From positions 32,001 through 96,000 of the forward strand of contig CBDCKN010000013.1 in the NCBI GenBank assembly GCA_965218295.1: a DNA stretch of 64,000 nt. Direction: 5' to 3'. Each line of letters opens with the position of its first letter. The first letter of the stretch is position 1. This DNA is from Longimicrobiales bacterium. Its GTDB lineage: Bacteria; Gemmatimonadota; Gemmatimonadetes; Longimicrobiales; Gaopeijiaceae. Below the pieces are notes generated by a model. That model ran no database searches, was not told the origin of the DNA, and saw only the letters and a program-made list of their open reading frames with translations. A program made the position numbers and the translations under genes. This document shows, piece by piece, positions 1 through 64,000 of this stretch.

Positions 1-2
1 TC

Positions 3-272
3 CAGGATTTCGAGGGGGCCCTCGGCCCCATATACGACATCGAGCAACTTCTCTCCGATCCGCATGTTCAGCACAGAGAAACATTCACAACGGTGGAAGA
101 CGAAGAGCTGGGCCCCCTGCGCATGCAAAACGTCATCCCCCGGATGATGGACACGCCCGGGCGCATCAAGTGGGCGGGGCCTCCGATAGGAAAACACACC
201 GATGAAGTGCTCGGCGGGATTGGCTACTCCCCCGAAGATATCGCCCGCCTTCGCGAAGAGGGCACCATCTAG
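3..272 (+). CDS. Family III CoA-transferase (CaiB/BaiF), C-terminal part; gene begins before the window
   Basis: Manual frame-3 translation ...GPIYDIEQLLSDPHVQHRETF...PRMMDTPGRIKWAGPPIGKHTDEVL...EDIARLREEGTI* matches the typical CaiB/BaiF C-terminus. Confidence 0.85.
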   Translation, partial: QDFEGALGPIYDIEQLLSDPHVQHRETFTTVEDEELGPLRMQNVIPRMMDTPGRIKWAGPPIGKHTDEVLGGIGYSPEDIARLREEGTI

Positions 273-405
273 CAAAAGAGAGGCGACGTACCTTTCTGCT
301 GAGAAGTCAACCAGGGAATTCCGGGTTAGAGCCCGGGGGAAAGGAACGACGCCTCATGAGGAAGGATCTCGTGGGACCCGGGGCTTTATGACAGAACGTA
401 CGACC

Positions 406-2094
406 TCAGCGACGCCTTGGTTCGACAGGCTCGAAGCTGCGATAGTCGTTAGGATCGCCGCTGCCTTTGTATCTCGCCTGCAGCGGATATGGATAATGGG
501 GCCGAGTGAATTCGTACCTGTCGGGTACCGATGAATTCGCTTGAACGGAAGTCGTTCCTTCGGGTTGAACGGAAGTCATTCCTTCGGCATGGTAGCCTAC
601 GATCATATCCGGTGCCTGACCCTCTTCGACCCAGGCTTCTAGATAGCTGAGAAAGTCGCCGCTGGCCGCACCCACGCCACCAGAGCAATGCGACCGCCCC
701 GGAATCATGAACAGCCGAACAGACTCTTGGGTGCTGGCCCGTCCGCCCATGATTCTTTCCGCCATCTCATAGTAGTCGACGCTGACTCGCGGCCCGGGAA
801 GGCCGTCGTCTTCCCAGCCCTGGATGACCATCAGCTTGCCACCCGCAGCCTTCAAGTTACGCAGATCGGGATTGTTGTAGCCATTCAGAACCGCGTCCAT
901 CATCGCGGTACGCTTGTAATCGTGGTCGAAATCAAAATCGGCCGACGTCCAGCTCGGCCCCGGATCCGGATTGAAACCCATGAACCGCCACCAACTGGTC
1001 TTATACTCGAGATCCATTGGAGCCGAATCGCCCGTCGGATTCGTCCCCATAAAGAAGGTGCCCTTCTCCGAGCCGGGCGTGGCGGGGTACCAGGGGAAGT
1101 ATCTGCTGACCTTCTCGCCTTCCGACGTCACCGGCCCGCTGTAGACTTTCCTGGCCGCCTCCACCTGGACCGGCGACAGACAGCCCGATCTCTGACCCGG
1201 CTCGCAGGTCAGTTCGGCAGGATCGAATGCGCAGGTCCGGGGATCGCCACCGATGATCCCATCCTCGAGGCCATCGTCCGCATCGCATGCGGCGAGGGCC
1301 CCCTCGTGAAGCACGTCCCGATCGGCGGGCGTGAAAAGCCGATTGCCGTCCTCGTCATGAGTCACCAGGGCATTCCACAGGAGCAGGACACCCGAGGCCG
1401 TCACGCTGGATGGCTCCATGGCGAGAATGCCGTCGAAGTTCCACGGAAATCGCTGCGCTTCGACCATCCCCTGCTTGCCACCGCCGGAACAGCCAACATG
1501 ATAGGAGAACTCTGGCGCCCTGCCGTAGTAGTGTTCTGTGATGGCCTTGCCCGCCAGGGCGGCGACGTGGTGGCCGCGGATGCCGTAATCAAACTCCGCC
1601 TGGAGATTGTTGTAGGCCCACGAGGCCCTGATATTCCAACCAGTATGCCCCGTATCGTGCGAGATACAGGCATAGCCTCTCCGCAATGCCTCATCGCACC
1701 AGGGGGCCATCTGTTCCGTCGAGCCGCCATAGCCACCAAGGCTCGCCTCCAGAAAATTGCCGTTCCAGTCGGAGCTCCTTGGCAGTCGTAACACGATCCC
1801 GACATTGGGCGAGACATAACCCTCCACACGGCAATGGGCGGGCACATCGCCGGCGGCATTCACCACCCGGGTTCCCGTCACCTGCGTCGGCGCATCCTGA
1901 ATGGCCGTGAAGTCTGTCGTCGGCAGCGCCTCGCAATCGGCGACAGCAGCCGACAGGCCATCGGACCGTGCCGCCGAGCTGGGATCTGTCTCAACGGCCA
2001 GGATCGCACCGGCGCTCGGGCTGCCGGCCCCGACCCACACCGCTCCCATCGCCAGGGCCAGGCCTACCGCGAATCTGTTGAACGTGCGCTTTAT
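406..2094 (-). CDS. Secreted tannase/feruloyl esterase family alpha/beta hydrolase, copy A; the aligned start codon is ATA, so possibly impaired or starting at ATG 2049
   Basis: GCSGGG nucleophile motif, CDADDGLEDGII, GWEDD Asp, SHC His; near-identical to the adjacent copy; RBS retained. Confidence 0.9.
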   Translation of the reverse strand: MKRTFNRFAVGLALAMGAVWVGAGSPSAGAILAVETDPSSAARSDGLSAAVADCEALPTTDFTAIQDAPTQVTGTRVVNAAGDVPAHCRVEGYVSPNVGIVLRLPRSSDWNGNFLEASLGGYGGSTEQMAPWCDEALRRGYACISHDTGHTGWNIRASWAYNNLQAEFDYGIRGHHVAALAGKAITEHYYGRAPEFSYHVGCSGGGKQGMVEAQRFPWNFDGILAMEPSSVTASGVLLLWNALVTHDEDGNRLFTPADRDVLHEGALAACDADDGLEDGIIGGDPRTCAFDPAELTCEPGQRSGCLSPVQVEAARKVYSGPVTSEGEKVSRYFPWYPATPGSEKGTFFMGTNPTGDSAPMDLEYKTSWWRFMGFNPDPGPSWTSADFDFDHDYKRTAMMDAVLNGYNNPDLRNLKAAGGKLMVIQGWEDDGLPGPRVSVDYYEMAERIMGGRASTQESVRLFMIPGRSHCSGGVGAASGDFLSYLEAWVEEGQAPDMIVGYHAEGMTSVQPEGTTSVQANSSVPDRYEFTRPHYPYPLQARYKGSGDPNDYRSFEPVEPRRR

Positions 2095-2115
2095 CGTATC
2101 TTCCTTCCCTTGACC

Positions 2116-3750
2116 TCAGCGACGCCTTGGTTCGACAGGCTCGAAGCTCCGATAGTCGTTAGGATCGCCGCTGCCTCGGTATCTCGCCTGCAGCGGATAT
2201 GGATAATGAGGCCGAGTGAATTCGTACCTGTCGGGTACCGATGAATTCTCTTCAACCCAAGTCAATCCTTCGGCATGGTAGCCTATCATCATATCGGGCG
2301 CCTGACCCTCTTCGACCCAGGCTTCGAGATAGCTGAGAAAGTCGCCGCTGGCCGCACCAACGCCACTATTGCAATGCGACCGCCCCGGAATCATGAAGAG
2401 GCGATAAAATTCCTGGGTGCTGGCCCGCCCGCCCATGATTTTTTCCGCCATCTCATAGTAGTCGACGCTGACTCGCGGCCCGGGAAGGCCGGAGTCTTCC
2501 CAGCCCTGGATGACCATCAGCTTGCCACCCGCAGCCTTCAAGTTACGCAGATCGGGATTGTTGTAGCCATTCACAACCGCGTCCATCATCGCGGTACGCT
2601 TGTAATCGTGGTCGAAATCAAAATCGGCCCACGTCCAACTCGGCCCCGGATCCGGATTGAAACCCATGAACCGCCACCAACTGGTCTTATACTCGAGATC
2701 CATGGAAAAGTAGTCGCCCAGCTCCGAGCCGGGCGTGGCGGGGTACCAGGGGAAGTATCTGCTGACCTTCTCGCCTTCCGACGTCACCGGCCCGCTGTAG
2801 ACTTTCCTGGCCGCCTCCACCTGGACCGGCGACAGACAGCCCGATCTCTGACCCGGCTCGCAGGTCAGTTCGGCAGGATCGAATGCGCAGGTTCGGGGAT
2901 CACCACCGATGATCCCATCCTCGAGGCCATCGTCCGCATCGCATGCGGCGATGGCCCCCGCGTGAAGCACGTCCCGATCGGCGGGCGTGAAAAGCCGATT
3001 GCCGTCCTCGTCATGAGTCGCCCGGGAGTTCCACAGGAGCAGAACACCCGAGGCCGTCACGCTGGATGGCTCCATGGCGAGAATGCCGTCGAAGTTCCAC
3101 GGAAATCGCTGCGCTTCGACCATCCCCTGCTTGCCGCCGCCGGAACAGCCAACATGATAGGAGAACTCTGGCGCCCTGCCGTAGTAGTGTTCTGTGATGG
3201 CCTTGCCCGCCAGGGCGGCGACATGGTGACCGCGGATGCCGTAATCAAACTCCGCCTGGAGATTGTTGTAGGCCCACGAGGCCCTCATCTGCCAGCCAGT
3301 ATGCCCCGTATCGTGCGAGATACAGGCATAGCCTCTCCGCAATGCCTCGTCGCACCAGGGGGCCTGCGCCTCCGTCGAGCCGCCATAGCCGCCAAGGCTC
3401 GCCTCCAGAAAATTGCCGTTCCAGTCGGAGCTCCCCGGCAGTCGTAACACGATCCCGACATTGGGCGAGACATAGCCCTCCACACGGCAATGGGCGGGCA
3501 CATCGCCAGCAGCATCCACCACCCGGGCTTCCGTCACCTGCGCCGGCGCATCCTGAATGGTCGTGAAGTCTGTCGTCGGCAGCGCCTCGCAGTCGGCGAC
3601 AGCAGCCGACGGGCCACCGGACCGGGCCGCCTCGCTGGGATCTGTCTCAGCGGCCAGGATCGCACCGGCGCTCGCGCTGCCGGCCCCGACCCACACCGCT
3701 CCCATCGCCAGGGCCAGGCCCACCGTGAATCTCTTGAACGTGCGCTTCAT
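2116..3750 (-). CDS. Secreted tannase/feruloyl esterase family alpha/beta hydrolase, copy B
   Basis: AAGGAAG RBS then ATG, signal peptide MKRTFKRFTVGLALAMGAV, GCSGGG, WEDS and SHC motifs. Confidence 0.92.
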   Translation of the reverse strand: MKRTFKRFTVGLALAMGAVWVGAGSASAGAILAAETDPSEAARSGGPSAAVADCEALPTTDFTTIQDAPAQVTEARVVDAAGDVPAHCRVEGYVSPNVGIVLRLPGSSDWNGNFLEASLGGYGGSTEAQAPWCDEALRRGYACISHDTGHTGWQMRASWAYNNLQAEFDYGIRGHHVAALAGKAITEHYYGRAPEFSYHVGCSGGGKQGMVEAQRFPWNFDGILAMEPSSVTASGVLLLWNSRATHDEDGNRLFTPADRDVLHAGAIAACDADDGLEDGIIGGDPRTCAFDPAELTCEPGQRSGCLSPVQVEAARKVYSGPVTSEGEKVSRYFPWYPATPGSELGDYFSMDLEYKTSWWRFMGFNPDPGPSWTWADFDFDHDYKRTAMMDAVVNGYNNPDLRNLKAAGGKLMVIQGWEDSGLPGPRVSVDYYEMAEKIMGGRASTQEFYRLFMIPGRSHCNSGVGAASGDFLSYLEAWVEEGQAPDMMIGYHAEGLTWVEENSSVPDRYEFTRPHYPYPLQARYRGSGDPNDYRSFEPVEPRRR

Positions 3751-3831
3751 CGTATCTTCCTTTCTTGCGAGTAACGTCACGTCGCAAGGTGCTCGCCGGC
3801 CTGACAGCGCTCGTGAAAGCACGAGACAAAC

Positions 3832-3928
3832 GTGACCACGGCCCTCCTCTACGGCTGCTCCATCACTGCCATGTAACATCAAAGGCCGGTCCTACCGGCT
3901 GAAGGAGCTCGAGAAGCTCATCCGCTGA
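3832..3928 (+). pseudogene. Degenerate IS21-family IstB ATPase C-terminal fragment
   Basis: With two frameshifts it reads VTTALL.RLLHHCHV.NIKGRSYRLKELEKLIR*, the IstB C-terminal signature. Confidence 0.7.
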
Positions 3929-4000
3929 ACCTCGACGCGGTGCGACTCACTCCCGCGCACAGCTTGGGGGTCGTCCGCTATCGTAAGCTCCGAATGTGAA

Positions 4001-4381
4001 GCTCACAACCAGTGGGCCAGCGGCGCCGTTCGTTCCCGAGGCCACTTCTGAAGGAGAGCCCTGAACCATGACTCAGGAAGAGATTACGATGGTCAAGGCC
4101 GGGGCTGGACAGGTCGCGGATGTCAGAGAACGCGATGTGGGCGAGCTCGGTGATTACCTGATCCTGCGTGATGCCCGTGCGCTGCGCCCAGGCACCTCGG
4201 CATGTACGTAGAGCGCCACGAGGTGAGCGGCAGGGACGGTGCACCCATCGTGGTCACCATCGACATAGCTCCGCGGCCTCGGTTCCTGACGGATTTGCCA
4301 CGAACCTTGCCACGACGCTCCCGCTCAGGACTCCTGAGTCGAGGGCGCTTCACATCGTAAGTCGTTGGCTCACAACCAGTG
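4001..4381. mobile_element. Collapsed integrative element/prophage scar at the tRNA-Leu 3' end
   Basis: 14-bp direct repeat GCTCACAACCAGTG at 4001-4014 and 4368-4381 (the second overlaps the tRNA 3' end); tandem TTGCCACGA at 4295-4303 and 4307-4315; terminase fragment inside. Confidence 0.55.
4110..4187 (-). pseudogene. Phage terminase small subunit fragment
   Basis: AQRTGITQDQVITELAHIAFSDIRDL resembles the TerS helix RTxIT.DxVL.EL.xIAF.DI.D. Confidence 0.55.
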
Positions 4382-4463
4382 CCGGGAGGGGGATTCGAAC
4401 CCCCAAGGGCCGAAGCCCGCCGGATTTTGAGTCCGGTGCGTCTACCAATTCCACCATCCCGGC
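4380..4463 (-). tRNA. tRNA-Leu(CAA)
   Basis: GCCGGGA/TCCCGGC acceptor stem, anticodon arm CCGGA-CTCAAAA-TCCGG, long variable arm, GTTCGAATC T-loop, A73; CCA not encoded. Confidence 0.96.
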
Positions 4464-4797
4464 CGGGCCCTATTCTACACGCCAGCGCGACCTCCCCCAA
4501 GGTCTTCGTTGATCGTCCCACCGCACCGGAAGCGTCTACCCTATGGTGACGCGCCCTCACACGCAGCAGGAGTCCCCCCACTTATCGGTCCTACTGGGGT
4601 CTACATATGTGAAAGCGACCCTCCGTCGGCCCTCGGGGCCCTGTGGGGATATTTCCCCCTCCGGACGTCTGATTCCCAACTCGTCCAGCTTTCGGGACAG
4701 GTGTTCCCGCATTCGAACACTCTCGCGCCGCTCAGCCGCCGCGCCGAATCACGGCAAAACGGTTGTCCGTAAATCACTCATGTGGCAGTGCCAATCT

Positions 4798-4813
4798 TGG
4801 CACGGACCTTGTT
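4798..4813 (+). promoter_or_regulatory. Putative sigma54 (-24/-12) promoter
   Basis: TGGCACG-GACC-TTGT versus consensus TGGCACG-N4-TTGC; palindrome GTGTTC-N8-GAACAC at 4701-4720 lies at enhancer distance. Confidence 0.55.
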
Positions 4814-4822
4814 GTAGAAGCG

Positions 4823-4998
4823 GACGTCGGACGGAGGAAACGAAGTCCGACCGGAAAATGGTGAATGTGATGATGAGGGGGGGCGGCTGAGGAGCCTGCG
4901 TGGATGATGTGCGAATAAGGATGATATGCGGATAATGGGAATTGGCTCGACGCCGTATAAAGCTCGGCAGGGATCGCCCCCCCTGCCGAGCTTTTTTT
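4823..4998 (+). ncRNA. Candidate ~175-nt GGA-rich small RNA
   Basis: Bounded by a sigma54-like promoter and a strong terminator; about 10 GGA triplets; hairpin GTCGGAC/GTCCGAC with GGAGGA in the loop; no credible ORF. Confidence 0.5.
4959..4998 (+). terminator. Rho-independent terminator
   Basis: AAAGCTCGGCAGGG/CCCTGCCGAGCTTT stem followed by a T run. Confidence 0.85.
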
Positions 4999-5076
4999 GC
5001 ACCCCTACGAAGGATGGGGTAGTCTCCCACCACCACCCATGACCTCATTCCCATAGACTCCACTCCGACGCCGCGC

Positions 5077-6070
5077 GTGAGCCCCGCCCTCGTCGCGCCC
5101 GACACCGGGCCCCCGGAGTCGACTTCCTCCCCGACTCTCGTCGTGCTGGCGGCCGGCTTGTCCACACGGTATGGAGCCGTGAAGCCACTCGCGTCCGTCG
5201 GCCCGCAAGGGGAAGCCCTCATCGACTACGCCCTCTACGATGCCGCCCGCTCAGGATACGGTGACGCGATCCTGGTGGTGCGCCGGGAGATCGAGGCCGA
5301 AGTGTCACGGCATGTCGAGGAGCTCACCGCGGGCTCTTGGCCCTGCCGATTCGTTTGCCCAGCGCACGGACGACCTCCCCGACGGTGTCGCGTTGGCTGG
5401 AGGCCGTACGAAGCCCTGGGGGACCGGCCACGCTGTATGGACCGTGCGACATGCCGTCCGGGGGCCGCTCGCCGTGGTGAACGCCGATGACTTCTACGGG
5501 CGGGCCGCCCTACAAGCGCTGGCCGAGCGTCTGCTCGTTGGGGGCGCCCGGGAGAACCGGGGACCGCAAGACTATGTGGCGATCACCTATCGGCTGGCCG
5601 ACACCGTCTCCGATACCGCTCGGGTCTCGAGGGCCATCCTCCAGGTCGACGCCGACCATCAGGTCCGGGAGATCCGTGAGGTGCTTCGGGTCCACCGCAC
5701 ATCGGCGGGGATCGTCGGTGAGACCCCCGACGGCGTGGTGCTGTCCTTCTCCGGCGATGAGCCGTCCTCCATGGGCATCTGAGGTTTCAAGCCCAGCGTC
5801 TTCCCCCTTCTCGAGGGCAGCTTCCGCACCTTCCTCGGAGAGCTCACCACCGGAGGCTCGGGCGAGTTCTATCTGAGCGACACTTTGAACGGACTCCTCG
5901 CTTCCGGAGACGTCCGGGTCAAAGCCGTCGAGTCGGGTGCATCGGGATTCGGCGTGACCTTTCCCGACGATCGATCGGAGGTTCGAGCCCGCATCGATAG
6001 GCTCGTTGCCGAAGGCCACTATCCGGCAGATCTTCGGAGCGCATTCCGATCGTTGACGGACCCGAGTTGA
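5077..6070 (+). pseudogene. Sugar-phosphate nucleotidyltransferase, disrupted by a frameshift (~5355) and a nonsense codon (5780-5782)
   Basis: LAAGLSTRYG in one frame; KPWGTGHAV and NADDFYG in the next; SMGI*GF where the family has W; EFYL and FGVTFPDD downstream. Confidence 0.85.
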
Positions 6071-6104
6071 CGGACCCGAGTGGACCTTCAGGAACAGAGC
6101 CCTG

Positions 6105-7892
6105 ATGCAGCTTTCGACATTGGATTGGTGGGTCCTGGCCCTCTACGCCGTGACGGCCCTCTCCGTGGGGCTGGCGTTCGCCCGTCGGGCCGGACGCGGC
6201 ACCGAAGAGTACTTCCTCGCCGGCCGGTCCATGCCGTGGTGGCTTCTCGGGACCTCCATGGTGGCCACCACATTCTCGACGGACACGCCCAACCTCGTCA
6301 CCGACCTCGTGCGCACGGGGGGAGTCAGCCAGAACTGGATCTGGTGGGCCTTCCTGATCACCGGGATGTGCACGGTGTTCTTCTACGCCAAGCTATGGCG
6401 GCGCTCGGGCGTCCTCACCGACATCGGGTTCTACGAGCTGCGCTATGCCGGGCGGCCCGCCGCCTTCCTCCGCGGGTTCCGGGCCATCTACCTGGGCGTC
6501 TTCTTCAACGTCATGATCATGGCCACAGTGACCCTGGCGGCCATCAAGATCGGTGGTGTGCTCCTGGGGGCGGACAAGTACACGGTAGTGCTCATCGCCG
6601 GAACGGCGACGGTTCTCTACTCGGCCACTTCCGGGCTTTGGGGGGTCCTGGTCACGGACCTGCTGCTCTTCGCCATCTCCATGATCGGCGCCGTGGCCGC
6701 GGCGTTCTACGCGCTACGGCTTCCCGAGGTGGGTGGGCTCTCCGGCCTCATTTCCAACCCGGCCGTCGCCGGCAAGCTGTCCTTCCTCCCGGACTTCTCG
6801 GATCCCTCCACCGCCGCCGCAGTCTTCATCGTGCCTATCGCAGTTCAGTGGTGGAGTACCTGGTACCCCGGCGCAGAGCCCGGTGGCGGGGGTTATGCCG
6901 CCCAACGCATGCTCGCGGCCAAAGACGAGAAGCACGCCATGCAAGCCACACTCTGGTTCAACCTGGCCCACTACGCCCTGAGGCCGTGGCCTTGGATCCT
7001 GGTGGCCCTCGCGTCGCTCATCGTCTACCCGACCCTCGGCGACCTTCAGGCAGCCTTCCCGCACGTGGATCCGTCGGTTATCCGGAACGACCTCGCCTAT
7101 CCCGCTATGCTGGTCTTTCTTCCTCACGGGCTCCTGGGTCTTGTAGTGGCTTCGCTGGCCGCCGCCTACATGTCAACGATCAGCACTCACCTCAACTGGG
7201 GAGCGTCGTACATCGTAGACGACGTATACCGCCGCTTCGTGGCCCCGGACCGTGAGGAAAAGGACTACGTTCGCGTCGCGAGGCTCTCCACCGTCGGGCT
7301 GATCATCCTCTCGTCCTTCGTAGCTCTGCAGCTCGAGAACGCCATGCAGGCCTTCCAGATCCTCCTGCAGATCGGAGCCGGGACGGGCCTGGTATTCCTC
7401 CTCCGTTGGTTCTGGTGGCGGGTGAACACCTGGAGTGAGATCTCCGCCATGGTGATATCGTTCCTGGTCGCCCTCTACTTCGCGTTCGTCCACACGCGCT
7501 TGGGGTTCGAGGCGTGGGATCCTTCGACTACCCTGGTCCTGGGCGTGGCGATCACCACGGTCGGGTGGCTGGCCATTACGTTCATGACCCCCCCGGTGGA
7601 TGCCGATACCCTGCGCACCTTCCACGGGAGCATCCGTCCCCTTGGCCGAGGCTGGGACGCCGTCGTTGGAGATGACGAATCCGCTGACGAAGCCCTATTG
7701 GGGACGGAGGGAGAGCTCACCGCCGGCCTCCTCTCGTGGTTCCTGGGGTGCACCATGGTGTACGGAGCCTTGTTCGGAACCGGCTTCCTGCTCTACGGCC
7801 AGCTTGTGCCCGGCGCCGTGGGACTCGTCGTGGCGGTCGCAGCGGGCTGGGGAGTCTTCAGGATCCTCCCGCGGGTGGGCTTCCTCACGTAG
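6105..7892 (+). CDS. Sodium:solute symporter family transporter (probably sugar)
   Basis: YFLAGRSMPWW, many TM helices, GYAAQRMLAAKDE, AAYMST motifs. Confidence 0.92.
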   Translation: MQLSTLDWWVLALYAVTALSVGLAFARRAGRGTEEYFLAGRSMPWWLLGTSMVATTFSTDTPNLVTDLVRTGGVSQNWIWWAFLITGMCTVFFYAKLWRRSGVLTDIGFYELRYAGRPAAFLRGFRAIYLGVFFNVMIMATVTLAAIKIGGVLLGADKYTVVLIAGTATVLYSATSGLWGVLVTDLLLFAISMIGAVAAAFYALRLPEVGGLSGLISNPAVAGKLSFLPDFSDPSTAAAVFIVPIAVQWWSTWYPGAEPGGGGYAAQRMLAAKDEKHAMQATLWFNLAHYALRPWPWILVALASLIVYPTLGDLQAAFPHVDPSVIRNDLAYPAMLVFLPHGLLGLVVASLAAAYMSTISTHLNWGASYIVDDVYRRFVAPDREEKDYVRVARLSTVGLIILSSFVALQLENAMQAFQILLQIGAGTGLVFLLRWFWWRVNTWSEISAMVISFLVALYFAFVHTRLGFEAWDPSTTLVLGVAITTVGWLAITFMTPPVDADTLRTFHGSIRPLGRGWDAVVGDDESADEALLGTEGELTAGLLSWFLGCTMVYGALFGTGFLLYGQLVPGAVGLVVAVAAGWGVFRILPRVGFLT

Positions 7893-7948
7893 TCCTATCC
7901 AGTCGTAGTCCCGTCCAGTCGTAGTCCTATCCAGTCGTAGTCCCATCC
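7888..7948. repeat. 16-bp tandem repeat (CGTAGTCCYRTCCAGT, ~3.8 copies) starting over the symporter stop codon
   Basis: Units at 7888, 7904, 7920 and 7936. Confidence 0.9.
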
Positions 7949-8201
7949 GACCATGGACGGATTCTGAGCCTCACGATCGTCGAGATCCGAGACCCCCCTG
8001 TAGAACGCATCTGACGACGCCTGGCTTTCGGTCTGCCCGGTGACCTCGACTCCGGGACACTTCCGGCGTCCCCCACCCCCTCCGTGGCCCGCCCAGAAGC
8101 CAACCAGGGCCTCGAGAAACCCCCTCTTATCTTTCAAGCACGCCGAACACTCCTGTATCCCAAACCACCGCCGCCTGCTAACCCCGTCCAAGGAGCCGCC
8201 C

Positions 8202-9770
8202 ATGGTCCCCCCTGCTCTCGCTGCCGTCACTCCCAGCGACTCCGGCCCCACGCTCGCCGTCGTAGCCGGCACGTCAACCCAAAACCTCGAGCGCCTGGGC
8301 GACAAGATCGCCGAGCTGGCCGCACACCTGGATGCGGCCACCTACCGCCTCTTGGTGCTGATCCGTGAGTTCGACGCGAAAGAAGGATGGCACTCGGGCT
8401 TCCGAACGTGCGCCCACTGGCTGAGCTGGCGTACCGGGATCGACATCGGAGCCGCCCGTGAGAAGGTGAGGGTGGCCCGGGCCTTGGAGCATCTACCCCT
8501 GCTGAGCGAAGTGATGCGGCTTGGAGAGCTCTCCTACTCGAAGGCTCGCGCTCTCACGCGCGTCGCCACGGCCGAGAACGAAGAGGAGTTGATGGGCTTC
8601 GCCCAGCACGCAACGGCATCGTATGTGGAAGCACTCGTGAGGACGTGGCGCCGCGTGGACCGCCTGGAGGAGCAATGCCAGGAGCGGGAGCGGCATCGGT
8701 CTCGCTTCCTCAGTGTCCGTCCCGATGTGGACGGCATGTATGTCGTCCGTGGACGGCTGGATCCCGAGGTCGGTGCGCTGTTGACGCGGGCCCTCGAGGC
8801 TGCAGGGGATGAACTCTACCGCAGGGCTGCGGAGGATAAAGTCTACCGGAGGCCTGCGGAGGATGACCCCGTGGGCGATCCCCAGATCACCGGGGATGGG
8901 GTGGCCGTGGACACGGTGGAAGGGCCCGTGGCAGCGGAGGTCCGATCTGAGGTCCCATCCGAGGAGACCACGCCGGGGCAGCGCCGGGCCGATGCGATCG
9001 GCCTCCTCGCCGAGTGTGCACTGCAGGGCGGTCTGATGGACATCGAGTGGGAGCGCGGCGACGGACCCGAGCGCGGCGACGGACGCGAGCGCGGCAACGG
9101 ACGCAAGCGCGGCAACGGACGGGCTATCGCCACGGTCAGCCGGGCAGACCGCTTTCAGGTGGTTCTTCACGTAAATGCCCAGTCGCTACTTGGCGATTCA
9201 GAGACCCTCGAGGAGGGCCCCGTGGCGCATGAATCCGAGCTGGAGGACGGTCTTCGCGTTTCCGCGGAAACGTCGAGGCGTCTGGCCTGCGACGCGAGCC
9301 GCGTAGTCATGACTCACGGCATCGACGGAACGGTTCTCGATGTCGGAAGGAAGACGCGAACGGTCCCACCCGCCCTTCGGAGGGCGCTCGACCGCAGGGA
9401 CAAGGGATACCGCTTTCCAGGCTGCGGCCTCAGGTTCTCGGACGCCCATCACATCGAACACTGGGCCGATGGCGGAGAAACCAGGTTGGACAACCTTGTT
9501 CTTCTGTGCCGTCTACATCATCGGGCGGTGCATGAGGAGGGCTTCGGGGTGGCCTTCACGGACAACGGCCGGGTCCACTTCCGTTGGCCTGACGGACAGG
9601 CATTCCCCGACGCTCCGCAGGCACCGCGGCTTCCGAGAGAGCCTGTTGCGGCTCTCGAGTCCGAGCACGAGAGGATGGAGCTCGGTATCGATCCCTGGAC
9701 ACCGACGTCTCTGTGGCGGGGAGAGTCCCTCGACCTGGGCCTGGCGATCGAGATGTTCCGAAATGGGTGA
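8202..9770 (+). CDS. DUF222 + HNH endonuclease protein (13E12/Rv1128c-like)
   Basis: AHWLSWRTG, LSYSKARALTRVAT, QRRADA, RRLACDA, LDVGRKTR, RD.G.RFPGC...DAHHI.HW.DGG.T.LDNLVLLC..HH..VHE. Confidence 0.9.
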   Translation: MVPPALAAVTPSDSGPTLAVVAGTSTQNLERLGDKIAELAAHLDAATYRLLVLIREFDAKEGWHSGFRTCAHWLSWRTGIDIGAAREKVRVARALEHLPLLSEVMRLGELSYSKARALTRVATAENEEELMGFAQHATASYVEALVRTWRRVDRLEEQCQERERHRSRFLSVRPDVDGMYVVRGRLDPEVGALLTRALEAAGDELYRRAAEDKVYRRPAEDDPVGDPQITGDGVAVDTVEGPVAAEVRSEVPSEETTPGQRRADAIGLLAECALQGGLMDIEWERGDGPERGDGRERGNGRKRGNGRAIATVSRADRFQVVLHVNAQSLLGDSETLEEGPVAHESELEDGLRVSAETSRRLACDASRVVMTHGIDGTVLDVGRKTRTVPPALRRALDRRDKGYRFPGCGLRFSDAHHIEHWADGGETRLDNLVLLCRLHHRAVHEEGFGVAFTDNGRVHFRWPDGQAFPDAPQAPRLPREPVAALESEHERMELGIDPWTPTSLWRGESLDLGLAIEMFRNG

Positions 9771-9802
9771 GCGCTCGGGGGCCGGGAGCGTCCTGGACCC
9801 GC

Positions 9803-11134
9803 CTACGCCCCCACCCTCCCCACCGTGGCTCCCCCCGAGGGGGCTGCCCTGAAGACCGCTTCCTCCGCCGACGTGTCTCCCGTCGGGCTGTAGTAACCAA
9901 CTGCGAGGGCTTCCAGAACCGCCGACTCCGCGGCCTCCGTACACAGGATCAGTGCCGCACCCCCGAGTCCCGCTCCGGTGAGGCGTGCCCCTGCCGCACC
10001 CGCCTCCCGAGCGAGGGTGACGATACGGTCGAGCCCGGGCGTGCTGACCTCGTAATCGTCCCGGAGGCTCCGGTGGGAGGCGTCCATGATGCGACCGAAC
10101 GCAGCCAGGTCCCTCACGCCCAACGCCTCCTCCGCCTCGGACACGCGCAGCACCTCACTGACGGTGTGTCGCAAGCGAGCCAGAAGAGGAGCCTCCAGGA
10201 CCTCCGTCGCCACCTCTAGCAGGTGCTCCGGATCCGCGGCCTCCAGTAGCGGGCGGTAGTCTTTCTCCGGCGGTTCTCCCTCCCCGACGGCAGCCCACAC
10301 GGTCTCGAGCGCCTCTCGAGACTCGCGCGTCCGGGCGTTGTACGTGGCCTGCGCCGGGCCGGACTTCTCCGCCACGACGCCGCTGTGGGCTATGAGGAAC
10401 ACCCAGTCTTCTGGCATGGACACCGGGCGAATGTGAAGAGGCGCGAAGCTCACACAGAGAGCGTGCCCGGCCAGAGCGCACAGGATGACCGCCTGGTCCA
10501 TCCCGCCGCCCTGCGTACCCGTATACCGCTCTGCCCGGGCCACGAGGTCGGCCAGCTCCATTAGGTCGACGTCCCTCCCGTTCACGGCCAGGAGCGCCAG
10601 GGCCACGCCGCACGAGAGCGCCGAGGAGGAGCTCAGGCCGGCCGCGATAGGCAGATCGGACTCCACCGCGATGTCGGCCCCCACGGTGATTCCGTAGTCG
10701 CGAACCAGCGCCTGTGCCACACCCCGGGCATAGTCGCCCCAGTCACCACAGTCGCCCCGGTCGCCCCGGTCGTCCCGGTCGCCCCGGTTAACCCGGTCGC
10801 TCGGCTCACCCGCCTCACCCGGCCTACCAGGCGCACCCGGTGCACCCGGCTCCACATCTCTCGACAGCTCCAGCACGACGTCGGCGTACGACGGCTCGGC
10901 ATTGGCCAGTCGCACATAGTGATCCTCGCGGGGCCGCACCGTCAGTGTGGTGCGGAGCTGGATGGCCATGGGAAGAACCGGGAGGAGGGAGTAGTCGATG
11001 TGCTCGCCGATGAGGTTCACACGACCGGGAGCGTGCACGACGAAAGCCGGCGCGGGGAGTCCGAACCGGTCCTCGAAGAGCCCCGACGGAGCTCGGTGGG
11101 AAGATCCGCTCAAGTCGTCGGAATCTCCGTCCAA
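9803..11134 (-). CDS. galK: Galactokinase (GHMP kinase), possibly acting on GalNAc; start uncertain
   Basis: APGRVNLIGEHIDY, PIAAGLSSSSA, GGMDQ, SHRSLRDDYEVS, GARLTGAGLGG. Confidence 0.9.
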   Translation of the reverse strand: MDGDSDDLSGSSHRAPSGLFEDRFGLPAPAFVVHAPGRVNLIGEHIDYSLLPVLPMAIQLRTTLTVRPREDHYVRLANAEPSYADVVLELSRDVEPGAPGAPGRPGEAGEPSDRVNRGDRDDRGDRGDCGDWGDYARGVAQALVRDYGITVGADIAVESDLPIAAGLSSSSALSCGVALALLAVNGRDVDLMELADLVARAERYTGTQGGGMDQAVILCALAGHALCVSFAPLHIRPVSMPEDWVFLIAHSGVVAEKSGPAQATYNARTRESREALETVWAAVGEGEPPEKDYRPLLEAADPEHLLEVATEVLEAPLLARLRHTVSEVLRVSEAEEALGVRDLAAFGRIMDASHRSLRDDYEVSTPGLDRIVTLAREAGAAGARLTGAGLGGAALILCTEAAESAVLEALAVGYYSPTGDTSAEEAVFRAAPSGGATVGRVGA

Positions 11135-11171
11135 TCCGTGGAATTTTCAGTCCAACCCGATGTCTCCGGAG

Positions 11172-12650
11172 CTACGCGGTTACCAGACCGAGCTTCGGCC
11201 AGGACTGCCATCGCCCACGTGTGAAATCGGGAAACTCCACGGGCCGGCTCGCGTTCGCCACGGACCACTCGGACAAGGGCGTCACGGCGCTTAGCGCTGC
11301 GGCGTCGTAGACGTTCATGTCCGTGGGGAGTCCCTCGCGCAGACACTTGACGAGGCGGTGGTCCTCCATGAAGTCCATGCCGCCGTGTCCCCCGCCTTGT
11401 GAGCGCTCCTCCATCTCTCTCCAGAGCGGGTGCTCGTACTCTTCGAGCCACTTCTCGGCCTCGTCCCACTGATGGGGTTCGCTCAACCCCTCCACGTAGA
11501 CGCGGTCCGGATATCCCTGGAAGATGCCCTTGGTGCCCTGGACCTGATGGATGCGGCTGTACGGCCTGGGAAGGTTGGTGTCATGACTCACGAAGAGAGT
11601 GCGTCCCAGGGCCGTCTTGATCATGGTCGTGTTGACGTCGCCGAGGACGTACGTCTCCAGCCGCTTCGGGTGGTCCGCCGGGTAGTGGGTGTCGGTCCAC
11701 TCCTGGAGGCCCCGGGAGGGGCTGCTCATGGGGACCAGCGTGGCGAACCGATCGCCTCGGTTGATGTCCATGCAGTTGGCGATGGGGCCGAGGCCGTGCG
11801 TCGGGTACATGTTGCCGTTCCGGTGCATGGAGTGAGCCCGGCGCCAGAGCCCCGCGTCCTGGTCCTCGAACTTGATGGCCCGCAGATCGTGCAGGTAGCC
11901 GCCCTCCGCGTGCAGGATCTCACCCAGCAAGCCCTGCTGGACGAGGTTGAAGGCCAGCATCTCCATGCGTCCGTAGTTGACGTTCTCCATCATGGGGCAG
12001 TGCTTCTCGTACTTCTCCGCGTACTCGACAAGCTTCCAGCAATCCTCCAGCCTGTAGGCCGCGGGAACCTCCGTCGCCGCGTGCTTGCCGTTCTCCATGG
12101 CGGACGTGCAGACAGGGACGTGCCACTCCCAGGGGGTGGCGTTGAACACCAGGTCCAGCTCCTCCTCCTGGCAGAGCCGCTCGAAGTCCCGCTCACCCCG
12201 GGCAAACCCCGTCGGACGTGGGAAGCCGGCCTCCTCGACCCAATCCTGGATGCGCTCGACCTTCTCCGGAACGATGTCGCACACCGCCTGGATGACGCAT
12301 CCCTCGATCCTCAGGAGGTTACGGACGTGTGCGCTCCCTTGAAGACCTACGCCGACGAAGCCGATGCGGACCTGGTCAATCGGGGGAGCGGAAAAGAGCT
12401 CGACGGGCGCCTCGCCCAGATCCGGCGACGAGCCCGAGGTTTCCGCATGGGACTCGATGGTGCATCCCGCCGCAGTCCCCACAACGGCCAGGCCGAGGCC
12501 GGCGGCGCCCAGCTTCAGGGCTTCTCGGCGATCCAATCCACGCTCGGCCGAGTACGTTTCTGGGCTCTCAATGTCCGCCGACCGAGTCTCCTCTTCCGAC
12601 AGCTGGATCCCATCCTCTGACGACCGTGTCTTCTCGGCGTCGTCACGCAT
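11172..12650 (-). CDS. GH109 NAD+-dependent alpha-N-acetylgalactosaminidase-like protein, Tat-exported lipoprotein
   Basis: RREALK Tat motif and AAGC lipobox; ATPWEWH, EVPAA, MMENVNY, YPTHGLGP, GGHGGMD. Confidence 0.88.
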   Translation of the reverse strand: MRDDAEKTRSSEDGIQLSEEETRSADIESPETYSAERGLDRREALKLGAAGLGLAVVGTAAGCTIESHAETSGSSPDLGEAPVELFSAPPIDQVRIGFVGVGLQGSAHVRNLLRIEGCVIQAVCDIVPEKVERIQDWVEEAGFPRPTGFARGERDFERLCQEEELDLVFNATPWEWHVPVCTSAMENGKHAATEVPAAYRLEDCWKLVEYAEKYEKHCPMMENVNYGRMEMLAFNLVQQGLLGEILHAEGGYLHDLRAIKFEDQDAGLWRRAHSMHRNGNMYPTHGLGPIANCMDINRGDRFATLVPMSSPSRGLQEWTDTHYPADHPKRLETYVLGDVNTTMIKTALGRTLFVSHDTNLPRPYSRIHQVQGTKGIFQGYPDRVYVEGLSEPHQWDEAEKWLEEYEHPLWREMEERSQGGGHGGMDFMEDHRLVKCLREGLPTDMNVYDAAALSAVTPLSEWSVANASRPVEFPDFTRGRWQSWPKLGLVTA

Positions 12651-13009
12651 GGCCACTAGCCTCCCAAGTCTCTATGTGGTGGGCCCCACCGGGGTGGTCC
12701 CCACTGTGGTGGGCCGCACTGCGATGGCGGGGCCGTCGCTTCTCGCTTCAACGAACTCTGAGCACCATGAGCACGGGCCGGTGATCCGTCAAGCTACTGC
12801 GATGTATACGTATGTTGAAGACGAATATATACGTACGTTGGAAAGACTCTCCTCACCCCGTGGGAGAGTGTGCGAGGGCCGCGTGGGGTTAGGTACGGGG
12901 TGTTTTCCGCGCACAGCCTTTGGTATTCTTTCACATCCGCTTCCCCCGACGGACCACGACCGACGCGCACCAGAGAGCACCGCGCACCAGAGAGCACATA
13001 GAGGCCGTC

Positions 13010-15718
13010 ATGAGCAGCGACCCCTTCGGCGCACTGACCAGCATCGATCTGAAGGAAGGGCCCACGTCCTTCTACCGCCTCGGTAGGTTGGAGGAGACCG
13101 GCCTCGGAGACCTGGCCCGCCTCCCCTTCTCCATCCGCATCCTCCTGGAGAACGCCCTGCGCCATGCCGGCAGCAGGTACGTGGGTGAGGAGCATGTACA
13201 GGCGGTAGCCGAGTGGAGCCCCACGAACGCCGGCGCCGACGTGCCGTTCATGCCCACGCGGGTGGTGCTCCAGGACTTCACCGGCGTCCCCGCAGTAGTC
13301 GATCTGGCCGCCATGCGGGACCGGCTCAAGGCCATGAACGGCGATCCGAACCGCATCAACCCGGTAGTCCCGGCCGACCTCGTCATCGACCACTCGGTCC
13401 AGGTCGACTTCTTCGGGACCCCCGAGGCCTATCGGCAGAATGTGGAGAAGGAGTTCGAACGGAACCGGGAGCGGTACGCGCTCCTACGGTGGGCCCAGCA
13501 CTCTTTCGAGGACTTCCGGGTCGTGCCCCCAGGAACGGGCATCGTGCACCAGGTGAACCTCGAGTACCTGGCCTCCGTGGTGCATCGACGGGAGGAGGGC
13601 GGCGCGTGGGTGGCCTATCCCGACACGCTGGTGGGCACCGACTCGCATACCACCATGATCAACGGGCTGGGTGTCGTGGGTTGGGGCGTGGGCGGTATCG
13701 AGGCGGAGGCCGTCCTCACGGGTCAACCCTACTACATGCTGCTGCCCGAGGTGGTGGGCGTGAAGGTCACCGGTGAGCTGCCCGAGGGAGCCACGGCCAC
13801 GGATCTCGTGCTGCACGTAGTGGAGATGCTTCGGGCCCACGGCGTGGTGGGTCGTTTCGTCGAGTACTTCGGCCCCGGCCTCTCAAAGCTGACCCTTCCG
13901 GACCGCGCGACCCTTGCCAACATGTCCCCCGAATACGGTGCGACCATCGGTTTCTTCCCCGTCGATGCCGAGACGCTGTCCTACCTGAGAGGATCGGCAC
14001 GAAGCGAGGAGCTGGTGGAGAGGGTCGAGCGGGTCAGCAAGGAGCAGGGTCTCTTCCGCACCGATCAGACACCGGATCCGGAGTACACCGACGTTCTCCA
14101 CATGGACCTCTCCACGGTGGAGCCCAGCGTGGCCGGGCCGAAGCGTCCCCAGGACCGGATCGGGTTGGACGACCTTCCCGCGGCGTTCGCCCGGGACCTC
14201 CCGACCCTTGTGCCGTCCGGGTTCCCACTGAACGAGAACGGCAAGCGGACGGTCCCCGTGGAGGTGGACGGAGAGGCGTGCGAGATCGGAGACGGCAGCA
14301 TCGTCATCGCCGCCATCACCAGCTGTACCAACACGTCGAACCCGACGGTCATGGTGGGGGCGGGCCTCATGGCCAAGAAGGCCGTGGAGCTGGGTCTCGA
14401 GGTGAAGCCGTGGGTGAAGCCCAGCATGGCTCCGGGATCGAAGGTGGTCAGCGACTACCTGGATGCCGCCGGCCTCAGCGACTACCTGAACCAGCTGGGG
14501 TTCAACGTGGTGGGATACGGATGCACGACGTGCATCGGAAACTCGGGGCCCCTGGCCGGCTCCATTGGCGAAGAGGTCCAGGAGCAGGGCTTGGTCGTGG
14601 CGTCGATCCTCTCCGGGAATCGGAACTTCGAGGCGCGCATCCACCCCCAGGTGCGGGCGAACTACCTGTCCTCCCCCATCCTGGTCGTCGCGTACGCCCT
14701 GGCAGGGCGAATCGACATCGACTGGGCGACGGAGCCCGTGGGCCACGGCCGCGACGGCCAGCCCGTCTATCTCAAGGACCTGTGGCCCAGCTCGGGGATC
14801 ATCGGCGAGACCGTGCGGTCCTGCCTACGGCCCGAGATGTTCGAGAGCCGGTACGCCGAGGTCTTCGAGGGCAACGACCTGTGGCAGGCGCTCCCCCTCC
14901 CCACCGACGAGGACAACCTCTACGACTGGGAGGCCGATTCCACGTACATCCGGAATCCTCCCTTCTTCCAGGGCATGTCGCTAGAGGTCCCGGACCTCGC
15001 CGACATCCACGAAGCCCGCGTCCTGGGCATCTTCGGCCACACGACGACCACGGACCACATCTCCCCAGCGGGTGCGATCCCCAAGGATCAGCCCGCCGGT
15101 GCCTACCTGCAGGAGCAGGGGGTGAAGCCCTGGCAGTTCAACACCTTCGGCTCCCGGCGCGGGAACCACGAGGTGATGATGCGGGGCACCTTCGGAAACG
15201 TGCGCATCCGGAACCTCATGCTGGAAGATCGCGAGGGAGGCTACACCGTCCACATCCCCAGCGGTGAGGAGACATCCATCTACGAGGCCTCGATGCGCTA
15301 TCAGGCCGAGGGCACGCCTCTGGTGGTCCTGGCCGGGCGGGAATATGGGACGGGCAGCTCACGTGACTGGGCGGCGAAGGGTACCGCCTTGTTGGGCGTC
15401 CGAGCGGTCATCGCCGAGAGCTACGAGCGCATCCACCGGAGCAACCTGGTGGGCATGGGCGTCCTGCCCTTGCAGTTCGAAGAGGGCGACAGCGCTCAAT
15501 CCCTGGGTCTGACGGGCCCTGAGACGTACGACGTCACAGGCGTGGCCGACGGATTAGAGCCCCACGCACGCTTGAGCGTGGTGGCCACGGCCGAGGACGG
15601 CACCGAGACGGCTTTCCAGGTGATCGCGCGCCTCGATTCGGACGTCGACGTGGAGTACTACCAGAACGGCGGAATCCTGCACACCGTGCTGCGGAGGATG
15701 GGCTCAGGGGAGATGTAG
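13010..15718 (+). CDS. acnA: Aconitate hydratase A
   Basis: LQDFTGVPAVVDLAAMR, DHSVQVD, ITSCTNTSNP, GCTTCIGNSG, TDHISPAG, GSSRDWAAKG. Confidence 0.97.
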   Translation: MSSDPFGALTSIDLKEGPTSFYRLGRLEETGLGDLARLPFSIRILLENALRHAGSRYVGEEHVQAVAEWSPTNAGADVPFMPTRVVLQDFTGVPAVVDLAAMRDRLKAMNGDPNRINPVVPADLVIDHSVQVDFFGTPEAYRQNVEKEFERNRERYALLRWAQHSFEDFRVVPPGTGIVHQVNLEYLASVVHRREEGGAWVAYPDTLVGTDSHTTMINGLGVVGWGVGGIEAEAVLTGQPYYMLLPEVVGVKVTGELPEGATATDLVLHVVEMLRAHGVVGRFVEYFGPGLSKLTLPDRATLANMSPEYGATIGFFPVDAETLSYLRGSARSEELVERVERVSKEQGLFRTDQTPDPEYTDVLHMDLSTVEPSVAGPKRPQDRIGLDDLPAAFARDLPTLVPSGFPLNENGKRTVPVEVDGEACEIGDGSIVIAAITSCTNTSNPTVMVGAGLMAKKAVELGLEVKPWVKPSMAPGSKVVSDYLDAAGLSDYLNQLGFNVVGYGCTTCIGNSGPLAGSIGEEVQEQGLVVASILSGNRNFEARIHPQVRANYLSSPILVVAYALAGRIDIDWATEPVGHGRDGQPVYLKDLWPSSGIIGETVRSCLRPEMFESRYAEVFEGNDLWQALPLPTDEDNLYDWEADSTYIRNPPFFQGMSLEVPDLADIHEARVLGIFGHTTTTDHISPAGAIPKDQPAGAYLQEQGVKPWQFNTFGSRRGNHEVMMRGTFGNVRIRNLMLEDREGGYTVHIPSGEETSIYEASMRYQAEGTPLVVLAGREYGTGSSRDWAAKGTALLGVRAVIAESYERIHRSNLVGMGVLPLQFEEGDSAQSLGLTGPETYDVTGVADGLEPHARLSVVATAEDGTETAFQVIARLDSDVDVEYYQNGGILHTVLRRMGSGEM

Positions 15719-15733
15719 CGCTCCAGCGCAGCC

Positions 15734-16543
15734 TCAGCCCGGAGGCTCGTGATCCGAGTCCCGTAGGGACACAGGCGGGCCCAGGACCTCGGCCAGGATC
15801 ACGGCCTGCCGGATGCTCTCACGACCTCCGTGCGTCAAGGTGCGGCGCACGCTTCGCCCCTTCCGGGGCGTTCGAGAAGCCCGACCCGGGTCTTCATCCG
15901 GGTCCGACTCGCCTACGGCCTCGGCCGGCTCCGCCATCCCCCGCGAAACAGCCCGCTCGGGCACAGGCGGGGCGGAACGAGTGACCGCTCTTTCTTCGGT
16001 GCGGGCCAGCCGGTAGTCGTCCCAGATGAGAGGCTCGGCTCCCGCGTCGGGCACCGTCGGGTACGCCGGCTCCTCCTCCGAGGCCCACTCCACGTGGTCG
16101 TGATCCTCCACGTGCTGATGCTCGGGCCTCAGAGAGGTCTCCTCGGGCTCGGGCGCCCGCGCAGGCATGGGGCGCTCGAATCCCGACAGAGAGCCCTCGA
16201 ATCCCGACAGAGAGCCCTCGAACCCCGACGGAGAGCGCTCGCGCCCGGACGGGGCGCGATCCGCCTCGTAAGGAGCTCGGTCGGTGGCGGGGGGAGGGCC
16301 TCCCCTGGCCAGGGCAGCGATCTCCTCCCAGAGCTCGTCGGGAACCATCCCCTCGGACATCCGCCCTCTGGACGCCCGCTCGGTCTTCATCGAGTGGAGC
16401 CCACCCGCGTCCCCCACGCCCTCCCCTGGCCCAACCTCGCCGCGGCGCTGGGCCTCCTTGCGCTTCTTCCGGGCCGCACCGTCCATCATCGAGATGATGA
16501 TGAAGAACGCGATGACCAGAATCTGGATCAGGCCTGAGTCCAT
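15734..16543 (-). CDS. Hypothetical membrane-anchored protein, third gene of the nfeD-floA operon (YqfB-like)
   Basis: N-terminal TM, low-complexity middle with SLSGFEG repeats, C-terminal RQAVILAEVLGPPVSLR. Confidence 0.75.
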   Translation of the reverse strand: MDSGLIQILVIAFFIIISMMDGAARKKRKEAQRRGEVGPGEGVGDAGGLHSMKTERASRGRMSEGMVPDELWEEIAALARGGPPPATDRAPYEADRAPSGRERSPSGFEGSLSGFEGSLSGFERPMPARAPEPEETSLRPEHQHVEDHDHVEWASEEEPAYPTVPDAGAEPLIWDDYRLARTEERAVTRSAPPVPERAVSRGMAEPAEAVGESDPDEDPGRASRTPRKGRSVRRTLTHGGRESIRQAVILAEVLGPPVSLRDSDHEPPG

Positions 16544-16576
16544 GAGGGCGCCCTCGAGAGTGTCTGGAGAGCCGCG

Positions 16577-17566
16577 CTAGGCCAACGGCTCGCTGGCGTC
16601 GTCGTCTCCACCGGCGATGGCTTTCCGCATGGAGGTGTCGGACTGGATGTTGCTGTAGCGCACGTAGTCCATGACGCCCATGTGGCCCTGGCGGAAGGCG
16701 TCGGCCAAGGCCAAGGGCACCTGCGCCTCGGCCTTCACCAGCTCCGCCCGCATCTCCTCGACCTTCGCCTTCATCTCCTGCTCGAGGGCCACGGCCATGG
16801 CCCGCCGCTCCTCGGCCCGGGCCTGGGCGACCCTCTTGTCGGCGTCGGCCTGATGGGTCTGGAGGTCGGCACCGATGTTCTTGCCAACGTCCACGTCGGC
16901 GATGTCGATGGAGAGGATCTCGAAGGCCGTGCCCGAGTCGAGGCCCTTGGCCAGCACCGTCTTGGAGATATCGTCCGGGTTCTCGAGGACCTGCTTGTGG
17001 GAGTCGGCGGAGCCGATGGACGACACGATGCCCTCACCCACCCGGGCGAGAATGGTGTCCTCGCCGGCGCCACCCACCAGCCGGTTGATGTTGGCCCGAA
17101 CGGTGACCCGGGCCTGGGCGATGAGCTGGATGCCGTCCTTGGCCATGGCCGCCACCTTCGGCGTGTTGATCACTTTGGGGTTCACCGAGACCTGCACGGC
17201 CTCGAAGACGTCCCGGCCGGCGAGGTCGATGGCGGCGGCCTGCTGGAACCCCATCTCGATGTTGGCTTTGTCGGCGCTGATGAGGGCCCGGACCACGCGA
17301 TCGACAGACCCTCCTGCCAGGTAGTGGGCCTCCAGGTCGTTGACGTTCAGCGGGATGCCCGCCTTGTGCGCCCATATCAGGGGGCGCACGACCGCCGGAG
17401 GGCTCACCTTGCGAAGGCGCATCCCCACCAGGTAGCCGATGCCCAGCTTCACTCCGGCCGAGATCGCCTCGATCCACAGGCGCACGGGCACGGCCCAGGC
17501 GACGACGGAGATGAACATGACCGCCCCGAAGAGGACGAACAGGCTGAAGATGTCGAGCTGCTGCAT
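16577..17566 (-). CDS. floA: Flotillin-like protein FloA (YqfA/UPF0365)
   Basis: [51 protein letters not shown]. Confidence 0.95.
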
Positions 17567-17667
17567 CGAGCGATCCTTTCAGTGAACCCGGACGGACGGC
17601 GGGTTGCGCCCCGCCGGCTCCTCAGGGTCGTGTCCTTGTCTTATTCCTCGTCTTATCCTTCCTGGTC

Positions 17668-19014
17668 TTATTCTTCCTGGTCGGCCATGGGTCGGACCAC
17701 GTGACGGTATCCCTCCGCAGCCACGATGCGGACCGGCGTCCCCTGCTCGATCCACTCCGACTCGGAGACGACATCGATGCGCTCATTGTCGAACAGGCCG
17801 ACCCCCGAGGGCCTCAGGTCCGTCATGGCGACACCCTCCCGATCGACCAGCTCGGGACGTGTCTCGGCCGACTCGTACCCGAGGGCCTTGTCCGTCCGGG
17901 TACCGAGGAGGATACCCGCGCGGTATAGCCGCGTGCTCTTGGGGAGGTGCCAAATGAGTGCCCAAGCGGTGACCAGAAGGAGCAGCAGGGTCGTGCTGAG
18001 CACCCCCCCTGCCCTGCTGAAGTCTTCCACGGTGGGCAGGCTGCCCAGGAGGCTCATATAGATCCCCGCCCCCACGCCGACGATGCCGATCAGCCCCAAG
18101 ACCCCGAAGCCCGGCATGAGTATCAGCTCGGCGACCAGAAACAGCACGCCGGCGCCGAAGACCAGAAGGTCCTCCCAGCCGGCGAGACCGAGGATCAGGT
18201 GGGATCCGAAGAACAGCGACAGCGACAGGAGTCCAGCGGCTCCCGCGAGTCCCACGGTCGGCGTCTTGATCTCGATGATGAGCCCCAGGAAGCCCAACGA
18301 CAGAAGGAAGGGAGCCACCATCGGATGCGAGAAGAAGCGGACGAGGCGCTCGGCCCAGTTCACCTCCAGGTCCTGTACTGCAGCACCGGAGAGCTCCAGA
18401 TCGTCCAGCAGCGTGTCGAAATCTTCCGTCTCCCGGGCGTATCCCAACCCCACGGCCTCTTCGGTGGTGAGGGTGAGGAGCTTGCCGGCGTCCACCACGT
18501 CGGGGATGGCCAGGGATTCGTCCACCATGGCCTCCGCCACCGCGGGGTCCAGCCCTCGAGCTTCGGCCAGTGCGCGCATCTCGCTCCGCATGGCGGAGAC
18601 GATCTTCTCGGAGGCCTTTTTTCCCGTCCCGTCGACCGGAGTGACCGCCCCGATCACGGAGCCGGGCCTCATGTAGATGCCCTGAGTAGCCAGAGAGATC
18701 AGAGCTCCCGCCGAGAAGGCGCGGCGATTCACGAAGGCGTAGACCGGAACCTGCGAGTCGGCGATGGCATCGGCGATGCGCTCCGCCGCGTCTACCCGAC
18801 CACCGGGCGTGTCGATGTCCAACACGATGGCTCGGGCGCCGGCTGCCTCGGCCTCCCGGATGGCGCGCTCGATGAAGGGCGCGAGCCCGAGCTCGATGAT
18901 CCCGGTCACGGGCACCCGGAAGACGGCGCCCCCCGCCTGGCCGAGGGCCATCGAGGGGAAGCTCAGCACCGCCCCGATCACCATGGCCGCAATGATGTGG
19001 ATTCTTCGCGACAT
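17668..19014 (-). CDS. nfeD: NfeD family membrane-bound serine protease (long form)
   Basis: IDTPGGRVDAA, A.SAGALI, KLLTLT, TM bundle, C-terminal TDLRPSG OB fold; directly upstream of floA. Confidence 0.92.
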   Translation of the reverse strand: MSRRIHIIAAMVIGAVLSFPSMALGQAGGAVFRVPVTGIIELGLAPFIERAIREAEAAGARAIVLDIDTPGGRVDAAERIADAIADSQVPVYAFVNRRAFSAGALISLATQGIYMRPGSVIGAVTPVDGTGKKASEKIVSAMRSEMRALAEARGLDPAVAEAMVDESLAIPDVVDAGKLLTLTTEEAVGLGYARETEDFDTLLDDLELSGAAVQDLEVNWAERLVRFFSHPMVAPFLLSLGFLGLIIEIKTPTVGLAGAAGLLSLSLFFGSHLILGLAGWEDLLVFGAGVLFLVAELILMPGFGVLGLIGIVGVGAGIYMSLLGSLPTVEDFSRAGGVLSTTLLLLLVTAWALIWHLPKSTRLYRAGILLGTRTDKALGYESAETRPELVDREGVAMTDLRPSGVGLFDNERIDVVSESEWIEQGTPVRIVAAEGYRHVVRPMADQEE

Positions 19015-19177
19015 GTCTCTCTTCTCCCCCGGGGCTACGCGCTTCCCCCGGAGCTATGCGCTCTGACGGATACACTTAAAGTACGACGGGAAGCCTGCTC
19101 TCACAAAGCAGAGCCACCCCCCCCACCCCACTCCCCGAGTACCGAGGAGGCGGGCTCGTCGACCGCGGAGGCTACCG

Positions 19178-19915
19178 CTAGTCGGGCAGCTCTACCCCCA
19201 GGAGGAGGCAAGCGTAGTATGACCCACGGATCGCCCGGGCGTAATCACCGTCGTAGATCGCTTCTCGAGCCAGGTCGATGAGCCGTTCTGCCCGCCCCTG
19301 CATCTGCTCCGAGTACGAGTCATCGGCAGAAATCCTTCTGACTCCCCCCTCGGCAGATGCCAGCAGCTGAGCGGCCACGTGGGGTGGAGTCACTTCCAGC
19401 AGATAGTCGGAGGCCTGGAGGGCTGCGGCGAGAGACGATGCACCTTCGCGCTCCTCCGCCAGGATCCAGGCCCTCGTCAACATCTCACGAGCCGAATCTA
19501 GCCTGCGACTCAGCCGCTCCGGGATACCGATGGCGGAGAGTTGGTCGACCCGGGCCAGGGTCGAATCCATGTCGACCAGGAGCTTCTCCACGGCGCCTTC
19601 GCGGAGGCGTCCGAAGAGGACCGGCACCGCGTCGTCGTAAACCAGAGCGCGTAGCGCCCTCCCCTCCCGCGCTGGCAACTCCCAGGAGTCCTCCCACCGC
19701 GTAACCGGTCCCTCGTCGAGAATGCCTCCGGATTCGACCCAAACGTCCGCGAGGCTGGGCACGGCCCCGCCGAAGTCGAGAGCGGCACGGGTCTCCTGCG
19801 CCATGAGGGCCGCCATGGGATCGGAGACCGCGTCGGCGCACGCGCCGGCCGCCATCAGGGCCACCAGAAGAAAGGGTAGCGTCCGGGTACGAGAGGAAAT
19901 GGAGTTGATCGTCAT
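19178..19915 (-). CDS. Hypothetical lipoprotein
   Basis: Signal peptide ending AAGAC; helical body; fills the gap between nfeD and tetR. Confidence 0.65.
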   Translation of the reverse strand: MTINSISSRTRTLPFLLVALMAAGACADAVSDPMAALMAQETRAALDFGGAVPSLADVWVESGGILDEGPVTRWEDSWELPAREGRALRALVYDDAVPVLFGRLREGAVEKLLVDMDSTLARVDQLSAIGIPERLSRRLDSAREMLTRAWILAEEREGASSLAAALQASDYLLEVTPPHVAAQLLASAEGGVRRISADDSYSEQMQGRAERLIDLAREAIYDGDYARAIRGSYYACLLLGVELPD

Positions 19916-19975
19916 TGTTCCAAGCTATCCAAGACCGGTTATCCGAATCAATTCTCGGAGCAGCGTCATATCCGG

Positions 19976-20024
19976 TTGACCCTCCTCAAAGCCCTCGGTA
20001 GCTTCTCGTTCGAACGCTCGTCCG
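19976..20024 (+). promoter_or_regulatory. sigma70 promoter with an overlapping palindromic operator for the TetR operon
   Basis: TTGACC-17 bp-TAGCTT (19976-20004), then CGAACGCTCGTCCG (20011-20024) at the expected start site. Confidence 0.6.
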
Positions 20025-20079
20025 AACTGGATGTTCCCCAGATATCCCCGTTTCTTTCCTCTTCCAGAAGGGGTGACCC

Positions 20080-20733
20080 GTGCAGCAGCAGCGGCACCGG
20101 TACGACGCCAAGCTCGCCAGGATCCTGCGTGAGTCTTCGGCGATCTTCGCGGAGAAGGGCTACGACGGTGCCGGCATCCGGGACATCTCGGCCGCCACGG
20201 GGGTCAGCCTCTCGGGGCTGTACTACTATTTCAAGAGCAAGGAAGATCTGCTCTTCCTAATTCAGAGACATTGCTTCGACACCCTGCTCGAGCGTCTCAC
20301 GGAGGATCTCGAGGGAGTAGACGAGCCGGTGGACCGCCTCGAGGTTATCGTGAGGAACCACCTGCGCTTCTTCGCCGACAGCATGTCCGAGATGAAGGTT
20401 CTCTCTCACGAGGCGGAGGCCCTGACGGGTGAGTACCGCCGCCAGATCGCCGCCTGGAAGCGGGAGTACGTGAGTGCCGTTCAGGCGTGCGTGGATCAGG
20501 TAGCTCCCGACCGCGACCCGGCGGATCGCCGGGTGGCCACCTTCGCGCTCTTCGGGATGATGAACTGGATCTACACCTGGTACCGACCGGGAAGAGACGT
20601 CTCGGTGGATCGGCTGAGCTCCACCATACTCCAGATCTTTCTCGGGGGGGTCGGGACCCCTCATGGGGTGGAGAGCCACGCGGATCGGAGGGCGCCCGAC
20701 GGTGGGAAAACCTCCAAGCGGATGGAGCAATGA
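20080..20733 (+). CDS. TetR/AcrR family regulator (PaaR/KstR2-like)
   Basis: FAEKGY...IRDIS..GVSLSGLYYYFKSKEDLL HTH; GMMNWIYTWYRP C-terminus. Confidence 0.92.
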   Translation: MQQQRHRYDAKLARILRESSAIFAEKGYDGAGIRDISAATGVSLSGLYYYFKSKEDLLFLIQRHCFDTLLERLTEDLEGVDEPVDRLEVIVRNHLRFFADSMSEMKVLSHEAEALTGEYRRQIAAWKREYVSAVQACVDQVAPDRDPADRRVATFALFGMMNWIYTWYRPGRDVSVDRLSSTILQIFLGGVGTPHGVESHADRRAPDGGKTSKRMEQ

Positions 20734-20843
20734 TTCGAGGGAAGGTGCCGACTCGCGGCACCACTCATTGTGTTATCGTTTCTGGCTGAGCCCGAGAACC
20801 GAACGAGAACCACAGGAGAACCACAAAGGAGCCAGGATAGGAG

Positions 20844-21644
20844 ATGACGGACAAGACACTGATCCAATACGACGTTCAGGACGGCGTGGCGGTTCTCACT
20901 CTCGACGACCCGCCCGCGAACACGTACACCCACGAGATGATGGTCCAGCTCGACCAGGCCATTTTACGCGCCCGCTTCGACGAGGACGTGGAGGTGATCG
21001 TGGTCACGGGAGCAGGCGAGAAGTTTTTCTGCGCCGGAGCCAACATCCAGATGCTCTCTGAGGTCACCTCGGGCTTCAAGTACTGCTTTTGCCTCCACGC
21101 CAACGAGACGCTGAACCGCTTCGAGCACACGCCGAAGCTGGTCATCGGCGCCCTCAACGGGCACACCGTGGGCGGCGGACTGGAGATCGCCATGGCCTGC
21201 GACATCAGGGTGGCCCGTAAGGACGGGGGACAGTGCGGCCTTCCCGAGGTGGCCCTCGGCGTGCTCCCCGGCACGGGCGGTACGCAGCGGCTCGTCCGCA
21301 TCGTCGGGAAGTCGAAGGCCATCGAGCTCATGGCGGCCGGAGAGACTTTCGGCTTCGACCGGGCTCTGGAGCTGGGCCTCGTCAACCAAGTGATCGACGC
21401 CGAAGACCACGACGACTTCCAGGCGAAGGTCATGGAGTACGTGAAGCAGTTCACGACCCCTAACAAGGCCGTGAGAGCCGTCGGCAACATCAAGCGCTCC
21501 GTCCAGACCGGCTCCGAGCTGCCCTTCGAGCTGGCCTTGACTCTGGAGCGGGAGCTCCAGCAGCAGCTCTTCCAGAGCGAGGACGCCAAGGAGGGCCTGT
21601 CCGCCTACATGGAAAAGCGTAAAGCCGAGTTCACGGGCAAGTAA
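20844..21644 (+). CDS. Enoyl-CoA hydratase/isomerase
   Basis: FFCAGANI, GHTVGGGLE, GLPEV.LGVLPGTGGTQRL. Confidence 0.93.
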   Translation: MTDKTLIQYDVQDGVAVLTLDDPPANTYTHEMMVQLDQAILRARFDEDVEVIVVTGAGEKFFCAGANIQMLSEVTSGFKYCFCLHANETLNRFEHTPKLVIGALNGHTVGGGLEIAMACDIRVARKDGGQCGLPEVALGVLPGTGGTQRLVRIVGKSKAIELMAAGETFGFDRALELGLVNQVIDAEDHDDFQAKVMEYVKQFTTPNKAVRAVGNIKRSVQTGSELPFELALTLERELQQQLFQSEDAKEGLSAYMEKRKAEFTGK

Positions 21645-23101
21645 TGTCCGACGGCATGGACGGACGGCTCTGGATCGGGAACGCTAGGGTGGACGCGGCC
21701 TCGGGCCGCACCTTCGACACCCTCAATCCGGCCACGGGTGAGTCCATGGCATCCGTGGCCGAGGGCGCGGAAGCCGACATCGGGCGGGCTGTGGCGGAGG
21801 CCCGGTCGGCCCTGGTCTCCCCCGAGTGGCGGGGGATGGATGCGCACAGGCGAGCCCAGATTCTGTGGCGCCTCAGCGACCTCATCGAGGAGCACGTAGA
21901 CGAGCTCGGTGAGATGGAGACCCGGGACAACGGGAAGCCCATCTTCGAATCGCGGCAGGTGGATCTCCCCAGCGTGGTGGAGAACTTCCGTTACTTCGCC
22001 GGGCTGGCGAACAAGATCCAGGGCGAGACCATTCCGGTCAAAGGCCCGTTCCTGAACTACACCCTGCGGGAGCCGGTGGGCGTGGTGGGGTGCATCGTGC
22101 CCTGGAACTTCCCGCTCTCCCTGGCCACGTGGAAGGTGGCGCCGGCCCTGGCGTGCGGTAACACCGTCGTGCTTAAGCCGGCAGAGGAGACCCCCCTCAC
22201 CGCCCTCCGACTCGGAGAGCTGGCGGCCGAGGCGGGTCTGCCGACCGGCGTGCTGAATGTGGTTCCCGGCTTCGGTGAGACGGCGGGGGCGGCCTTGGTC
22301 AGGCATCCGGGTGTGGATGCCATCGCCTTCACCGGGTCCACCGAAGTGGGCAAGATCGTCATGCGCGAGGCCGCCGACACGCTTAAGAGGGTCTCGCTAG
22401 AGCTGGGCGGTAAGTCCCCCAATATCGTATTCGCCGACGCCGACCTGGCCGCAGCGGTTCGGGGTGCCACCACGGGCATCTTCTACGGGAAGGGAGAAGT
22501 GTGCGCGGCGGGGTCACGTGTCCTGGTAGAGCGGGCCATCTACGACGAGTTCATAGATGCGTTCGCCGCCCGGGCCGAGAAGATGACGGTGGGGGACCCC
22601 ATGGGTCCCAAGACCCGCCTCGGAGCCATCGTGTCGGAGGCGCAGCTCGAGCGGGTGCTCGGCTACATCGACGTGGGCAAGTCGGACGGGGCCCGCCTGG
22701 TGACCGGAGGCGAGCGCACCCAGGTGGATGGCCGGGGTAACTTCATCACGGCCACCGTCTTCGCGGACGTGGACGCCGACATGCAGATCGCCCAGGAGGA
22801 GATCTTCGGGCCCGTCGCCGCCGTCATCCCCTTCGATGACATGGCGGACGCCATCGAGAAGGCCAACCGCACCATCTACGGCCTGGCGGCCGGAGTGTGG
22901 ACCCGCGACGTGGGTAAGGCACATCGAGTGGCGGCGGAAGTGCAGGCCGGCACCGTCTGGGTCAACACCTACAATCAGTACGACTCCGCCTCTCCCTTCG
23001 GCGGCCTCAAGCAGAGCGGCTTCGGCCGCGACCTCGGATATCAGGCCGCCCTCGACAAGTACACCCAGACCAAGAGCGTCTGGGTTGCGCTGGATCGGTG
23101 A
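21644..23101 (+). CDS. Aldehyde dehydrogenase
   Basis: PWNFP, KPAEETP, FTGSTEVG, LELGGKSP, GEVCAAGSR, EEIFGP. Confidence 0.95.
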   Translation: MSDGMDGRLWIGNARVDAASGRTFDTLNPATGESMASVAEGAEADIGRAVAEARSALVSPEWRGMDAHRRAQILWRLSDLIEEHVDELGEMETRDNGKPIFESRQVDLPSVVENFRYFAGLANKIQGETIPVKGPFLNYTLREPVGVVGCIVPWNFPLSLATWKVAPALACGNTVVLKPAEETPLTALRLGELAAEAGLPTGVLNVVPGFGETAGAALVRHPGVDAIAFTGSTEVGKIVMREAADTLKRVSLELGGKSPNIVFADADLAAAVRGATTGIFYGKGEVCAAGSRVLVERAIYDEFIDAFAARAEKMTVGDPMGPKTRLGAIVSEAQLERVLGYIDVGKSDGARLVTGGERTQVDGRGNFITATVFADVDADMQIAQEEIFGPVAAVIPFDDMADAIEKANRTIYGLAAGVWTRDVGKAHRVAAEVQAGTVWVNTYNQYDSASPFGGLKQSGFGRDLGYQAALDKYTQTKSVWVALDR

Positions 23102-24300
23102 GCGGAGTGAAGGCGGCATGGATCATTGATGCCGTGCGCACCCCCATCGGCAGGCACGGGGGGGCGCTGGCCGGCGTCCGGCCCGACGATCTCGCGGCAC
23201 ACGCCATCCGTGCGCTCGTGGACCGGACGGGCGTGGACCCGGCGGAAGTGGACGACGTCCTCATGGGGTGTATCAACCAGGCGGGCGAGGACAATCGTAA
23301 CGTCGCCCGCATGGCGCTCCTCCTGGCCGGACTCCCCGTCAGCGTGCCAGGTGTCACGGTCAATCGACTGTGCGGCTCGGGCCTGCAGGCAGTGAACTCG
23401 GCTTTTCAGGCCATCCAGGCGGGTGAAGGAGAGATCTTCATCGCCGGCGGTGTGGAGAGCATGAGCCGCTCGCCCTTCGTGATGCTCAAGCCCGAGCACT
23501 CGTATGCCAGAGGGCATCCCCAGACTGCCGACACGGTTCTGGGGTGGCGCTTCACGAACCCGGCACTGCCCAGCCATTGGACCATCGGCCTCGGTGAGAC
23601 CGCAGAGGTGGTGGCCGAGGAGTTCGGCATCGGCCGAGACGAACAAGACGCCTTCGCCGCCGAAAGTCAGAGGCGGGCCGGAGAGGCCATGGAGGCGGGC
23701 CGCTTCGCCGCCGAGATCGCTCCGGTGGAGATTCCCCAGCGGAAGGGCGACCCGCTGGTCGTGGATCAGGACGAGCACCCGCGGCCCGGCACCACAGTTG
23801 AGGATCTTGCTCGGCTCCGTCCGGTGTTCAAGGAGGACGGCACCGTCACCGCCGGGAACGCCTCGGGGATCAACGACGGAGCCGCGGCCCTGTTGGTGGT
23901 GGAAGAGAGCCGCGCTCGGAGCCTTGGCATGGAGCCTCTGGCCCGGATCGTGGCCACGGGCGTGGCCGGGGTGGAGCCCCATCGCATGGGCATTGGGCCC
24001 GTTCCAGCGGGACGTCTTGCGTTGGAGCGTGCGGGAATGGGAGCCGGCGACCTCGACTTGGTCGAGCTCAACGAGGCCTTCGCCGCCCAGGCGCTTCCCT
24101 GCGTTAAGGAGCTCGATCTGGATCCGGCAAGGGTGAACGTGAACGGGGGGGCCATCGCCCTCGGGCATCCCGTGGGTTGCTCTGGAGCCCGCATCCTTAC
24201 AACCCTTGTGCATGAGATGTCGAGACGCGAAGCCGCCACGGGAATGGCGACGATGTGCATCGGTGTCGGGCAGGGAATCGCTACGGTAGTGTCGAAATGA
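23098..24300 (+). CDS. Thiolase (PaaJ/PcaF 3-oxoadipyl-CoA thiolase-like)
   Basis: NQAGEDNRNVARMA, NRLCGSG, NEAFA, GHPVG, MCIGVGQG. Confidence 0.93.
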   Translation: MSGVKAAWIIDAVRTPIGRHGGALAGVRPDDLAAHAIRALVDRTGVDPAEVDDVLMGCINQAGEDNRNVARMALLLAGLPVSVPGVTVNRLCGSGLQAVNSAFQAIQAGEGEIFIAGGVESMSRSPFVMLKPEHSYARGHPQTADTVLGWRFTNPALPSHWTIGLGETAEVVAEEFGIGRDEQDAFAAESQRRAGEAMEAGRFAAEIAPVEIPQRKGDPLVVDQDEHPRPGTTVEDLARLRPVFKEDGTVTAGNASGINDGAAALLVVEESRARSLGMEPLARIVATGVAGVEPHRMGIGPVPAGRLALERAGMGAGDLDLVELNEAFAAQALPCVKELDLDPARVNVNGGAIALGHPVGCSGARILTTLVHEMSRREAATGMATMCIGVGQGIATVVSK

Positions 24301-25163
24301 CGGCTCCCTTCGAGCGAGTGTCGATCCTCGGCGCGGGCACCATGGGGCATGGGATCGCACACGTGTGCGCCGCCGCCGGGATCCACACGGTGCTGTACGA
24401 CATCGATCTGGCTGCCGTGGAGGCCGGGGTGGACCGCATCCGGGCCAACCTGGACAAAGGCGTGTCCCTGGAGAAGCTCACGCCGGAGGAGCGGGACGCC
24501 ACGCTCGGTCGGATCAGGCTGAGCTCCGAGCTCGCTTACACCCTGAAGGACACCCCCCTGGTCATCGAGGCGACCCCAGAGTCCGTGGAGATCAAACTGA
24601 ATCTCTTCCGCCTCGTGGAGGAGAGGGTGGGCGAAGACACGATCTTCGCGACGAACACGTCGTCGCTGAGCATCTCCAGGCTGGCCGGCGATCTGGGGTC
24701 CCCCGAGCGTTTCGTCGGCATGCACTTCTTCAATCCGGTCCACATCATGGAGCTCGTGGAGGTGGTCACGGGTGACCAAACCTCGAGGGAGACCGCACGG
24801 CTTGCCGTGGAGTTCGTCCGCTTCATCGGCAAGGAGCCCATCGTTGTGAAGGACTCCCCGGGATTCGCCTCGTCACGGCTCGGGATCGTCCTGGGCCTCG
24901 AGGCCATCCGGATGGTAGAGGCCGGGGTGGCCAGCCCGGCGGACATCGACAAAGCCATGATGCTGGGCTATCGGCATCCAATGGGTCCCCTCAAGCTCAC
25001 CGACCTGGTCGGCCTCGACGTTCGCCTGGACATCGCCCAGTACCTACACCGTACGCTGGAGACCGAGGCCTTTCGTCCGCCGGACCTGCTCAGGAGCATG
25101 GTCGCCGAAGGCAAGCTCGGCAAAAAAACGGGCGAGGGCTTCTACCGCTGGGACAAGGAATGA
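24297..25163 (+). CDS. 3-hydroxyacyl-CoA dehydrogenase (PaaH/Hbd-like)
   Basis: GAGTMGHGIA, NTSSLSI, GMHFFNP, HPMGPL.L.DLVGLD; ATGA overlap with the thiolase stop. Confidence 0.93.
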   Translation: MTAPFERVSILGAGTMGHGIAHVCAAAGIHTVLYDIDLAAVEAGVDRIRANLDKGVSLEKLTPEERDATLGRIRLSSELAYTLKDTPLVIEATPESVEIKLNLFRLVEERVGEDTIFATNTSSLSISRLAGDLGSPERFVGMHFFNPVHIMELVEVVTGDQTSRETARLAVEFVRFIGKEPIVVKDSPGFASSRLGIVLGLEAIRMVEAGVASPADIDKAMMLGYRHPMGPLKLTDLVGLDVRLDIAQYLHRTLETEAFRPPDLLRSMVAEGKLGKKTGEGFYRWDKE

Positions 25164-25939
25164 GCGACGCACCCCTTCTCGTCGAGCGTGAAGGCGCCCT
25201 CGGTATCCTCGCGCTGAACCGCCCCGACAAGCTCAACGCGCTGAACCAGGACGTTCGTCAGCGTATAAAGGACGCGCTCCACGACCTGGCCCACGATCCG
25301 GACATCAAAGTGGCCATCATCCACGGACAGGGTGACAAAGCCTTCATCGCCGGAGCGGATGTCTCCGAATCCGCGTCACGGACGGCGGCGGAGCAGCGCG
25401 AGCTCTACCAGCACCCACGGGTATACGACGTGACGGCGGCCTTGCCCAAGCCCTTGATCGCCGCGATCCACGGATTCTGCGTCGGCGGCGGGTGCGAGCT
25501 GGCACTGGCCTGCGACGTCCGGGTGGCCGACCGGACCGCCCGGTTCAGTCAGGCCGAGATCCGCCTTGGCCTGATTCCCGGGGCGGGCGGAACCCAGCGC
25601 CTCGCCCGGCTGGTGGGAGCGGGTCAGGCCATGCGCATCGCCCTCACCGGCGACTTCATCGACGCCGAGGAGGCGTTCCGCATCGGGCTGGTGGAGTTCC
25701 TGGTCGACGACGGCCAGCACGTGGAGAAAGCCCGCGAGCTGGCCGGCCGCATGGCCCGCTGGAGCCCCGTGGCCCTGCGCCTGGTCAAGCAGTCCGTACA
25801 AGCCGCCCTCGAGACCCCCCTCTCCGCCGGGCTGGAATTGGAGCGGGAGCTCTTCCTGTCGGCCTTCGCCAGTGAGGACGGACGCGAGGGCGTGCAGGCA
25901 TTCGTGGAGAAGCGGAAGCCCGAATTCAAGGGCCGATGA
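25160..25939 (+). CDS. Enoyl-CoA hydratase (PaaF-like)
   Basis: LNRPDKLNAL, AFIAGAD, GGGCELALACD, LIPGAGGTQRL. Confidence 0.92.
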   Translation: MSDAPLLVEREGALGILALNRPDKLNALNQDVRQRIKDALHDLAHDPDIKVAIIHGQGDKAFIAGADVSESASRTAAEQRELYQHPRVYDVTAALPKPLIAAIHGFCVGGGCELALACDVRVADRTARFSQAEIRLGLIPGAGGTQRLARLVGAGQAMRIALTGDFIDAEEAFRIGLVEFLVDDGQHVEKARELAGRMARWSPVALRLVKQSVQAALETPLSAGLELERELFLSAFASEDGREGVQAFVEKRKPEFKGR

Positions 25940-25964
25940 AGCGCCCACCCCTGGAGTCACCCTC

Positions 25965-26342
25965 ATGAGCGACGACAAGTCACCTCGAGACGGCGATCCG
26001 GCGCCCCACGCCGAGCTGGACGTGCTTCGGGACCGCATCATGGAGCTGGACGACGAGATCATCCGGCTCATCGGCGAGCGCCGCACGCTCGCCATGGAGA
26101 TCGGTCGCGTGAAGCAGGAGCTCGGCCTACCCGTCCTGGATCCCGCCCGAGAAGCCCGGGTCGTACGCCGCGTCGCGGAAAGGGCTCGGGAGCGGGGCGT
26201 GGATCCGGAACTCGCCCGGGACGTGATCTGGCGGATCATCTCCGCCGCCCGGCAAGCCCAGAGTGGAGAGCCGTCCCGGGGCGCGTCGCCCGGTACCGCG
26301 GACTCGACGGACTCCACGGACTCGACGGACTCGACGGACTAG
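25965..26342 (+). CDS. AroQ-type chorismate mutase domain protein
   Basis: LDVLRDRI.ELDDEIIRLIGERR...IGRVKQELGLPVLDPARE; STD repeat tail. Confidence 0.85.
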   Translation: MSDDKSPRDGDPAPHAELDVLRDRIMELDDEIIRLIGERRTLAMEIGRVKQELGLPVLDPAREARVVRRVAERARERGVDPELARDVIWRIISAARQAQSGEPSRGASPGTADSTDSTDSTDSTD

Positions 26343-26369
26343 CCCACCGGCCTCACTAGCCCACGGGCG

Positions 26370-27368
26370 TCAGTCGTCGGCGCGGCGGACACGGCGATCG
26401 GTCATCCCCAGGGTCGCCACTACCTGATGGACGGCGCCGACGGGGACCCGGAGGGGATAAGCCGCGCCCGGAGGCGTCACGCCCCGGATGAGCTGAGGGT
26501 TCAGCTCGTACATGCGCTCCGTCGACACACTCACAGACTCCGCGACATCCCGGAGTCCCGTTCCCCCCGGCGTCCAGACGATATCGTAGACATACGGCTC
26601 CGCGCGGGTGACCTCGAAGCCGTACTTCGAGGCGTAGCGCGCCAGATAGGTGGCCGCCAGGAGCTTCGGCACGTATTGGGCCGTCTCGGGCGGTAGGTGG
26701 TCCACGATCTCCCAGTACAGGCTCTCGTCCCCGACCCGCCCGCCGGCATGCCGGATGAGCGCGCGGGATACACGGGTCGGACCCGCGTTGTATGCCGCAG
26801 CCGCCAGGTACCTGGAGCCGTAGCGCTGGTGCAGCTCGTTCAGGTAGTCCAGCGCCGCGTCGGTAGCCCGCACCGGGTCGCGTCGCTCGTCCACGTACGA
26901 GTCGATCCGGAGCCCGTACGCCCGGGCCGTGGGGCTCATGAACTGCCAGACTCCTAGTGCGGAGACGTAGGATCGAGCGCTCGGAACGAACCCGGACTCG
27001 ATCATGGCCACGTAGATCAGCTCCTCGGGCATTCCTCGTTCGCGGAGCTTAGCCGTGATCATGTCCGAGTAGAGACCCTCCCTCGAGAGAAGCTCCTCGA
27101 AGGCCGACCTCTCCTCGGTGACGAACCGCCGCGTCCAGAACTCGACGCGCTCGTTCACCTGCAACGGCAACTGGGCCGATGCCAGCTCCCGCTCCATGTC
27201 GGCCAGTACGACTGGAATGACGTCGTCGCTCAACCAGCCGGAGTCGGTGGGCGGGTCATCGCCGTCGGTCACTGCCCAGCCGGCCGCTAGGAACGCCAGC
27301 GACAAGGCCGGCGCCACACCACGAACGACTCGCCGCGGCCATCTATAGTATTTCTTCACGGAGTACAT
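26370..27368 (-). CDS. MltD-like lytic transglycosylase with a C-terminal LysM-like region
   Basis: IESGF, A.GVWQFM..TA, DERRDP..AT.AA, AAYNAG, ETAQYVPK, LNPQL. Confidence 0.9.
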   Translation of the reverse strand: MYSVKKYYRWPRRVVRGVAPALSLAFLAAGWAVTDGDDPPTDSGWLSDDVIPVVLADMERELASAQLPLQVNERVEFWTRRFVTEERSAFEELLSREGLYSDMITAKLRERGMPEELIYVAMIESGFVPSARSYVSALGVWQFMSPTARAYGLRIDSYVDERRDPVRATDAALDYLNELHQRYGSRYLAAAAYNAGPTRVSRALIRHAGGRVGDESLYWEIVDHLPPETAQYVPKLLAATYLARYASKYGFEVTRAEPYVYDIVWTPGGTGLRDVAESVSVSTERMYELNPQLIRGVTPPGAAYPLRVPVGAVHQVVATLGMTDRRVRRADD

Positions 27369-27497
27369 GTACCCTCCCTATTTCTTCCCTCGCACCCCTT
27401 ACGGAGCGATGCCCAAGAAAGATCCACTCCCGCCCATCCGAACCGGGTAATCGTCAGAAAAGATCTGAATTCTTTGTCTTTCGATCCGGTGTCGGGC

Positions 27498-27540
27498 ATA
27501 AAGAAAGTCCGCTCCACAGGCAGCCCCTGCGGAGCGGACT
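27498..27540 (-). terminator. Rho-independent terminator after rpmA
   Basis: AGTCCGCTCC/GGAGCGGACT stem followed by TTCTTTAT on the minus strand. Confidence 0.7.
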
Positions 27541-27560
27541 CGATAATTTTCTGCTCGGGA

Positions 27561-27815
27561 CTACTCGCCGGGGTAGACCGAAACTGCCTTACGCCGACGG
27601 TAAGTCTCGAACGTCACCACACCATCAGCAGTGGCGAACAACGTGTCGTCCCTTCCGCGAGAAACGTTACGGCCCGGGTGGAAATGCGTCCCACGCTGGC
27701 GAACGATGATGCTGCCAGCGCTGACCCATTGCCCGCCGAATCGCTTTACGCCGAGCCGCTTCGAATTGCTGTCGCGGCCGTTCCGGCTCGAGCCTACGCC
27801 CTTCTTATGCGCCAT
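27561..27815 (-). CDS. rpmA: 50S ribosomal protein L27
   Basis: [24 protein letters not shown]. Confidence 0.98.
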
Positions 27816-27853
27816 GAGATGTCCCTCGGAGAATCGCCCCGGGTGTCGGTTCG

Positions 27854-28165
27854 CTAAAGCTTGATGTCGGCGATCCGAATCTCGGTGAACTTCTGCCGAT
27901 GTCCCTGCTTCCTGCGGTAGCCTTTCCTGCGCTTCCGCTTGAACACGATGATCTTCTTGTCCCTGCCGTGACGGAGCACCTCGGCGGTCACCTTGGCGCC
28001 ACTTACGGTGGGCTGACCAACGGATACCGCATCGCCGTCCGAGGCGAGCAGAACCTCGTCGAAGGAGATGGTGCTTCCCTCCTCCGCCTCCAGGGAAGGA
28101 ATCCGGAGCTTTACGCCCGGTTCCGCCCGGAACTGCTTACCACCCGTCTGGAAAACCGCGTACAT
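27854..28165 (-). CDS. rplU: 50S ribosomal protein L21
   Basis: [11 protein letters not shown]...[16 protein letters not shown]. Confidence 0.98.
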
Positions 28166-28251
28166 GCTGTACCTCGATGGCCGTGCGAACTCGTCCAATA
28201 GAGCCTAAAAGTTTCATGGAAGTCCGGAGTCGGGTCAAGACGTGGCGACGC

Positions 28252-29775
28252 TCATGCGGCGGCGTATCGGGCCGTGACGTCCGTCTCCGCGGCGCCCGAG
28301 AGGATCCGGAACTCATCCTCTCTGAGCAGCGGATCGTCCGTCATGTCCAGCGACAGCTTGGTATGTCGTCCCAGTCTCCGTAGGAAGTCCGGCTCGTCCT
28401 CGAGAATTCGCAGGGTCACTTCGGGATGCATCCGGATCAGGATCTCCCGCTCCTTGCCCTTGGCGGAAACTCTCCTGAGACTCCTCTCGATCTGGCGGAC
28501 CACGGTTGCCGGAGTGTAGACGCGGCCCCCGCCGTCGCAGTGATCACAGGTCTTGGTGAGGGAGTTGAAGAGAGACGGACGGACCCGCTGCCGTGTCATC
28601 TCCACCAATCCCAATCCCGAGACCTCGAAGGCCTTGGTGCGGGCACGATCGCGCCCCAGGTGAGTCCTCAGCTCCTGAAGGACACGATCGCGATTCTGCT
28701 GTGACTCCATGTCGATGAAGTCGCACACGATGATGCCCCCTATGTCCCGCAGCCGGAGCTGACGGGCGATCTCTTTCGCGGCGTCCAGGTTGGTCGTGAG
28801 GATGGTGCGCTCGGGGTCCTTCTTCCCCTTGTAGCGCCCCGTATTGACGTCGATAGACACGAGCGCCTCGGTGGGCTCGATGATGATGTAGCCGCCGGAG
28901 GGCATGATCACCTTCTTCTCGAACGCCACCTGGATCTCTTCTTCGATCCCGTGCTTGTCGAAGAGCGAGACCGGGTCCGAATAGAGCCGGACACGGTCCT
29001 TCAGGTCGGGCGCCACGCTCTTCACGTATTGGAGGATCTCGTTGTAGATCGCTTTGTTGTCCACGGTGATCGACTCGAAGCGATTGCTGAAGAGGTCTCG
29101 AATCACCCCGCTGATGAGCTTCGCCTCACGGTGCAGGAGCGCCGGAGCCTTGGCGCCTTCCCTCTTCTTGAGGATCTTCTTCCAGTTCGCGCTGAGGCGC
29201 TTGAACTCCTTCCTGAAGGTGTCCTCGTTGAGCTCCTCGCTCACGGTTCGGACGATGATGCCCCCGCTGTTCTCGGGTAGGATGCCCTTGGCGAGCTTGC
29301 GCAGCCGCGAGCGCTCGTCCCGATCCTCGATCTTCCGGCTGACGCCCACGTGGGACGAGCCGGGCATGTAGACGAGGAATCGACCTGGCAGCGAGATCTC
29401 GGCGGTCACGCGAGGTCCCTTGGTACTGATGGGCTCCTTGTTGACCTGTACGACGATCTGCTGGCCCTTCTTTATGAGGTCCTGAATGGGAGGATACTTC
29501 TTCGGGCGGCGCCGTCTTCCTCCTCCACCGTCTCCCTCGTCGTCGTCACCCGTGTCGAGGTCGGCGACGTGGAGGAATCCCGCCTTGTCCGTTCCGATAT
29601 CGACGAAAGCGGCCTGAATGTCGGGCAGAACCGCCTCGACCTTGCCCAGATAGATGTCTCCGAGCAGACGCCCTTGATCGGGCCGGTCGAACATCAACTC
29701 GACCAACTGCTCGTCTTCCATGAGCGCCACCCACGATTCGTGGGCTGTGGCGCTCACGAGGATTTCTCTCCTCAA
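28252..29775 (-). CDS. rng: Ribonuclease E/G family (RNase G length)
   Basis: S1 domain AAFVDIG, KEPISTKGPR, IDVNTG, LRLRDIGGIIVCDFIDM, CxxC. Confidence 0.95.
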   Translation of the reverse strand: MRREILVSATAHESWVALMEDEQLVELMFDRPDQGRLLGDIYLGKVEAVLPDIQAAFVDIGTDKAGFLHVADLDTGDDDEGDGGGGRRRRPKKYPPIQDLIKKGQQIVVQVNKEPISTKGPRVTAEISLPGRFLVYMPGSSHVGVSRKIEDRDERSRLRKLAKGILPENSGGIIVRTVSEELNEDTFRKEFKRLSANWKKILKKREGAKAPALLHREAKLISGVIRDLFSNRFESITVDNKAIYNEILQYVKSVAPDLKDRVRLYSDPVSLFDKHGIEEEIQVAFEKKVIMPSGGYIIIEPTEALVSIDVNTGRYKGKKDPERTILTTNLDAAKEIARQLRLRDIGGIIVCDFIDMESQQNRDRVLQELRTHLGRDRARTKAFEVSGLGLVEMTRQRVRPSLFNSLTKTCDHCDGGGRVYTPATVVRQIERSLRRVSAKGKEREILIRMHPEVTLRILEDEPDFLRRLGRHTKLSLDMTDDPLLREDEFRILSGAAETDVTARYAAA

Positions 29776-29926
29776 TGTATTTCTCCTTGGTCGGCTACTC
29801 GTGGCCGATCCCGCCGGTGCGCCCAGGCTACCCCGGCCTCGTCCCCTCCCTCGTTGCGGGGAGGAGCGAAGCCGGCCGCAGCTTGGGCCCGCGTTGGCGA
29901 GCCAGCGGCTCGAGTGAGCTTCCCTG

Positions 29927-31145
29927 TTATGCCAGCGCCGATCCGCCGAACGTCTCCTTGACGAGCTCTCGACCGATCACCAAACGCTGGATCTCGTTGG
30001 TTCCCTCACCGATCTCGCAAACCTTGGCGTCGCGCATCATGCGCTCCACCGGGTAGTCGGCGGTGTATCCCGCCCCACCCATGATCTGGACCGCCTTGTG
30101 CGTGGCTCGCATGCCAAGCTCGGAACAGAAGAGCTTGGCCATGGAGGCCTCCTTCGTGAATGGCTGGTCGTGATCCTTGAGCCAGGCTGCGTGGTACGTG
30201 AGGTGCTTCCCTGCTTGAATGTCCGTGGCGATATCCGCCAACTCAAACTGAATGTTCTGGAAATCCCAGATCTTTTTTCCAAACTGTTCGCGCTCGTTCG
30301 CATACCGGAGCGCCGTTTCGAACGCCCCTTCGGCCAATCCCAGAGAGAGGGCCGCGAGGCCGATCCGGCCGGCGTCGAGGGTCTTCATGAAGTTGATGAA
30401 GCCCTCTCCCTCCTCACCGAGACGATCCTCTTCAGGGACGAGCGCATCTTCTATGAGCAGCTCCCGCGTGTCGGAAGCTCTCTACCCCATCTTGTCTTCT
30501 TTCTTGCCCGCCCGCACCCCCTCGAGGAACGGAAGGTCGTCGTCGTGCCCGAAGCCGAGGGACCGGGCCCACTCCAGATCCACCGTCGGCTTGCACACGA
30601 TGAAGCTCGAGATTCCGTCAGATCCCTGATCGGGTTGGGTCACCGCCGTGACCGTGAAAATCTCACCCACTCCGGCGTGGGTGATGAAGATCTTCGATCC
30701 GTTTACGCGGTACCCGCCGTTCTCCCGGACGGCCCTCGCGGTGGTTCCCCCTGCATCGGATCCCGCTCCCGGCTCCGTGAGGCCGAAGCCCCCGAGGACC
30801 TTACCGCTCGCCAGAGGCGGAACATACCGCTCCCGCTGCGCATCCGTTCCGAAAGCCAGTATCGGAGACATGCCCAACGTGGTGTGCGCGGAAACGGTGA
30901 TGGCGTGGCTCGCGTCGACCTTGGCGAGCTCCTCGACCACGAGAATGTAACTCAAGTAGTCGCGTCCCATACCCCCGAGCTCCCGGGGGACGGGTACTCC
31001 CAGGAGCCCCATCTCCCCCATCGTCTTGACGGTCTCCCAGGGGAACTCCTTCGACTCGTCGGCATCCCTCGCGATGGGTGCGATGGCCTCGCGGGCGAAC
31101 GCCCGTACCTCTTGCACGAGGCAGTCGTTCTCTTCCGACAGATAT

Positions 31146-31153
<8 letters not shown>
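29927..31153 (-). pseudogene. Acyl-CoA dehydrogenase with an in-frame TAG at 30482-30484
   Basis: FGLTEPGAGSDA, NGSKIFIT, KEDKMG*RASDTREL (W expected), GRIGLAA, REQFGK, ERMMRDAKVCEIGEGTNEIQR, all in one frame. Confidence 0.88.
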
Positions 31154-32702
<1,549 letters not shown>

Positions 32703-32743
32703 GCGGGACCGTCGCCCGAGCGAGTGGGCACCTCAATGACGGT

Positions 32744-32929
32744 TCAGGCCCCCAGATCCTCCTCCTCTTCCACCGGGTCTCGGTCCGGCGTGTACCTCAC
32801 CACAACGCCGGCGAGGAGCACGACCAGAGCCACCGTCACCAGCCAGGCGGCCTCCAGGAAGATGCCGGCCAAGCCGAGCACCGCGCCAATCCCGAAAAGC
32901 CGGATCCTCCAGTCGAGAAGCCGTACCAT
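32744..32929 (-). CDS. Small two-TM membrane protein (61 aa)
   Basis: MVRLLDWRIRLFGIGAVLGLAGIFLEAAWLVTVALVVLLAGVVVRY; start overlaps the upstream stop. Confidence 0.7.
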   Translation of the reverse strand: MVRLLDWRIRLFGIGAVLGLAGIFLEAAWLVTVALVVLLAGVVVRYTPDRDPVEEEEDLGA

Positions 32930-33690
32930 CAGTGGTCCAGAAACCGCCGGACACCCTCCCGACACGCCTCGGTCCGGCGAGCGATGGCATTCACCTCCGA
33001 GCCCTTTCTGATGGCCTCTTCGAAGCCGGCCTCGTCCAGCTCGTAGAGCAGGCTCTTGGAGAGCTCCAGCGCCGACGCCGGCTTCTGGGCGAGCATCTCG
33101 AGGAATCGGGATGTGCCGGCCTCGAAATCGGTGGCCCCGAAGACTCGGTTGACCAGCCCGATCTGCCCTGCCCTCTCGGCCGAGATCCGCTCGCCCGTGG
33201 TCAAGAGCTCGAAGGCAACGGATTCCGTGACCTTGCGCCGCAATATCGCCATGACCATGGCCGGAACAAAGCCGAGATTGACCTCCGGATAGCCGAATTC
33301 CGCGTCGTCGCTGGCCACAACCAGGTCGCACGCGGTGGCCAGCCCGCAGCCGCCTGCCAAGGCCCGTCCGTGGACCACGGCGACGATGAGCTTGGGATGA
33401 CGCCGCATCTGGATGAAGAGATTGCCCAGGGTCATGGCGTCGGCCACGCTCGCCTCGTGGGCCAGGTCGAGGGTCCGCTCCAGCTCTGCCAGGTCCGCCC
33501 CTGCACAGAAGTCCTCGCCAGCACCCCGGATGGCGATGACGCGGACCGCGTCGTCGTCGGATGCACCGTGGAGTGCCTCCGCCAGAGCAGAGATGAGCTC
33601 ACCGTTCAAGGCGTTCCGCTTCTCCGCACGGTTGAGCGTCAACCGGCAGATCCCGTCTGAGACGTGCACCTCCAAGATCGAGGACGTCAT
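32929..33690 (-). CDS. Enoyl-CoA hydratase (methylglutaconyl-CoA hydratase-like)
   Basis: LNRAEKRNAL, FCAGADL, ALAGGCGLATACD, PEV.LGFVPAMV. Confidence 0.88.
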   Translation of the reverse strand: MTSSILEVHVSDGICRLTLNRAEKRNALNGELISALAEALHGASDDDAVRVIAIRGAGEDFCAGADLAELERTLDLAHEASVADAMTLGNLFIQMRRHPKLIVAVVHGRALAGGCGLATACDLVVASDDAEFGYPEVNLGFVPAMVMAILRRKVTESVAFELLTTGERISAERAGQIGLVNRVFGATDFEAGTSRFLEMLAQKPASALELSKSLLYELDEAGFEEAIRKGSEVNAIARRTEACREGVRRFLDH

Positions 33691-34079
33691 GAGGGATCCT
33701 CGCCCTTGGCGGCGGGGGCTCGTCCCCGACCTCGTACGGCCTCCGCCACCTCGGCGGGCACGTCGACCTCCAAGCGGAGCAGCGCCGTGCTGAAGACCTT
33801 CCCCTGAGCGTCGTTCATGAGAGACATGGTGCCTCCCCCGTCGAGGGCGTTGTGCAGCAGGAAGTTGAGGGCGCCGAGGTTTGGCAGCTCGAAGCGCTCC
33901 ACGGGGCCGAGCACCATCCCGCCGAAATGCTCCTTCACGCGCTCCACCGTCACAACCTCCTTGAGGAGCTCGTAGTGGCTCGGATCGTAGGCGATCACGC
34001 CCACGTTGGCCGTGTCGCCCTTGTCGCCGGAGCGGGCATGCGCAAGGTCGACCAGCTGGATCCGCGAGGGCCTAGACAT
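33687..34079 (-). CDS. AtuA-related small protein
   Basis: AHARSGDKGDTANVGVIA...ERFELPNLGALNF.L..ALDGGG..SL..DAQGK. Confidence 0.88.
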   Translation of the reverse strand: MSRPSRIQLVDLAHARSGDKGDTANVGVIAYDPSHYELLKEVVTVERVKEHFGGMVLGPVERFELPNLGALNFLLHNALDGGGTMSLMNDAQGKVFSTALLRLEVDVPAEVAEAVRGRGRAPAAKGEDPS

Positions 34080-35448
34080 CGAAGACCTCCACCGTCAGAT
34101 GAGGCTCCACCGCTTCCTTCTGGATCAGGGCCGGCCAATACGCCATGATCTCCTGAACACGAGGTCTGCCCCCGGCGAAACCCGTCACCGAGGGAGGCCC
34201 GGTCAGGACCAGAGGCGCGATCTCCCGCGTGAAGCGCTCCACCGCCGTCCGGTCCCTCCCTCGCACTCCCACGCGAAGCTGCACCTCGGGCAGATCCGCC
34301 GGGGGCGGCCCCGCCAGAGCGCCGTGCGTCGAGTCCCAGCCCACCAGCTCCGTGCGCACCTCCAGGTCGAGGCCTAGGCGTTCCAGACGCTCCCGGAGCA
34401 CCCGGTCGGCCGCCCGGGCCTTGGCGGCCGCGTCGGGCCAGGCGTACGTCAGGGTGCCCACGGCCTTGAAGCCGTCGGAATAAGCGATGGACACCTTCAT
34501 GAACTCCGTGGCCTTCCGGCCCCGGACTCCTTTGATCCGGACCCGGTCGTCGCCCTCGTCCTCGAGCTCGATGGTGGTGAAGTCGGCGACGACGTCCGGA
34601 GTGATGTACGTCCGGGGATCCCCCATCTCGTAGACGATCTGCTCGGTGACCGTGCCCTGGGTGACCCGACCGCCCGATCCGTCGTTCTTGGTCACCACGA
34701 AAGTGCCGTCGGCGTTGGCCTCGATGATGGGAAAGCCGACTTCGGCCAGGTTCGGGACGGACCACCAGTCGATGAGGCAATTCCCGCCGGTGCATTGAGC
34801 GCCGCATTCGTTGATGTGCCCCGCCACCACTCCGGAGGCCAGGCGGTCCCAATCGTCCAGGGCCCACCCGAACTCGTGGATCATCGGTCCGTATGTAAGG
34901 GCCGTGTCGGTGGAGCGGCCCGTCACCACCACATCGGCTCCTAGACCGAGAGCTTGCAGGATGGGTCGGGCGCCCATGTAGACGTTGGCGCTCTGCACCC
35001 GATCACGGATGGCCCAGAGGGGCTCGTCCGTCTCCATGTTGCGGAGCTTATGGCCGTCAGCGAGGAGCCCGTTGAGCCGGTCCATGAGGTCGTCGCCCAC
35101 TACCATGCCCACGGTGGCCATTCCTCCGACTCCGGCCTCCCGTCCCACCTCGACAAGGGCCTCCGCACAGCCGCGAGGATTCACGCCACCGGCGTTGGTG
35201 ATCACCGTGATCTCTCGCTGCACGCACGTCGGGAAGATCCGGCCCATCAGGGGCACGAAGTCCCGGGCGTACCCGGCCGACGGGTCCCGGGCGCGCTGCT
35301 TCTGCATGATGGACATGGTGACCTCGGCCAGGTAGTCCATCATGAGGTAGTCGATGGGGCCGCCCTCCACCTGGCGCACGGGCGCCTCGGGATCGTCGCC
35401 CCAGAAGCCCTGTCCCGAGGCGATACGTACGACGTCCCCCTCAGCCAT
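34072..35448 (-). CDS. atuA: Acyclic terpene utilization AtuA family protein (DUF1446)
   Basis: GFWGD, DYL..DYLAEVTM, NAGGVNP, GH..ECG.Q.TGGN, EQ.VYE..DP..YITPDVVADF. Confidence 0.9.
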   Translation of the reverse strand: MAEGDVVRIASGQGFWGDDPEAPVRQVEGGPIDYLMMDYLAEVTMSIMQKQRARDPSAGYARDFVPLMGRIFPTCVQREITVITNAGGVNPRGCAEALVEVGREAGVGGMATVGMVVGDDLMDRLNGLLADGHKLRNMETDEPLWAIRDRVQSANVYMGARPILQALGLGADVVVTGRSTDTALTYGPMIHEFGWALDDWDRLASGVVAGHINECGAQCTGGNCLIDWWSVPNLAEVGFPIIEANADGTFVVTKNDGSGGRVTQGTVTEQIVYEMGDPRTYITPDVVADFTTIELEDEGDDRVRIKGVRGRKATEFMKVSIAYSDGFKAVGTLTYAWPDAAAKARAADRVLRERLERLGLDLEVRTELVGWDSTHGALAGPPPADLPEVQLRVGVRGRDRTAVERFTREIAPLVLTGPPSVTGFAGGRPRVQEIMAYWPALIQKEAVEPHLTVEVFDV

Positions 35449-37198
35449 GGTCCGGCCCCACAGCCCCCTCGAAGTTTGAGGTGGGGGGCCCCGCGTTCAG
35501 GTGGAAGGGTCCCACATGGGGGCCCGGGTTGTTGAGCGCGGCCCTCAGGAGATGGATCAACGCCGGCCGGAGCTCCTCGGGCAGCACGATCTCATTGACG
35601 AAGCCCCGGGCCGCCGCGAAGCGGGCGTCGAGCTGCCGGTCGTAGTCCGCGCGAACCTCGTCCATGCGGGTGCTGAGGTCCTCGTCGGGCACCTCCCCCC
35701 TGGCCTTGAGTTCCTCGAGCTGCCGACTGAAGAGCGCCATCACAGCACTGTCTCCCTCCATCACGCCCATGCGGCCGGTCGGGAGAGACAGGATGAAGTC
35801 CGGATCGAAGCCCTGCCCGGCCATGGCGTAGTAGCCCGCGCCCGATGCGTGGTTCACCGTGAGGACGAGCTTGGGCACGGTGGCCGTGGCCATGGCCTCC
35901 ACGAAGCGGGCCCCGGCGCGGATGATCCCCGAGTGCTCGGCCTCGGGTCCGACCATGAAGCCCGACACGTCCTGGACGAACAGAATTGGCGTCCGGTGGT
36001 GGTTCATGGTCTCGATGAAATACGCCACCTTCTCGGCACTCTCAGTATAGATGATCCCCCCGAAGCGTGGCGGGCCGGGCCGATCGTCCTTGATCACGGC
36101 CCGCGCGTTGGCGATGACGCCCAAGGGCATCCCTCCGATGAAACCCGTCCCGCAGATCATCTCGGCGGCATGGTCGGGCTGGAACTCGTCGAGCACCTCC
36201 CCGTCGAGAATGCACGCCAACACGGCACGCATGTCGTAGGGCTGACGGTGGTCCGCCGGGAGGAGATCATAGAGGTCCACGGGCTCACGAGCAGGGGGTG
36301 AGCCTCCTCCTTCTGCTCCTGCTCCTGCTCCCGCTCCTGCTCCTGCTCCCGCTCCTGCTCCTGCTCCCGGAGTGGGAATACGCGTGGAGGGGTCCCCGGG
36401 CAGCTCGTAGATCAGCCTCCGGAGCTTGGTCAGGCACGTCTCGTCGTCCGGCACCATGTAGTGGGCGACGCCGCTCACCTCGGTATGCACCCGGGCGCCG
36501 CCCAGCTCCTCCGAATCCACCGTCTGCCCCGTTGCCCCTTTCACGAGGTTCGGCCCCCCGAGGCCCATGAAGCTCGTCCCCTCCACCATGAGGATGACGT
36601 CGGAGAGGGCAGGCAGATATGCGCCGCCTGCGATACACGGTCCCATGACCGCTGCGAGCTGGGGAATCCCCAGATAGCGGCGCATGATGGAGTTGTAGTA
36701 GAAGATGCGAGCGGCCCCGTATTGCCCCGGAAACACGCCGCCCTGGTACGGCAGATTCACCCCAGCGGAGTCTACCAGATACACGATGGGGATGCGGCAA
36801 CGCATGGCGATCTCCTGGGCCCGGAGCATCTTCGTGATGGTCTCGGGCCACCAGGATCCCGCCTTGACGGTGGCGTCGTTTGCTACGACCACGACCTCAC
36901 GCCCTTCCACAACACCCACCCCCGTCACCACGCCTGCCCCAGGAGCCTGGCCGTCGTACTGGTCGTAGGCCACGAGCATGCCGACCTCGACCCAGGTGCT
37001 CCCGGAGTCCAGGAGCCGCCCCACCCGCTCGCGGGCCGTCAGCTTGCCCTGGTCGTGCTGGCGTTGGATCCGTTCGGGGCCGCCCCCTTGGAGGAGCGCC
37101 GAACGAAGCTCCCTGAGCTCTTCCGCCAGCGTGGCGAGGCGACCCTGGCCCAGGGTGGTCCGAGAATCCTCGGTCGCCGCGTCCCCGGGTTGGGTCAC
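35441..37198 (-). CDS. Acyl-CoA carboxylase carboxyltransferase subunit (MCC/GCC beta-like)
   Basis: GKLTARER, ANDATVKAG, VDSAGVNL, GPCIAGGAY, ELGGA.VH, QDVSGFMVG, GAGYYAMAG. Confidence 0.92.
   Translation of the reverse strand: MTQPGDAATEDSRTTLGQGRLATLAEELRELRSALLQGGGPERIQRQHDQGKLTARERVGRLLDSGSTWVEVGMLVAYDQYDGQAPGAGVVTGVGVVEGREVVVVANDATVKAGSWWPETITKMLRAQEIAMRCRIPIVYLVDSAGVNLPYQGGVFPGQYGAARIFYYNSIMRRYLGIPQLAAVMGPCIAGGAYLPALSDVILMVEGTSFMGLGGPNLVKGATGQTVDSEELGGARVHTEVSGVAHYMVPDDETCLTKLRRLIYELPGDPSTRIPTPGAGAGAGAGAGAGAGAGAEGGGSPPAREPVDLYDLLPADHRQPYDMRAVLACILDGEVLDEFQPDHAAEMICGTGFIGGMPLGVIANARAVIKDDRPGPPRFGGIIYTESAEKVAYFIETMNHHRTPILFVQDVSGFMVGPEAEHSGIIRAGARFVEAMATATVPKLVLTVNHASGAGYYAMAGQGFDPDFILSLPTGRMGVMEGDSAVMALFSRQLEELKARGEVPDEDLSTRMDEVRADYDRQLDARFAAARGFVNEIVLPEELRPALIHLLRAALNNPGPHVGPFHLNAGPPTSNFEGAVGPDHG
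36313..36370. repeat. In-frame hexamer repeat (CTGCTC/CCGCTC, ~9-10 copies) encoding a poly-(GA) linker
   Basis: GAGAGAGAGAGAGAGAGA in the carboxyltransferase. Confidence 0.9.
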
Positions 37199-37199
37199 G

Positions 37200-37619
37200 T
37201 CAGACCCTTTCCTCGCGTGTGGCGAACCAATCACGGACGTACGCCACGGCATCGGCGGTGGATGTGCCGGGGCCGAAGAGCTTCCCCACTCCCTGCTCCG
37301 AGAGCGCGTGCATGTCCCCCTCGGAGATGATTCCGCCCCCGGTGAGGAGCATGTGGTCCGCGCCCTCTTCCCTGAGCAGCTCCAGGACCCTCGGAAAGAG
37401 CGTCATGTGGGCCCCCGACAGGACTGACAGGGCTACCACATCCACGTCCTCCTGGACGGCGGCACTTACGATCATCTCGGGCGTCTGATGGAGACCCGTG
37501 TAGACGACCTCGAAGCCGGCGTCCCTGAAGGACGCGGCGATGACCTTGGCTCCGCGGTCGTGGCCGTCCAACCCAGGCTTGGCCACCAGTACTCGAATCT
37601 GTCGATCCTCCGACGACAT
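37200..37619 (-). CDS. icmB: Acyl-CoA mutase small cobalamin-binding subunit (IcmB-like)
   Basis: [13 protein letters not shown] (DxHxxG), S.LSGAH, GGII, FGPGT. Confidence 0.88.
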
Positions 37620-37817
37620 GGGACTCTCCGTTTGGAATGCTCCGGGCGCGATCCTGTCTGGTCGCGTAAAGCGTTTCAAATCTATCGGTTTGAGAGGGGT
37701 CGTCACATGTGGCTGGACAAACAAGGCGTTCATGCATAACATCGGCCAGATTCAGGCCGTCGGACGGCAGTCCGGCCGCAGTGGGATTCAAACGCTCGAG
37801 TCTGGAGGAGATGATCG

Positions 37818-38240
37818 ATGGCGCGGATTCGTGTCACGCTGAAGTGTATCAAGATTCTCGACAAGCTCGAACCGTTCTTCAAGGAGACGGGAGAGTTCCG
37901 GTTCCGTTCGCGTGTCTCGAGTGAGAACAGTGGCGGTCTCTCGGAGGAGACCCGCTTCCCCGAGGAGGGTCACTACTCCCTCTCGGACAAGCCAGGGTGG
38001 AATTTCGTCACTCTGAACAAAGTGCTGTTCGAGGGTGATGTGGAGGACCACCTGGTCGTCGATCTGTTGGGCGAAGAGATCGACCTCCTCTCCGCCAACG
38101 ACGAGCTCGATCGGTACCGCAGGGAGTTCAAGGGACCGGTCGACGACTGGGCAGGACTCTACGAGCCTGCGGACGAGGGATCGTCGGATCCGGAAGCCAT
38201 GTCCAACTGGCGCATCAGCTACATCATAGAGAGACTCTGA
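37818..38240 (+). CDS. Hypothetical protein (140 aa)
   Basis: GGAGGAG RBS, host-like codon usage, clean ORF. Confidence 0.75.
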   Translation: MARIRVTLKCIKILDKLEPFFKETGEFRFRSRVSSENSGGLSEETRFPEEGHYSLSDKPGWNFVTLNKVLFEGDVEDHLVVDLLGEEIDLLSANDELDRYRREFKGPVDDWAGLYEPADEGSSDPEAMSNWRISYIIERL

Positions 38241-38506
38241 ATAGAGAGACTCTGAGTCCCTAAAAGAAGGGGAATTATAAAGAAGGGTTGCGCGTCAATG
38301 GGCAGCACAGCATGTTGGGACCTTCATGGCAAGCCTCGGGAACCCCGATGACGTCGGGTTACCCGCTGAATACAAGAGCCTTGTTGGTCCGGCAGGGGTA
38401 GCTCCCCAGACCGGAGGGGGCAAATAGGTGGGATCTCCTCGTTCCTGAGGTTTGCCAACGGCCCGGCACCACGTCGGGAAGCCACCGGGAAGCAGGGAGC
38501 CTGTCC

Positions 38507-38896
38507 ATGTCACGCCCTCTCGTGCTGTTCCTACTCGCCAGTCTCATATTCCACCAGAACTTGGCCGCCCAGAACGATGAGCCGCCCCCTGGGCGGCACC
38601 CTCTACAGACCGCCGGACTAGTTGCGGGGATTGCGGGGATTGCATCGATGTTCGCGTCCCTGAATTACTCGTACGAGTGCCCCAAAGGGCTGGAGCACAG
38701 CGACCTTGGCTATGAGTGCTACGCTGACTACGACAAGAAGCTCCACACGGAGCTGGCCCGGCCAACCATGCTATATGCCGGCATCGGCGGGCTTGTCGGG
38801 GGCGTGATTATTGCCAAGATAGGGAAGGGTCGGTCGGAGAAGGGCACGTCCGTCACGATCACACCCAACGGCGTCATCGTTGCCTATCGTTGGTGA
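38507..38896 (+). CDS. IS passenger: secreted/membrane hypothetical protein
   Basis: GGGAG RBS, signal peptide, two hydrophobic segments flanking a Cys pair, C-terminal GVIVAYRW. Confidence 0.7.
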   Translation: MSRPLVLFLLASLIFHQNLAAQNDEPPPGRHPLQTAGLVAGIAGIASMFASLNYSYECPKGLEHSDLGYECYADYDKKLHTELARPTMLYAGIGGLVGGVIIAKIGKGRSEKGTSVTITPNGVIVAYRW

Positions 38897-38939
38897 AGTT
38901 CGTTATTGTATAACGGTACCCACCGCAAAGGGAGGTCTG

Positions 38940-39107
38940 ATGACCAGCGAGTCGACCGAGACGACCGCAAAGCCCCCGCACGTCAAGAAGAAGCCTCGCA
39001 AGGCCGATTACAAGGGGGCCAGTCCAGAGCAGGTAGCCGAGGCGCTCTTGCGCTACCGGCCACCCGAGGAAGGCCCCAAACCAGAAAAATCTGACCGCTT
39101 CCTCTAA
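38940..39107 (+). CDS. IS passenger: 55-aa basic protein
   Basis: GGAGG RBS, ATG at 38940; KKKPRKADYKGASPEQVAEALLRYRP; palindrome CGTTAT-TGT-ATAACG upstream. Confidence 0.65.
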   Translation: MTSESTETTAKPPHVKKKPRKADYKGASPEQVAEALLRYRPPEEGPKPEKSDRFL

Positions 39108-39136
39108 GCCGGTGTGGTGGGGACGGAAAGGGGGAT

Positions 39137-39209
39137 AGGCGCCGCCCGGAATCGAACCGGGAGAAACAAGGATTGCTAGCCCTGTGCCTTACCATTCGGC
39201 CACGGCGCC
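39137..39209 (-). tRNA. tRNA-like gene with a tRNA-Cys body and a non-canonical anticodon loop (CUAGCAA(U))
   Basis: GGCGCCG/CGGCGCC acceptor + U73; D arm GCC-GAATGGTAA-GGC; T arm CCCGG-TTCGATT-CCGGG; no CCA. Confidence 0.8.
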
Positions 39210-39318
39210 CCATCCCTTTCCGTCCCTTCGTAATTCGTGTAGCTTCTATATGTGACGGGTGCAAAACGGCCCTTCTCCGCCTCTCCAAAGGCGGCTCGAA
39301 AATTCCAGACAGTAAATC

Positions 39319-39350
39319 GCGCCTCACCGGGCTGAACCCCGGTGAGGCGC
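39319..39350 (-). terminator. 13-bp hairpin downstream of the transposase
   Basis: GCGCCTCACCGGG/CCCGGTGAGGCGC; only a weak U tract. Confidence 0.5.
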
Positions 39351-39384
39351 TCTCAATTTAACGCACTACATCTTGTGGGCAAAC

Positions 39385-40320
39385 TCAGTCGGCTATCAAT
39401 TCCTTGTACATGAGCCGCTTGCCGACCATCTCCGCGACCACGTGGCGCATCTGGTCCATGGTGTCCATGCTCCGGATGTTGTGTCTCCCTGCGAACTCAT
39501 CGACGTAGCGCTGTAGGTGCTTCGCGCTCAGCTTGTGGAACGTGCCCTTGTGGGCTCTCTTGAGGGTCGCCCAGAAGCTTTCGATACCGTTGGTATGGGC
39601 CATGCCCCTTACGTACTCTCCGACGCCGTGACGGACCGCCTCGCGATTCTGGATCCTATCGTAGGCCGCCGCCTCGTCCGTGTAGACCTTCGCGCCGGGC
39701 TTGGTGTGCTCAAGCACGAACCCCTCTAGCGTCCGGCGGGTCGTATCGTCCACGGCTTGAGCAATGACTTTGCCGGTGGCGTGATCCCTCGCACCCACTA
39801 CCGTGGCCTTGCCGACACCGCCACGGCCGGCCCGCAGCTTCTTCTGATTGTGCTTGTTGCGCTCGATTCCGCCGACGAACGTTTCGTCCACTTCGACCGG
39901 CCCTTGGAAGATGAGCGGGCCGACGTGGGCGAACGCTTCGCGGATGCGTTGCTGCATGTACCAAGCGGTGGGCTGGGAGATACCGAGATCCCGGTGGAGC
40001 TTCATGGAGGAAACGCCCTTGAGGCTCGTGCAGTCCAGGTAGATCGCGTACAGCCAGGTCTTGAGCGGCAGCGGCGATCCAGCCATGAGTGTTCCCGTCT
40101 TGACGCTGAAATACTTCCCGCAGTCACGGCAGCGATACGGCATCTTGACGTGCTTGCACTCGTAGGTGTCGAGGCCAGCGCACCGTGGGCAGTGGCGCTC
40201 TCCGGAGGACCATACGATGCCCTCGAACCACTCGCGTGCCGACTCTTCCGTAGGGAACAGCTCAGCCAGCTCCAGGAGTGTGATCCCCTTACGGTTGCTC
40301 TTGCCGGGTCCGTTCGCCAT
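39385..40320 (-). CDS. IS1595 family DDE transposase
   Basis: Zn ribbon CPRC...CRDC, FSVKTGT, KGVSSMKLHRDLG, VEVDETFVGG, YTDE, HTNGIESFW..LKR, KHL.RYVDEF. Confidence 0.96.
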   Translation of the reverse strand: MANGPGKSNRKGITLLELAELFPTEESAREWFEGIVWSSGERHCPRCAGLDTYECKHVKMPYRCRDCGKYFSVKTGTLMAGSPLPLKTWLYAIYLDCTSLKGVSSMKLHRDLGISQPTAWYMQQRIREAFAHVGPLIFQGPVEVDETFVGGIERNKHNQKKLRAGRGGVGKATVVGARDHATGKVIAQAVDDTTRRTLEGFVLEHTKPGAKVYTDEAAAYDRIQNREAVRHGVGEYVRGMAHTNGIESFWATLKRAHKGTFHKLSAKHLQRYVDEFAGRHNIRSMDTMDQMRHVVAEMVGKRLMYKELIAD

Positions 40321-40349
40321 CTCCATATCTCCCTTGAGGTTATACAAGA

Positions 40350-40378
40350 AAGATACAGAATAGTTGCCCGCTAGTCAA
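40350..40378 (-). promoter_or_regulatory. sigma70-type transposase promoter overlapping the IR
   Basis: TTGACT-17 bp-TATCTT on the minus strand; the -35 box overlaps the inner IR end. Confidence 0.6.
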
Positions 40379-40394
40379 CCCTTCTTTATAATTC

Positions 40395-42119
40395 CTAAAA
40401 GAAGACGGGCTCCTTGTAGCTTCCGAAGACCACCTCCATGGCATGCCGGATTTCGTACAACGTGCAGTCGGTCCGTGCACAGTCGAGGATCGCCGGCACC
40501 ACGTTGCCACCGTCGCGACACACAGCTTCGAGGGTCTGTAAGGTCTCCTGCACGCGGTCGTCGTCCCTGAGGGCTCGAAGCTCGGCCATGCGCCGACGCT
40601 GACGCTCCTCCACGGACGCATCGATCTTGAGGGTATCGATCTCGATGTCCTCCGAGCCCTCTGTGAACTCGTTCACGCCCACCACCAGCCGCCGGGACGA
40701 CTCCACTTCGTCCTGCAGGCGTAGGGCCGAGTGCGCGATCTCGGATTGGAAGAAGCCCGTCTCGATGCCCGGAACGACCCCGCCCTGCTCGTCGATCTGC
40801 CGGAAGAGGTCGAGGGCCTCGGCCTCGAGCCGGTCCGTAAGGGATTCCACGTAATAGGAGCCCGCCAGCGGATCGATGGTGTTGGGCACGCCGCTCTCGT
40901 AGGCGAGGATCTGCTGTGTACGAAGCGCGATCCGGACGGTCTTCTCCGTGGGGAGCGCCAGGGTCTCGTCCATGGAGTTGGTGTGTAGCGATTGGGTTCC
41001 ACCCAGCACGGCGGCCATGGCCTGGTAGGCAACGCGCACGATGTTGTTCTCGGGCTGCTGCGCCATGAGGCTCACCCCGGCAGTCTGTGCGTGGGTACGG
41101 AGCCTCCACGCGTCCGGATTCGTGGCGCCATATGTGTCGCGCATGGCCCGAGCCCAGATCCGTCGCGCCGCCCGGAACTTCGCGATCTCCTCGAAGAAGT
41201 CGTTGTGGACGTCGAAGAAGAACGAGAGCCGTGGAGCGAAGCGGTTCACGTCCAGGCCCCGCTCTATTCCCCTCTCCACGTACTCGAAGCCGTTCCTCAG
41301 CGTGAACGCCAGCTCCTGGGCGGCCGTGGCACCGGCCTCCCGAATGTGGTAGCCGGATATGGAGATCGGGTTGTACTTGGGCGCGTGCTCCGAGCACCAC
41401 TCGAACATGTCGACGACGCAGCGCAGCGCAGGCTCAGGCGGGAAGATCCAGGCGTGCTGCGCCTGGTACTCCTTGAGGATGTCGTTCTGGACGGTACCTC
41501 GGAGCTTATCCGGCGAGATGCCTTGCCGCTCGGCCGCCGCCACGTAGAAGCAGTAGAGGATGACGGCCGGCCCGTTGATGGTCATGGAGACCGAGACCTG
41601 GTCGAGGGGGATGCCCTCGAAGAGCGTCTCCATGTCGTGCAGGGATGAGATGGCCACCCCGCAGACACCCACTTCCCCCAGAGAACGCGGGTGGTCGCTG
41701 TCGTAGCCCATCAGGGTGGGAAAGTCGAAGGCCACGGACAGGCCCGTGGTGCCGTGGTTCAGAAGGTACCTGTACCGCTCGTTCGTCTCCTCGGACGTGG
41801 CGAAGCCCGCGAATTGACGCATGGTCCAGAGGCGCGTGCGGTACATGGTGGAGTAGGGACCACGAGTGAACGGGAACCGGCCGGGAACCCCCAGGGCATC
41901 CTCGTAGCTCTCAGCCCCTGCCCGGTCGGCCGGCGTGTAGAGCGGCTTTACGTCCATACCGGAAAGAGTCGTGAAGAGCCCGTCCCGCGTGGGCGTCGCC
42001 TCGAACTCCTCCTCCCACGCCTTCAGCTGCTCCCGCAGCCTGTCGATCTCGGCCTTCTGTGCGGCCACCTGCTCCATCAGGTCGCCGGGAGAAGTCATAT
42101 CCCGTTCAAGAGTGGACAT
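40395..42119 (-). CDS. icmA: Acyl-CoA mutase large subunit, isobutyryl-CoA mutase type
   Basis: PFTRGPY, WTMRQFAGF (F, not Y), KEYQAQH (Q, not R), ISGYHIREAG, GGTQSLHTN. Confidence 0.8.
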   Translation of the reverse strand: MSTLERDMTSPGDLMEQVAAQKAEIDRLREQLKAWEEEFEATPTRDGLFTTLSGMDVKPLYTPADRAGAESYEDALGVPGRFPFTRGPYSTMYRTRLWTMRQFAGFATSEETNERYRYLLNHGTTGLSVAFDFPTLMGYDSDHPRSLGEVGVCGVAISSLHDMETLFEGIPLDQVSVSMTINGPAVILYCFYVAAAERQGISPDKLRGTVQNDILKEYQAQHAWIFPPEPALRCVVDMFEWCSEHAPKYNPISISGYHIREAGATAAQELAFTLRNGFEYVERGIERGLDVNRFAPRLSFFFDVHNDFFEEIAKFRAARRIWARAMRDTYGATNPDAWRLRTHAQTAGVSLMAQQPENNIVRVAYQAMAAVLGGTQSLHTNSMDETLALPTEKTVRIALRTQQILAYESGVPNTIDPLAGSYYVESLTDRLEAEALDLFRQIDEQGGVVPGIETGFFQSEIAHSALRLQDEVESSRRLVVGVNEFTEGSEDIEIDTLKIDASVEERQRRRMAELRALRDDDRVQETLQTLEAVCRDGGNVVPAILDCARTDCTLYEIRHAMEVVFGSYKEPVFF

Positions 42120-42128
42120 GGTCGAAGT

Positions 42129-43223
42129 CTACCCATCTTCAGTGGAAATGTCCCGGCTCAGCAGATCGCTCAGGATGGACGAAGAGACTGAGTAGGGAGT
42201 CGCTTCACCGTGCTGGATCCGGTCCAGACCTTCCTCCAGGAGAGCAGCCGTGCTCTCGCGCCCCCACAAGATTCCGCGGAGCTCCCGGTCGGCCACCTCT
42301 CGAACCCTGACGGCCGCCCTGGCTCTGCGCCGCGCCCCGAGCTCCCCTGACTCGCTCAGAAACGCCCCGTGCTCGTCGATGGCGGCCAGAAGCTCTGGAA
42401 CCCCCTCACCCGTCTGGGCCACGGTCTTGAGGACCGGGATCTCCCAGGCAGGCCCCTCCTCTACTTCCGGATCGGGGGTGACCTGCTTTTTCTTGCCCAG
42501 ACGCGACAGATCGACACCGTGGTGGGCCGGCACGCCACTCAGGGCCTTCCCCGCCTTCAGGTGCAGCGCCACCCGCAGATCCTTGAGCAGGCGGTCTGCT
42601 CCGGGGCGGTCGGCCTTGTTCACCACGAAGATGTCGGCGATCTCCATGAGCCCCGCCTTCATGGCCTGGATGCCGTCGCCTGACTCCGGCACGAGAACGA
42701 CCACGATCGTGTCCGCCGCCCCCGTGATCTCAAGCTCGGTCTGACCCACACCCACCGTCTCGACGATTATGCGGCCGAACCCGAACGCATCCATGAGGTC
42801 GATGACCTCCTTGGTGGTGGTGGCAAGCCCTCCCAAGGAGCCACGGGTCGCCATGGAGCGGATGAAGATCCCCTCGTCGGTCGACAATTCATTCATGCGG
42901 ATCCGATCACCCAGGAGCGCGCCTCCCGAGTACAGCGACGTGGGGTCCACCGCCACGATGCCCACCTCGTCACCCTGGGAGCGGCACAGGGTCGCGAGGT
43001 CGGCGATGAGGCTGGACTTCCCTGCACCCGGCGGGCCGGTCATCCCCAGGCGGCGTGCCTGGGGCCCCTGATCGAGTGCACGGTGCAGAAAGCCCTGAAA
43101 GGACGGGCGCTCGCCCTCGATCACCGAAATGGCCCTCGCCAGGGCCACGCGCTTTCCTGCTCGGAACCGATCGAGCAGCGATTCGAGCTCGTCGGGGAGC
43201 GGCTTCAGGAGCTCTTCGGTCAC
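42129..43223 (-). CDS. meaB: MeaB/ArgK GTPase chaperone
   Basis: GPPGAGKS, LLGDRIRM, ETVGVGQ.E, GDGIQAMKAG.ME, NKAD. Confidence 0.95.
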   Translation of the reverse strand: MTEELLKPLPDELESLLDRFRAGKRVALARAISVIEGERPSFQGFLHRALDQGPQARRLGMTGPPGAGKSSLIADLATLCRSQGDEVGIVAVDPTSLYSGGALLGDRIRMNELSTDEGIFIRSMATRGSLGGLATTTKEVIDLMDAFGFGRIIVETVGVGQTELEITGAADTIVVVLVPESGDGIQAMKAGLMEIADIFVVNKADRPGADRLLKDLRVALHLKAGKALSGVPAHHGVDLSRLGKKKQVTPDPEVEEGPAWEIPVLKTVAQTGEGVPELLAAIDEHGAFLSESGELGARRRARAAVRVREVADRELRGILWGRESTAALLEEGLDRIQHGEATPYSVSSSILSDLLSRDISTEDG

Positions 43224-44881
43224 CGGTCGCGCTCACCAGGGCGGATGCGCCGGGCGTGACGCAGGGGATTCTCGAGAAGATGCGTCGGGATGAAGAACAC
43301 CAGCACGAACATGAGGAGCGCCACGGCGAGTCCCGCCACAAGTAGCCACACGCTCCGCACCGAGATGTAGAGGATCGACGAGATGACGGCCGTGGCGGTG
43401 GCGAAGATACTGAGGCTGATGCGACGGGCCTGGAGGTGCAGGAAGCGCTCCTGGCCCTGAATGTCTCGGGGATGTACGCGGACCCGGAGCTCATCACGCT
43501 CGGCCCGAGTCAGAAGGTCCATCATCGTGCGGAGGGCTGTCTGAGCCTCGCCGAGCAGGTCCCTGGCGACGGCGACCGGCTGGCGGGCCGCCGTCTTCAC
43601 GATCTCGCCCCGCACGTCTCGGACCACTCGTTTCAGCACGCCGAGGCCGTCGAAATTCCGGTCGTAACGGATCCCGAGCCCCTCCAGGAGGGCCGAGGTC
43701 CTGAAGAAGTAGACGAGCTCCTGGGGAAGCATGATGGGCCACGTGTAGAACGTGTCAAAGATCTCGTGGACCATCTCCTCGATGCGGTCCCGGTTCGAGG
43801 TCCGCACCCGGGCCATGATCGCGAGGATCTCCGTGGCCGCCTCCCGGATCTCGCCCCTGGAGACCTCGGGACTGATCATGCCGAGCCGGTACATGCCGTT
43901 GATCATCCCGTCCAGGTCGTCTCTCTCAACCGCCAACGCGAGATCGAGGATGTACTCCCGGGTCCAGCGAGGCACGTCGAGGACCATTCCCCAGTCGAGG
44001 ACGACGATGGTCCCGTCCTCCTGCACCAGGAGATTGCCCGGATGGGGATCCGCGTGGAGGAATCCATCCACCATCATCATCCGGAGGTAGAGGCCGGTGA
44101 GTCTCTCCATCAGCTCCGTGAACCGGAGACGGCCCGACGCGAAGAAGTCGTCCAGCTGATCGATCTTCGTCCCCGGGCAGCGCTCCATCACCAGGACCCG
44201 GCGTCGCGTGTAGTCAGGCAGCACTTCGGGGGCCCTGACCTTGGGATCGTCCCTGAAGTGACGCCGGAAGCGCTCGATGTTGTCGGCCTCGTGGTGGAAG
44301 TCCATCTCCTCCCGAACGCGGTGCGAGAATTCCCGAACCACGTTCGTCAGAACCTGGATGTGATGGTTGGGGAAGAGGATGTTGAGCCAGTAGAGGAGCG
44401 TGAACCCGATGTCGAGATCCAGGGCCACCAGCTCTTCCACCCCGGGCCGCAGGACCTTTACCACCACATCGCGACCCGCCACGACGGCACCGTGGACCTG
44501 GCCGAGGCTCGCCGCCGCCATGGGCTCTCGCTCGAACTCGTCGAAGGCTTCGTCCACCGAGCGCCCGAGATCCTCCTCGAGCAGAGCGATGATCTGGTCC
44601 GGCGGGTCCGGTGGAGCCTGATCCTGGAGCATCCCGATAGCGTTCAGGTACGGCTCGGGAAAGATGTCGGCCCTGGCCGACAGCAGTTGCGCGAGCTTGA
44701 TGAAGGTGGGGCCGAGACCCGCCACCCGGGCCACCAGCTTGTCCGCCCTCCGCCGATGATGGCGCTCGCTGCGCCGGGCGGGGCGCCCCAGAACGATCCA
44801 CCGCTTCCGGTCTCGCAGGAAAGCCACCACAAAAGGCGTAAGCCCTGTGAGAACCCGAATCCCCCGGAAGAGGCGCTTCAC
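43220..44881 (-). CDS. ABC1/UbiB (AarF) family atypical kinase
   Basis: GPTFIKLAQ, AAASLGQVH, VVKV.RPG, HADPHPGN, DWGM; C-terminal TMs. Confidence 0.92.
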   Translation of the reverse strand: MKRLFRGIRVLTGLTPFVVAFLRDRKRWIVLGRPARRSERHHRRRADKLVARVAGLGPTFIKLAQLLSARADIFPEPYLNAIGMLQDQAPPDPPDQIIALLEEDLGRSVDEAFDEFEREPMAAASLGQVHGAVVAGRDVVVKVLRPGVEELVALDLDIGFTLLYWLNILFPNHHIQVLTNVVREFSHRVREEMDFHHEADNIERFRRHFRDDPKVRAPEVLPDYTRRRVLVMERCPGTKIDQLDDFFASGRLRFTELMERLTGLYLRMMMVDGFLHADPHPGNLLVQEDGTIVVLDWGMVLDVPRWTREYILDLALAVERDDLDGMINGMYRLGMISPEVSRGEIREAATEILAIMARVRTSNRDRIEEMVHEIFDTFYTWPIMLPQELVYFFRTSALLEGLGIRYDRNFDGLGVLKRVVRDVRGEIVKTAARQPVAVARDLLGEAQTALRTMMDLLTRAERDELRVRVHPRDIQGQERFLHLQARRISLSIFATATAVISSILYISVRSVWLLVAGLAVALLMFVLVFFIPTHLLENPLRHARRIRPGERDR

Positions 44882-44908
44882 AACGACGCTCGATCGATCG
44901 AGGGCACG

Positions 44909-46276
44909 CTAGAGCATCACGGTCGCGAGCCCAAGGAGCAGCAAGAAGCCCGTCATGTCCGTGAGGGCCGTGAGGAAGACCGTCGATGCCACAGCTGGAT
45001 CCTGTCCCCTGCGGTCAAGGAATGTCGGAATGAAGGAGCCGGCGAACCCGGCCATGGCGATGTTTCCCCACATGGCGAGCAGCACCACGAGCCCGAGCCG
45101 GGGGTCGGCGCCCGTGACATCGGCAAGGGCCGCGGCGCCAGCGGCCACGACCGCACCGATGACCGCACCGTTCAGCAGCGCCACCCGGAGCTCCTTGCCG
45201 ACCATATGGTCGCGGCTCTCCAGGGGGCCACCCGACGTGGCCAGCCGGCGGATCGTCACGGCCAACGCCTGCTGTCCGGCATTGCCGCCGAGACCGGCTA
45301 CTACCGGCATCGCCACGGCGAGGAGGGTGGCGGCGGCGATCTGGTCCCGGAAGAGCCAGACAACGGCGGCAGCGAAGCTGGCCGTCAAGGTGTTCAGGAG
45401 AAGCCAGGGAAGCCGCGTGCGGACCGCGTCCCGCGAGCTCCCGCGTAGCTCCTCGTCGTCGGACACGCCGGAAAAGAGGAGCAGGTCCTCGGTGGTCTCC
45501 GCTTCGAGAACGTCGATGACGTCGTCGAAGGTCACCCGACCCAGAAGGATCCCGTCCTCCGAGACCACGGGGATGGACACGAGGTTGTAGCGGCTGATCA
45601 GGTGCCCCACGTCCTCCTGGTCCGCATCGGGAGTCACCGAAGCGACGACGGGCTCCACCAGGTTCTCGACGGGCTCGTGCGTTTCCGCAAGGATCAGATC
45701 GTCCAGGGGGACGGTGCCCAGCAGCCGGGACTCGCCGTCGACTACGAACACGGTGTAGAAGTTCTCCACCTCGCGGCCCTGCACCCGCACCACCCCGATG
45801 GCCTCCCCCGCGGTGACTGTGCCCAACACCGAGACCAGGGCCGTGGTCATGATGCCGCCGGCGGTCTCCTCGTCGTATTGGAGAAGGTCCCGGATCTCTC
45901 CGGCCTCGTCGGCCGAAAGCTCGGCCAGGATGCGGTCCCGGTCCTCGGGCTCCAGCTCTCCGATGAGGTCAGCCGCATCGTCGTCGGGAAGCTCGTGGAG
46001 GAGCTCCGCGCCCTCGGTGGGCTCCAGAGCAGCCAGGAGCTCCGCCCGGGCGTCCCCCTCCTCCATCTCGGCGAGGGCCTCGGAGGCGAGCTCCGCCGGG
46101 AGGGCGCGCACCAGGGCCAGGCGCGTCTCCTCGTCCACCGACTCCACTACATCGGCGATATCCGAAGGATGGAGCTCGGCCAGAAACGCCTCCAAGGCCC
46201 CCATGTCGCCCCGGTCTACGAGGGTGGCCATGCGCTCCCAGAGATCGAGAGAATCCTGAGTCTGGCTGGTGCTCAT
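44909..46276 (-). CDS. mgtE: Magnesium transporter MgtE
   Basis: MgtE_N, CBS pair, RLPWL..N, GGNAGQQA, DPAVAS..F.T..TD. Confidence 0.95.
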   Translation of the reverse strand: MSTSQTQDSLDLWERMATLVDRGDMGALEAFLAELHPSDIADVVESVDEETRLALVRALPAELASEALAEMEEGDARAELLAALEPTEGAELLHELPDDDAADLIGELEPEDRDRILAELSADEAGEIRDLLQYDEETAGGIMTTALVSVLGTVTAGEAIGVVRVQGREVENFYTVFVVDGESRLLGTVPLDDLILAETHEPVENLVEPVVASVTPDADQEDVGHLISRYNLVSIPVVSEDGILLGRVTFDDVIDVLEAETTEDLLLFSGVSDDEELRGSSRDAVRTRLPWLLLNTLTASFAAAVVWLFRDQIAAATLLAVAMPVVAGLGGNAGQQALAVTIRRLATSGGPLESRDHMVGKELRVALLNGAVIGAVVAAGAAALADVTGADPRLGLVVLLAMWGNIAMAGFAGSFIPTFLDRRGQDPAVASTVFLTALTDMTGFLLLLGLATVML

Positions 46277-46295
46277 GCCCCGGAGAGTGGGGCGC

Positions 46296-46727
46296 TCAAG
46301 ACGCTTCGTCCAGTAGCTCCCGTAGAAGTCGCTCCTGGAGCTGAAACATCTCGCTTTCGAAGCGGGCTTCGGTCTCGGGATGACCGTGTCCCAAGACATG
46401 GAGCGTGCCGTGGATCGCCAGGCGCACGAGCTCCTCGATCAGGGGAACGGCCATCTCACCCGCCTGACGCACCGCCTGCTCGTGCCCGACGTAGATGTCT
46501 CCGAGCAGGGACTCTCCCTCTTCGTGGAGCGTGAAAGCGATGACGTCGGTGGGCCGGTCCCGCCCCAGGTAGGTGCGATTGAGCTCACGGATGGCCTGGT
46601 CGTCGAGGAGGGCAAGTGAGATCTCACCGTCGGTGACGCCGGCGTCACGCAAGACCAAGTCCACGGCAGAGCGAAGCAGATCCTCGGACACGCCCTCCGC
46701 GGCACCGAGCGAGACCTGAACCTCCAA
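46296..46727 (-). CDS. ybeY: rRNA maturation RNase YbeY
   Basis: LN..Y...D.PTDVI.F, HG.LH.LG.GH. Confidence 0.93.
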   Translation of the reverse strand: MEVQVSLGAAEGVSEDLLRSAVDLVLRDAGVTDGEISLALLDDQAIRELNRTYLGRDRPTDVIAFTLHEEGESLLGDIYVGHEQAVRQAGEMAVPLIEELVRLAIHGTLHVLGHGHPETEARFESEMFQLQERLLRELLDEAS

Positions 46728-46732
46728 TCGGC

Positions 46733-48976
46733 TCAGACCCCTTCGTCGGCCGGGCTACTTTGGGCCTCCGTCAGATGCTGCGTGGTCGGGTAGTCGATGC
46801 GGTGGTGGTAGATGCCACTCAGGACCTGCACGAACGTGTCCTTGAGCAGGGTGATCTCGCGCAACGTCAGAGGAGCCTCATCGAGCTGCCCGTCCTGCTG
46901 CTTGCCCTCGACGATGCCGTCCACCAGGCTCCGCACCCGCTCGGGCGTCGGCTCCTGAAGCACCCGGGTGGCCGATTCGATGGAGTCCGCCATCATGGCG
47001 ATGGCCGTCTCCTTCGACTGAGGCTTGGGGCCTGGATACCGGAAATCGGCCTCGTCTACGTTCTCTTCGCCGAACTCCTCCTTCGCCCGCTCGTGGAAGA
47101 AGGCGATGAGCTGAGAGCCGTGATGTTCGGTGATGAAGTGCTGCACGATCTCGGGCAGCTTCTCCTCTCGGGCCAGCCTGAGGCCCTCGGTGACGTGCTC
47201 CCGCACGATGGAGGCCGAAGTGTCGGGCTTCAGCTTGTCGTGGGGGTTCCTGCCCTCGGGCTGGTTCTCCACGAAGTAGTGGGGCTTCAACACCTTGCCC
47301 ACATCGTGGTAGTAGAGGCCTACCCGGCAGAGAAGCCCGTGGGCCCCGATGGAGTTGGCGGCCATCTCACCGAGATTCGCCACGTTGATCGTGTGGGCGT
47401 AGCTCCCGGGCGCCTCCAGGGACAGACGCCGCAGGAGCGAACGGTTCGGGTCCGCCCACTCCAGGAGCGTCTGGTCCGTGGTGATCCCGGTGAACCACTC
47501 GAAGACGGGCACGAAGCCCATGGCGATGATCGCACTCAGGGCCGCATTCGCCCCGGCCCACCCCAGCGAGGCGACAACCGGCCCAGCCGAGCGCTCCTCC
47601 AGAAGAGCCAGGGCCAGAAGGGTCACGGCATAGGCCCCCGTGATGATGGCTACGAACACCCACGTTTGCGCCCTGCGCCGGACGACCCGTACGCTCATGG
47701 CGGCCGCGGCACCACCGACCAGGGTGGGAAATAGCACATCCACGCGCCCGAACGGGGGCTGCGCCACCGTCAGCACGGCCAAGACCAGCCCCAGGACCAG
47801 AGCGATCCTGGAGTCCCAGAGGACCGCCACGGTCAAGGTGACGAACGCCACCGGCAACGCCTCGGGAGGGAAGCCGTTCCCCGCGACGAGCCGCGCGAGG
47901 ACGAAGTAGGTGACCACCAGTCCGGCCTGCAGGATGATCCAGCGGAGGGAGGCGTAGATCAGAGGGCGGATGAAGTAGACGAGCACACCGAACACCGAGA
48001 GGATCGTCAGGTTCAGGAGGAAGGCACCGAAAATCACTCCGAAGCGAAGCCCCGGCTCCTCCAGCTGCTGGCGCCGCCGCAACTCCGCCTCGTACGCGTT
48101 CAGGCGCGCCAGGTCCTCTCGGGTGATGGGCTCGTTGGCCCTCACGATGGCCTCCTGCAGCACCACGTTCCCTTTGGTCGTGGGGACCGCCTGCCGGGCC
48201 TGTTCGCGGTCGTCCTGGGTGGTCGAGGGGGCGAAGTCCAGCGAATAGACCGTGTGGCGGATCATGATGAGCCGGAGGAGCTCGCTGAGCTCAGGGCTGG
48301 GTGTCAGGAGCTGACTGACGACCCGGTCCTGGAACTCACGGCCCGCGAGAACGCCATCGCTCGATACCGAGCGCCTGCTCTCCACGTCGGGATCCTGGAA
48401 CAGGACCCGCTCCGCCGTGAGCTGCTGAGCCTGACTAGCTTCCATGACTCCCTGGGCGGCGTACTGCCGAGCCCCGGAGACGGCCGTGGTACGCAGGAAC
48501 CCGCGTGTCTCGTCGTCCATGAGCAGCGTGGCCTGTTCCAACCTCGCGACCACGGAAGACACCAACAGGAAACGGCGCAGCGCCTCCGGATCACCTGCTG
48601 AAGCGATAGTGTCGAGCTGATCGAAGAATCGGCCCAGCCGGACCTCCATCGTATCGCCGGCTTCCGGCCGGAAGTCGAAGGTGGGCGGAACACCGGCCGC
48701 GGCATCCGCCCGTTCGCGCTGCAGCTCGGCAACGGATTTGGGGACGGCGAAGGGCACCTCCGCGATCACGGGCTCCGTCAGGACCATGCCTACCGAGTAG
48801 CGGCCTACAGTGGACCGTCCCATGGGAGGAAAGAGCGCCGTCACGATGGCCGCCACGCCCACGATGAGCAGCCGCCGCGATCCATGATACAGCACCCCGT
48901 CCGGCCAGACGGGCCTGGGTTCTTCCGAATCTCCGTGGGAGATCGGGATCTGGCCTTCGCGACCGCTTCGGGTCAA
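46733..48976 (-). CDS. 7TM-HD phosphohydrolase (PgpH-like cyclic dinucleotide phosphodiesterase)
   Basis: Extracellular domain, 7 TMs, APGSY.H, YHDVGK...FVENQ, EHHG, FRYPGPKP, ADS.E. Confidence 0.9.
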   Translation of the reverse strand: MTRSGREGQIPISHGDSEEPRPVWPDGVLYHGSRRLLIVGVAAIVTALFPPMGRSTVGRYSVGMVLTEPVIAEVPFAVPKSVAELQRERADAAAGVPPTFDFRPEAGDTMEVRLGRFFDQLDTIASAGDPEALRRFLLVSSVVARLEQATLLMDDETRGFLRTTAVSGARQYAAQGVMEASQAQQLTAERVLFQDPDVESRRSVSSDGVLAGREFQDRVVSQLLTPSPELSELLRLIMIRHTVYSLDFAPSTTQDDREQARQAVPTTKGNVVLQEAIVRANEPITREDLARLNAYEAELRRRQQLEEPGLRFGVIFGAFLLNLTILSVFGVLVYFIRPLIYASLRWIILQAGLVVTYFVLARLVAGNGFPPEALPVAFVTLTVAVLWDSRIALVLGLVLAVLTVAQPPFGRVDVLFPTLVGGAAAAMSVRVVRRRAQTWVFVAIITGAYAVTLLALALLEERSAGPVVASLGWAGANAALSAIIAMGFVPVFEWFTGITTDQTLLEWADPNRSLLRRLSLEAPGSYAHTINVANLGEMAANSIGAHGLLCRVGLYYHDVGKVLKPHYFVENQPEGRNPHDKLKPDTSASIVREHVTEGLRLAREEKLPEIVQHFITEHHGSQLIAFFHERAKEEFGEENVDEADFRYPGPKPQSKETAIAMMADSIESATRVLQEPTPERVRSLVDGIVEGKQQDGQLDEAPLTLREITLLKDTFVQVLSGIYHHRIDYPTTQHLTEAQSSPADEGV

Positions 48977-49956
48977 GAATCCCCCTCGGAGTCCGATCTG
49001 GCGTACGCCCGGATGATGTCCTTCACCAGCCGGTGCCGGATCACGTCCATGTCATCCAGATAGATGAACCGGATGCCGTCGATCCCACTCAAGAGAGCCT
49101 CGATCTGGAGCAGCCCGGAATCTTCCCTACGGGCCAGGTCGATCTGGGTCTTGTCACCCGTGATGACCACCTGGGAGTTCAGCCCCAGACGAGTCAGAAA
49201 CATCTTCATCTGAGCCGTCGTCGAGTTCTGGGCCTCGTCGAGAATCACGAAAGCGTCGGAGAGCGTCCGGCCCCGCATATAGGCCAGTGGGGCGATCTCG
49301 ATGGTCATGTCCTCGAGGGCCCGCCGCACCCGATCGGTGGGCATCATGTCCTCGAGGGCGTCGTAGAGAGGCCGCAAATATGGGTCGACCTTTTCCTGCA
49401 TGTCGCCGGGCAGGAAGCCGAGGCTTTCCCCCGCCTCGACGGCGGGCCGTGCGAGGACGATGCGCTTGACCCGCTTCTTATAGAGGGCGTCCACGGCCGC
49501 GGCCATCGCGAGGTAGGTCTTCCCGGTCCCTGCAGGGCCGATGCCGATGACGATGTCGTTGTCCAGGATGGAGCGGAGGTATTTCCGCTGCCCGTCCGAC
49601 TTGGGACGGATGACCTTGCGCGTGCCAGGCAGCGCGATGCCGACTTCGTCGTCCGGATGCACCACACCCTCGCCACCACGGGCGGCGAAGCCCTCGGCGA
49701 AGCGGGCGATATCGTTGGCGTCGAACGGGGCCCGAAGGCGCGAGAGCTCGATGAGGTGTTGTACGACGGGGACGGCCTGCTCCACCGCCACGAGCTCGCC
49801 GGAGAGGATGACATGATCGTTCCGCATGACCAGTCGAATGCCGAACAGCTTTGATACTTCCTGCAGGTTGGCGTCGTTCACGCCGGTGAACAGGAGAGGG
49901 TCTACTCCCTCCGCGTCCAGCCGGTGCTCGACTACGGTGCTTTGCCCTGACGTCAT
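48973..49956 (-). CDS. phoH: PhoH-like ATPase (YbeZ)
   Basis: GPAGTGKTYLA, RPAVEAGE.LGFLPGD, AYMRGRTL, DEAQN. Confidence 0.95.
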   Translation of the reverse strand: MTSGQSTVVEHRLDAEGVDPLLFTGVNDANLQEVSKLFGIRLVMRNDHVILSGELVAVEQAVPVVQHLIELSRLRAPFDANDIARFAEGFAARGGEGVVHPDDEVGIALPGTRKVIRPKSDGQRKYLRSILDNDIVIGIGPAGTGKTYLAMAAAVDALYKKRVKRIVLARPAVEAGESLGFLPGDMQEKVDPYLRPLYDALEDMMPTDRVRRALEDMTIEIAPLAYMRGRTLSDAFVILDEAQNSTTAQMKMFLTRLGLNSQVVITGDKTQIDLARREDSGLLQIEALLSGIDGIRFIYLDDMDVIRHRLVKDIIRAYARSDSEGDS

Positions 49957-51776
49957 TCGGTGTTGCCCTCCGCTTCGACGGGTCGCCCGGGCGACCCTGC
50001 ACTCATCTGAAGCCCGAGATCGGTCAGATCCGCGGCCGTCAACGGGGTGGGAGCGCCCTCGAAGAGCGCACGGGCCGCCGTGGTCTTGGGAAACGCGATC
50101 ACGTCCCTGATACTGTTCGCGCCTACGAACTGGGCGACGATCCGATCCATCCCGAAGGCCACTCCACCGTGCGGTGGGGCGCCGGAAGCGAGGGCTCCCA
50201 ACAGGAACCCGAACTTACGGTCGATCTCTTCGTCCTCCAGGCCCAGAATCCTCAGAATCCGACGTTGGATGTCCGGATCGTGGTTCCGGATGCTCCCCGA
50301 ACCGAACTCCACTCCGTTGTACACCAGATCGTACGCCAGACCTCGTGCTGACATCGGCTCCGAGTCGAGGAGCTGGACGTCCTCCGGATGCGGCATGACG
50401 AACGGATGATGATTCGCTGCGGGCTCGCCCTCCGGGCCCGGCTCGAAGATCGGGAAGTCCACGACCCAGAGCCACGCGTGCTCCCGCTCCTTCTCGATGC
50501 CGAGAGCCTCGATGGCAGCCGTCCTTGTAGCGGACAGGGCAGACGACGTGACGCCATCGTCTCCGGTGGCGACCAGCACCAGGTCGCCCGGCGCCATTCC
50601 CAGCGACTGGAAGGCGGCCTCGTCCATGAACCGGGACAAGGAGCCCGAGCCCCCGTCCTCGCCCAGCTTGGCCCAGAGGAGGCCCGGTGCACCTGCAGCT
50701 TTGGCGTGCGACTCGATGGCCTCCACCTGCTTCCTGGACAGACGCGCCCCTCCCTTCAGGAGCAGCCCACGGATGCGCCCCCCGCCTTCCACAGCGGCGT
50801 TGAGTATGGCTGAGTCACCTCCGCTCAGGAGGTCAGTGCAGTCCTGGATCTCGAGGGAGTAGCGGAGATCCGGCCGGTCCGTACCGAAGCGCTCGAGCGC
50901 GTCCTGATAAGTCATCCGCGGGAAGGGCGTGTCCGCCTCCACACCGGGCACCTCGGCCGCCAGCACGGTCATCAGTCCCTCCATCCACCCAAGGATGTCG
51001 TCGGGCTCCACGAAGGATGCCTCGACGTCGATCTGGGTGAACTCAGGTTGCCGGTCCGCCCTGGGATCTTCGTCACGGAAGCAGCGGGCGATCTGGAAGT
51101 AGCGATCGAACCCGGCGGCCATGCAGATCTGCTTATAAATCTGGGGGCTCTGTGGAAGGGCGTAGAACTCTCCTTGGTGCACGCGGCTGGGTACCAGATA
51201 GTCCCTGGCCCCCTCTGGCGTCGGCTTGGTGAGGATGGGGGTCTCCACCTCTACGAAGCCCAGAGCGTCCATATGGTTCCGGCACGCCAGTATCAGGCGA
51301 TGCCTGAGCCGGATGTTGCTCTGGAGCTCGTCGCGGCGAAGATCGAGGACCCGGTGCCTCAGGCGGAGCTCCTCCGAGGGCAACTCGTCCTCTGGCGCCC
51401 GGTACACGGGAATCGCCGGGACGTCGGCGTCGGTGAGTCGGCGAAGAGCCGTGGCCCTGATCTCCACGTCTCCCGTGTCGATCTGGGGATTCCGCGCTTC
51501 GACCGGACGGGCGACCACGGGACCCACCACCGCCACCACATCCTCCGCACCGAGCTGATGGGCCAACTCCAGGGATGACGCCTCCGTCCAATCGGGTCCG
51601 AAAGAGACCTGGATGAGTCCGCTGTGATCACGGAGATCCAGGAAGACCAATCCGCCCAGGTCCCGGCGGCGATGGACCCAGCCCGCCAGCTTCAGCTCGG
51701 CACCCTCATCGCCGGCGCGAATTCCACCGACCATGCGGGAACGGAGCGCGGTTCGCTCGATATCGATGTCCGTCAT
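49953..51776 (-). CDS. aspS: Aspartate--tRNA ligase
   Basis: GWV.RRRDLGG, TPEGARDYLVPSR, LPQSPQ, FRDED.RADRQPEFTQ.D, PPHGG.AFG.DR, IRDVIAFPKT. Confidence 0.97.
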   Translation of the reverse strand: MTDIDIERTALRSRMVGGIRAGDEGAELKLAGWVHRRRDLGGLVFLDLRDHSGLIQVSFGPDWTEASSLELAHQLGAEDVVAVVGPVVARPVEARNPQIDTGDVEIRATALRRLTDADVPAIPVYRAPEDELPSEELRLRHRVLDLRRDELQSNIRLRHRLILACRNHMDALGFVEVETPILTKPTPEGARDYLVPSRVHQGEFYALPQSPQIYKQICMAAGFDRYFQIARCFRDEDPRADRQPEFTQIDVEASFVEPDDILGWMEGLMTVLAAEVPGVEADTPFPRMTYQDALERFGTDRPDLRYSLEIQDCTDLLSGGDSAILNAAVEGGGRIRGLLLKGGARLSRKQVEAIESHAKAAGAPGLLWAKLGEDGGSGSLSRFMDEAAFQSLGMAPGDLVLVATGDDGVTSSALSATRTAAIEALGIEKEREHAWLWVVDFPIFEPGPEGEPAANHHPFVMPHPEDVQLLDSEPMSARGLAYDLVYNGVEFGSGSIRNHDPDIQRRILRILGLEDEEIDRKFGFLLGALASGAPPHGGVAFGMDRIVAQFVGANSIRDVIAFPKTTAARALFEGAPTPLTAADLTDLGLQMSAGSPGRPVEAEGNTE

Positions 51777-52180
51777 GACTGTGTCGTCGACGATGCTCTT
51801 GTTCCTTCGTCGGGCGCCCCCCCGCTCCCGCGGGAGTAATGTCCGAATCTGGCAAAGAGGCCGTAGCCGGCCAGCACTCCAACAGCGTTCGCAAAGCCAT
51901 CCAGGAAGTCCACCTCCCTGCCCGGCACGAACGTCTGGTACCATTCGTTCAGCGCGCCGTATCCCACGCCCACGAGGATCACGAGGACGACCGGCACTTC
52001 CGACGCTGTCCTCATCCTTCCCCACGCAAGGGACAGGCCGAAAATCAGATAGGCGCCCCCGTGGGCCAGCTTGTCCGCTCCGGAGTGCAGGCTGATACCT
52101 GGGGAGTCCCACGCGCTAAACAAAAAGAGGACCGCCGCCCAAAGGGCGGCAGGCCCCCAACCAATGATCTTCTCGATCAT
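51773..52180 (-). CDS. VanZ family membrane protein
   Basis: DKLAH...Y, YGAL.E..Q.FVPGR....D..AN..G. Confidence 0.85.
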   Translation of the reverse strand: MIEKIIGWGPAALWAAVLFLFSAWDSPGISLHSGADKLAHGGAYLIFGLSLAWGRMRTASEVPVVLVILVGVGYGALNEWYQTFVPGREVDFLDGFANAVGVLAGYGLFARFGHYSRGSGGAPDEGTRASSTTQS

Positions 52181-52397
52181 GGATTGTTCGGCGATCGGAA
52201 CAGCGCCCTGTCCTCCTCTCATCAGAAGGCTGCAAGCCTTCTCGTATTTGAATCGAAAGAAGTCTAACCCGGGCACCTGGGCGATACAAGAAAATCTAGA
52301 GGCCTCTAGTCCCGCGGCCCGTCCCGTTATCTTCTCCTTTGATGCGGCGGAGCCACGGCCCCGTGCACGTCGCACGGCGTGCCATCCGACAAAAACC

Positions 52398-53537
52398 ATG
52401 CGCACTGACAAGACCGACCTTCTCGGCCTCACACCCCATGATCTCGAGGTGGTCCTCGAGGCCCATTTCGGCTCCCGCGGCCAGCCGGGGTACCGAGTGG
52501 AGCAGGTGAGGCACTGGATCTTCGAGGAGTGCGTCGAGAGCATCGAGGGCATGACCAATTTGCCAGCGGAGGAGCGTACCGCCCTCGCGTCGACGTTCGT
52601 CCTGGGCGAGGCCGTGGCGGAAACCATCTCCCGCTCCACCGACGGTACGGTCAAACACCTCTGGAAGCTCGCAGACGGGGAGTTCGTGGAATCGGTTCTG
52701 ATCCCCGCCACCGATCGGCTGACCCTCTGCATCTCGTCGCAGGCCGGCTGCGCGATGGGATGCACCTTCTGTGCCACCGGGTGGGCCGGATTCCGACGCC
52801 AGCTGACCGCCGGTGAGATCGTCTCCCAGTACAGGGCGTCCCGCAGGTGGGCCCTGGAGAACGACTACGGCCGGATATCGAACGTCGTCTACATGGGGAT
52901 GGGCGAGCCCTTGAGCAACAGGAAGGCCCTCCACCCCTCCTTGACGATCCTCAACCAGGGGTATGGCCTGGGCGCCCGCCGCATCACGGTGTCAACCGTC
53001 GGTGTCGTGCCCGGGATCCTCGAGCTCGCCGAGCGGCAAGAGCAGTTTCGCCTGGCCGTCTCCCTCCACTCTCCGGAGTCGGAGTTACGCCGGGAGCTCA
53101 TCCCGCTGGAGGGGCGGCACCCTCTGCCGGAGTTGATCGGGGCGCTCCGCCGCTTCGACGAAGCCGGAGGGCGCCGGATCACCTTTGAATACGTCATGAT
53201 TCGAGGGGTGAACGACGCCCCGGCCCTCGCTCCGAAGCTCGCCGAGCTCGCGTCTTCACTCGATGCCTTCGTGAACCTCATCCCCTTCAACCCAATCCCC
53301 TACCAGGATTGGAAGGCGAGCACCGGCCAGCGGATCGAGGAGTTCCGGTCGGTTCTCGAGGAGCGGGGGGTGGCCGTAGCCGTTCGGGTGCCGAGGGGGC
53401 GCGACATCGACGCTGCGTGTGGGCAGTTGCGTGCGAGCGCCCTGGTGGAGCTTCAGACGGGGAAGTCCACCTCAACGAATGCGGGAGAGGATTCGGCTCC
53501 CCCGGACCTCTCGAATCCAGGGGAACGGTCTCAATGA
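52398..53537 (+). CDS. rlmN: Dual-specificity RNA methyltransferase RlmN (radical SAM)
   Basis: CISSQAGCAMGCTFCATG, MGMGEP, VSTVG, SLH, NLIPFN, DIDAACGQL. Confidence 0.96.
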   Translation: MRTDKTDLLGLTPHDLEVVLEAHFGSRGQPGYRVEQVRHWIFEECVESIEGMTNLPAEERTALASTFVLGEAVAETISRSTDGTVKHLWKLADGEFVESVLIPATDRLTLCISSQAGCAMGCTFCATGWAGFRRQLTAGEIVSQYRASRRWALENDYGRISNVVYMGMGEPLSNRKALHPSLTILNQGYGLGARRITVSTVGVVPGILELAERQEQFRLAVSLHSPESELRRELIPLEGRHPLPELIGALRRFDEAGGRRITFEYVMIRGVNDAPALAPKLAELASSLDAFVNLIPFNPIPYQDWKASTGQRIEEFRSVLEERGVAVAVRVPRGRDIDAACGQLRASALVELQTGKSTSTNAGEDSAPPDLSNPGERSQ

Positions 53538-54242
53538 GCCTTTGTTGTACGAGAAGTAGATGAACGAAGCCCGCCCCTCGAGACGCCACCCCTCCAGAAG
53601 GCCCCAGTACCGCGAGTCGAGGCTGGTGTCGCGATTGTCCCCCAGCGTGAAGTAGCGATCCTCCGGAATCACCAGCGGGCCCCAGTTGTCGCGGGTCGGG
53701 CGATATGTGGGGCGGTCCACGGTGTCCACAAGGTACTGTGCCTGCCAGGCCATCCACGGATGGGGGAGGTCGCCCTCGGGGTCCACGTGCTTCACGTAGG
53801 GCTCGTCCTGCGCCTCGCCGTTGATCGTCAGCTCGCCCTCACGCATCTCGACCGTATCACCCGGCATGCCGATGAGCCGCTTGACGAGCTTGAGATCGGG
53901 CTCGTGCGGTGGATCGAAGACGATGACGTCACCCCTCCGCACTGCCGAGTATCCGGGAATGTGCATCCGGGTCCCCGGAATCCGTGCACCGATGGCCGCC
54001 CGATTCGCAAGGAGGAAGTCCCCGACCAGCAGGGCGCCCTCCATGGATCCCGAGGTGATGACAAAGGTCTGGAGAAGAAAGGTCCTGATCAGGATGAAGA
54101 GCACAAAAGCGATGAGCAGCGACTTGGTCCATTCGACGACGGCGTTCTCCTTCGCGTCGCCCTTGTCCGACTTGGCGGGATCGGGGCTTTCGCCTCCTGA
54201 ACGTGTCCTGCTGTCGCTCTCGCACCGGCTCTTCTTGGCCAT
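53472..54242 (-). CDS. lepB: Signal peptidase I
   Basis: SGSM, GDFLL, LVKRLIG.PGD, GDNRD.S.DSRYWG. Confidence 0.95.
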   Translation of the reverse strand: MAKKSRCESDSRTRSGGESPDPAKSDKGDAKENAVVEWTKSLLIAFVLFILIRTFLLQTFVITSGSMEGALLVGDFLLANRAAIGARIPGTRMHIPGYSAVRRGDVIVFDPPHEPDLKLVKRLIGMPGDTVEMREGELTINGEAQDEPYVKHVDPEGDLPHPWMAWQAQYLVDTVDRPTYRPTRDNWGPLVIPEDRYFTLGDNRDTSLDSRYWGLLEGWRLEGRASFIYFSYNKGSLRPFPWIREVRGSRILSRIR

Positions 54243-54263
54243 ACTAGCCGATCAGCCCCTCGA

Positions 54264-54755
54264 TCAGCGGAGATGCTTGCGAAGGTCCCACCACGGGACC
54301 TCGTCGCCGGGAGCGTCCTCGCTCTCCGGGATCTCCGGTGTCCAGTCCCTGCCAAGCAATACGGTCACGTCGAGATAAAGGTTCGAATCCGGCTCGCTCA
54401 GGATCGATGTCGCCCCCAGCGCCGCGCCCACCGCCCGAGCCGCTTCGAACCGGCCCGATCGGTCCAGCACCATCGTGGAGTCCTTGCCGAAGGCCTCGGC
54501 GTTTCCGAAATAGACCACATCGAAGCCCTGATCCCGGAGATGATCGGTGGCCAGGCGGGCCTTGCCGGCCTCGCCACCCGCGTTGAGGACCTCCACCCGA
54601 ATGCGTCCCATCGTGTTCGTCGTCGGATTCCGTGGTGGGGCCACGGACCGCTCCTGCTCGGGGAGCGGCTTCCACTGGGATATGGCCGAACCGATGAAGA
54701 CCCCCGTCGCGAGGACGACGCCCAGGAGCATCAGACCTCGGACGCGCTCGCCCAT
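54264..54755 (-). CDS. LytR C-terminal domain protein
   Basis: TM, then RVEVLNAGG.AG.A, GFDVVYFGNA, DVTVLLGRD. Confidence 0.85.
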   Translation of the reverse strand: MGERVRGLMLLGVVLATGVFIGSAISQWKPLPEQERSVAPPRNPTTNTMGRIRVEVLNAGGEAGKARLATDHLRDQGFDVVYFGNAEAFGKDSTMVLDRSGRFEAARAVGAALGATSILSEPDSNLYLDVTVLLGRDWTPEIPESEDAPGDEVPWWDLRKHLR

Positions 54756-55345
54756 GCCTGCCCTTTCACCATGACGTTCCAGAAGCCCATCGTTTCAGGT
54801 CGAACCGGTCTTTCTCTGTCCATGAGGTTCCGGAGGCGTAGCCTGAGGATCGCCCGAACGACGTTGTCCAGATCCTCCGGCATGCGCTTCCTCATCTCCC
54901 GACGCCACTTCAGACGGAGCTTCCTGCCCGGCTCCAAGAAGTCTGCGGCGTAGAGCGCCCTGCCCAGGTCCTCGAACTGGGGACTGCCCAGGGTATGGAA
55001 TGCCACAGCCGTCAGGAGGGGCTCGTCCGTCACCCCTCCCTCGCGAAGCCTTGCCGCCGCGGCAGGTCCATGGAGAAGGGCGTCGGGCAGATCGGCCAGG
55101 GGCCCGGATACCAACCGACGGAGCTCCTTGGGCTTCGCGTCTCGCATCATGTCATGAAGATAACCCAGAGCCGTCCAGCGCTGGATATCACGGGGCGACT
55201 CGCTACGAGCCTTGCTCCACTTCTTCAGGAGCTTGGCCACCCGGGCCATGTGCTCCCGCCGGTTCGTCCCTGCGACGGCCCACTTCGGCAGCTCTCCATC
55301 AGCAGCCGCCGCTACCCAGGGGTGGAGCTTCGAGCCTCCGCTCAT
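54731..55345 (-). CDS. HD domain hydrolase, YqeK/Ap4A hydrolase-like
   Basis: H..RVA, LHD, LLHGPAAA, HTLG, ADFLEPGR. Confidence 0.82.
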   Translation of the reverse strand: MSGGSKLHPWVAAAADGELPKWAVAGTNRREHMARVAKLLKKWSKARSESPRDIQRWTALGYLHDMMRDAKPKELRRLVSGPLADLPDALLHGPAAAARLREGGVTDEPLLTAVAFHTLGSPQFEDLGRALYAADFLEPGRKLRLKWRREMRKRMPEDLDNVVRAILRLRLRNLMDRERPVRPETMGFWNVMVKGQAWASASEV

Positions 55346-55501
55346 ACCGCCGTGCGGGCTTGATACGGAACGCTTTCGCAGGACACGAAAAGTATGCGCT
55401 CATCCTGGATCGGGAGGCTCGTCCGAAGGCTGTCGGCGGCAACCTAGTGGTGCGTCCGGGAATCGGCTAGGCCCTCTCCCCATACCTGCTATCTTCACGC
55501 C

Positions 55502-57175
55502 ATGACCATGCGATGGGACCCGGTCCTCACGGCTGCGGTGGCGCGGGAGTTGGGCGACGCGCTCTCCGGTGAGCGGCTCAAGGCGATCTTCGTCGACCGC
55601 GGCGCCGGCACTCTCCACGCGTATTTTCGGCAGACCACCCTTCTCGCGGATGTCAACCCGTCACGAGTCGGCCTCGAAATACTGGCCGCAGCCGAGCCTC
55701 CCGATGGGGCCAGGACTTTTCCGTGCCGCCTCTCCACGGTGCAGTCGCTCGCCGATGAGCGTATCCTCGTGCTCGCTCTGCCGAGGGTGCGGGGGCGCGG
55801 AGGAGTCGTCAGGATCGTTCTGGAGCTGGTGCCGAACCGGGGGAACGCCACGGTCGTGGAGGGTGACGCGTGGACCGTCAGACACGTTCTGACCAACCGG
55901 CGCGGGGCCCGGGCGCCCCAGGTTGGGCGGACCTACCCCATGCCCGACTCGACCCGCCGGGGATTGGAAAGACCCTTGAGCCTCGACGAGTGGCTCGATC
56001 TGCTGGGGCCCCAAGAGCCGGAGGCGCGCCGGGCTGTGCTCCTCCGCAACGTGGCGCTCACGTCCCCCATCAACGCTCCAGCCCTTCTCGGGAAGACCGT
56101 GGGAGACGGCGACGGCGCTGACGAGGCCAAGCTCGCGTCGGGTCACGAGCTCTGGATGCGCCTCCGGGAGATCGCGCTCGGGCCGTCCCCACCCGAGGTC
56201 GGTGGCGAGGCACACGTGACGGAATGTCCATGGGGACCGCAGCCGTACCCCCTCTGCCTCCCCGGATACCCATGCCAGGTATCGCCGTCCCTGTTAGACG
56301 CAATTCGTGAAGTCAGAAGCACCGCGGGCACCACGCCTGGTCTGATTCCGTCCGGGCTGACCGGGGCACTGGAGGACGCCCTCTCCCTCGCGCGCAAACG
56401 GACCCGCAAGCTCCGGCGAGAGCTCGAGAGCACGCCCGAGCCCGAAGTGCTCAGGGTGAAGGGCGACCTGATCCTGGCCCATCTCCAACGGGTGCCAAAG
56501 GGAGCCTCCGAGGTGGCGCTCCCCGGCTTCGACGGCGAGGAGATGCCGATCATCCTGGATCCGGCCCTCCCCCCACAGAGGAACGCGGCCCGGTACTACG
56601 ACCGGGCCGGGCGGGCCCAGCGGGCGAGAGGGCAGCTTCCCGACCTGATCCGCGAGGGCGAGGAGAGGGAGGCGACCTTGGCGGAGCTCATGGATCGAGT
56701 GGAGGCCAGAGAGGCTACCGCAGAAGAGATCCGTAACGTTCTGTCGGAGAGAGAGCTACGGGCTCGGACACCCCAGGGAGGGGCCGTCCCCGCCCTTCCC
56801 TACCGCGTCTACCGGACGTCGGGAGGGTTGGAAGTCCGAGTCGGACGGGGATCGGCCTCCAACGACGATCTGACCTTCCGGCACTCCAGGCCCGACGACA
56901 TCTGGCTCCACGCCCGCGACTCGGCCGGAGCTCACGTCATTCTGAGATGGGACGGAAAAGGCGCGCCGCCTGCCCGTGATCTTCACGAGGCGGCGGTGCT
57001 GGCGGCGGTGAATTCGAGGGCCAGGACCTCGGGAAGCGTACCGGTGGATTGGACGCACCGGAAGCACGTCCGAAAGCCCAGGAAGTCTCCGCCGGGGACG
57101 GTGGTCCCGGACCGCGTGAAGACCCTCTTCGTGGAGCCGGACCTGACGCTTCCCGACCGGCTGAGGGAAGGGTAG
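55502..57175 (+). CDS. rqcH: Ribosome quality control protein RqcH (NFACT/Rqc2 family)
   Basis: NFACT-N start, coiled coil, I.LDP....NA.RYY, GR....ND.LTF, D.WLHA....GAHV, VPVDWT.RK.V.KP. Confidence 0.88.
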   Translation: MTMRWDPVLTAAVARELGDALSGERLKAIFVDRGAGTLHAYFRQTTLLADVNPSRVGLEILAAAEPPDGARTFPCRLSTVQSLADERILVLALPRVRGRGGVVRIVLELVPNRGNATVVEGDAWTVRHVLTNRRGARAPQVGRTYPMPDSTRRGLERPLSLDEWLDLLGPQEPEARRAVLLRNVALTSPINAPALLGKTVGDGDGADEAKLASGHELWMRLREIALGPSPPEVGGEAHVTECPWGPQPYPLCLPGYPCQVSPSLLDAIREVRSTAGTTPGLIPSGLTGALEDALSLARKRTRKLRRELESTPEPEVLRVKGDLILAHLQRVPKGASEVALPGFDGEEMPIILDPALPPQRNAARYYDRAGRAQRARGQLPDLIREGEEREATLAELMDRVEAREATAEEIRNVLSERELRARTPQGGAVPALPYRVYRTSGGLEVRVGRGSASNDDLTFRHSRPDDIWLHARDSAGAHVILRWDGKGAPPARDLHEAAVLAAVNSRARTSGSVPVDWTHRKHVRKPRKSPPGTVVPDRVKTLFVEPDLTLPDRLREG

Positions 57176-57214
57176 CCTCGCCAACCGGCTCGGGCAGGGG
57201 CTTCTCTGGGCGGC

Positions 57215-58027
57215 TCAGGGAGTGGCTTCGGAGCCCGCGTCCATGGCCGTGCGAAGCGACGCCAGGAAGGTGCTGGCCTCGGCGGGCCCCCCCCGGTCCA
57301 GCGCCTTGATCAGGGCGCTCCCCACCACGACGCCGTCTGCCACACCGGCCACCAGCGCCGCCTGCTCTGGCGTGGAGATACCGAAGCCCACAGCCACGGG
57401 CAGGTCCACCTCACGCCGGAGGCTTCGAACCTCGGCGGCCAGGCCCTCGCTCAAGGTCTCTCGGGCGCCCGTCACCCCGGTCCGGGAGATGTAGTAGAGG
57501 AACCCCTGGCCGCTCTCGGCCACCTCGGGAATGCGGTCGGGCTCGGTGGTGGGGGCGATGAGCCGGATCAGGTCCAGCGGCGAGTCGAGAATGGCCTCTT
57601 CCACCACGGGATCGGCACCCGTGGGCACGTCCGTGAGGAGGATCCCCTGTGCCCCCGCCTCCACCGCATCCTCGAGGAAGGATTCCAGGCCGTACTGGAG
57701 TAGCGGGTTCACGTAGCTGAAGAGCACGACGGGCGCGTCGGAGACACTCCGGAATGCAGTGAGGACCTCGAGGGCTCCCGCCACGGTCATGCCCCCCTCG
57801 AGAGCCTTGTGGGTGGACTCCTGGATGGTGGGCCCATCTGCCAGGGGGTCGCTGAAGGGGATTCCCAGCTCCAAAAGGTCCCCGCCGGCCTCGGCGATGG
57901 CCGAAAGCACTTCCACACTGGCCTCGGACGAGGGGAAGCCGCACGTCACGTACGGCACCAGAACGCTTCGCCCTTCGCCCTGCCGCTCTTCGAACCGCTG
58001 TGAGATCCCCACCCCTCCCGGGCTCAA
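57215..58027 (-). CDS. trpA: Tryptophan synthase alpha chain
   Basis: ELGIPFSDPLADGPTIQ, LIAPTT, YYISRTGVTG, GFGIS, ADGVVVGSA. Confidence 0.96.
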   Translation of the reverse strand: MSPGGVGISQRFEERQGEGRSVLVPYVTCGFPSSEASVEVLSAIAEAGGDLLELGIPFSDPLADGPTIQESTHKALEGGMTVAGALEVLTAFRSVSDAPVVLFSYVNPLLQYGLESFLEDAVEAGAQGILLTDVPTGADPVVEEAILDSPLDLIRLIAPTTEPDRIPEVAESGQGFLYYISRTGVTGARETLSEGLAAEVRSLRREVDLPVAVGFGISTPEQAALVAGVADGVVVGSALIKALDRGGPAEASTFLASLRTAMDAGSEATP

Positions 58028-58051
58028 AGACCTCGCCCCGGAGTCTGACGA

Positions 58052-59461
58052 TCACATGATATAGTCGCTGACACGGATCCCGTACTTCTGGGGGTTGGTG
58101 GTCTTGATGATGACACGGCCATCGAGCGAGAGATCCACCTGCAGGGGCTCGGTGAGCGGGATCCCCATCCCGTCGGAGATGATCTTCACCATGGGCTGGT
58201 GGAGGTGGGCGACGTCGGGGTTGGTCTTGGAGACGACCGCCAGCTCCAAGGTGTCGAGGATGACGAGGGTGCCCACCGGATAAACCCCGGTGGCGTTGAT
58301 GAACGTCTTCACGATCAGCTGATCGAAGCCGCGACGGGGGTTGTCCCGCATCTCCTTGAGGACCTCGTCAGGCGGCCAGGGCTCGTACTGGTAGCTCCGC
58401 ACCGACGTCCCGGCGTCGAACCCATCGGCCACGGCCACGATGCGCGAGAAGAGGCCCGGGTTCCGAGGGCGTGTATTCTCGGGGTATCCGCTCAGGTCGA
58501 TCTTCATGTGATGCTCGTAGGCCATAAGCATCTGGCGGTACGGAATGTCGGCGAAGCCGTGCATCTCGAAGAGGAGGATGAGCCCCTCCGTGGGATGCTG
58601 CTTCATAGCCTCCCACTCTTCGTCGGTGAGCCCGCCGGCTTTGTTGATGACCTCGCTGTCGACGGCCATCTTGCCGATGTCGTGGAAGAGCGCGCCGAGG
58701 CCGAGCTCATAGAGCTGTGTCTTGCTGAGGCCCAGCCGCTCCCCGATGACCACGCTGAAAATGCAGACGTTCACCGAGTGGGTGAACGTGTACTCGTCGA
58801 AGCCACGCAGGGTCGTCATGGTCACCATGGACGACTCGTTGTCCAGCACCTGATCCACGATTCCCTGCACCGCCCGTTTGACCTTCCGGACGTTTACGGC
58901 CTTGCCGAGGCGCATGTCGGTAAGCACGTCCTTGGCGACCTTGACCGACTGGGCATACGTGCCCTTGGCAGCCGCTATGGCGTCTCGCTCCAGCAGCTCC
59001 GGCTCGAGGGTCCCCGACTCGGACCGAACCTCAATGTGCTTCGCGGGCGTCTGCGACAGGCGCTCGACGAACGCCTCGAAGGGCTCTTCTTCCTTGGGAT
59101 CCCGGAGGAGAACGGAGATGAAGGGCGCCCACTCGGAGCGCTCCACGTTGGCGTCGATGGCAACCTCGCCGATGCCATGCCCGGTCAGGGCCGACGAGAA
59201 GCTCCCGAAGGTGGCGAAGTTCGAGAGGTCGAGTCGGAGCCTCGTCTCGTTCATGAAGAAGAAGTCACCCACCAGATGGAGCTCGAGTCCGCCCTCGTGC
59301 TTGAAGAACTCGTTCATCTGCCCGTGGAGGTCGTCGATGGCCTGCTGGACCCGGGTATTCTCCAACGGATAGAGCTTCAGGGACCGGAGAACCACGTAAA
59401 ACGCCGTAAGGAGCCGGCTTCCGAGCTCCTGGACGATTCCGGCATCGTCGAGGGGGCTCAC
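58052..59461 (-). CDS. HD-GYP domain protein (putative cyclic dinucleotide phosphodiesterase)
   Basis: DEYTFTHSVNV, HDIGK, HP..G, EHH...SGYP, VAD.FDA. Confidence 0.9.
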   Translation of the reverse strand: MSPLDDAGIVQELGSRLLTAFYVVLRSLKLYPLENTRVQQAIDDLHGQMNEFFKHEGGLELHLVGDFFFMNETRLRLDLSNFATFGSFSSALTGHGIGEVAIDANVERSEWAPFISVLLRDPKEEEPFEAFVERLSQTPAKHIEVRSESGTLEPELLERDAIAAAKGTYAQSVKVAKDVLTDMRLGKAVNVRKVKRAVQGIVDQVLDNESSMVTMTTLRGFDEYTFTHSVNVCIFSVVIGERLGLSKTQLYELGLGALFHDIGKMAVDSEVINKAGGLTDEEWEAMKQHPTEGLILLFEMHGFADIPYRQMLMAYEHHMKIDLSGYPENTRPRNPGLFSRIVAVADGFDAGTSVRSYQYEPWPPDEVLKEMRDNPRRGFDQLIVKTFINATGVYPVGTLVILDTLELAVVSKTNPDVAHLHQPMVKIISDGMGIPLTEPLQVDLSLDGRVIIKTTNPQKYGIRVSDYIM

Positions 59462-61217
59462 TCGGGCTCCTCCGCCCCCTGGATGGCCTTGCGCACGGCG
59501 GTACGGACCACCGCGTCGCTGTCGTCTTTCGATTTCTCGAGGGCCTTCTGGGCTTTGGGCATGCGGATCTTGCCCAGCACCCGGGCCGCGGACGCCCGGA
59601 TCTCCGGAGGTTCCTTGCGGCTGAGAAGGCCCTCTTGTTCAGGAGCTTGTCGAGGACCTCGACGGCCCCGGCCCCGCCGAGCATGCCGTAGCTCTCGAAG
59701 ACGGCGATCTTCTCGGTGAGGTCGGCCTGTCGAATCTCCTTGCCCGTGACCACCGCCTTTAAGGCCGGGGCGGCGTTGGTGTATTGCATCCCTGCCAGCG
59801 CCCGGGCGGCCCCGACCCGGACGTCACTCTCCGAGTCCGCGAGCGCGTTGATCAAGCCAGGTGCCGCGCCGCTGGCACCGAGCGTCCGAGCCGCCTCCAC
59901 GCTGGCGAGCCGCGCCGCGGCGTATGTATGGCTCATGAGCCTCACCAGCTTGGGAGCGGCGTCCGACAGGCCCATCTCGCCCACGAGGAGGGCGGCCGCG
60001 GTTGCGATCACGGCGTTCTCGTCCTCCAGGAGCGCGATCACCGCCTCGCGGTTCTCGTCGGCGATGCCCCTCACGGCCCGGCGCAGCGTCTCCTGGAGCC
60101 CCTTTTCCTCCGCTTCCTCGGAAGCCAAGAGAAGGATCGGCAGGGCGTCCGAGCTGAGGTATTTGAGGAGCCGGTCGAGGACCTCCACGGGTACGTCGAT
60201 GGTGCCGTCCCGAAGGGCCCCAACGAGCTCCTCGATGGTCTCGGGCGACGAGAGCTCGTTCATGAGGGCGTCGCACTCCTGCTGCCGCAACTGGTCCAGC
60301 CCCCCCGGCCTAGCCCGAGTGGCGGCCAGCTGCTCCAGGACGTCGGCGGCCGAAGCCACCGCTCCACGACTCAGGAAGTTCGGTAGCAGGTCGCGGAAGA
60401 CCTTCAGGATCTCCGACTGGCGCTCCGCCTGCTCAGGCTCCTCCAACCTGTCGAAGAGGGCGGCGAGGACATCCGCCCGGAGGTCCCTCGACATCTCGGC
60501 TTCGAGCTCTTGCTTGAGCTGCTCCTTCTCCCTTGGATCCAGGGCATAGAGAGCAGGCTGGAAGTCGTCCCGCCCGATCTTCGGCGGTGGTGTCTCCTTC
60601 GTGGGAGCCTCCCCGGTCTCGGCCGAGGCACTCTCCTCTGTCTCCATCTCTTCCTGGAGCACATCCGCCAGCTCGGGGCGATCTTCCTCGGGACGCGCCT
60701 CGGGGACCGCAACGCCGTCCGTGAGCCGGTCCACGTAGTAATACTTGAAGAACTCCAGATCCTCCTCCCAGAGGATGCTGAGGAGGTCGTCGCCCTCGGC
60801 GGCTTTCAACGTCTTGGCCTTCTGGAGAAGACTCAGAAAACGCTCGAGCTCCTGTGCCTCGATGCCCAGGAGGAACGTCACATCCCGGACGCCGTCCTTG
60901 TAGAAGAGGAAAGAGAGGGAATCGGAGCGGGAATCGCTGTGGTAGACCTCCTCGCCGGCCAGCGCGAAACGGTCTTCCTCAACCGAGACGTTGAGACCCT
61001 CAATCTCCTGCCAGAGGTCCTCGAACGCCTCCCGTAGGCTCGTTACGAAGCGCTTGTAGACCGGGTTGTTCTCGTCGTAGAGCTGATAGGCCCGCAGCGC
61101 CTTACCGAGAGTGATGAACAACTCACGGACCTGGGCGAAGGGGAGGTCCTCGACGTCTGACAACTCGGCAGAGCCGCCGTCGCCCTGATCGGAAATATCG
61201 ACGGGGGTATCTGTCAA
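59458..61217 (-). CDS. HEAT-repeat protein with an apparent 1-bp deletion at ~59630
   Basis: HEAT repeats; adding one G at 59630-59632 restores LLSRKEPPEIRASAARVLG...DAVVRTAVRKA, with TGA overlapping the HD-GYP GTG. Confidence 0.82.
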
Positions 61218-61229
61218 TGGTCGCTCGCT

Positions 61230-62444
61230 CTATCGGCCCGCTGTCTCGGTCTGCGCAATGCTCCCTCGCCCCTCGGTTCGAGCCACGTGGGCAACGTCTT
61301 TGTCCCCTCTGCCGCTCAGGCATACCAGGAGCGAGCCGCGCTCTCGGTACGCCGGCGCGATGTCCAACACGTGAGCGACGGCGTGCGCGCTCTCCAGAGC
61401 CGGTATGATCCCCTCGAGCTCGGACAGCCGGTGAAACGCCGAGAGGGCCTCGTCATCCGTCACCGACGTGTAGTGGGCCCGGCCAGACTCCTTAAGGTGG
61501 GAGTGCTCCGGGCCTACTCCTGGATAGTCCAAACCCGCCGAGATCGAGTGTGCCGGCGCCACTTGGCCGTCGTTGTCCTGAAGAAGATAACTCATGGCCC
61601 CGTGGAGGACACCAGGTTTTCCTGCCGCCAACGTGGCCGAGTGACGGCCCGAGTCGAGGCCCTCCCCCGCCGCCTCGACACCGATCAGCTCGACGTCGTC
61701 GTCCCGAAAAGCGTGGAAGATCCCCATGGCGTTGGACCCCCCACCCACGCACGCCACTACGGCTACGGGGAGGTCTCCCGTCCGATCGAGCATCTGCTCT
61801 CGGGCCTCCTCGCCGATGACGGCCTGGAAGCCGCGCACAATGCGGGGAAAAGGCGCAGGCCCCACCACGGAGCCGATGATGTAGTGGGTCTGCTCGACGT
61901 TGGTCACCCAGTCGCGGATCGCTTCATTCGTGGCGTCCTTGAGGGTGCGAGTCCCTGAGGCCACCTGACGCACCTCAGCGCCCAGGAGCTCCATTCTGTA
62001 GACGTTCAGCGCCTGCCGTGCGACGTCCACCTCTCCCATGTACACCACACACTCGAGATCGAAGAGCGCACACGCCGTCGCGGTGGCGACGCCGTGCTGG
62101 CCCGCTCCGGTCTCGGCGATGATGCGGCGCTTGCCCATGCGGTGAGCCAGGAGAGCCTGACCGATGGTGTTGTTGATCTTGTGAGCGCCGGTGTGGTTGA
62201 GGTCCTCCCTCTTGAAGTAGATGGGCCCCGCCCCCGCGTCCTCTTCGAGGCGCCGAGCACGGTACAGAGGCGACGGGCGACCCACATAGTCACGAAGCAG
62301 AGCGCTCAGCTCACCGCGGAAGGTGGAGTCGGCCGCCGCCTCCTCGTAGGCCGCCTCCAGCTCGTCCAGAGCCGAAATGAGGGTCTCGGGGACATATCGC
62401 CCACCAAAGGACCCGAAGCGATCCGCTTCCGTCTGCATGCTCAT
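61230..62444 (-). CDS. trpB: Tryptophan synthase beta chain
   Basis: [53 protein letters not shown]. Confidence 0.97.
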
Positions 62445-63115
62445 CGCTGTCTCGTATCCGGGATGGGAGCATCGGTCATTCGGGCCTTCCTCACGAACGC
62501 CCGGATCAGGTCATGATCCTTGCGTCGAGGCGAGAGCTCAACGCCCGAGCTGACGTCGACCACGTCCGGAGAGAGGACCCGCACCGCCTGCTCGACGTTG
62601 TCGGGAGTGAGGCCTCCGGCCGCGATGAGCCTGACCCCCGGCGGGAAGGCACCCCTCACCGAGGAGAAGTCCTCCCAGGTGAAGGAGACGCCACCACCAC
62701 CGGGACGCTCAGGGTGCCAGGCATCCAGGAGCAAGCCGTCCACGGAGGTCCCGAACTCATTCAGGGCTCGGATCACGTCGTCGGGCTCTCGCACTCTCAC
62801 GGCCTTCCAGATCGCCCAATCGCCCCGGCTGCGCAACTCCCGGACGAACGCCGGGCTCTCCTCCCCGTGAAGCTGGATCACCGAAGCGCCCACCAGTTCG
62901 GCGATACGCTGGGCCTCATCGAGGGGCTCGTCCACCAGCACCGCGACCACGGGCGTATCGACGGCGAGCCCGATGTCCACAGCCTGGTCGGGCGTTAGGC
63001 TTCTGCTGAAGCCCTGTGAGAGGATCATGCCGAGATAGCTCGCCCCCAACTCCTCGGCGGCGCGGGCGTCCTCCGCGGAGCAGAGCCCACAGATCTTGAC
63101 CCACACGTCACCCAT
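62441..63115 (-). CDS. trpF: Phosphoribosylanthranilate isomerase
   Basis: [32 protein letters not shown]. Confidence 0.95.
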
Positions 63116-63917
63116 GGCCCCGGCCCCTCCGCACCTCTCCCGCAAGGGCCGAGACGCCCGCGCCGGGATCCTGCTGGCGGAGAAGCGACTCCCCGACCAA
63201 CACGGCATCGACGCCCTTGTCCCCCAGCAAGCGTACGTCTTCCCGGGTGCGGATGCCGCTTTCCGAGACCAGGACCACATCCGGGGGAATCCGGTCCAGA
63301 AGGCCGAGCGTCACCTCCAGCCGGGTCTCGAACGTCGTGAGATTCCGGTTGTTCACCCCGATCAGTCGAGCGCCGGCCGCCACACCCCGATCCACTTCCT
63401 CGCCGTCGTGCGCCTCGACCATGGCCGTCATTCCCAGCTCCTCAGCCAACAGGCGCAAAGAGCGCAGTCGGGCGTCGTCCAGGATCCGCACGATCAGCAG
63501 AATCGCATCCGCTCCCGCGGCCCGAGCCTCGTAGATCTGGGACTCGTCGATGAGGAAGTCCTTTCGAAGCACCGGAAGGCCCACGAGTCCTCCAGCGGCG
63601 CTCATGTCCTCGAGGGAGCCTCCGAAGTAGTCCCGATCCGTCAGGACGCTGAGGGCCGCCGCTCCGCCCGCTTCGTAGGTCGGAGCCAGCTGCAGGGGGT
63701 CCAGATCGGGACGGATGGGTCCGGAGCCAGGCGATCGCCTCTTGATCTCCGCGATCACCGCGACGGATTCGCCCCCACTCAGGGCGCCGAGGAAGTCCCG
63801 GGCGGGCTCGGCACTCTCAGCAGCCGCTCGGAGCTCCGCCACGCGATCTCTGAGCCCCTCCACCTCGTGCCGCTTGGTCTCTACAATCCGCCCGAGGATG
63901 TCCGTCGGAGGGCTCAT
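63108..63917 (-). CDS. trpC: Indole-3-glycerol phosphate synthase
   Basis: IAEIKRRSP, ALSVLTD..YF.GS, LRKDF, GADAILLI, GVNNRNL, SESGI. Confidence 0.96.
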   Translation of the reverse strand: MSPPTDILGRIVETKRHEVEGLRDRVAELRAAAESAEPARDFLGALSGGESVAVIAEIKRRSPGSGPIRPDLDPLQLAPTYEAGGAAALSVLTDRDYFGGSLEDMSAAGGLVGLPVLRKDFLIDESQIYEARAAGADAILLIVRILDDARLRSLRLLAEELGMTAMVEAHDGEEVDRGVAAGARLIGVNNRNLTTFETRLEVTLGLLDRIPPDVVLVSESGIRTREDVRLLGDKGVDAVLVGESLLRQQDPGAGVSALAGEVRRGRGHG

Positions 63918-64000
63918 CGTCGTGCCCACAGGCGCACCACACCCCATGATCCCTGAACAGCCTTGCGTTTCGGGCAACGTTCGGGTATCGTTTCTTCGGG

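Follow-up and report, generated by a model that had tools for sequence, protein, structure and literature searches.

The window, i.e., the whole stretch of 64,000 nucleotides analyzed here, harbors a transporter insertion sequence (IS) of the IS1595 family at positions 38270-40396. The element spans about 2.1 kb and has a single transposase gene, with passenger genes located between its repeats (Table 1).

Table 1. Features of the IS1595 element and its insertion site (positions in the window)
Feature	Position	Strand	Remarks
Left target-site duplication AAAAGAAG	38262..38269		Found once in the empty sites of G001 and G002
Terminal inverted repeat, cargo end, 21 bp	38270..38290		Starts GGGAATTAT; most frequent end in the 78 relatives
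Structured leader RNA, distant relative of sRNA-Xcc1	38328..38478	+	Covariation; weak Rfam match
129-aa orphan protein, hydrophobic N-terminus	38507..38896	+	Real ORF; exchangeable cargo slot
55-aa basic protein	38940..39107	+	Real ORF; family typical of the window's IS1595 lineage
Outer stem, 3' arm, 13 bp, enclosing tRNA-like gene	39120..39132	-	Starts 12 nt past small ORF stop
tRNA-Cys derivative	39137..39209	-	7/5 cloverleaf, U73, A15:U48, no encoded CCA
Outer stem, 5' arm	39214..39226	-	Pairs with 39120-39132
13-bp hairpin, predicted start of leader of tRNA-like gene	39319..39350	-	Also scored terminator-like
Candidate sigma-70 promoter of tRNA cassette	39355..39382	-	TTGCCC-16-TAAATT, 8/12 consensus bases
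Intact IS1595-family DDE transposase with zinc ribbon	39385..40347	-	Probable start ATG 40326 or 40320
Terminal inverted repeat, transposase end	40376..40396		Terminal A for G
Right target-site duplication AAAAGAAG	40397..40404		Matches left copy

The perfect 20-bp arms of the original prediction are present (38271-38290 and 40376-40395), but they do not represent the complete repeats. Among 78 distinct complete relatives the ends start with GG at the transposase end in 72 and at the far end in 77 elements, and we therefore place the true ends at 38270 and 40396. The resulting inverted repeats comprise 21 bp with one terminal mismatch, an A replacing G as the last base at the transposase end. 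This terminal A completes the TAG stop codon of the neighboring methylmalonyl-CoA mutase gene. Both ends are of the predicted ggnnatTAT type of the ISNwi1 subgroup (cargo end, GGGAATTAT; opposite end, AGGAATTAT; motif as given in the original prediction). They are flanked by an 8-bp target-site duplication; the junction is equally compatible with a shorter end and a duplication of 9 or 11 bp. The search for the empty site in close relatives that had been proposed as a check was successful: two genomes of the same genus (G001, with flanks of 98-99% identity, and G002) contain a single copy of the 8-mer, and the empty site was also seen as contig joints in two runs. One of the two genomes holds, at a different locus, a sister element that is 92% identical to the window element. 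The transposase scores 137 bits with Pfam DDE_Tnp_IS1595, 31.9 bits with the profile of the N-terminal zinc ribbon and 177 bits with NCBIfam IS1595, in each case above the curated cut-off, while a search of plasmids returned only generic IS1595 labels with 34-45% identity among the best matches listed. Ends, duplication, intact transposase and empty sites document that the window element is, as predicted, a complete and recently inserted transporter IS.

Transporter ISs of the IS1595 family with ISNwi1-type ends were reportedly described by Siguier, Gagnevin and Chandler in 2009. The window element resembles them in its zinc-ribbon DDE transposase, the ggnnatTAT-type ends, the 8-bp duplication and the location of passengers between the repeats, and the 78 relatives range from 1.3 to 5 kb in size. 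A tRNA derivative and a structured leader RNA among its passengers set it apart from them.

The 5' non-coding segment had been predicted to be structured, and covariation indicates that it is a real structured RNA, even though the stability of the isolated segment is not unusual (z = -0.55). It contains a long 5' helix (38328-38343 with 38441-38456) and a closing helix (38353-38360 with 38460-38467) with an extension (38344-38349 with 38473-38478); the former crosses the latter, and a pseudoknot or a switch is predicted. The leader RNA is 98% identical in the sister element, and an identical metatranscriptome contig matches its span. Its closest described equivalent is sRNA-Xcc1 (Rfam RF02221), a mobile-element-borne RNA located upstream of symE in Xanthomonas cassettes according to the sections seen of PMC12189769 and bioRxiv 10.1101/2025.06.18.660453. 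The scores of the window leader (25.2 bits) and a short relative (30.8 bits) lie below the gathering threshold of 53 bits, but the core of the family, consisting of the closing helix and the hairpin with the AAUACAA internal loop, is recognizable from the full-length model alignment and the covariation. The RF02221 model did not match L141 or any of 16 loci, and it gave no match in five genomes, where its 14 controls likewise returned none; plasmids lacked any blastn match to the leader RNA. As far as the cited sections describe sRNA-Xcc1, the two RNAs share the closing helix, the AAUACAA / GAAUA internal loop, the location on mobile elements and a small gene downstream. The leader family differs by an additional 5' helix of 13-22 pairs that crosses the closing helix, by an optional extra arm and by its location 5' of ORFs for predicted exported proteins (21 of 26). 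The leader RNA would likely gate the expression of whichever exported protein follows.

Both predicted protein-coding genes are real ORFs. The hydrophobic N-terminus, the sole basis for the earlier designation of the 129-aa protein as secreted, suggests that it is likely exported. A similarity search yielded only three matches, all near-identical, none of the run RNA contigs covers the ORF, and the sister element harbors an unrelated lipoprotein-type ORF in the same slot. The 55-aa protein has one predicted helix (residues 29-37) and is otherwise extended in a model of modest quality (pLDDT 73, pTM 0.34); it has no family match in Pfam, NCBIfam or PHROG and no fold match in PDB.

The comparison of the 78 complete elements showed that the leader RNA is present in 24, the small ORF in 57 and the tRNA-like gene in nine of them, whereas all three occur together in only five. 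The tRNA-bearing elements are scattered over several branches of the transposase tree, a quick tree that was used for this scatter only. Related elements hence carry the same kinds of cargo, but the predicted joint action of the cargo as one module is not supported: this tally and the ORF swap in the sister element rule out one fixed module, and the cargo represents three separately assorting units. ARAGORN matches located 3' of the transposases of L037/L039/L041, L062/L067/L068 and L089 did not enter the tRNA-bearing count, as element ends could not be located for them, and relaxed ARAGORN settings produced many false calls.

The predicted tRNA-like gene scores 55.2 bits with the Rfam tRNA model (cut-off 29), and its outer stem starts about as close to the stop codon of the small ORF as had been stated. 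With its cloverleaf, U73 and a GCA triplet it has the hallmarks of a tRNA-Cys and shares about 81% identity with the native gene of the host. The anticodon loop deviates: it comprises 8 nt (CUAGCAAU, 39172-39179) compared with 7 nt in all 14 native tRNA-Cys genes, and ARAGORN accordingly reads a four-base anticodon 'agca'. The anticodon stem contains wobble and mismatch pairs. The gene lies within the repeats and the intact host tRNA-Cys is located on C6, so that neither an insertion target nor a split half of a host gene comes into question. The whole region folds at z = -4.3, and the copies in G002 and C15 also have an outer stem, albeit of different sequence. A promoter-like site similar to the candidate of Table 1 precedes a 5' hairpin in five of the seven cassettes examined; a stricter promoter scan did not report the window site. 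Metatranscriptome contigs cover the tRNA-like gene, but they are few, of low depth and may derive from DNA. Both RNA contigs of run X21 end at 39207, two bases short of the predicted 5' end, but as contigs from one study they do not count as evidence of processing, and the missing RNA cover of the 129-aa ORF carries no weight either.

The structural conservation of the tRNA-like gene was assessed with five element-borne copies and one native gene. In the acceptor, D and T stems 97.8% of the cells pair, 10 of 15 stem pairs have changed on both sides, and none of 500 shuffles reached the observed pairing. Window and sister copy are 77% identical and retain 19 of 20 stem pairs (read off alignments), a level that random substitution matches in 0.5-1% of trials. 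The aligned copies thereby show that the cloverleaf with U73 and GCA is conserved among the element-borne Cys-type copies, although the stem compensation could partly predate capture, should the copies stem from different donors. The GCA occupies the canonical 3' position of an 8-9-nt loop in the window, G002, G452 and L128, with the additional bases (A, C, UC or UA) always 5' of the triplet. Runs X21 and X2 provided two more loop variants in otherwise near-identical copies, and change is therefore concentrated in the anticodon loop. The same loop type with different stems is present in alphaproteobacterial elements, and G452 contains its Cys-type loop element in two copies together with a second tRNA that combines an arginine-like body with a GCU anticodon. 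The other element-borne tRNA-like genes (C15, C3, L022, L473, L129 and L145) lack GCA; a Cys-specific role can therefore not be the general one.

The tRNA unit is rare. A pattern search of 401 genomes of the phylum matched two, namely the window's own and one without a tRNA-like sequence, and the strict pattern matched no viral contig. A looser pattern matched 23 of 66 genomes, mostly noise, with three distinct tRNA-like genes passing the stem filter. The 52 scored viral matches with a non-U base before GCA comprise 32 with a 7-nt loop, six with an 8-9-nt loop and 14 with poor pairing.

One explanation of these data is neutral decay of a captured host tRNA-Cys, in which mild toxicity of a second copy favored an early loop lesion. 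The similarity to the native gene, the rarity of the unit and the irregular anticodon stem would fit, but stem pairing is maintained far above random, the leader hairpin has also acquired one compensatory pair in the sister element, and the loop type recurs on the different stems of alphaproteobacterial elements and in both copies of G452, which makes decay quite improbable. The tRNA shape might alternatively serve solely as a processing or boundary signal with an irrelevant anticodon. RNase P and 3' trimming would cut the transcript and thereby stop read-through between the transposase side and the small ORF, or cutting might release an antisense or leader RNA. Several unrelated tRNA bodies with invariably distorted anticodon arms in the same slot, the superior conservation of acceptor and T stems and the hairpin leader ahead of the gene are in agreement with such a signal. 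However, the window, G002, G452, L128 and the two run variants all retain GCA with a following A despite replaced anticodon and acceptor stems; a pure shape signal would not need it, and we accordingly regard this explanation as unlikely.

The tail-to-tail arrangement with the small ORF, found within about 110 nt in seven of ten tRNA-bearing elements irrespective of the element end and even where the tRNA bodies are unrelated, raises the possibility that the two form a module, either for addiction or for translation control. In it, a tRNA mimic that is charged but decodes poorly would slow translation or drain cysteine, restrained by the small protein or by overlapping antisense transcription. 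Two engineered variants of irregular tRNAs near toxin-antitoxin genes killed E. coli, as stated in the sections seen of PMC5389517. The proposed co-occurrence check nevertheless gave a divided result: the seven cases represent about five independent events, and the obligate linkage of a toxin-antitoxin pair is absent, with no tRNA-like gene detected in 50 of the 57 small-ORF elements and no small ORF in two of the nine tRNA-bearing ones (cf. L128 and L145/L147). A strict scan of 157 distinct small-ORF loci recovered four real tRNA-like neighbors, with a few more found by hand, and the small protein lacks matches to toxin or antitoxin families. The small ORF does not depend on the tRNA-like gene, and its product probably acts as an accessory of the transposon lineage in general rather than as a dedicated partner; the module is hence a rather unlikely explanation. 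Similarly doubtful is the broader scenario that the IS1595 lineage spreads natural enlarged-anticodon-loop tRNAs across phyla, tail-to-tail with the small basic protein and as one half of a module for translation control, in which the charged tRNA would rewire decoding (four-base or missense, at cysteine/alanine codons) or neutralize tRNA-cutting toxins under control of the small protein.

+1 suppressors classically have eight-base loops. The loop size, together with AGC or CGC at positions 34-36, could accordingly point to a tRNA for recoding, which would carry cysteine and either read four-base UGCN codons by +1 frameshifting or place cysteine at alanine codons via NGC, and the second tRNA of G452 would fit. 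A genuine tRNA-Ala(AGC) was rejected, since the G3.U70 pair is absent and the G002 sister copy pairs at one of five positions in the 7-nt alanine register, compared with four of five in the 8-nt register. The latter finding also argues against recoding, as do the insertions, which differ in length (1-2 nt) and sequence, and no frameshifted gene in need of such a tRNA was seen in the element, which also carries no partner synthetase; recoding is thus very unlikely. A natural precedent is tRNA-ProA of Streptomyces, whose AGC anticodon on a non-alanine body causes mistranslation (PMC10404621, in the sections seen). The window gene resembles this tRNA-ProX family in that its body identity does not agree with the AGC triplet of positions 34-36, but, judged by the same sections, it lacks the diagnostic C1:G72 pair (G1:C72 instead) and an ORF for the partner synthetase ProRSx, and its enlarged loop retains the cognate GCA.

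The reading that we prefer, albeit tentatively, is that the tRNA-like gene represents a conserved enlarged-loop tRNA-Cys derivative within a three-unit IS1595 element and would protect host translation as a spare or decoy that resists nucleases. The cassette would be transcribed from its own promoter, and host enzymes would trim the transcript and add the CCA tail. The retention of U73 and GCA despite the replaced stems suggests that cysteinyl-tRNA synthetase would then charge the RNA. By analogy with phage tRNAs, the variable insertion (A, C, UC, UA) may alter the loop that anticodon nucleases recognize; the RNA would therefore either still read UGY codons or tie up the nuclease. Two-base loop insertions are expected to decode poorly.

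Phage tRNAs that evade or neutralize anticodon nucleases have been described (PMC10264068, PMC11464382, PMC11555353; each seen in part) and are likewise mobile-element tRNAs with an altered anticodon loop, and the phage tRNA-Cys genes L272 and L311 share the 8-9-nt loop. The window gene is distinguished by its transposon carrier and by the loop enlargement, which is not mentioned in the available sections of the three papers; a keyword search did not find 'Cys' in the main text of PMC10264068 as available. The original prediction knew of no characterized tRNA-like passenger. Irregular tRNAs near transposon-related and toxin-antitoxin genes have in fact been described and assayed by Mukai et al. 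(PMC5389517, sections seen), but the literature search did not reveal the enlarged-loop type within complete IS1595 elements. The same sections report that tRNA1 species are charged by HisRS, possibly via a cognate triplet displaced to positions 35-37, and that their own amino acid is not inserted at the codon matching positions 34-36. These allo-tRNAs and polycistronic irregular tRNAs share the displaced cognate triplet with the window GCA, whereas, as far as those sections go, cysteine identity, the enlarged loop and a complete IS with ends, target-site duplication and empty site set the window gene apart. It also lacks the 8/4 or 9/3 branch and the long variable arm of allo-tRNAs, having a 7/5 branch and a short variable region. 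The C3 copy of the same genome appears closer to the allo/Sec type.

What purpose tRNAs serve on mobile elements is under debate, with phages as the main objects of study so far. The window provides the case of a small transposon, clearly delimited and with an empty site for control, whose tRNA has a preserved fold and cysteine identity but an enlarged anticodon loop that differs among near-identical copies. This 73-nt RNA with its natural variants provides a compact case for assays of charging, decoding and nuclease resistance, and natural tRNAs with 8-9-nt loops bear on the engineering of four-base codons. If the tRNA were inert, an ordinary transporter IS and an RNA leader family would remain. 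The comparison of the elements documents that one IS1595 lineage mixes ready-made expression units, namely a leader RNA with an exported protein, a small protein and a tRNA cassette, and moves them between phyla.

The inverted repeats of the IS1595 element are perfect, its transposase passes the IS1595 cut-offs of both Pfam and NCBIfam, and insertion has generated an 8-bp target-site duplication (AAAAGAAG). Our end-finding script accepted 82 of 163 loci (160 retrieved plus three from the window's own genome), and omission of the doubtful locus L015, collapse of copies and addition of the relatives' elements resulted in 78 distinct complete elements. The outer end is GG at the transposase side of 72 and at the far side of 77 of these 78. 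Since the ends of the relatives begin with GG, we set the element boundaries accordingly (Table); at the transposase end of the window element the terminal G is replaced by A. The empty site was found in two genomes of the same genus, G001 (flanks 98–99% identical) and G002 (95–97%), and it is also spanned by contigs from two sequencing runs. G002 harbors a sister element of 2150 bp elsewhere, whose ends are perfect and whose target-site duplication differs. The empty sites together with this sister element are indicative of a recent insertion, and the original prediction of a real, recently mobile transporter IS is thereby corroborated. The element is present once in its own genome.

Table. 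Positions of the discussed features in the window and in other loci (L) and own-genome contigs (C)
Feature	Sequence	Position	Strand	Remark
Tandem duplication	window	38226–38255		15 bp; at the end of the 140-aa gene on the left flank
IS1595 element	window	38270–40396		2127 bp
Inverted repeats	window	38271–38290 / 40376–40395		20 bp
Identical contig, RNA run X22	window	38277–38485
Leader RNA	window	38328–38478
Identical contigs, RNA run X21	window	38927–39207		low depth
tRNA-like gene	window	39137–39209	-
Transposase gene	window	39385–40347	-
Outward sigma-70-like site	window	40364–40392	+	TTGCCC-17-TATAAT, 10/12; overlaps inverted repeat, antisense into mutase 3' end
Mutase TAG stop with non-consensus terminal base	window	40395–40397
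Duplicated anticodon hairpin sequence	L188 (G002 sister)	~1720–1750		in leader upstream of tRNA-like gene
Second tRNA	L210 (G452)	3119–3195
Long-arm tRNA of the archaeal lineage element	L145	4945–5026
tRNA-like gene with loop insertion	L474	4122–4214
Related element	C3	~194340–198220		3879 bp
tRNA gene array	C9	276539–280522		18 genes in ~4 kb

The element has inserted at the stop codon of a gene for methylmalonyl-CoA mutase. Its terminal base, although not the consensus one, preserves the original TAG, so that the mutase C-terminus is unchanged; judged from its sequence, a consensus end would lengthen the protein by three residues. The tandem duplication beside the insertion is single in G001 and different in G002 and the run contigs, which identifies the intergenic gap as a variable spot. 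Sponge microbiomes are indicated for some relatives and by the labels of two RNA runs.

Passengers of IS1595 elements are known, and the cargo of this lineage assorts as three units, namely the leader RNA with a probably exported protein, a small basic protein of 55 aa, and the tRNA-like gene. Among the 78 elements the leader RNA occurs in 24, the small ORF in 57 and the tRNA-like gene in nine, the last according to a list hand-curated from ARAGORN and T-arm scans that may miss odd cases. The cargo had been proposed to act as a single module. This idea retains some support from the tail-to-tail arrangement of the tRNA-like gene and the small ORF in seven of ten tRNA-bearing elements (including L473, added after the tally), but the units occur mostly apart, and all three coincide in only five elements (those of the window and G002, C15 and C3 from the own genome, and L129). 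A functional module of tRNA-like gene and small protein is conceivable but unlikely, though the most probable of the alternatives to the reading favored below. The window element and its sister are 92% identical in the transposase gene, 98% in the leader RNA, 93% in the small ORF, 77% in the tRNA-like gene and 71% in the leader of that gene; in the sister, a lipoprotein-type ORF supplants the 129-aa ORF beyond the first codons.

A leader RNA profile built on three own-genome copies yielded 41 matches (37 distinct) across the 163 loci. Pairing between the segment 5' of the core and the one preceding the closing helix averages -30.5 kcal/mol, versus -16.3 kcal/mol for mismatched partners (38 sequences, one of them mis-anchored, after exclusion of two that lack anchors). 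In the closing and inner helices 98% of the cells are paired (30 sequences), seven of 14 pairs are altered on both sides, and none of 500 shuffles equalled this pairing. The crossing of the two long helices suggests a pseudoknot or a switch. The Rfam family sRNA-Xcc1 matches over its full length, but only below threshold. In Xanthomonas it sits upstream of symE, according to a preprint (bioRxiv 10.1101/2025.06.18.660453), whereas the leader RNA of the window type precedes ORFs mostly with a hydrophobic N-terminus (21 of the 26 called behind it versus 72 of 430 background ORFs); no ORF was called for 11 of the 37 copies. The 129-aa protein is an orphan, and the leader RNA is covered by the contig from RNA run X22.

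Iterative searches located the small basic protein at 157 distinct loci (for 132, the retrieved stretch also includes an IS1595 transposase), in 52 of 60 genomes searched and in 660 clusters (E up to 0.001). Its ORF varies in position and strand among the elements. The core approximates ATPE-x-A-x-AL, in many members preceded by an RGRP motif, and the structure model comprises one short helix. Family and structure searches returned no match; a role as DNA-binding accessory is our guess. Other cargo of the lineage (L001, L189, L190, L197) comprises, as we presume by eye, a KilA-N fusion of the small ORF, a DNA methyltransferase, a HicA/HicB-like pair and an aspartyl-protease-like gene.

The fresh part is the third unit, a recurring, fold-conserved passenger derived from tRNA-Cys with an enlarged anticodon loop. 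The gene scores 55.2 bits as a tRNA and is ~81% identical to the native tRNA-Cys of the host. Its loop on a 5-pair stem, CUAGCAAU, contains GCA at the canonical position when counted from the 3' side, with one extra base preceding. The same loop type is found in the G002 sister (CUCGCAAA), in locus L128 (CUUCGCAAG) and in genome G452 (CCCGCAAU), there within a 1746-bp alphaproteobacterial element present in two copies, and near-identical copies from runs X21 and X2 exhibit two-base insertions. Size and sequence of the insertion vary, which speaks against a fixed code of the four-base or alanine kind; a recoder is the least probable reading of the gene. U73 is retained and A15:U48 present in all four genomic copies, whereas each of the 14 native tRNA-Cys genes shows a loop of 7 nt and G15:C48. 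Acceptor, D and T stems are retained with compensation in a set that includes C15 and one native gene; as these sequences are related, the shuffle count does not translate into a probability. A substitution simulation puts the stem conservation between the window copy and the G002 copy at 0.5–1% by chance, and beside this value decay to a relic appears improbable. Upstream of the gene, five of seven cassettes checked exhibit a sigma-70-like site with a strong hairpin behind it, and the contigs from RNA run X21 that reach into it possibly represent DNA carry-over. A pure processing signal, which the retained fold could also represent, would be an unlikely explanation, though a better one than a relic. 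The sister element duplicates its anticodon hairpin sequence (Table).

Further irregular tRNAs occur in this lineage. The C15 element has a Cys-type body without GCA, the C3 element a Sec/allo-like body, L129 an arginine-like body whose loop is distorted, and L022 and L473 a type apparently without D arm. The tRNA of the C3 element has an extended acceptor stem and lies tail-to-tail with the small ORF; the element is split by a second IS, which we take from its sequence to be IS3-like. The second tRNA of G452 combines a short variable arm, an arginine-like D loop and A73 with a GCU (serine) anticodon and is thus a candidate Ser-to-Arg missense tRNA. Two copies of a lineage element in an archaeal Nitrosopumilaceae genome (L145, L147) harbor a tRNA with a long arm, the anticodon CAA and a G following the acceptor stem. 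In L474, a tRNA-like gene with a large anticodon-loop insertion lies ~450 bp from a small-ORF homologue, and an IS1595 transposase is absent within 8.5 kb. Six of 52 scored matches on viral contigs have loops of 8–9 nt, with L272 and L311 as clear cases; the alanine register fits better for L289. Five viral loci (L246, L255, L260, L275, L281) contain near-identical solitary phage tRNA-Cys genes with A, C or G as the base before GCA, and in many further phage tRNA-Cys genes C replaces U at this position. The window's own genome also contains a tRNA gene array (C9).

Mukai et al. (PMC5389517; reviewed in PMC7609411) described irregular tRNAs encoded next to transposon-related and toxin-antitoxin genes, some of which are reported to be charged, possibly via a displaced triplet, and apparently unused in translation. 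Further reports describe mistranslation by a tRNA-ProA with AGC anticodon (PMC10404621) and the evasion or neutralisation of nucleases by phage tRNAs (PMC10264068, PMC11464382, PMC11555353). Searches of the open literature revealed no tRNA-Cys with enlarged loop as passenger of an IS1595 element. The maintenance of U73 and GCA amid stem turnover points to putative recognition by cysteinyl-tRNA synthetase, UGY codons or a GCA-specific nuclease, and the variable loop insertion looks like change driven by conflict. On these grounds we tentatively favor a charged spare or decoy tRNA-Cys; the non-GCA tRNAs of other elements fall outside this reading. The derivative would be charged by cysteinyl-tRNA synthetase and, as a spare or decoy, would resist or absorb anticodon nucleases.
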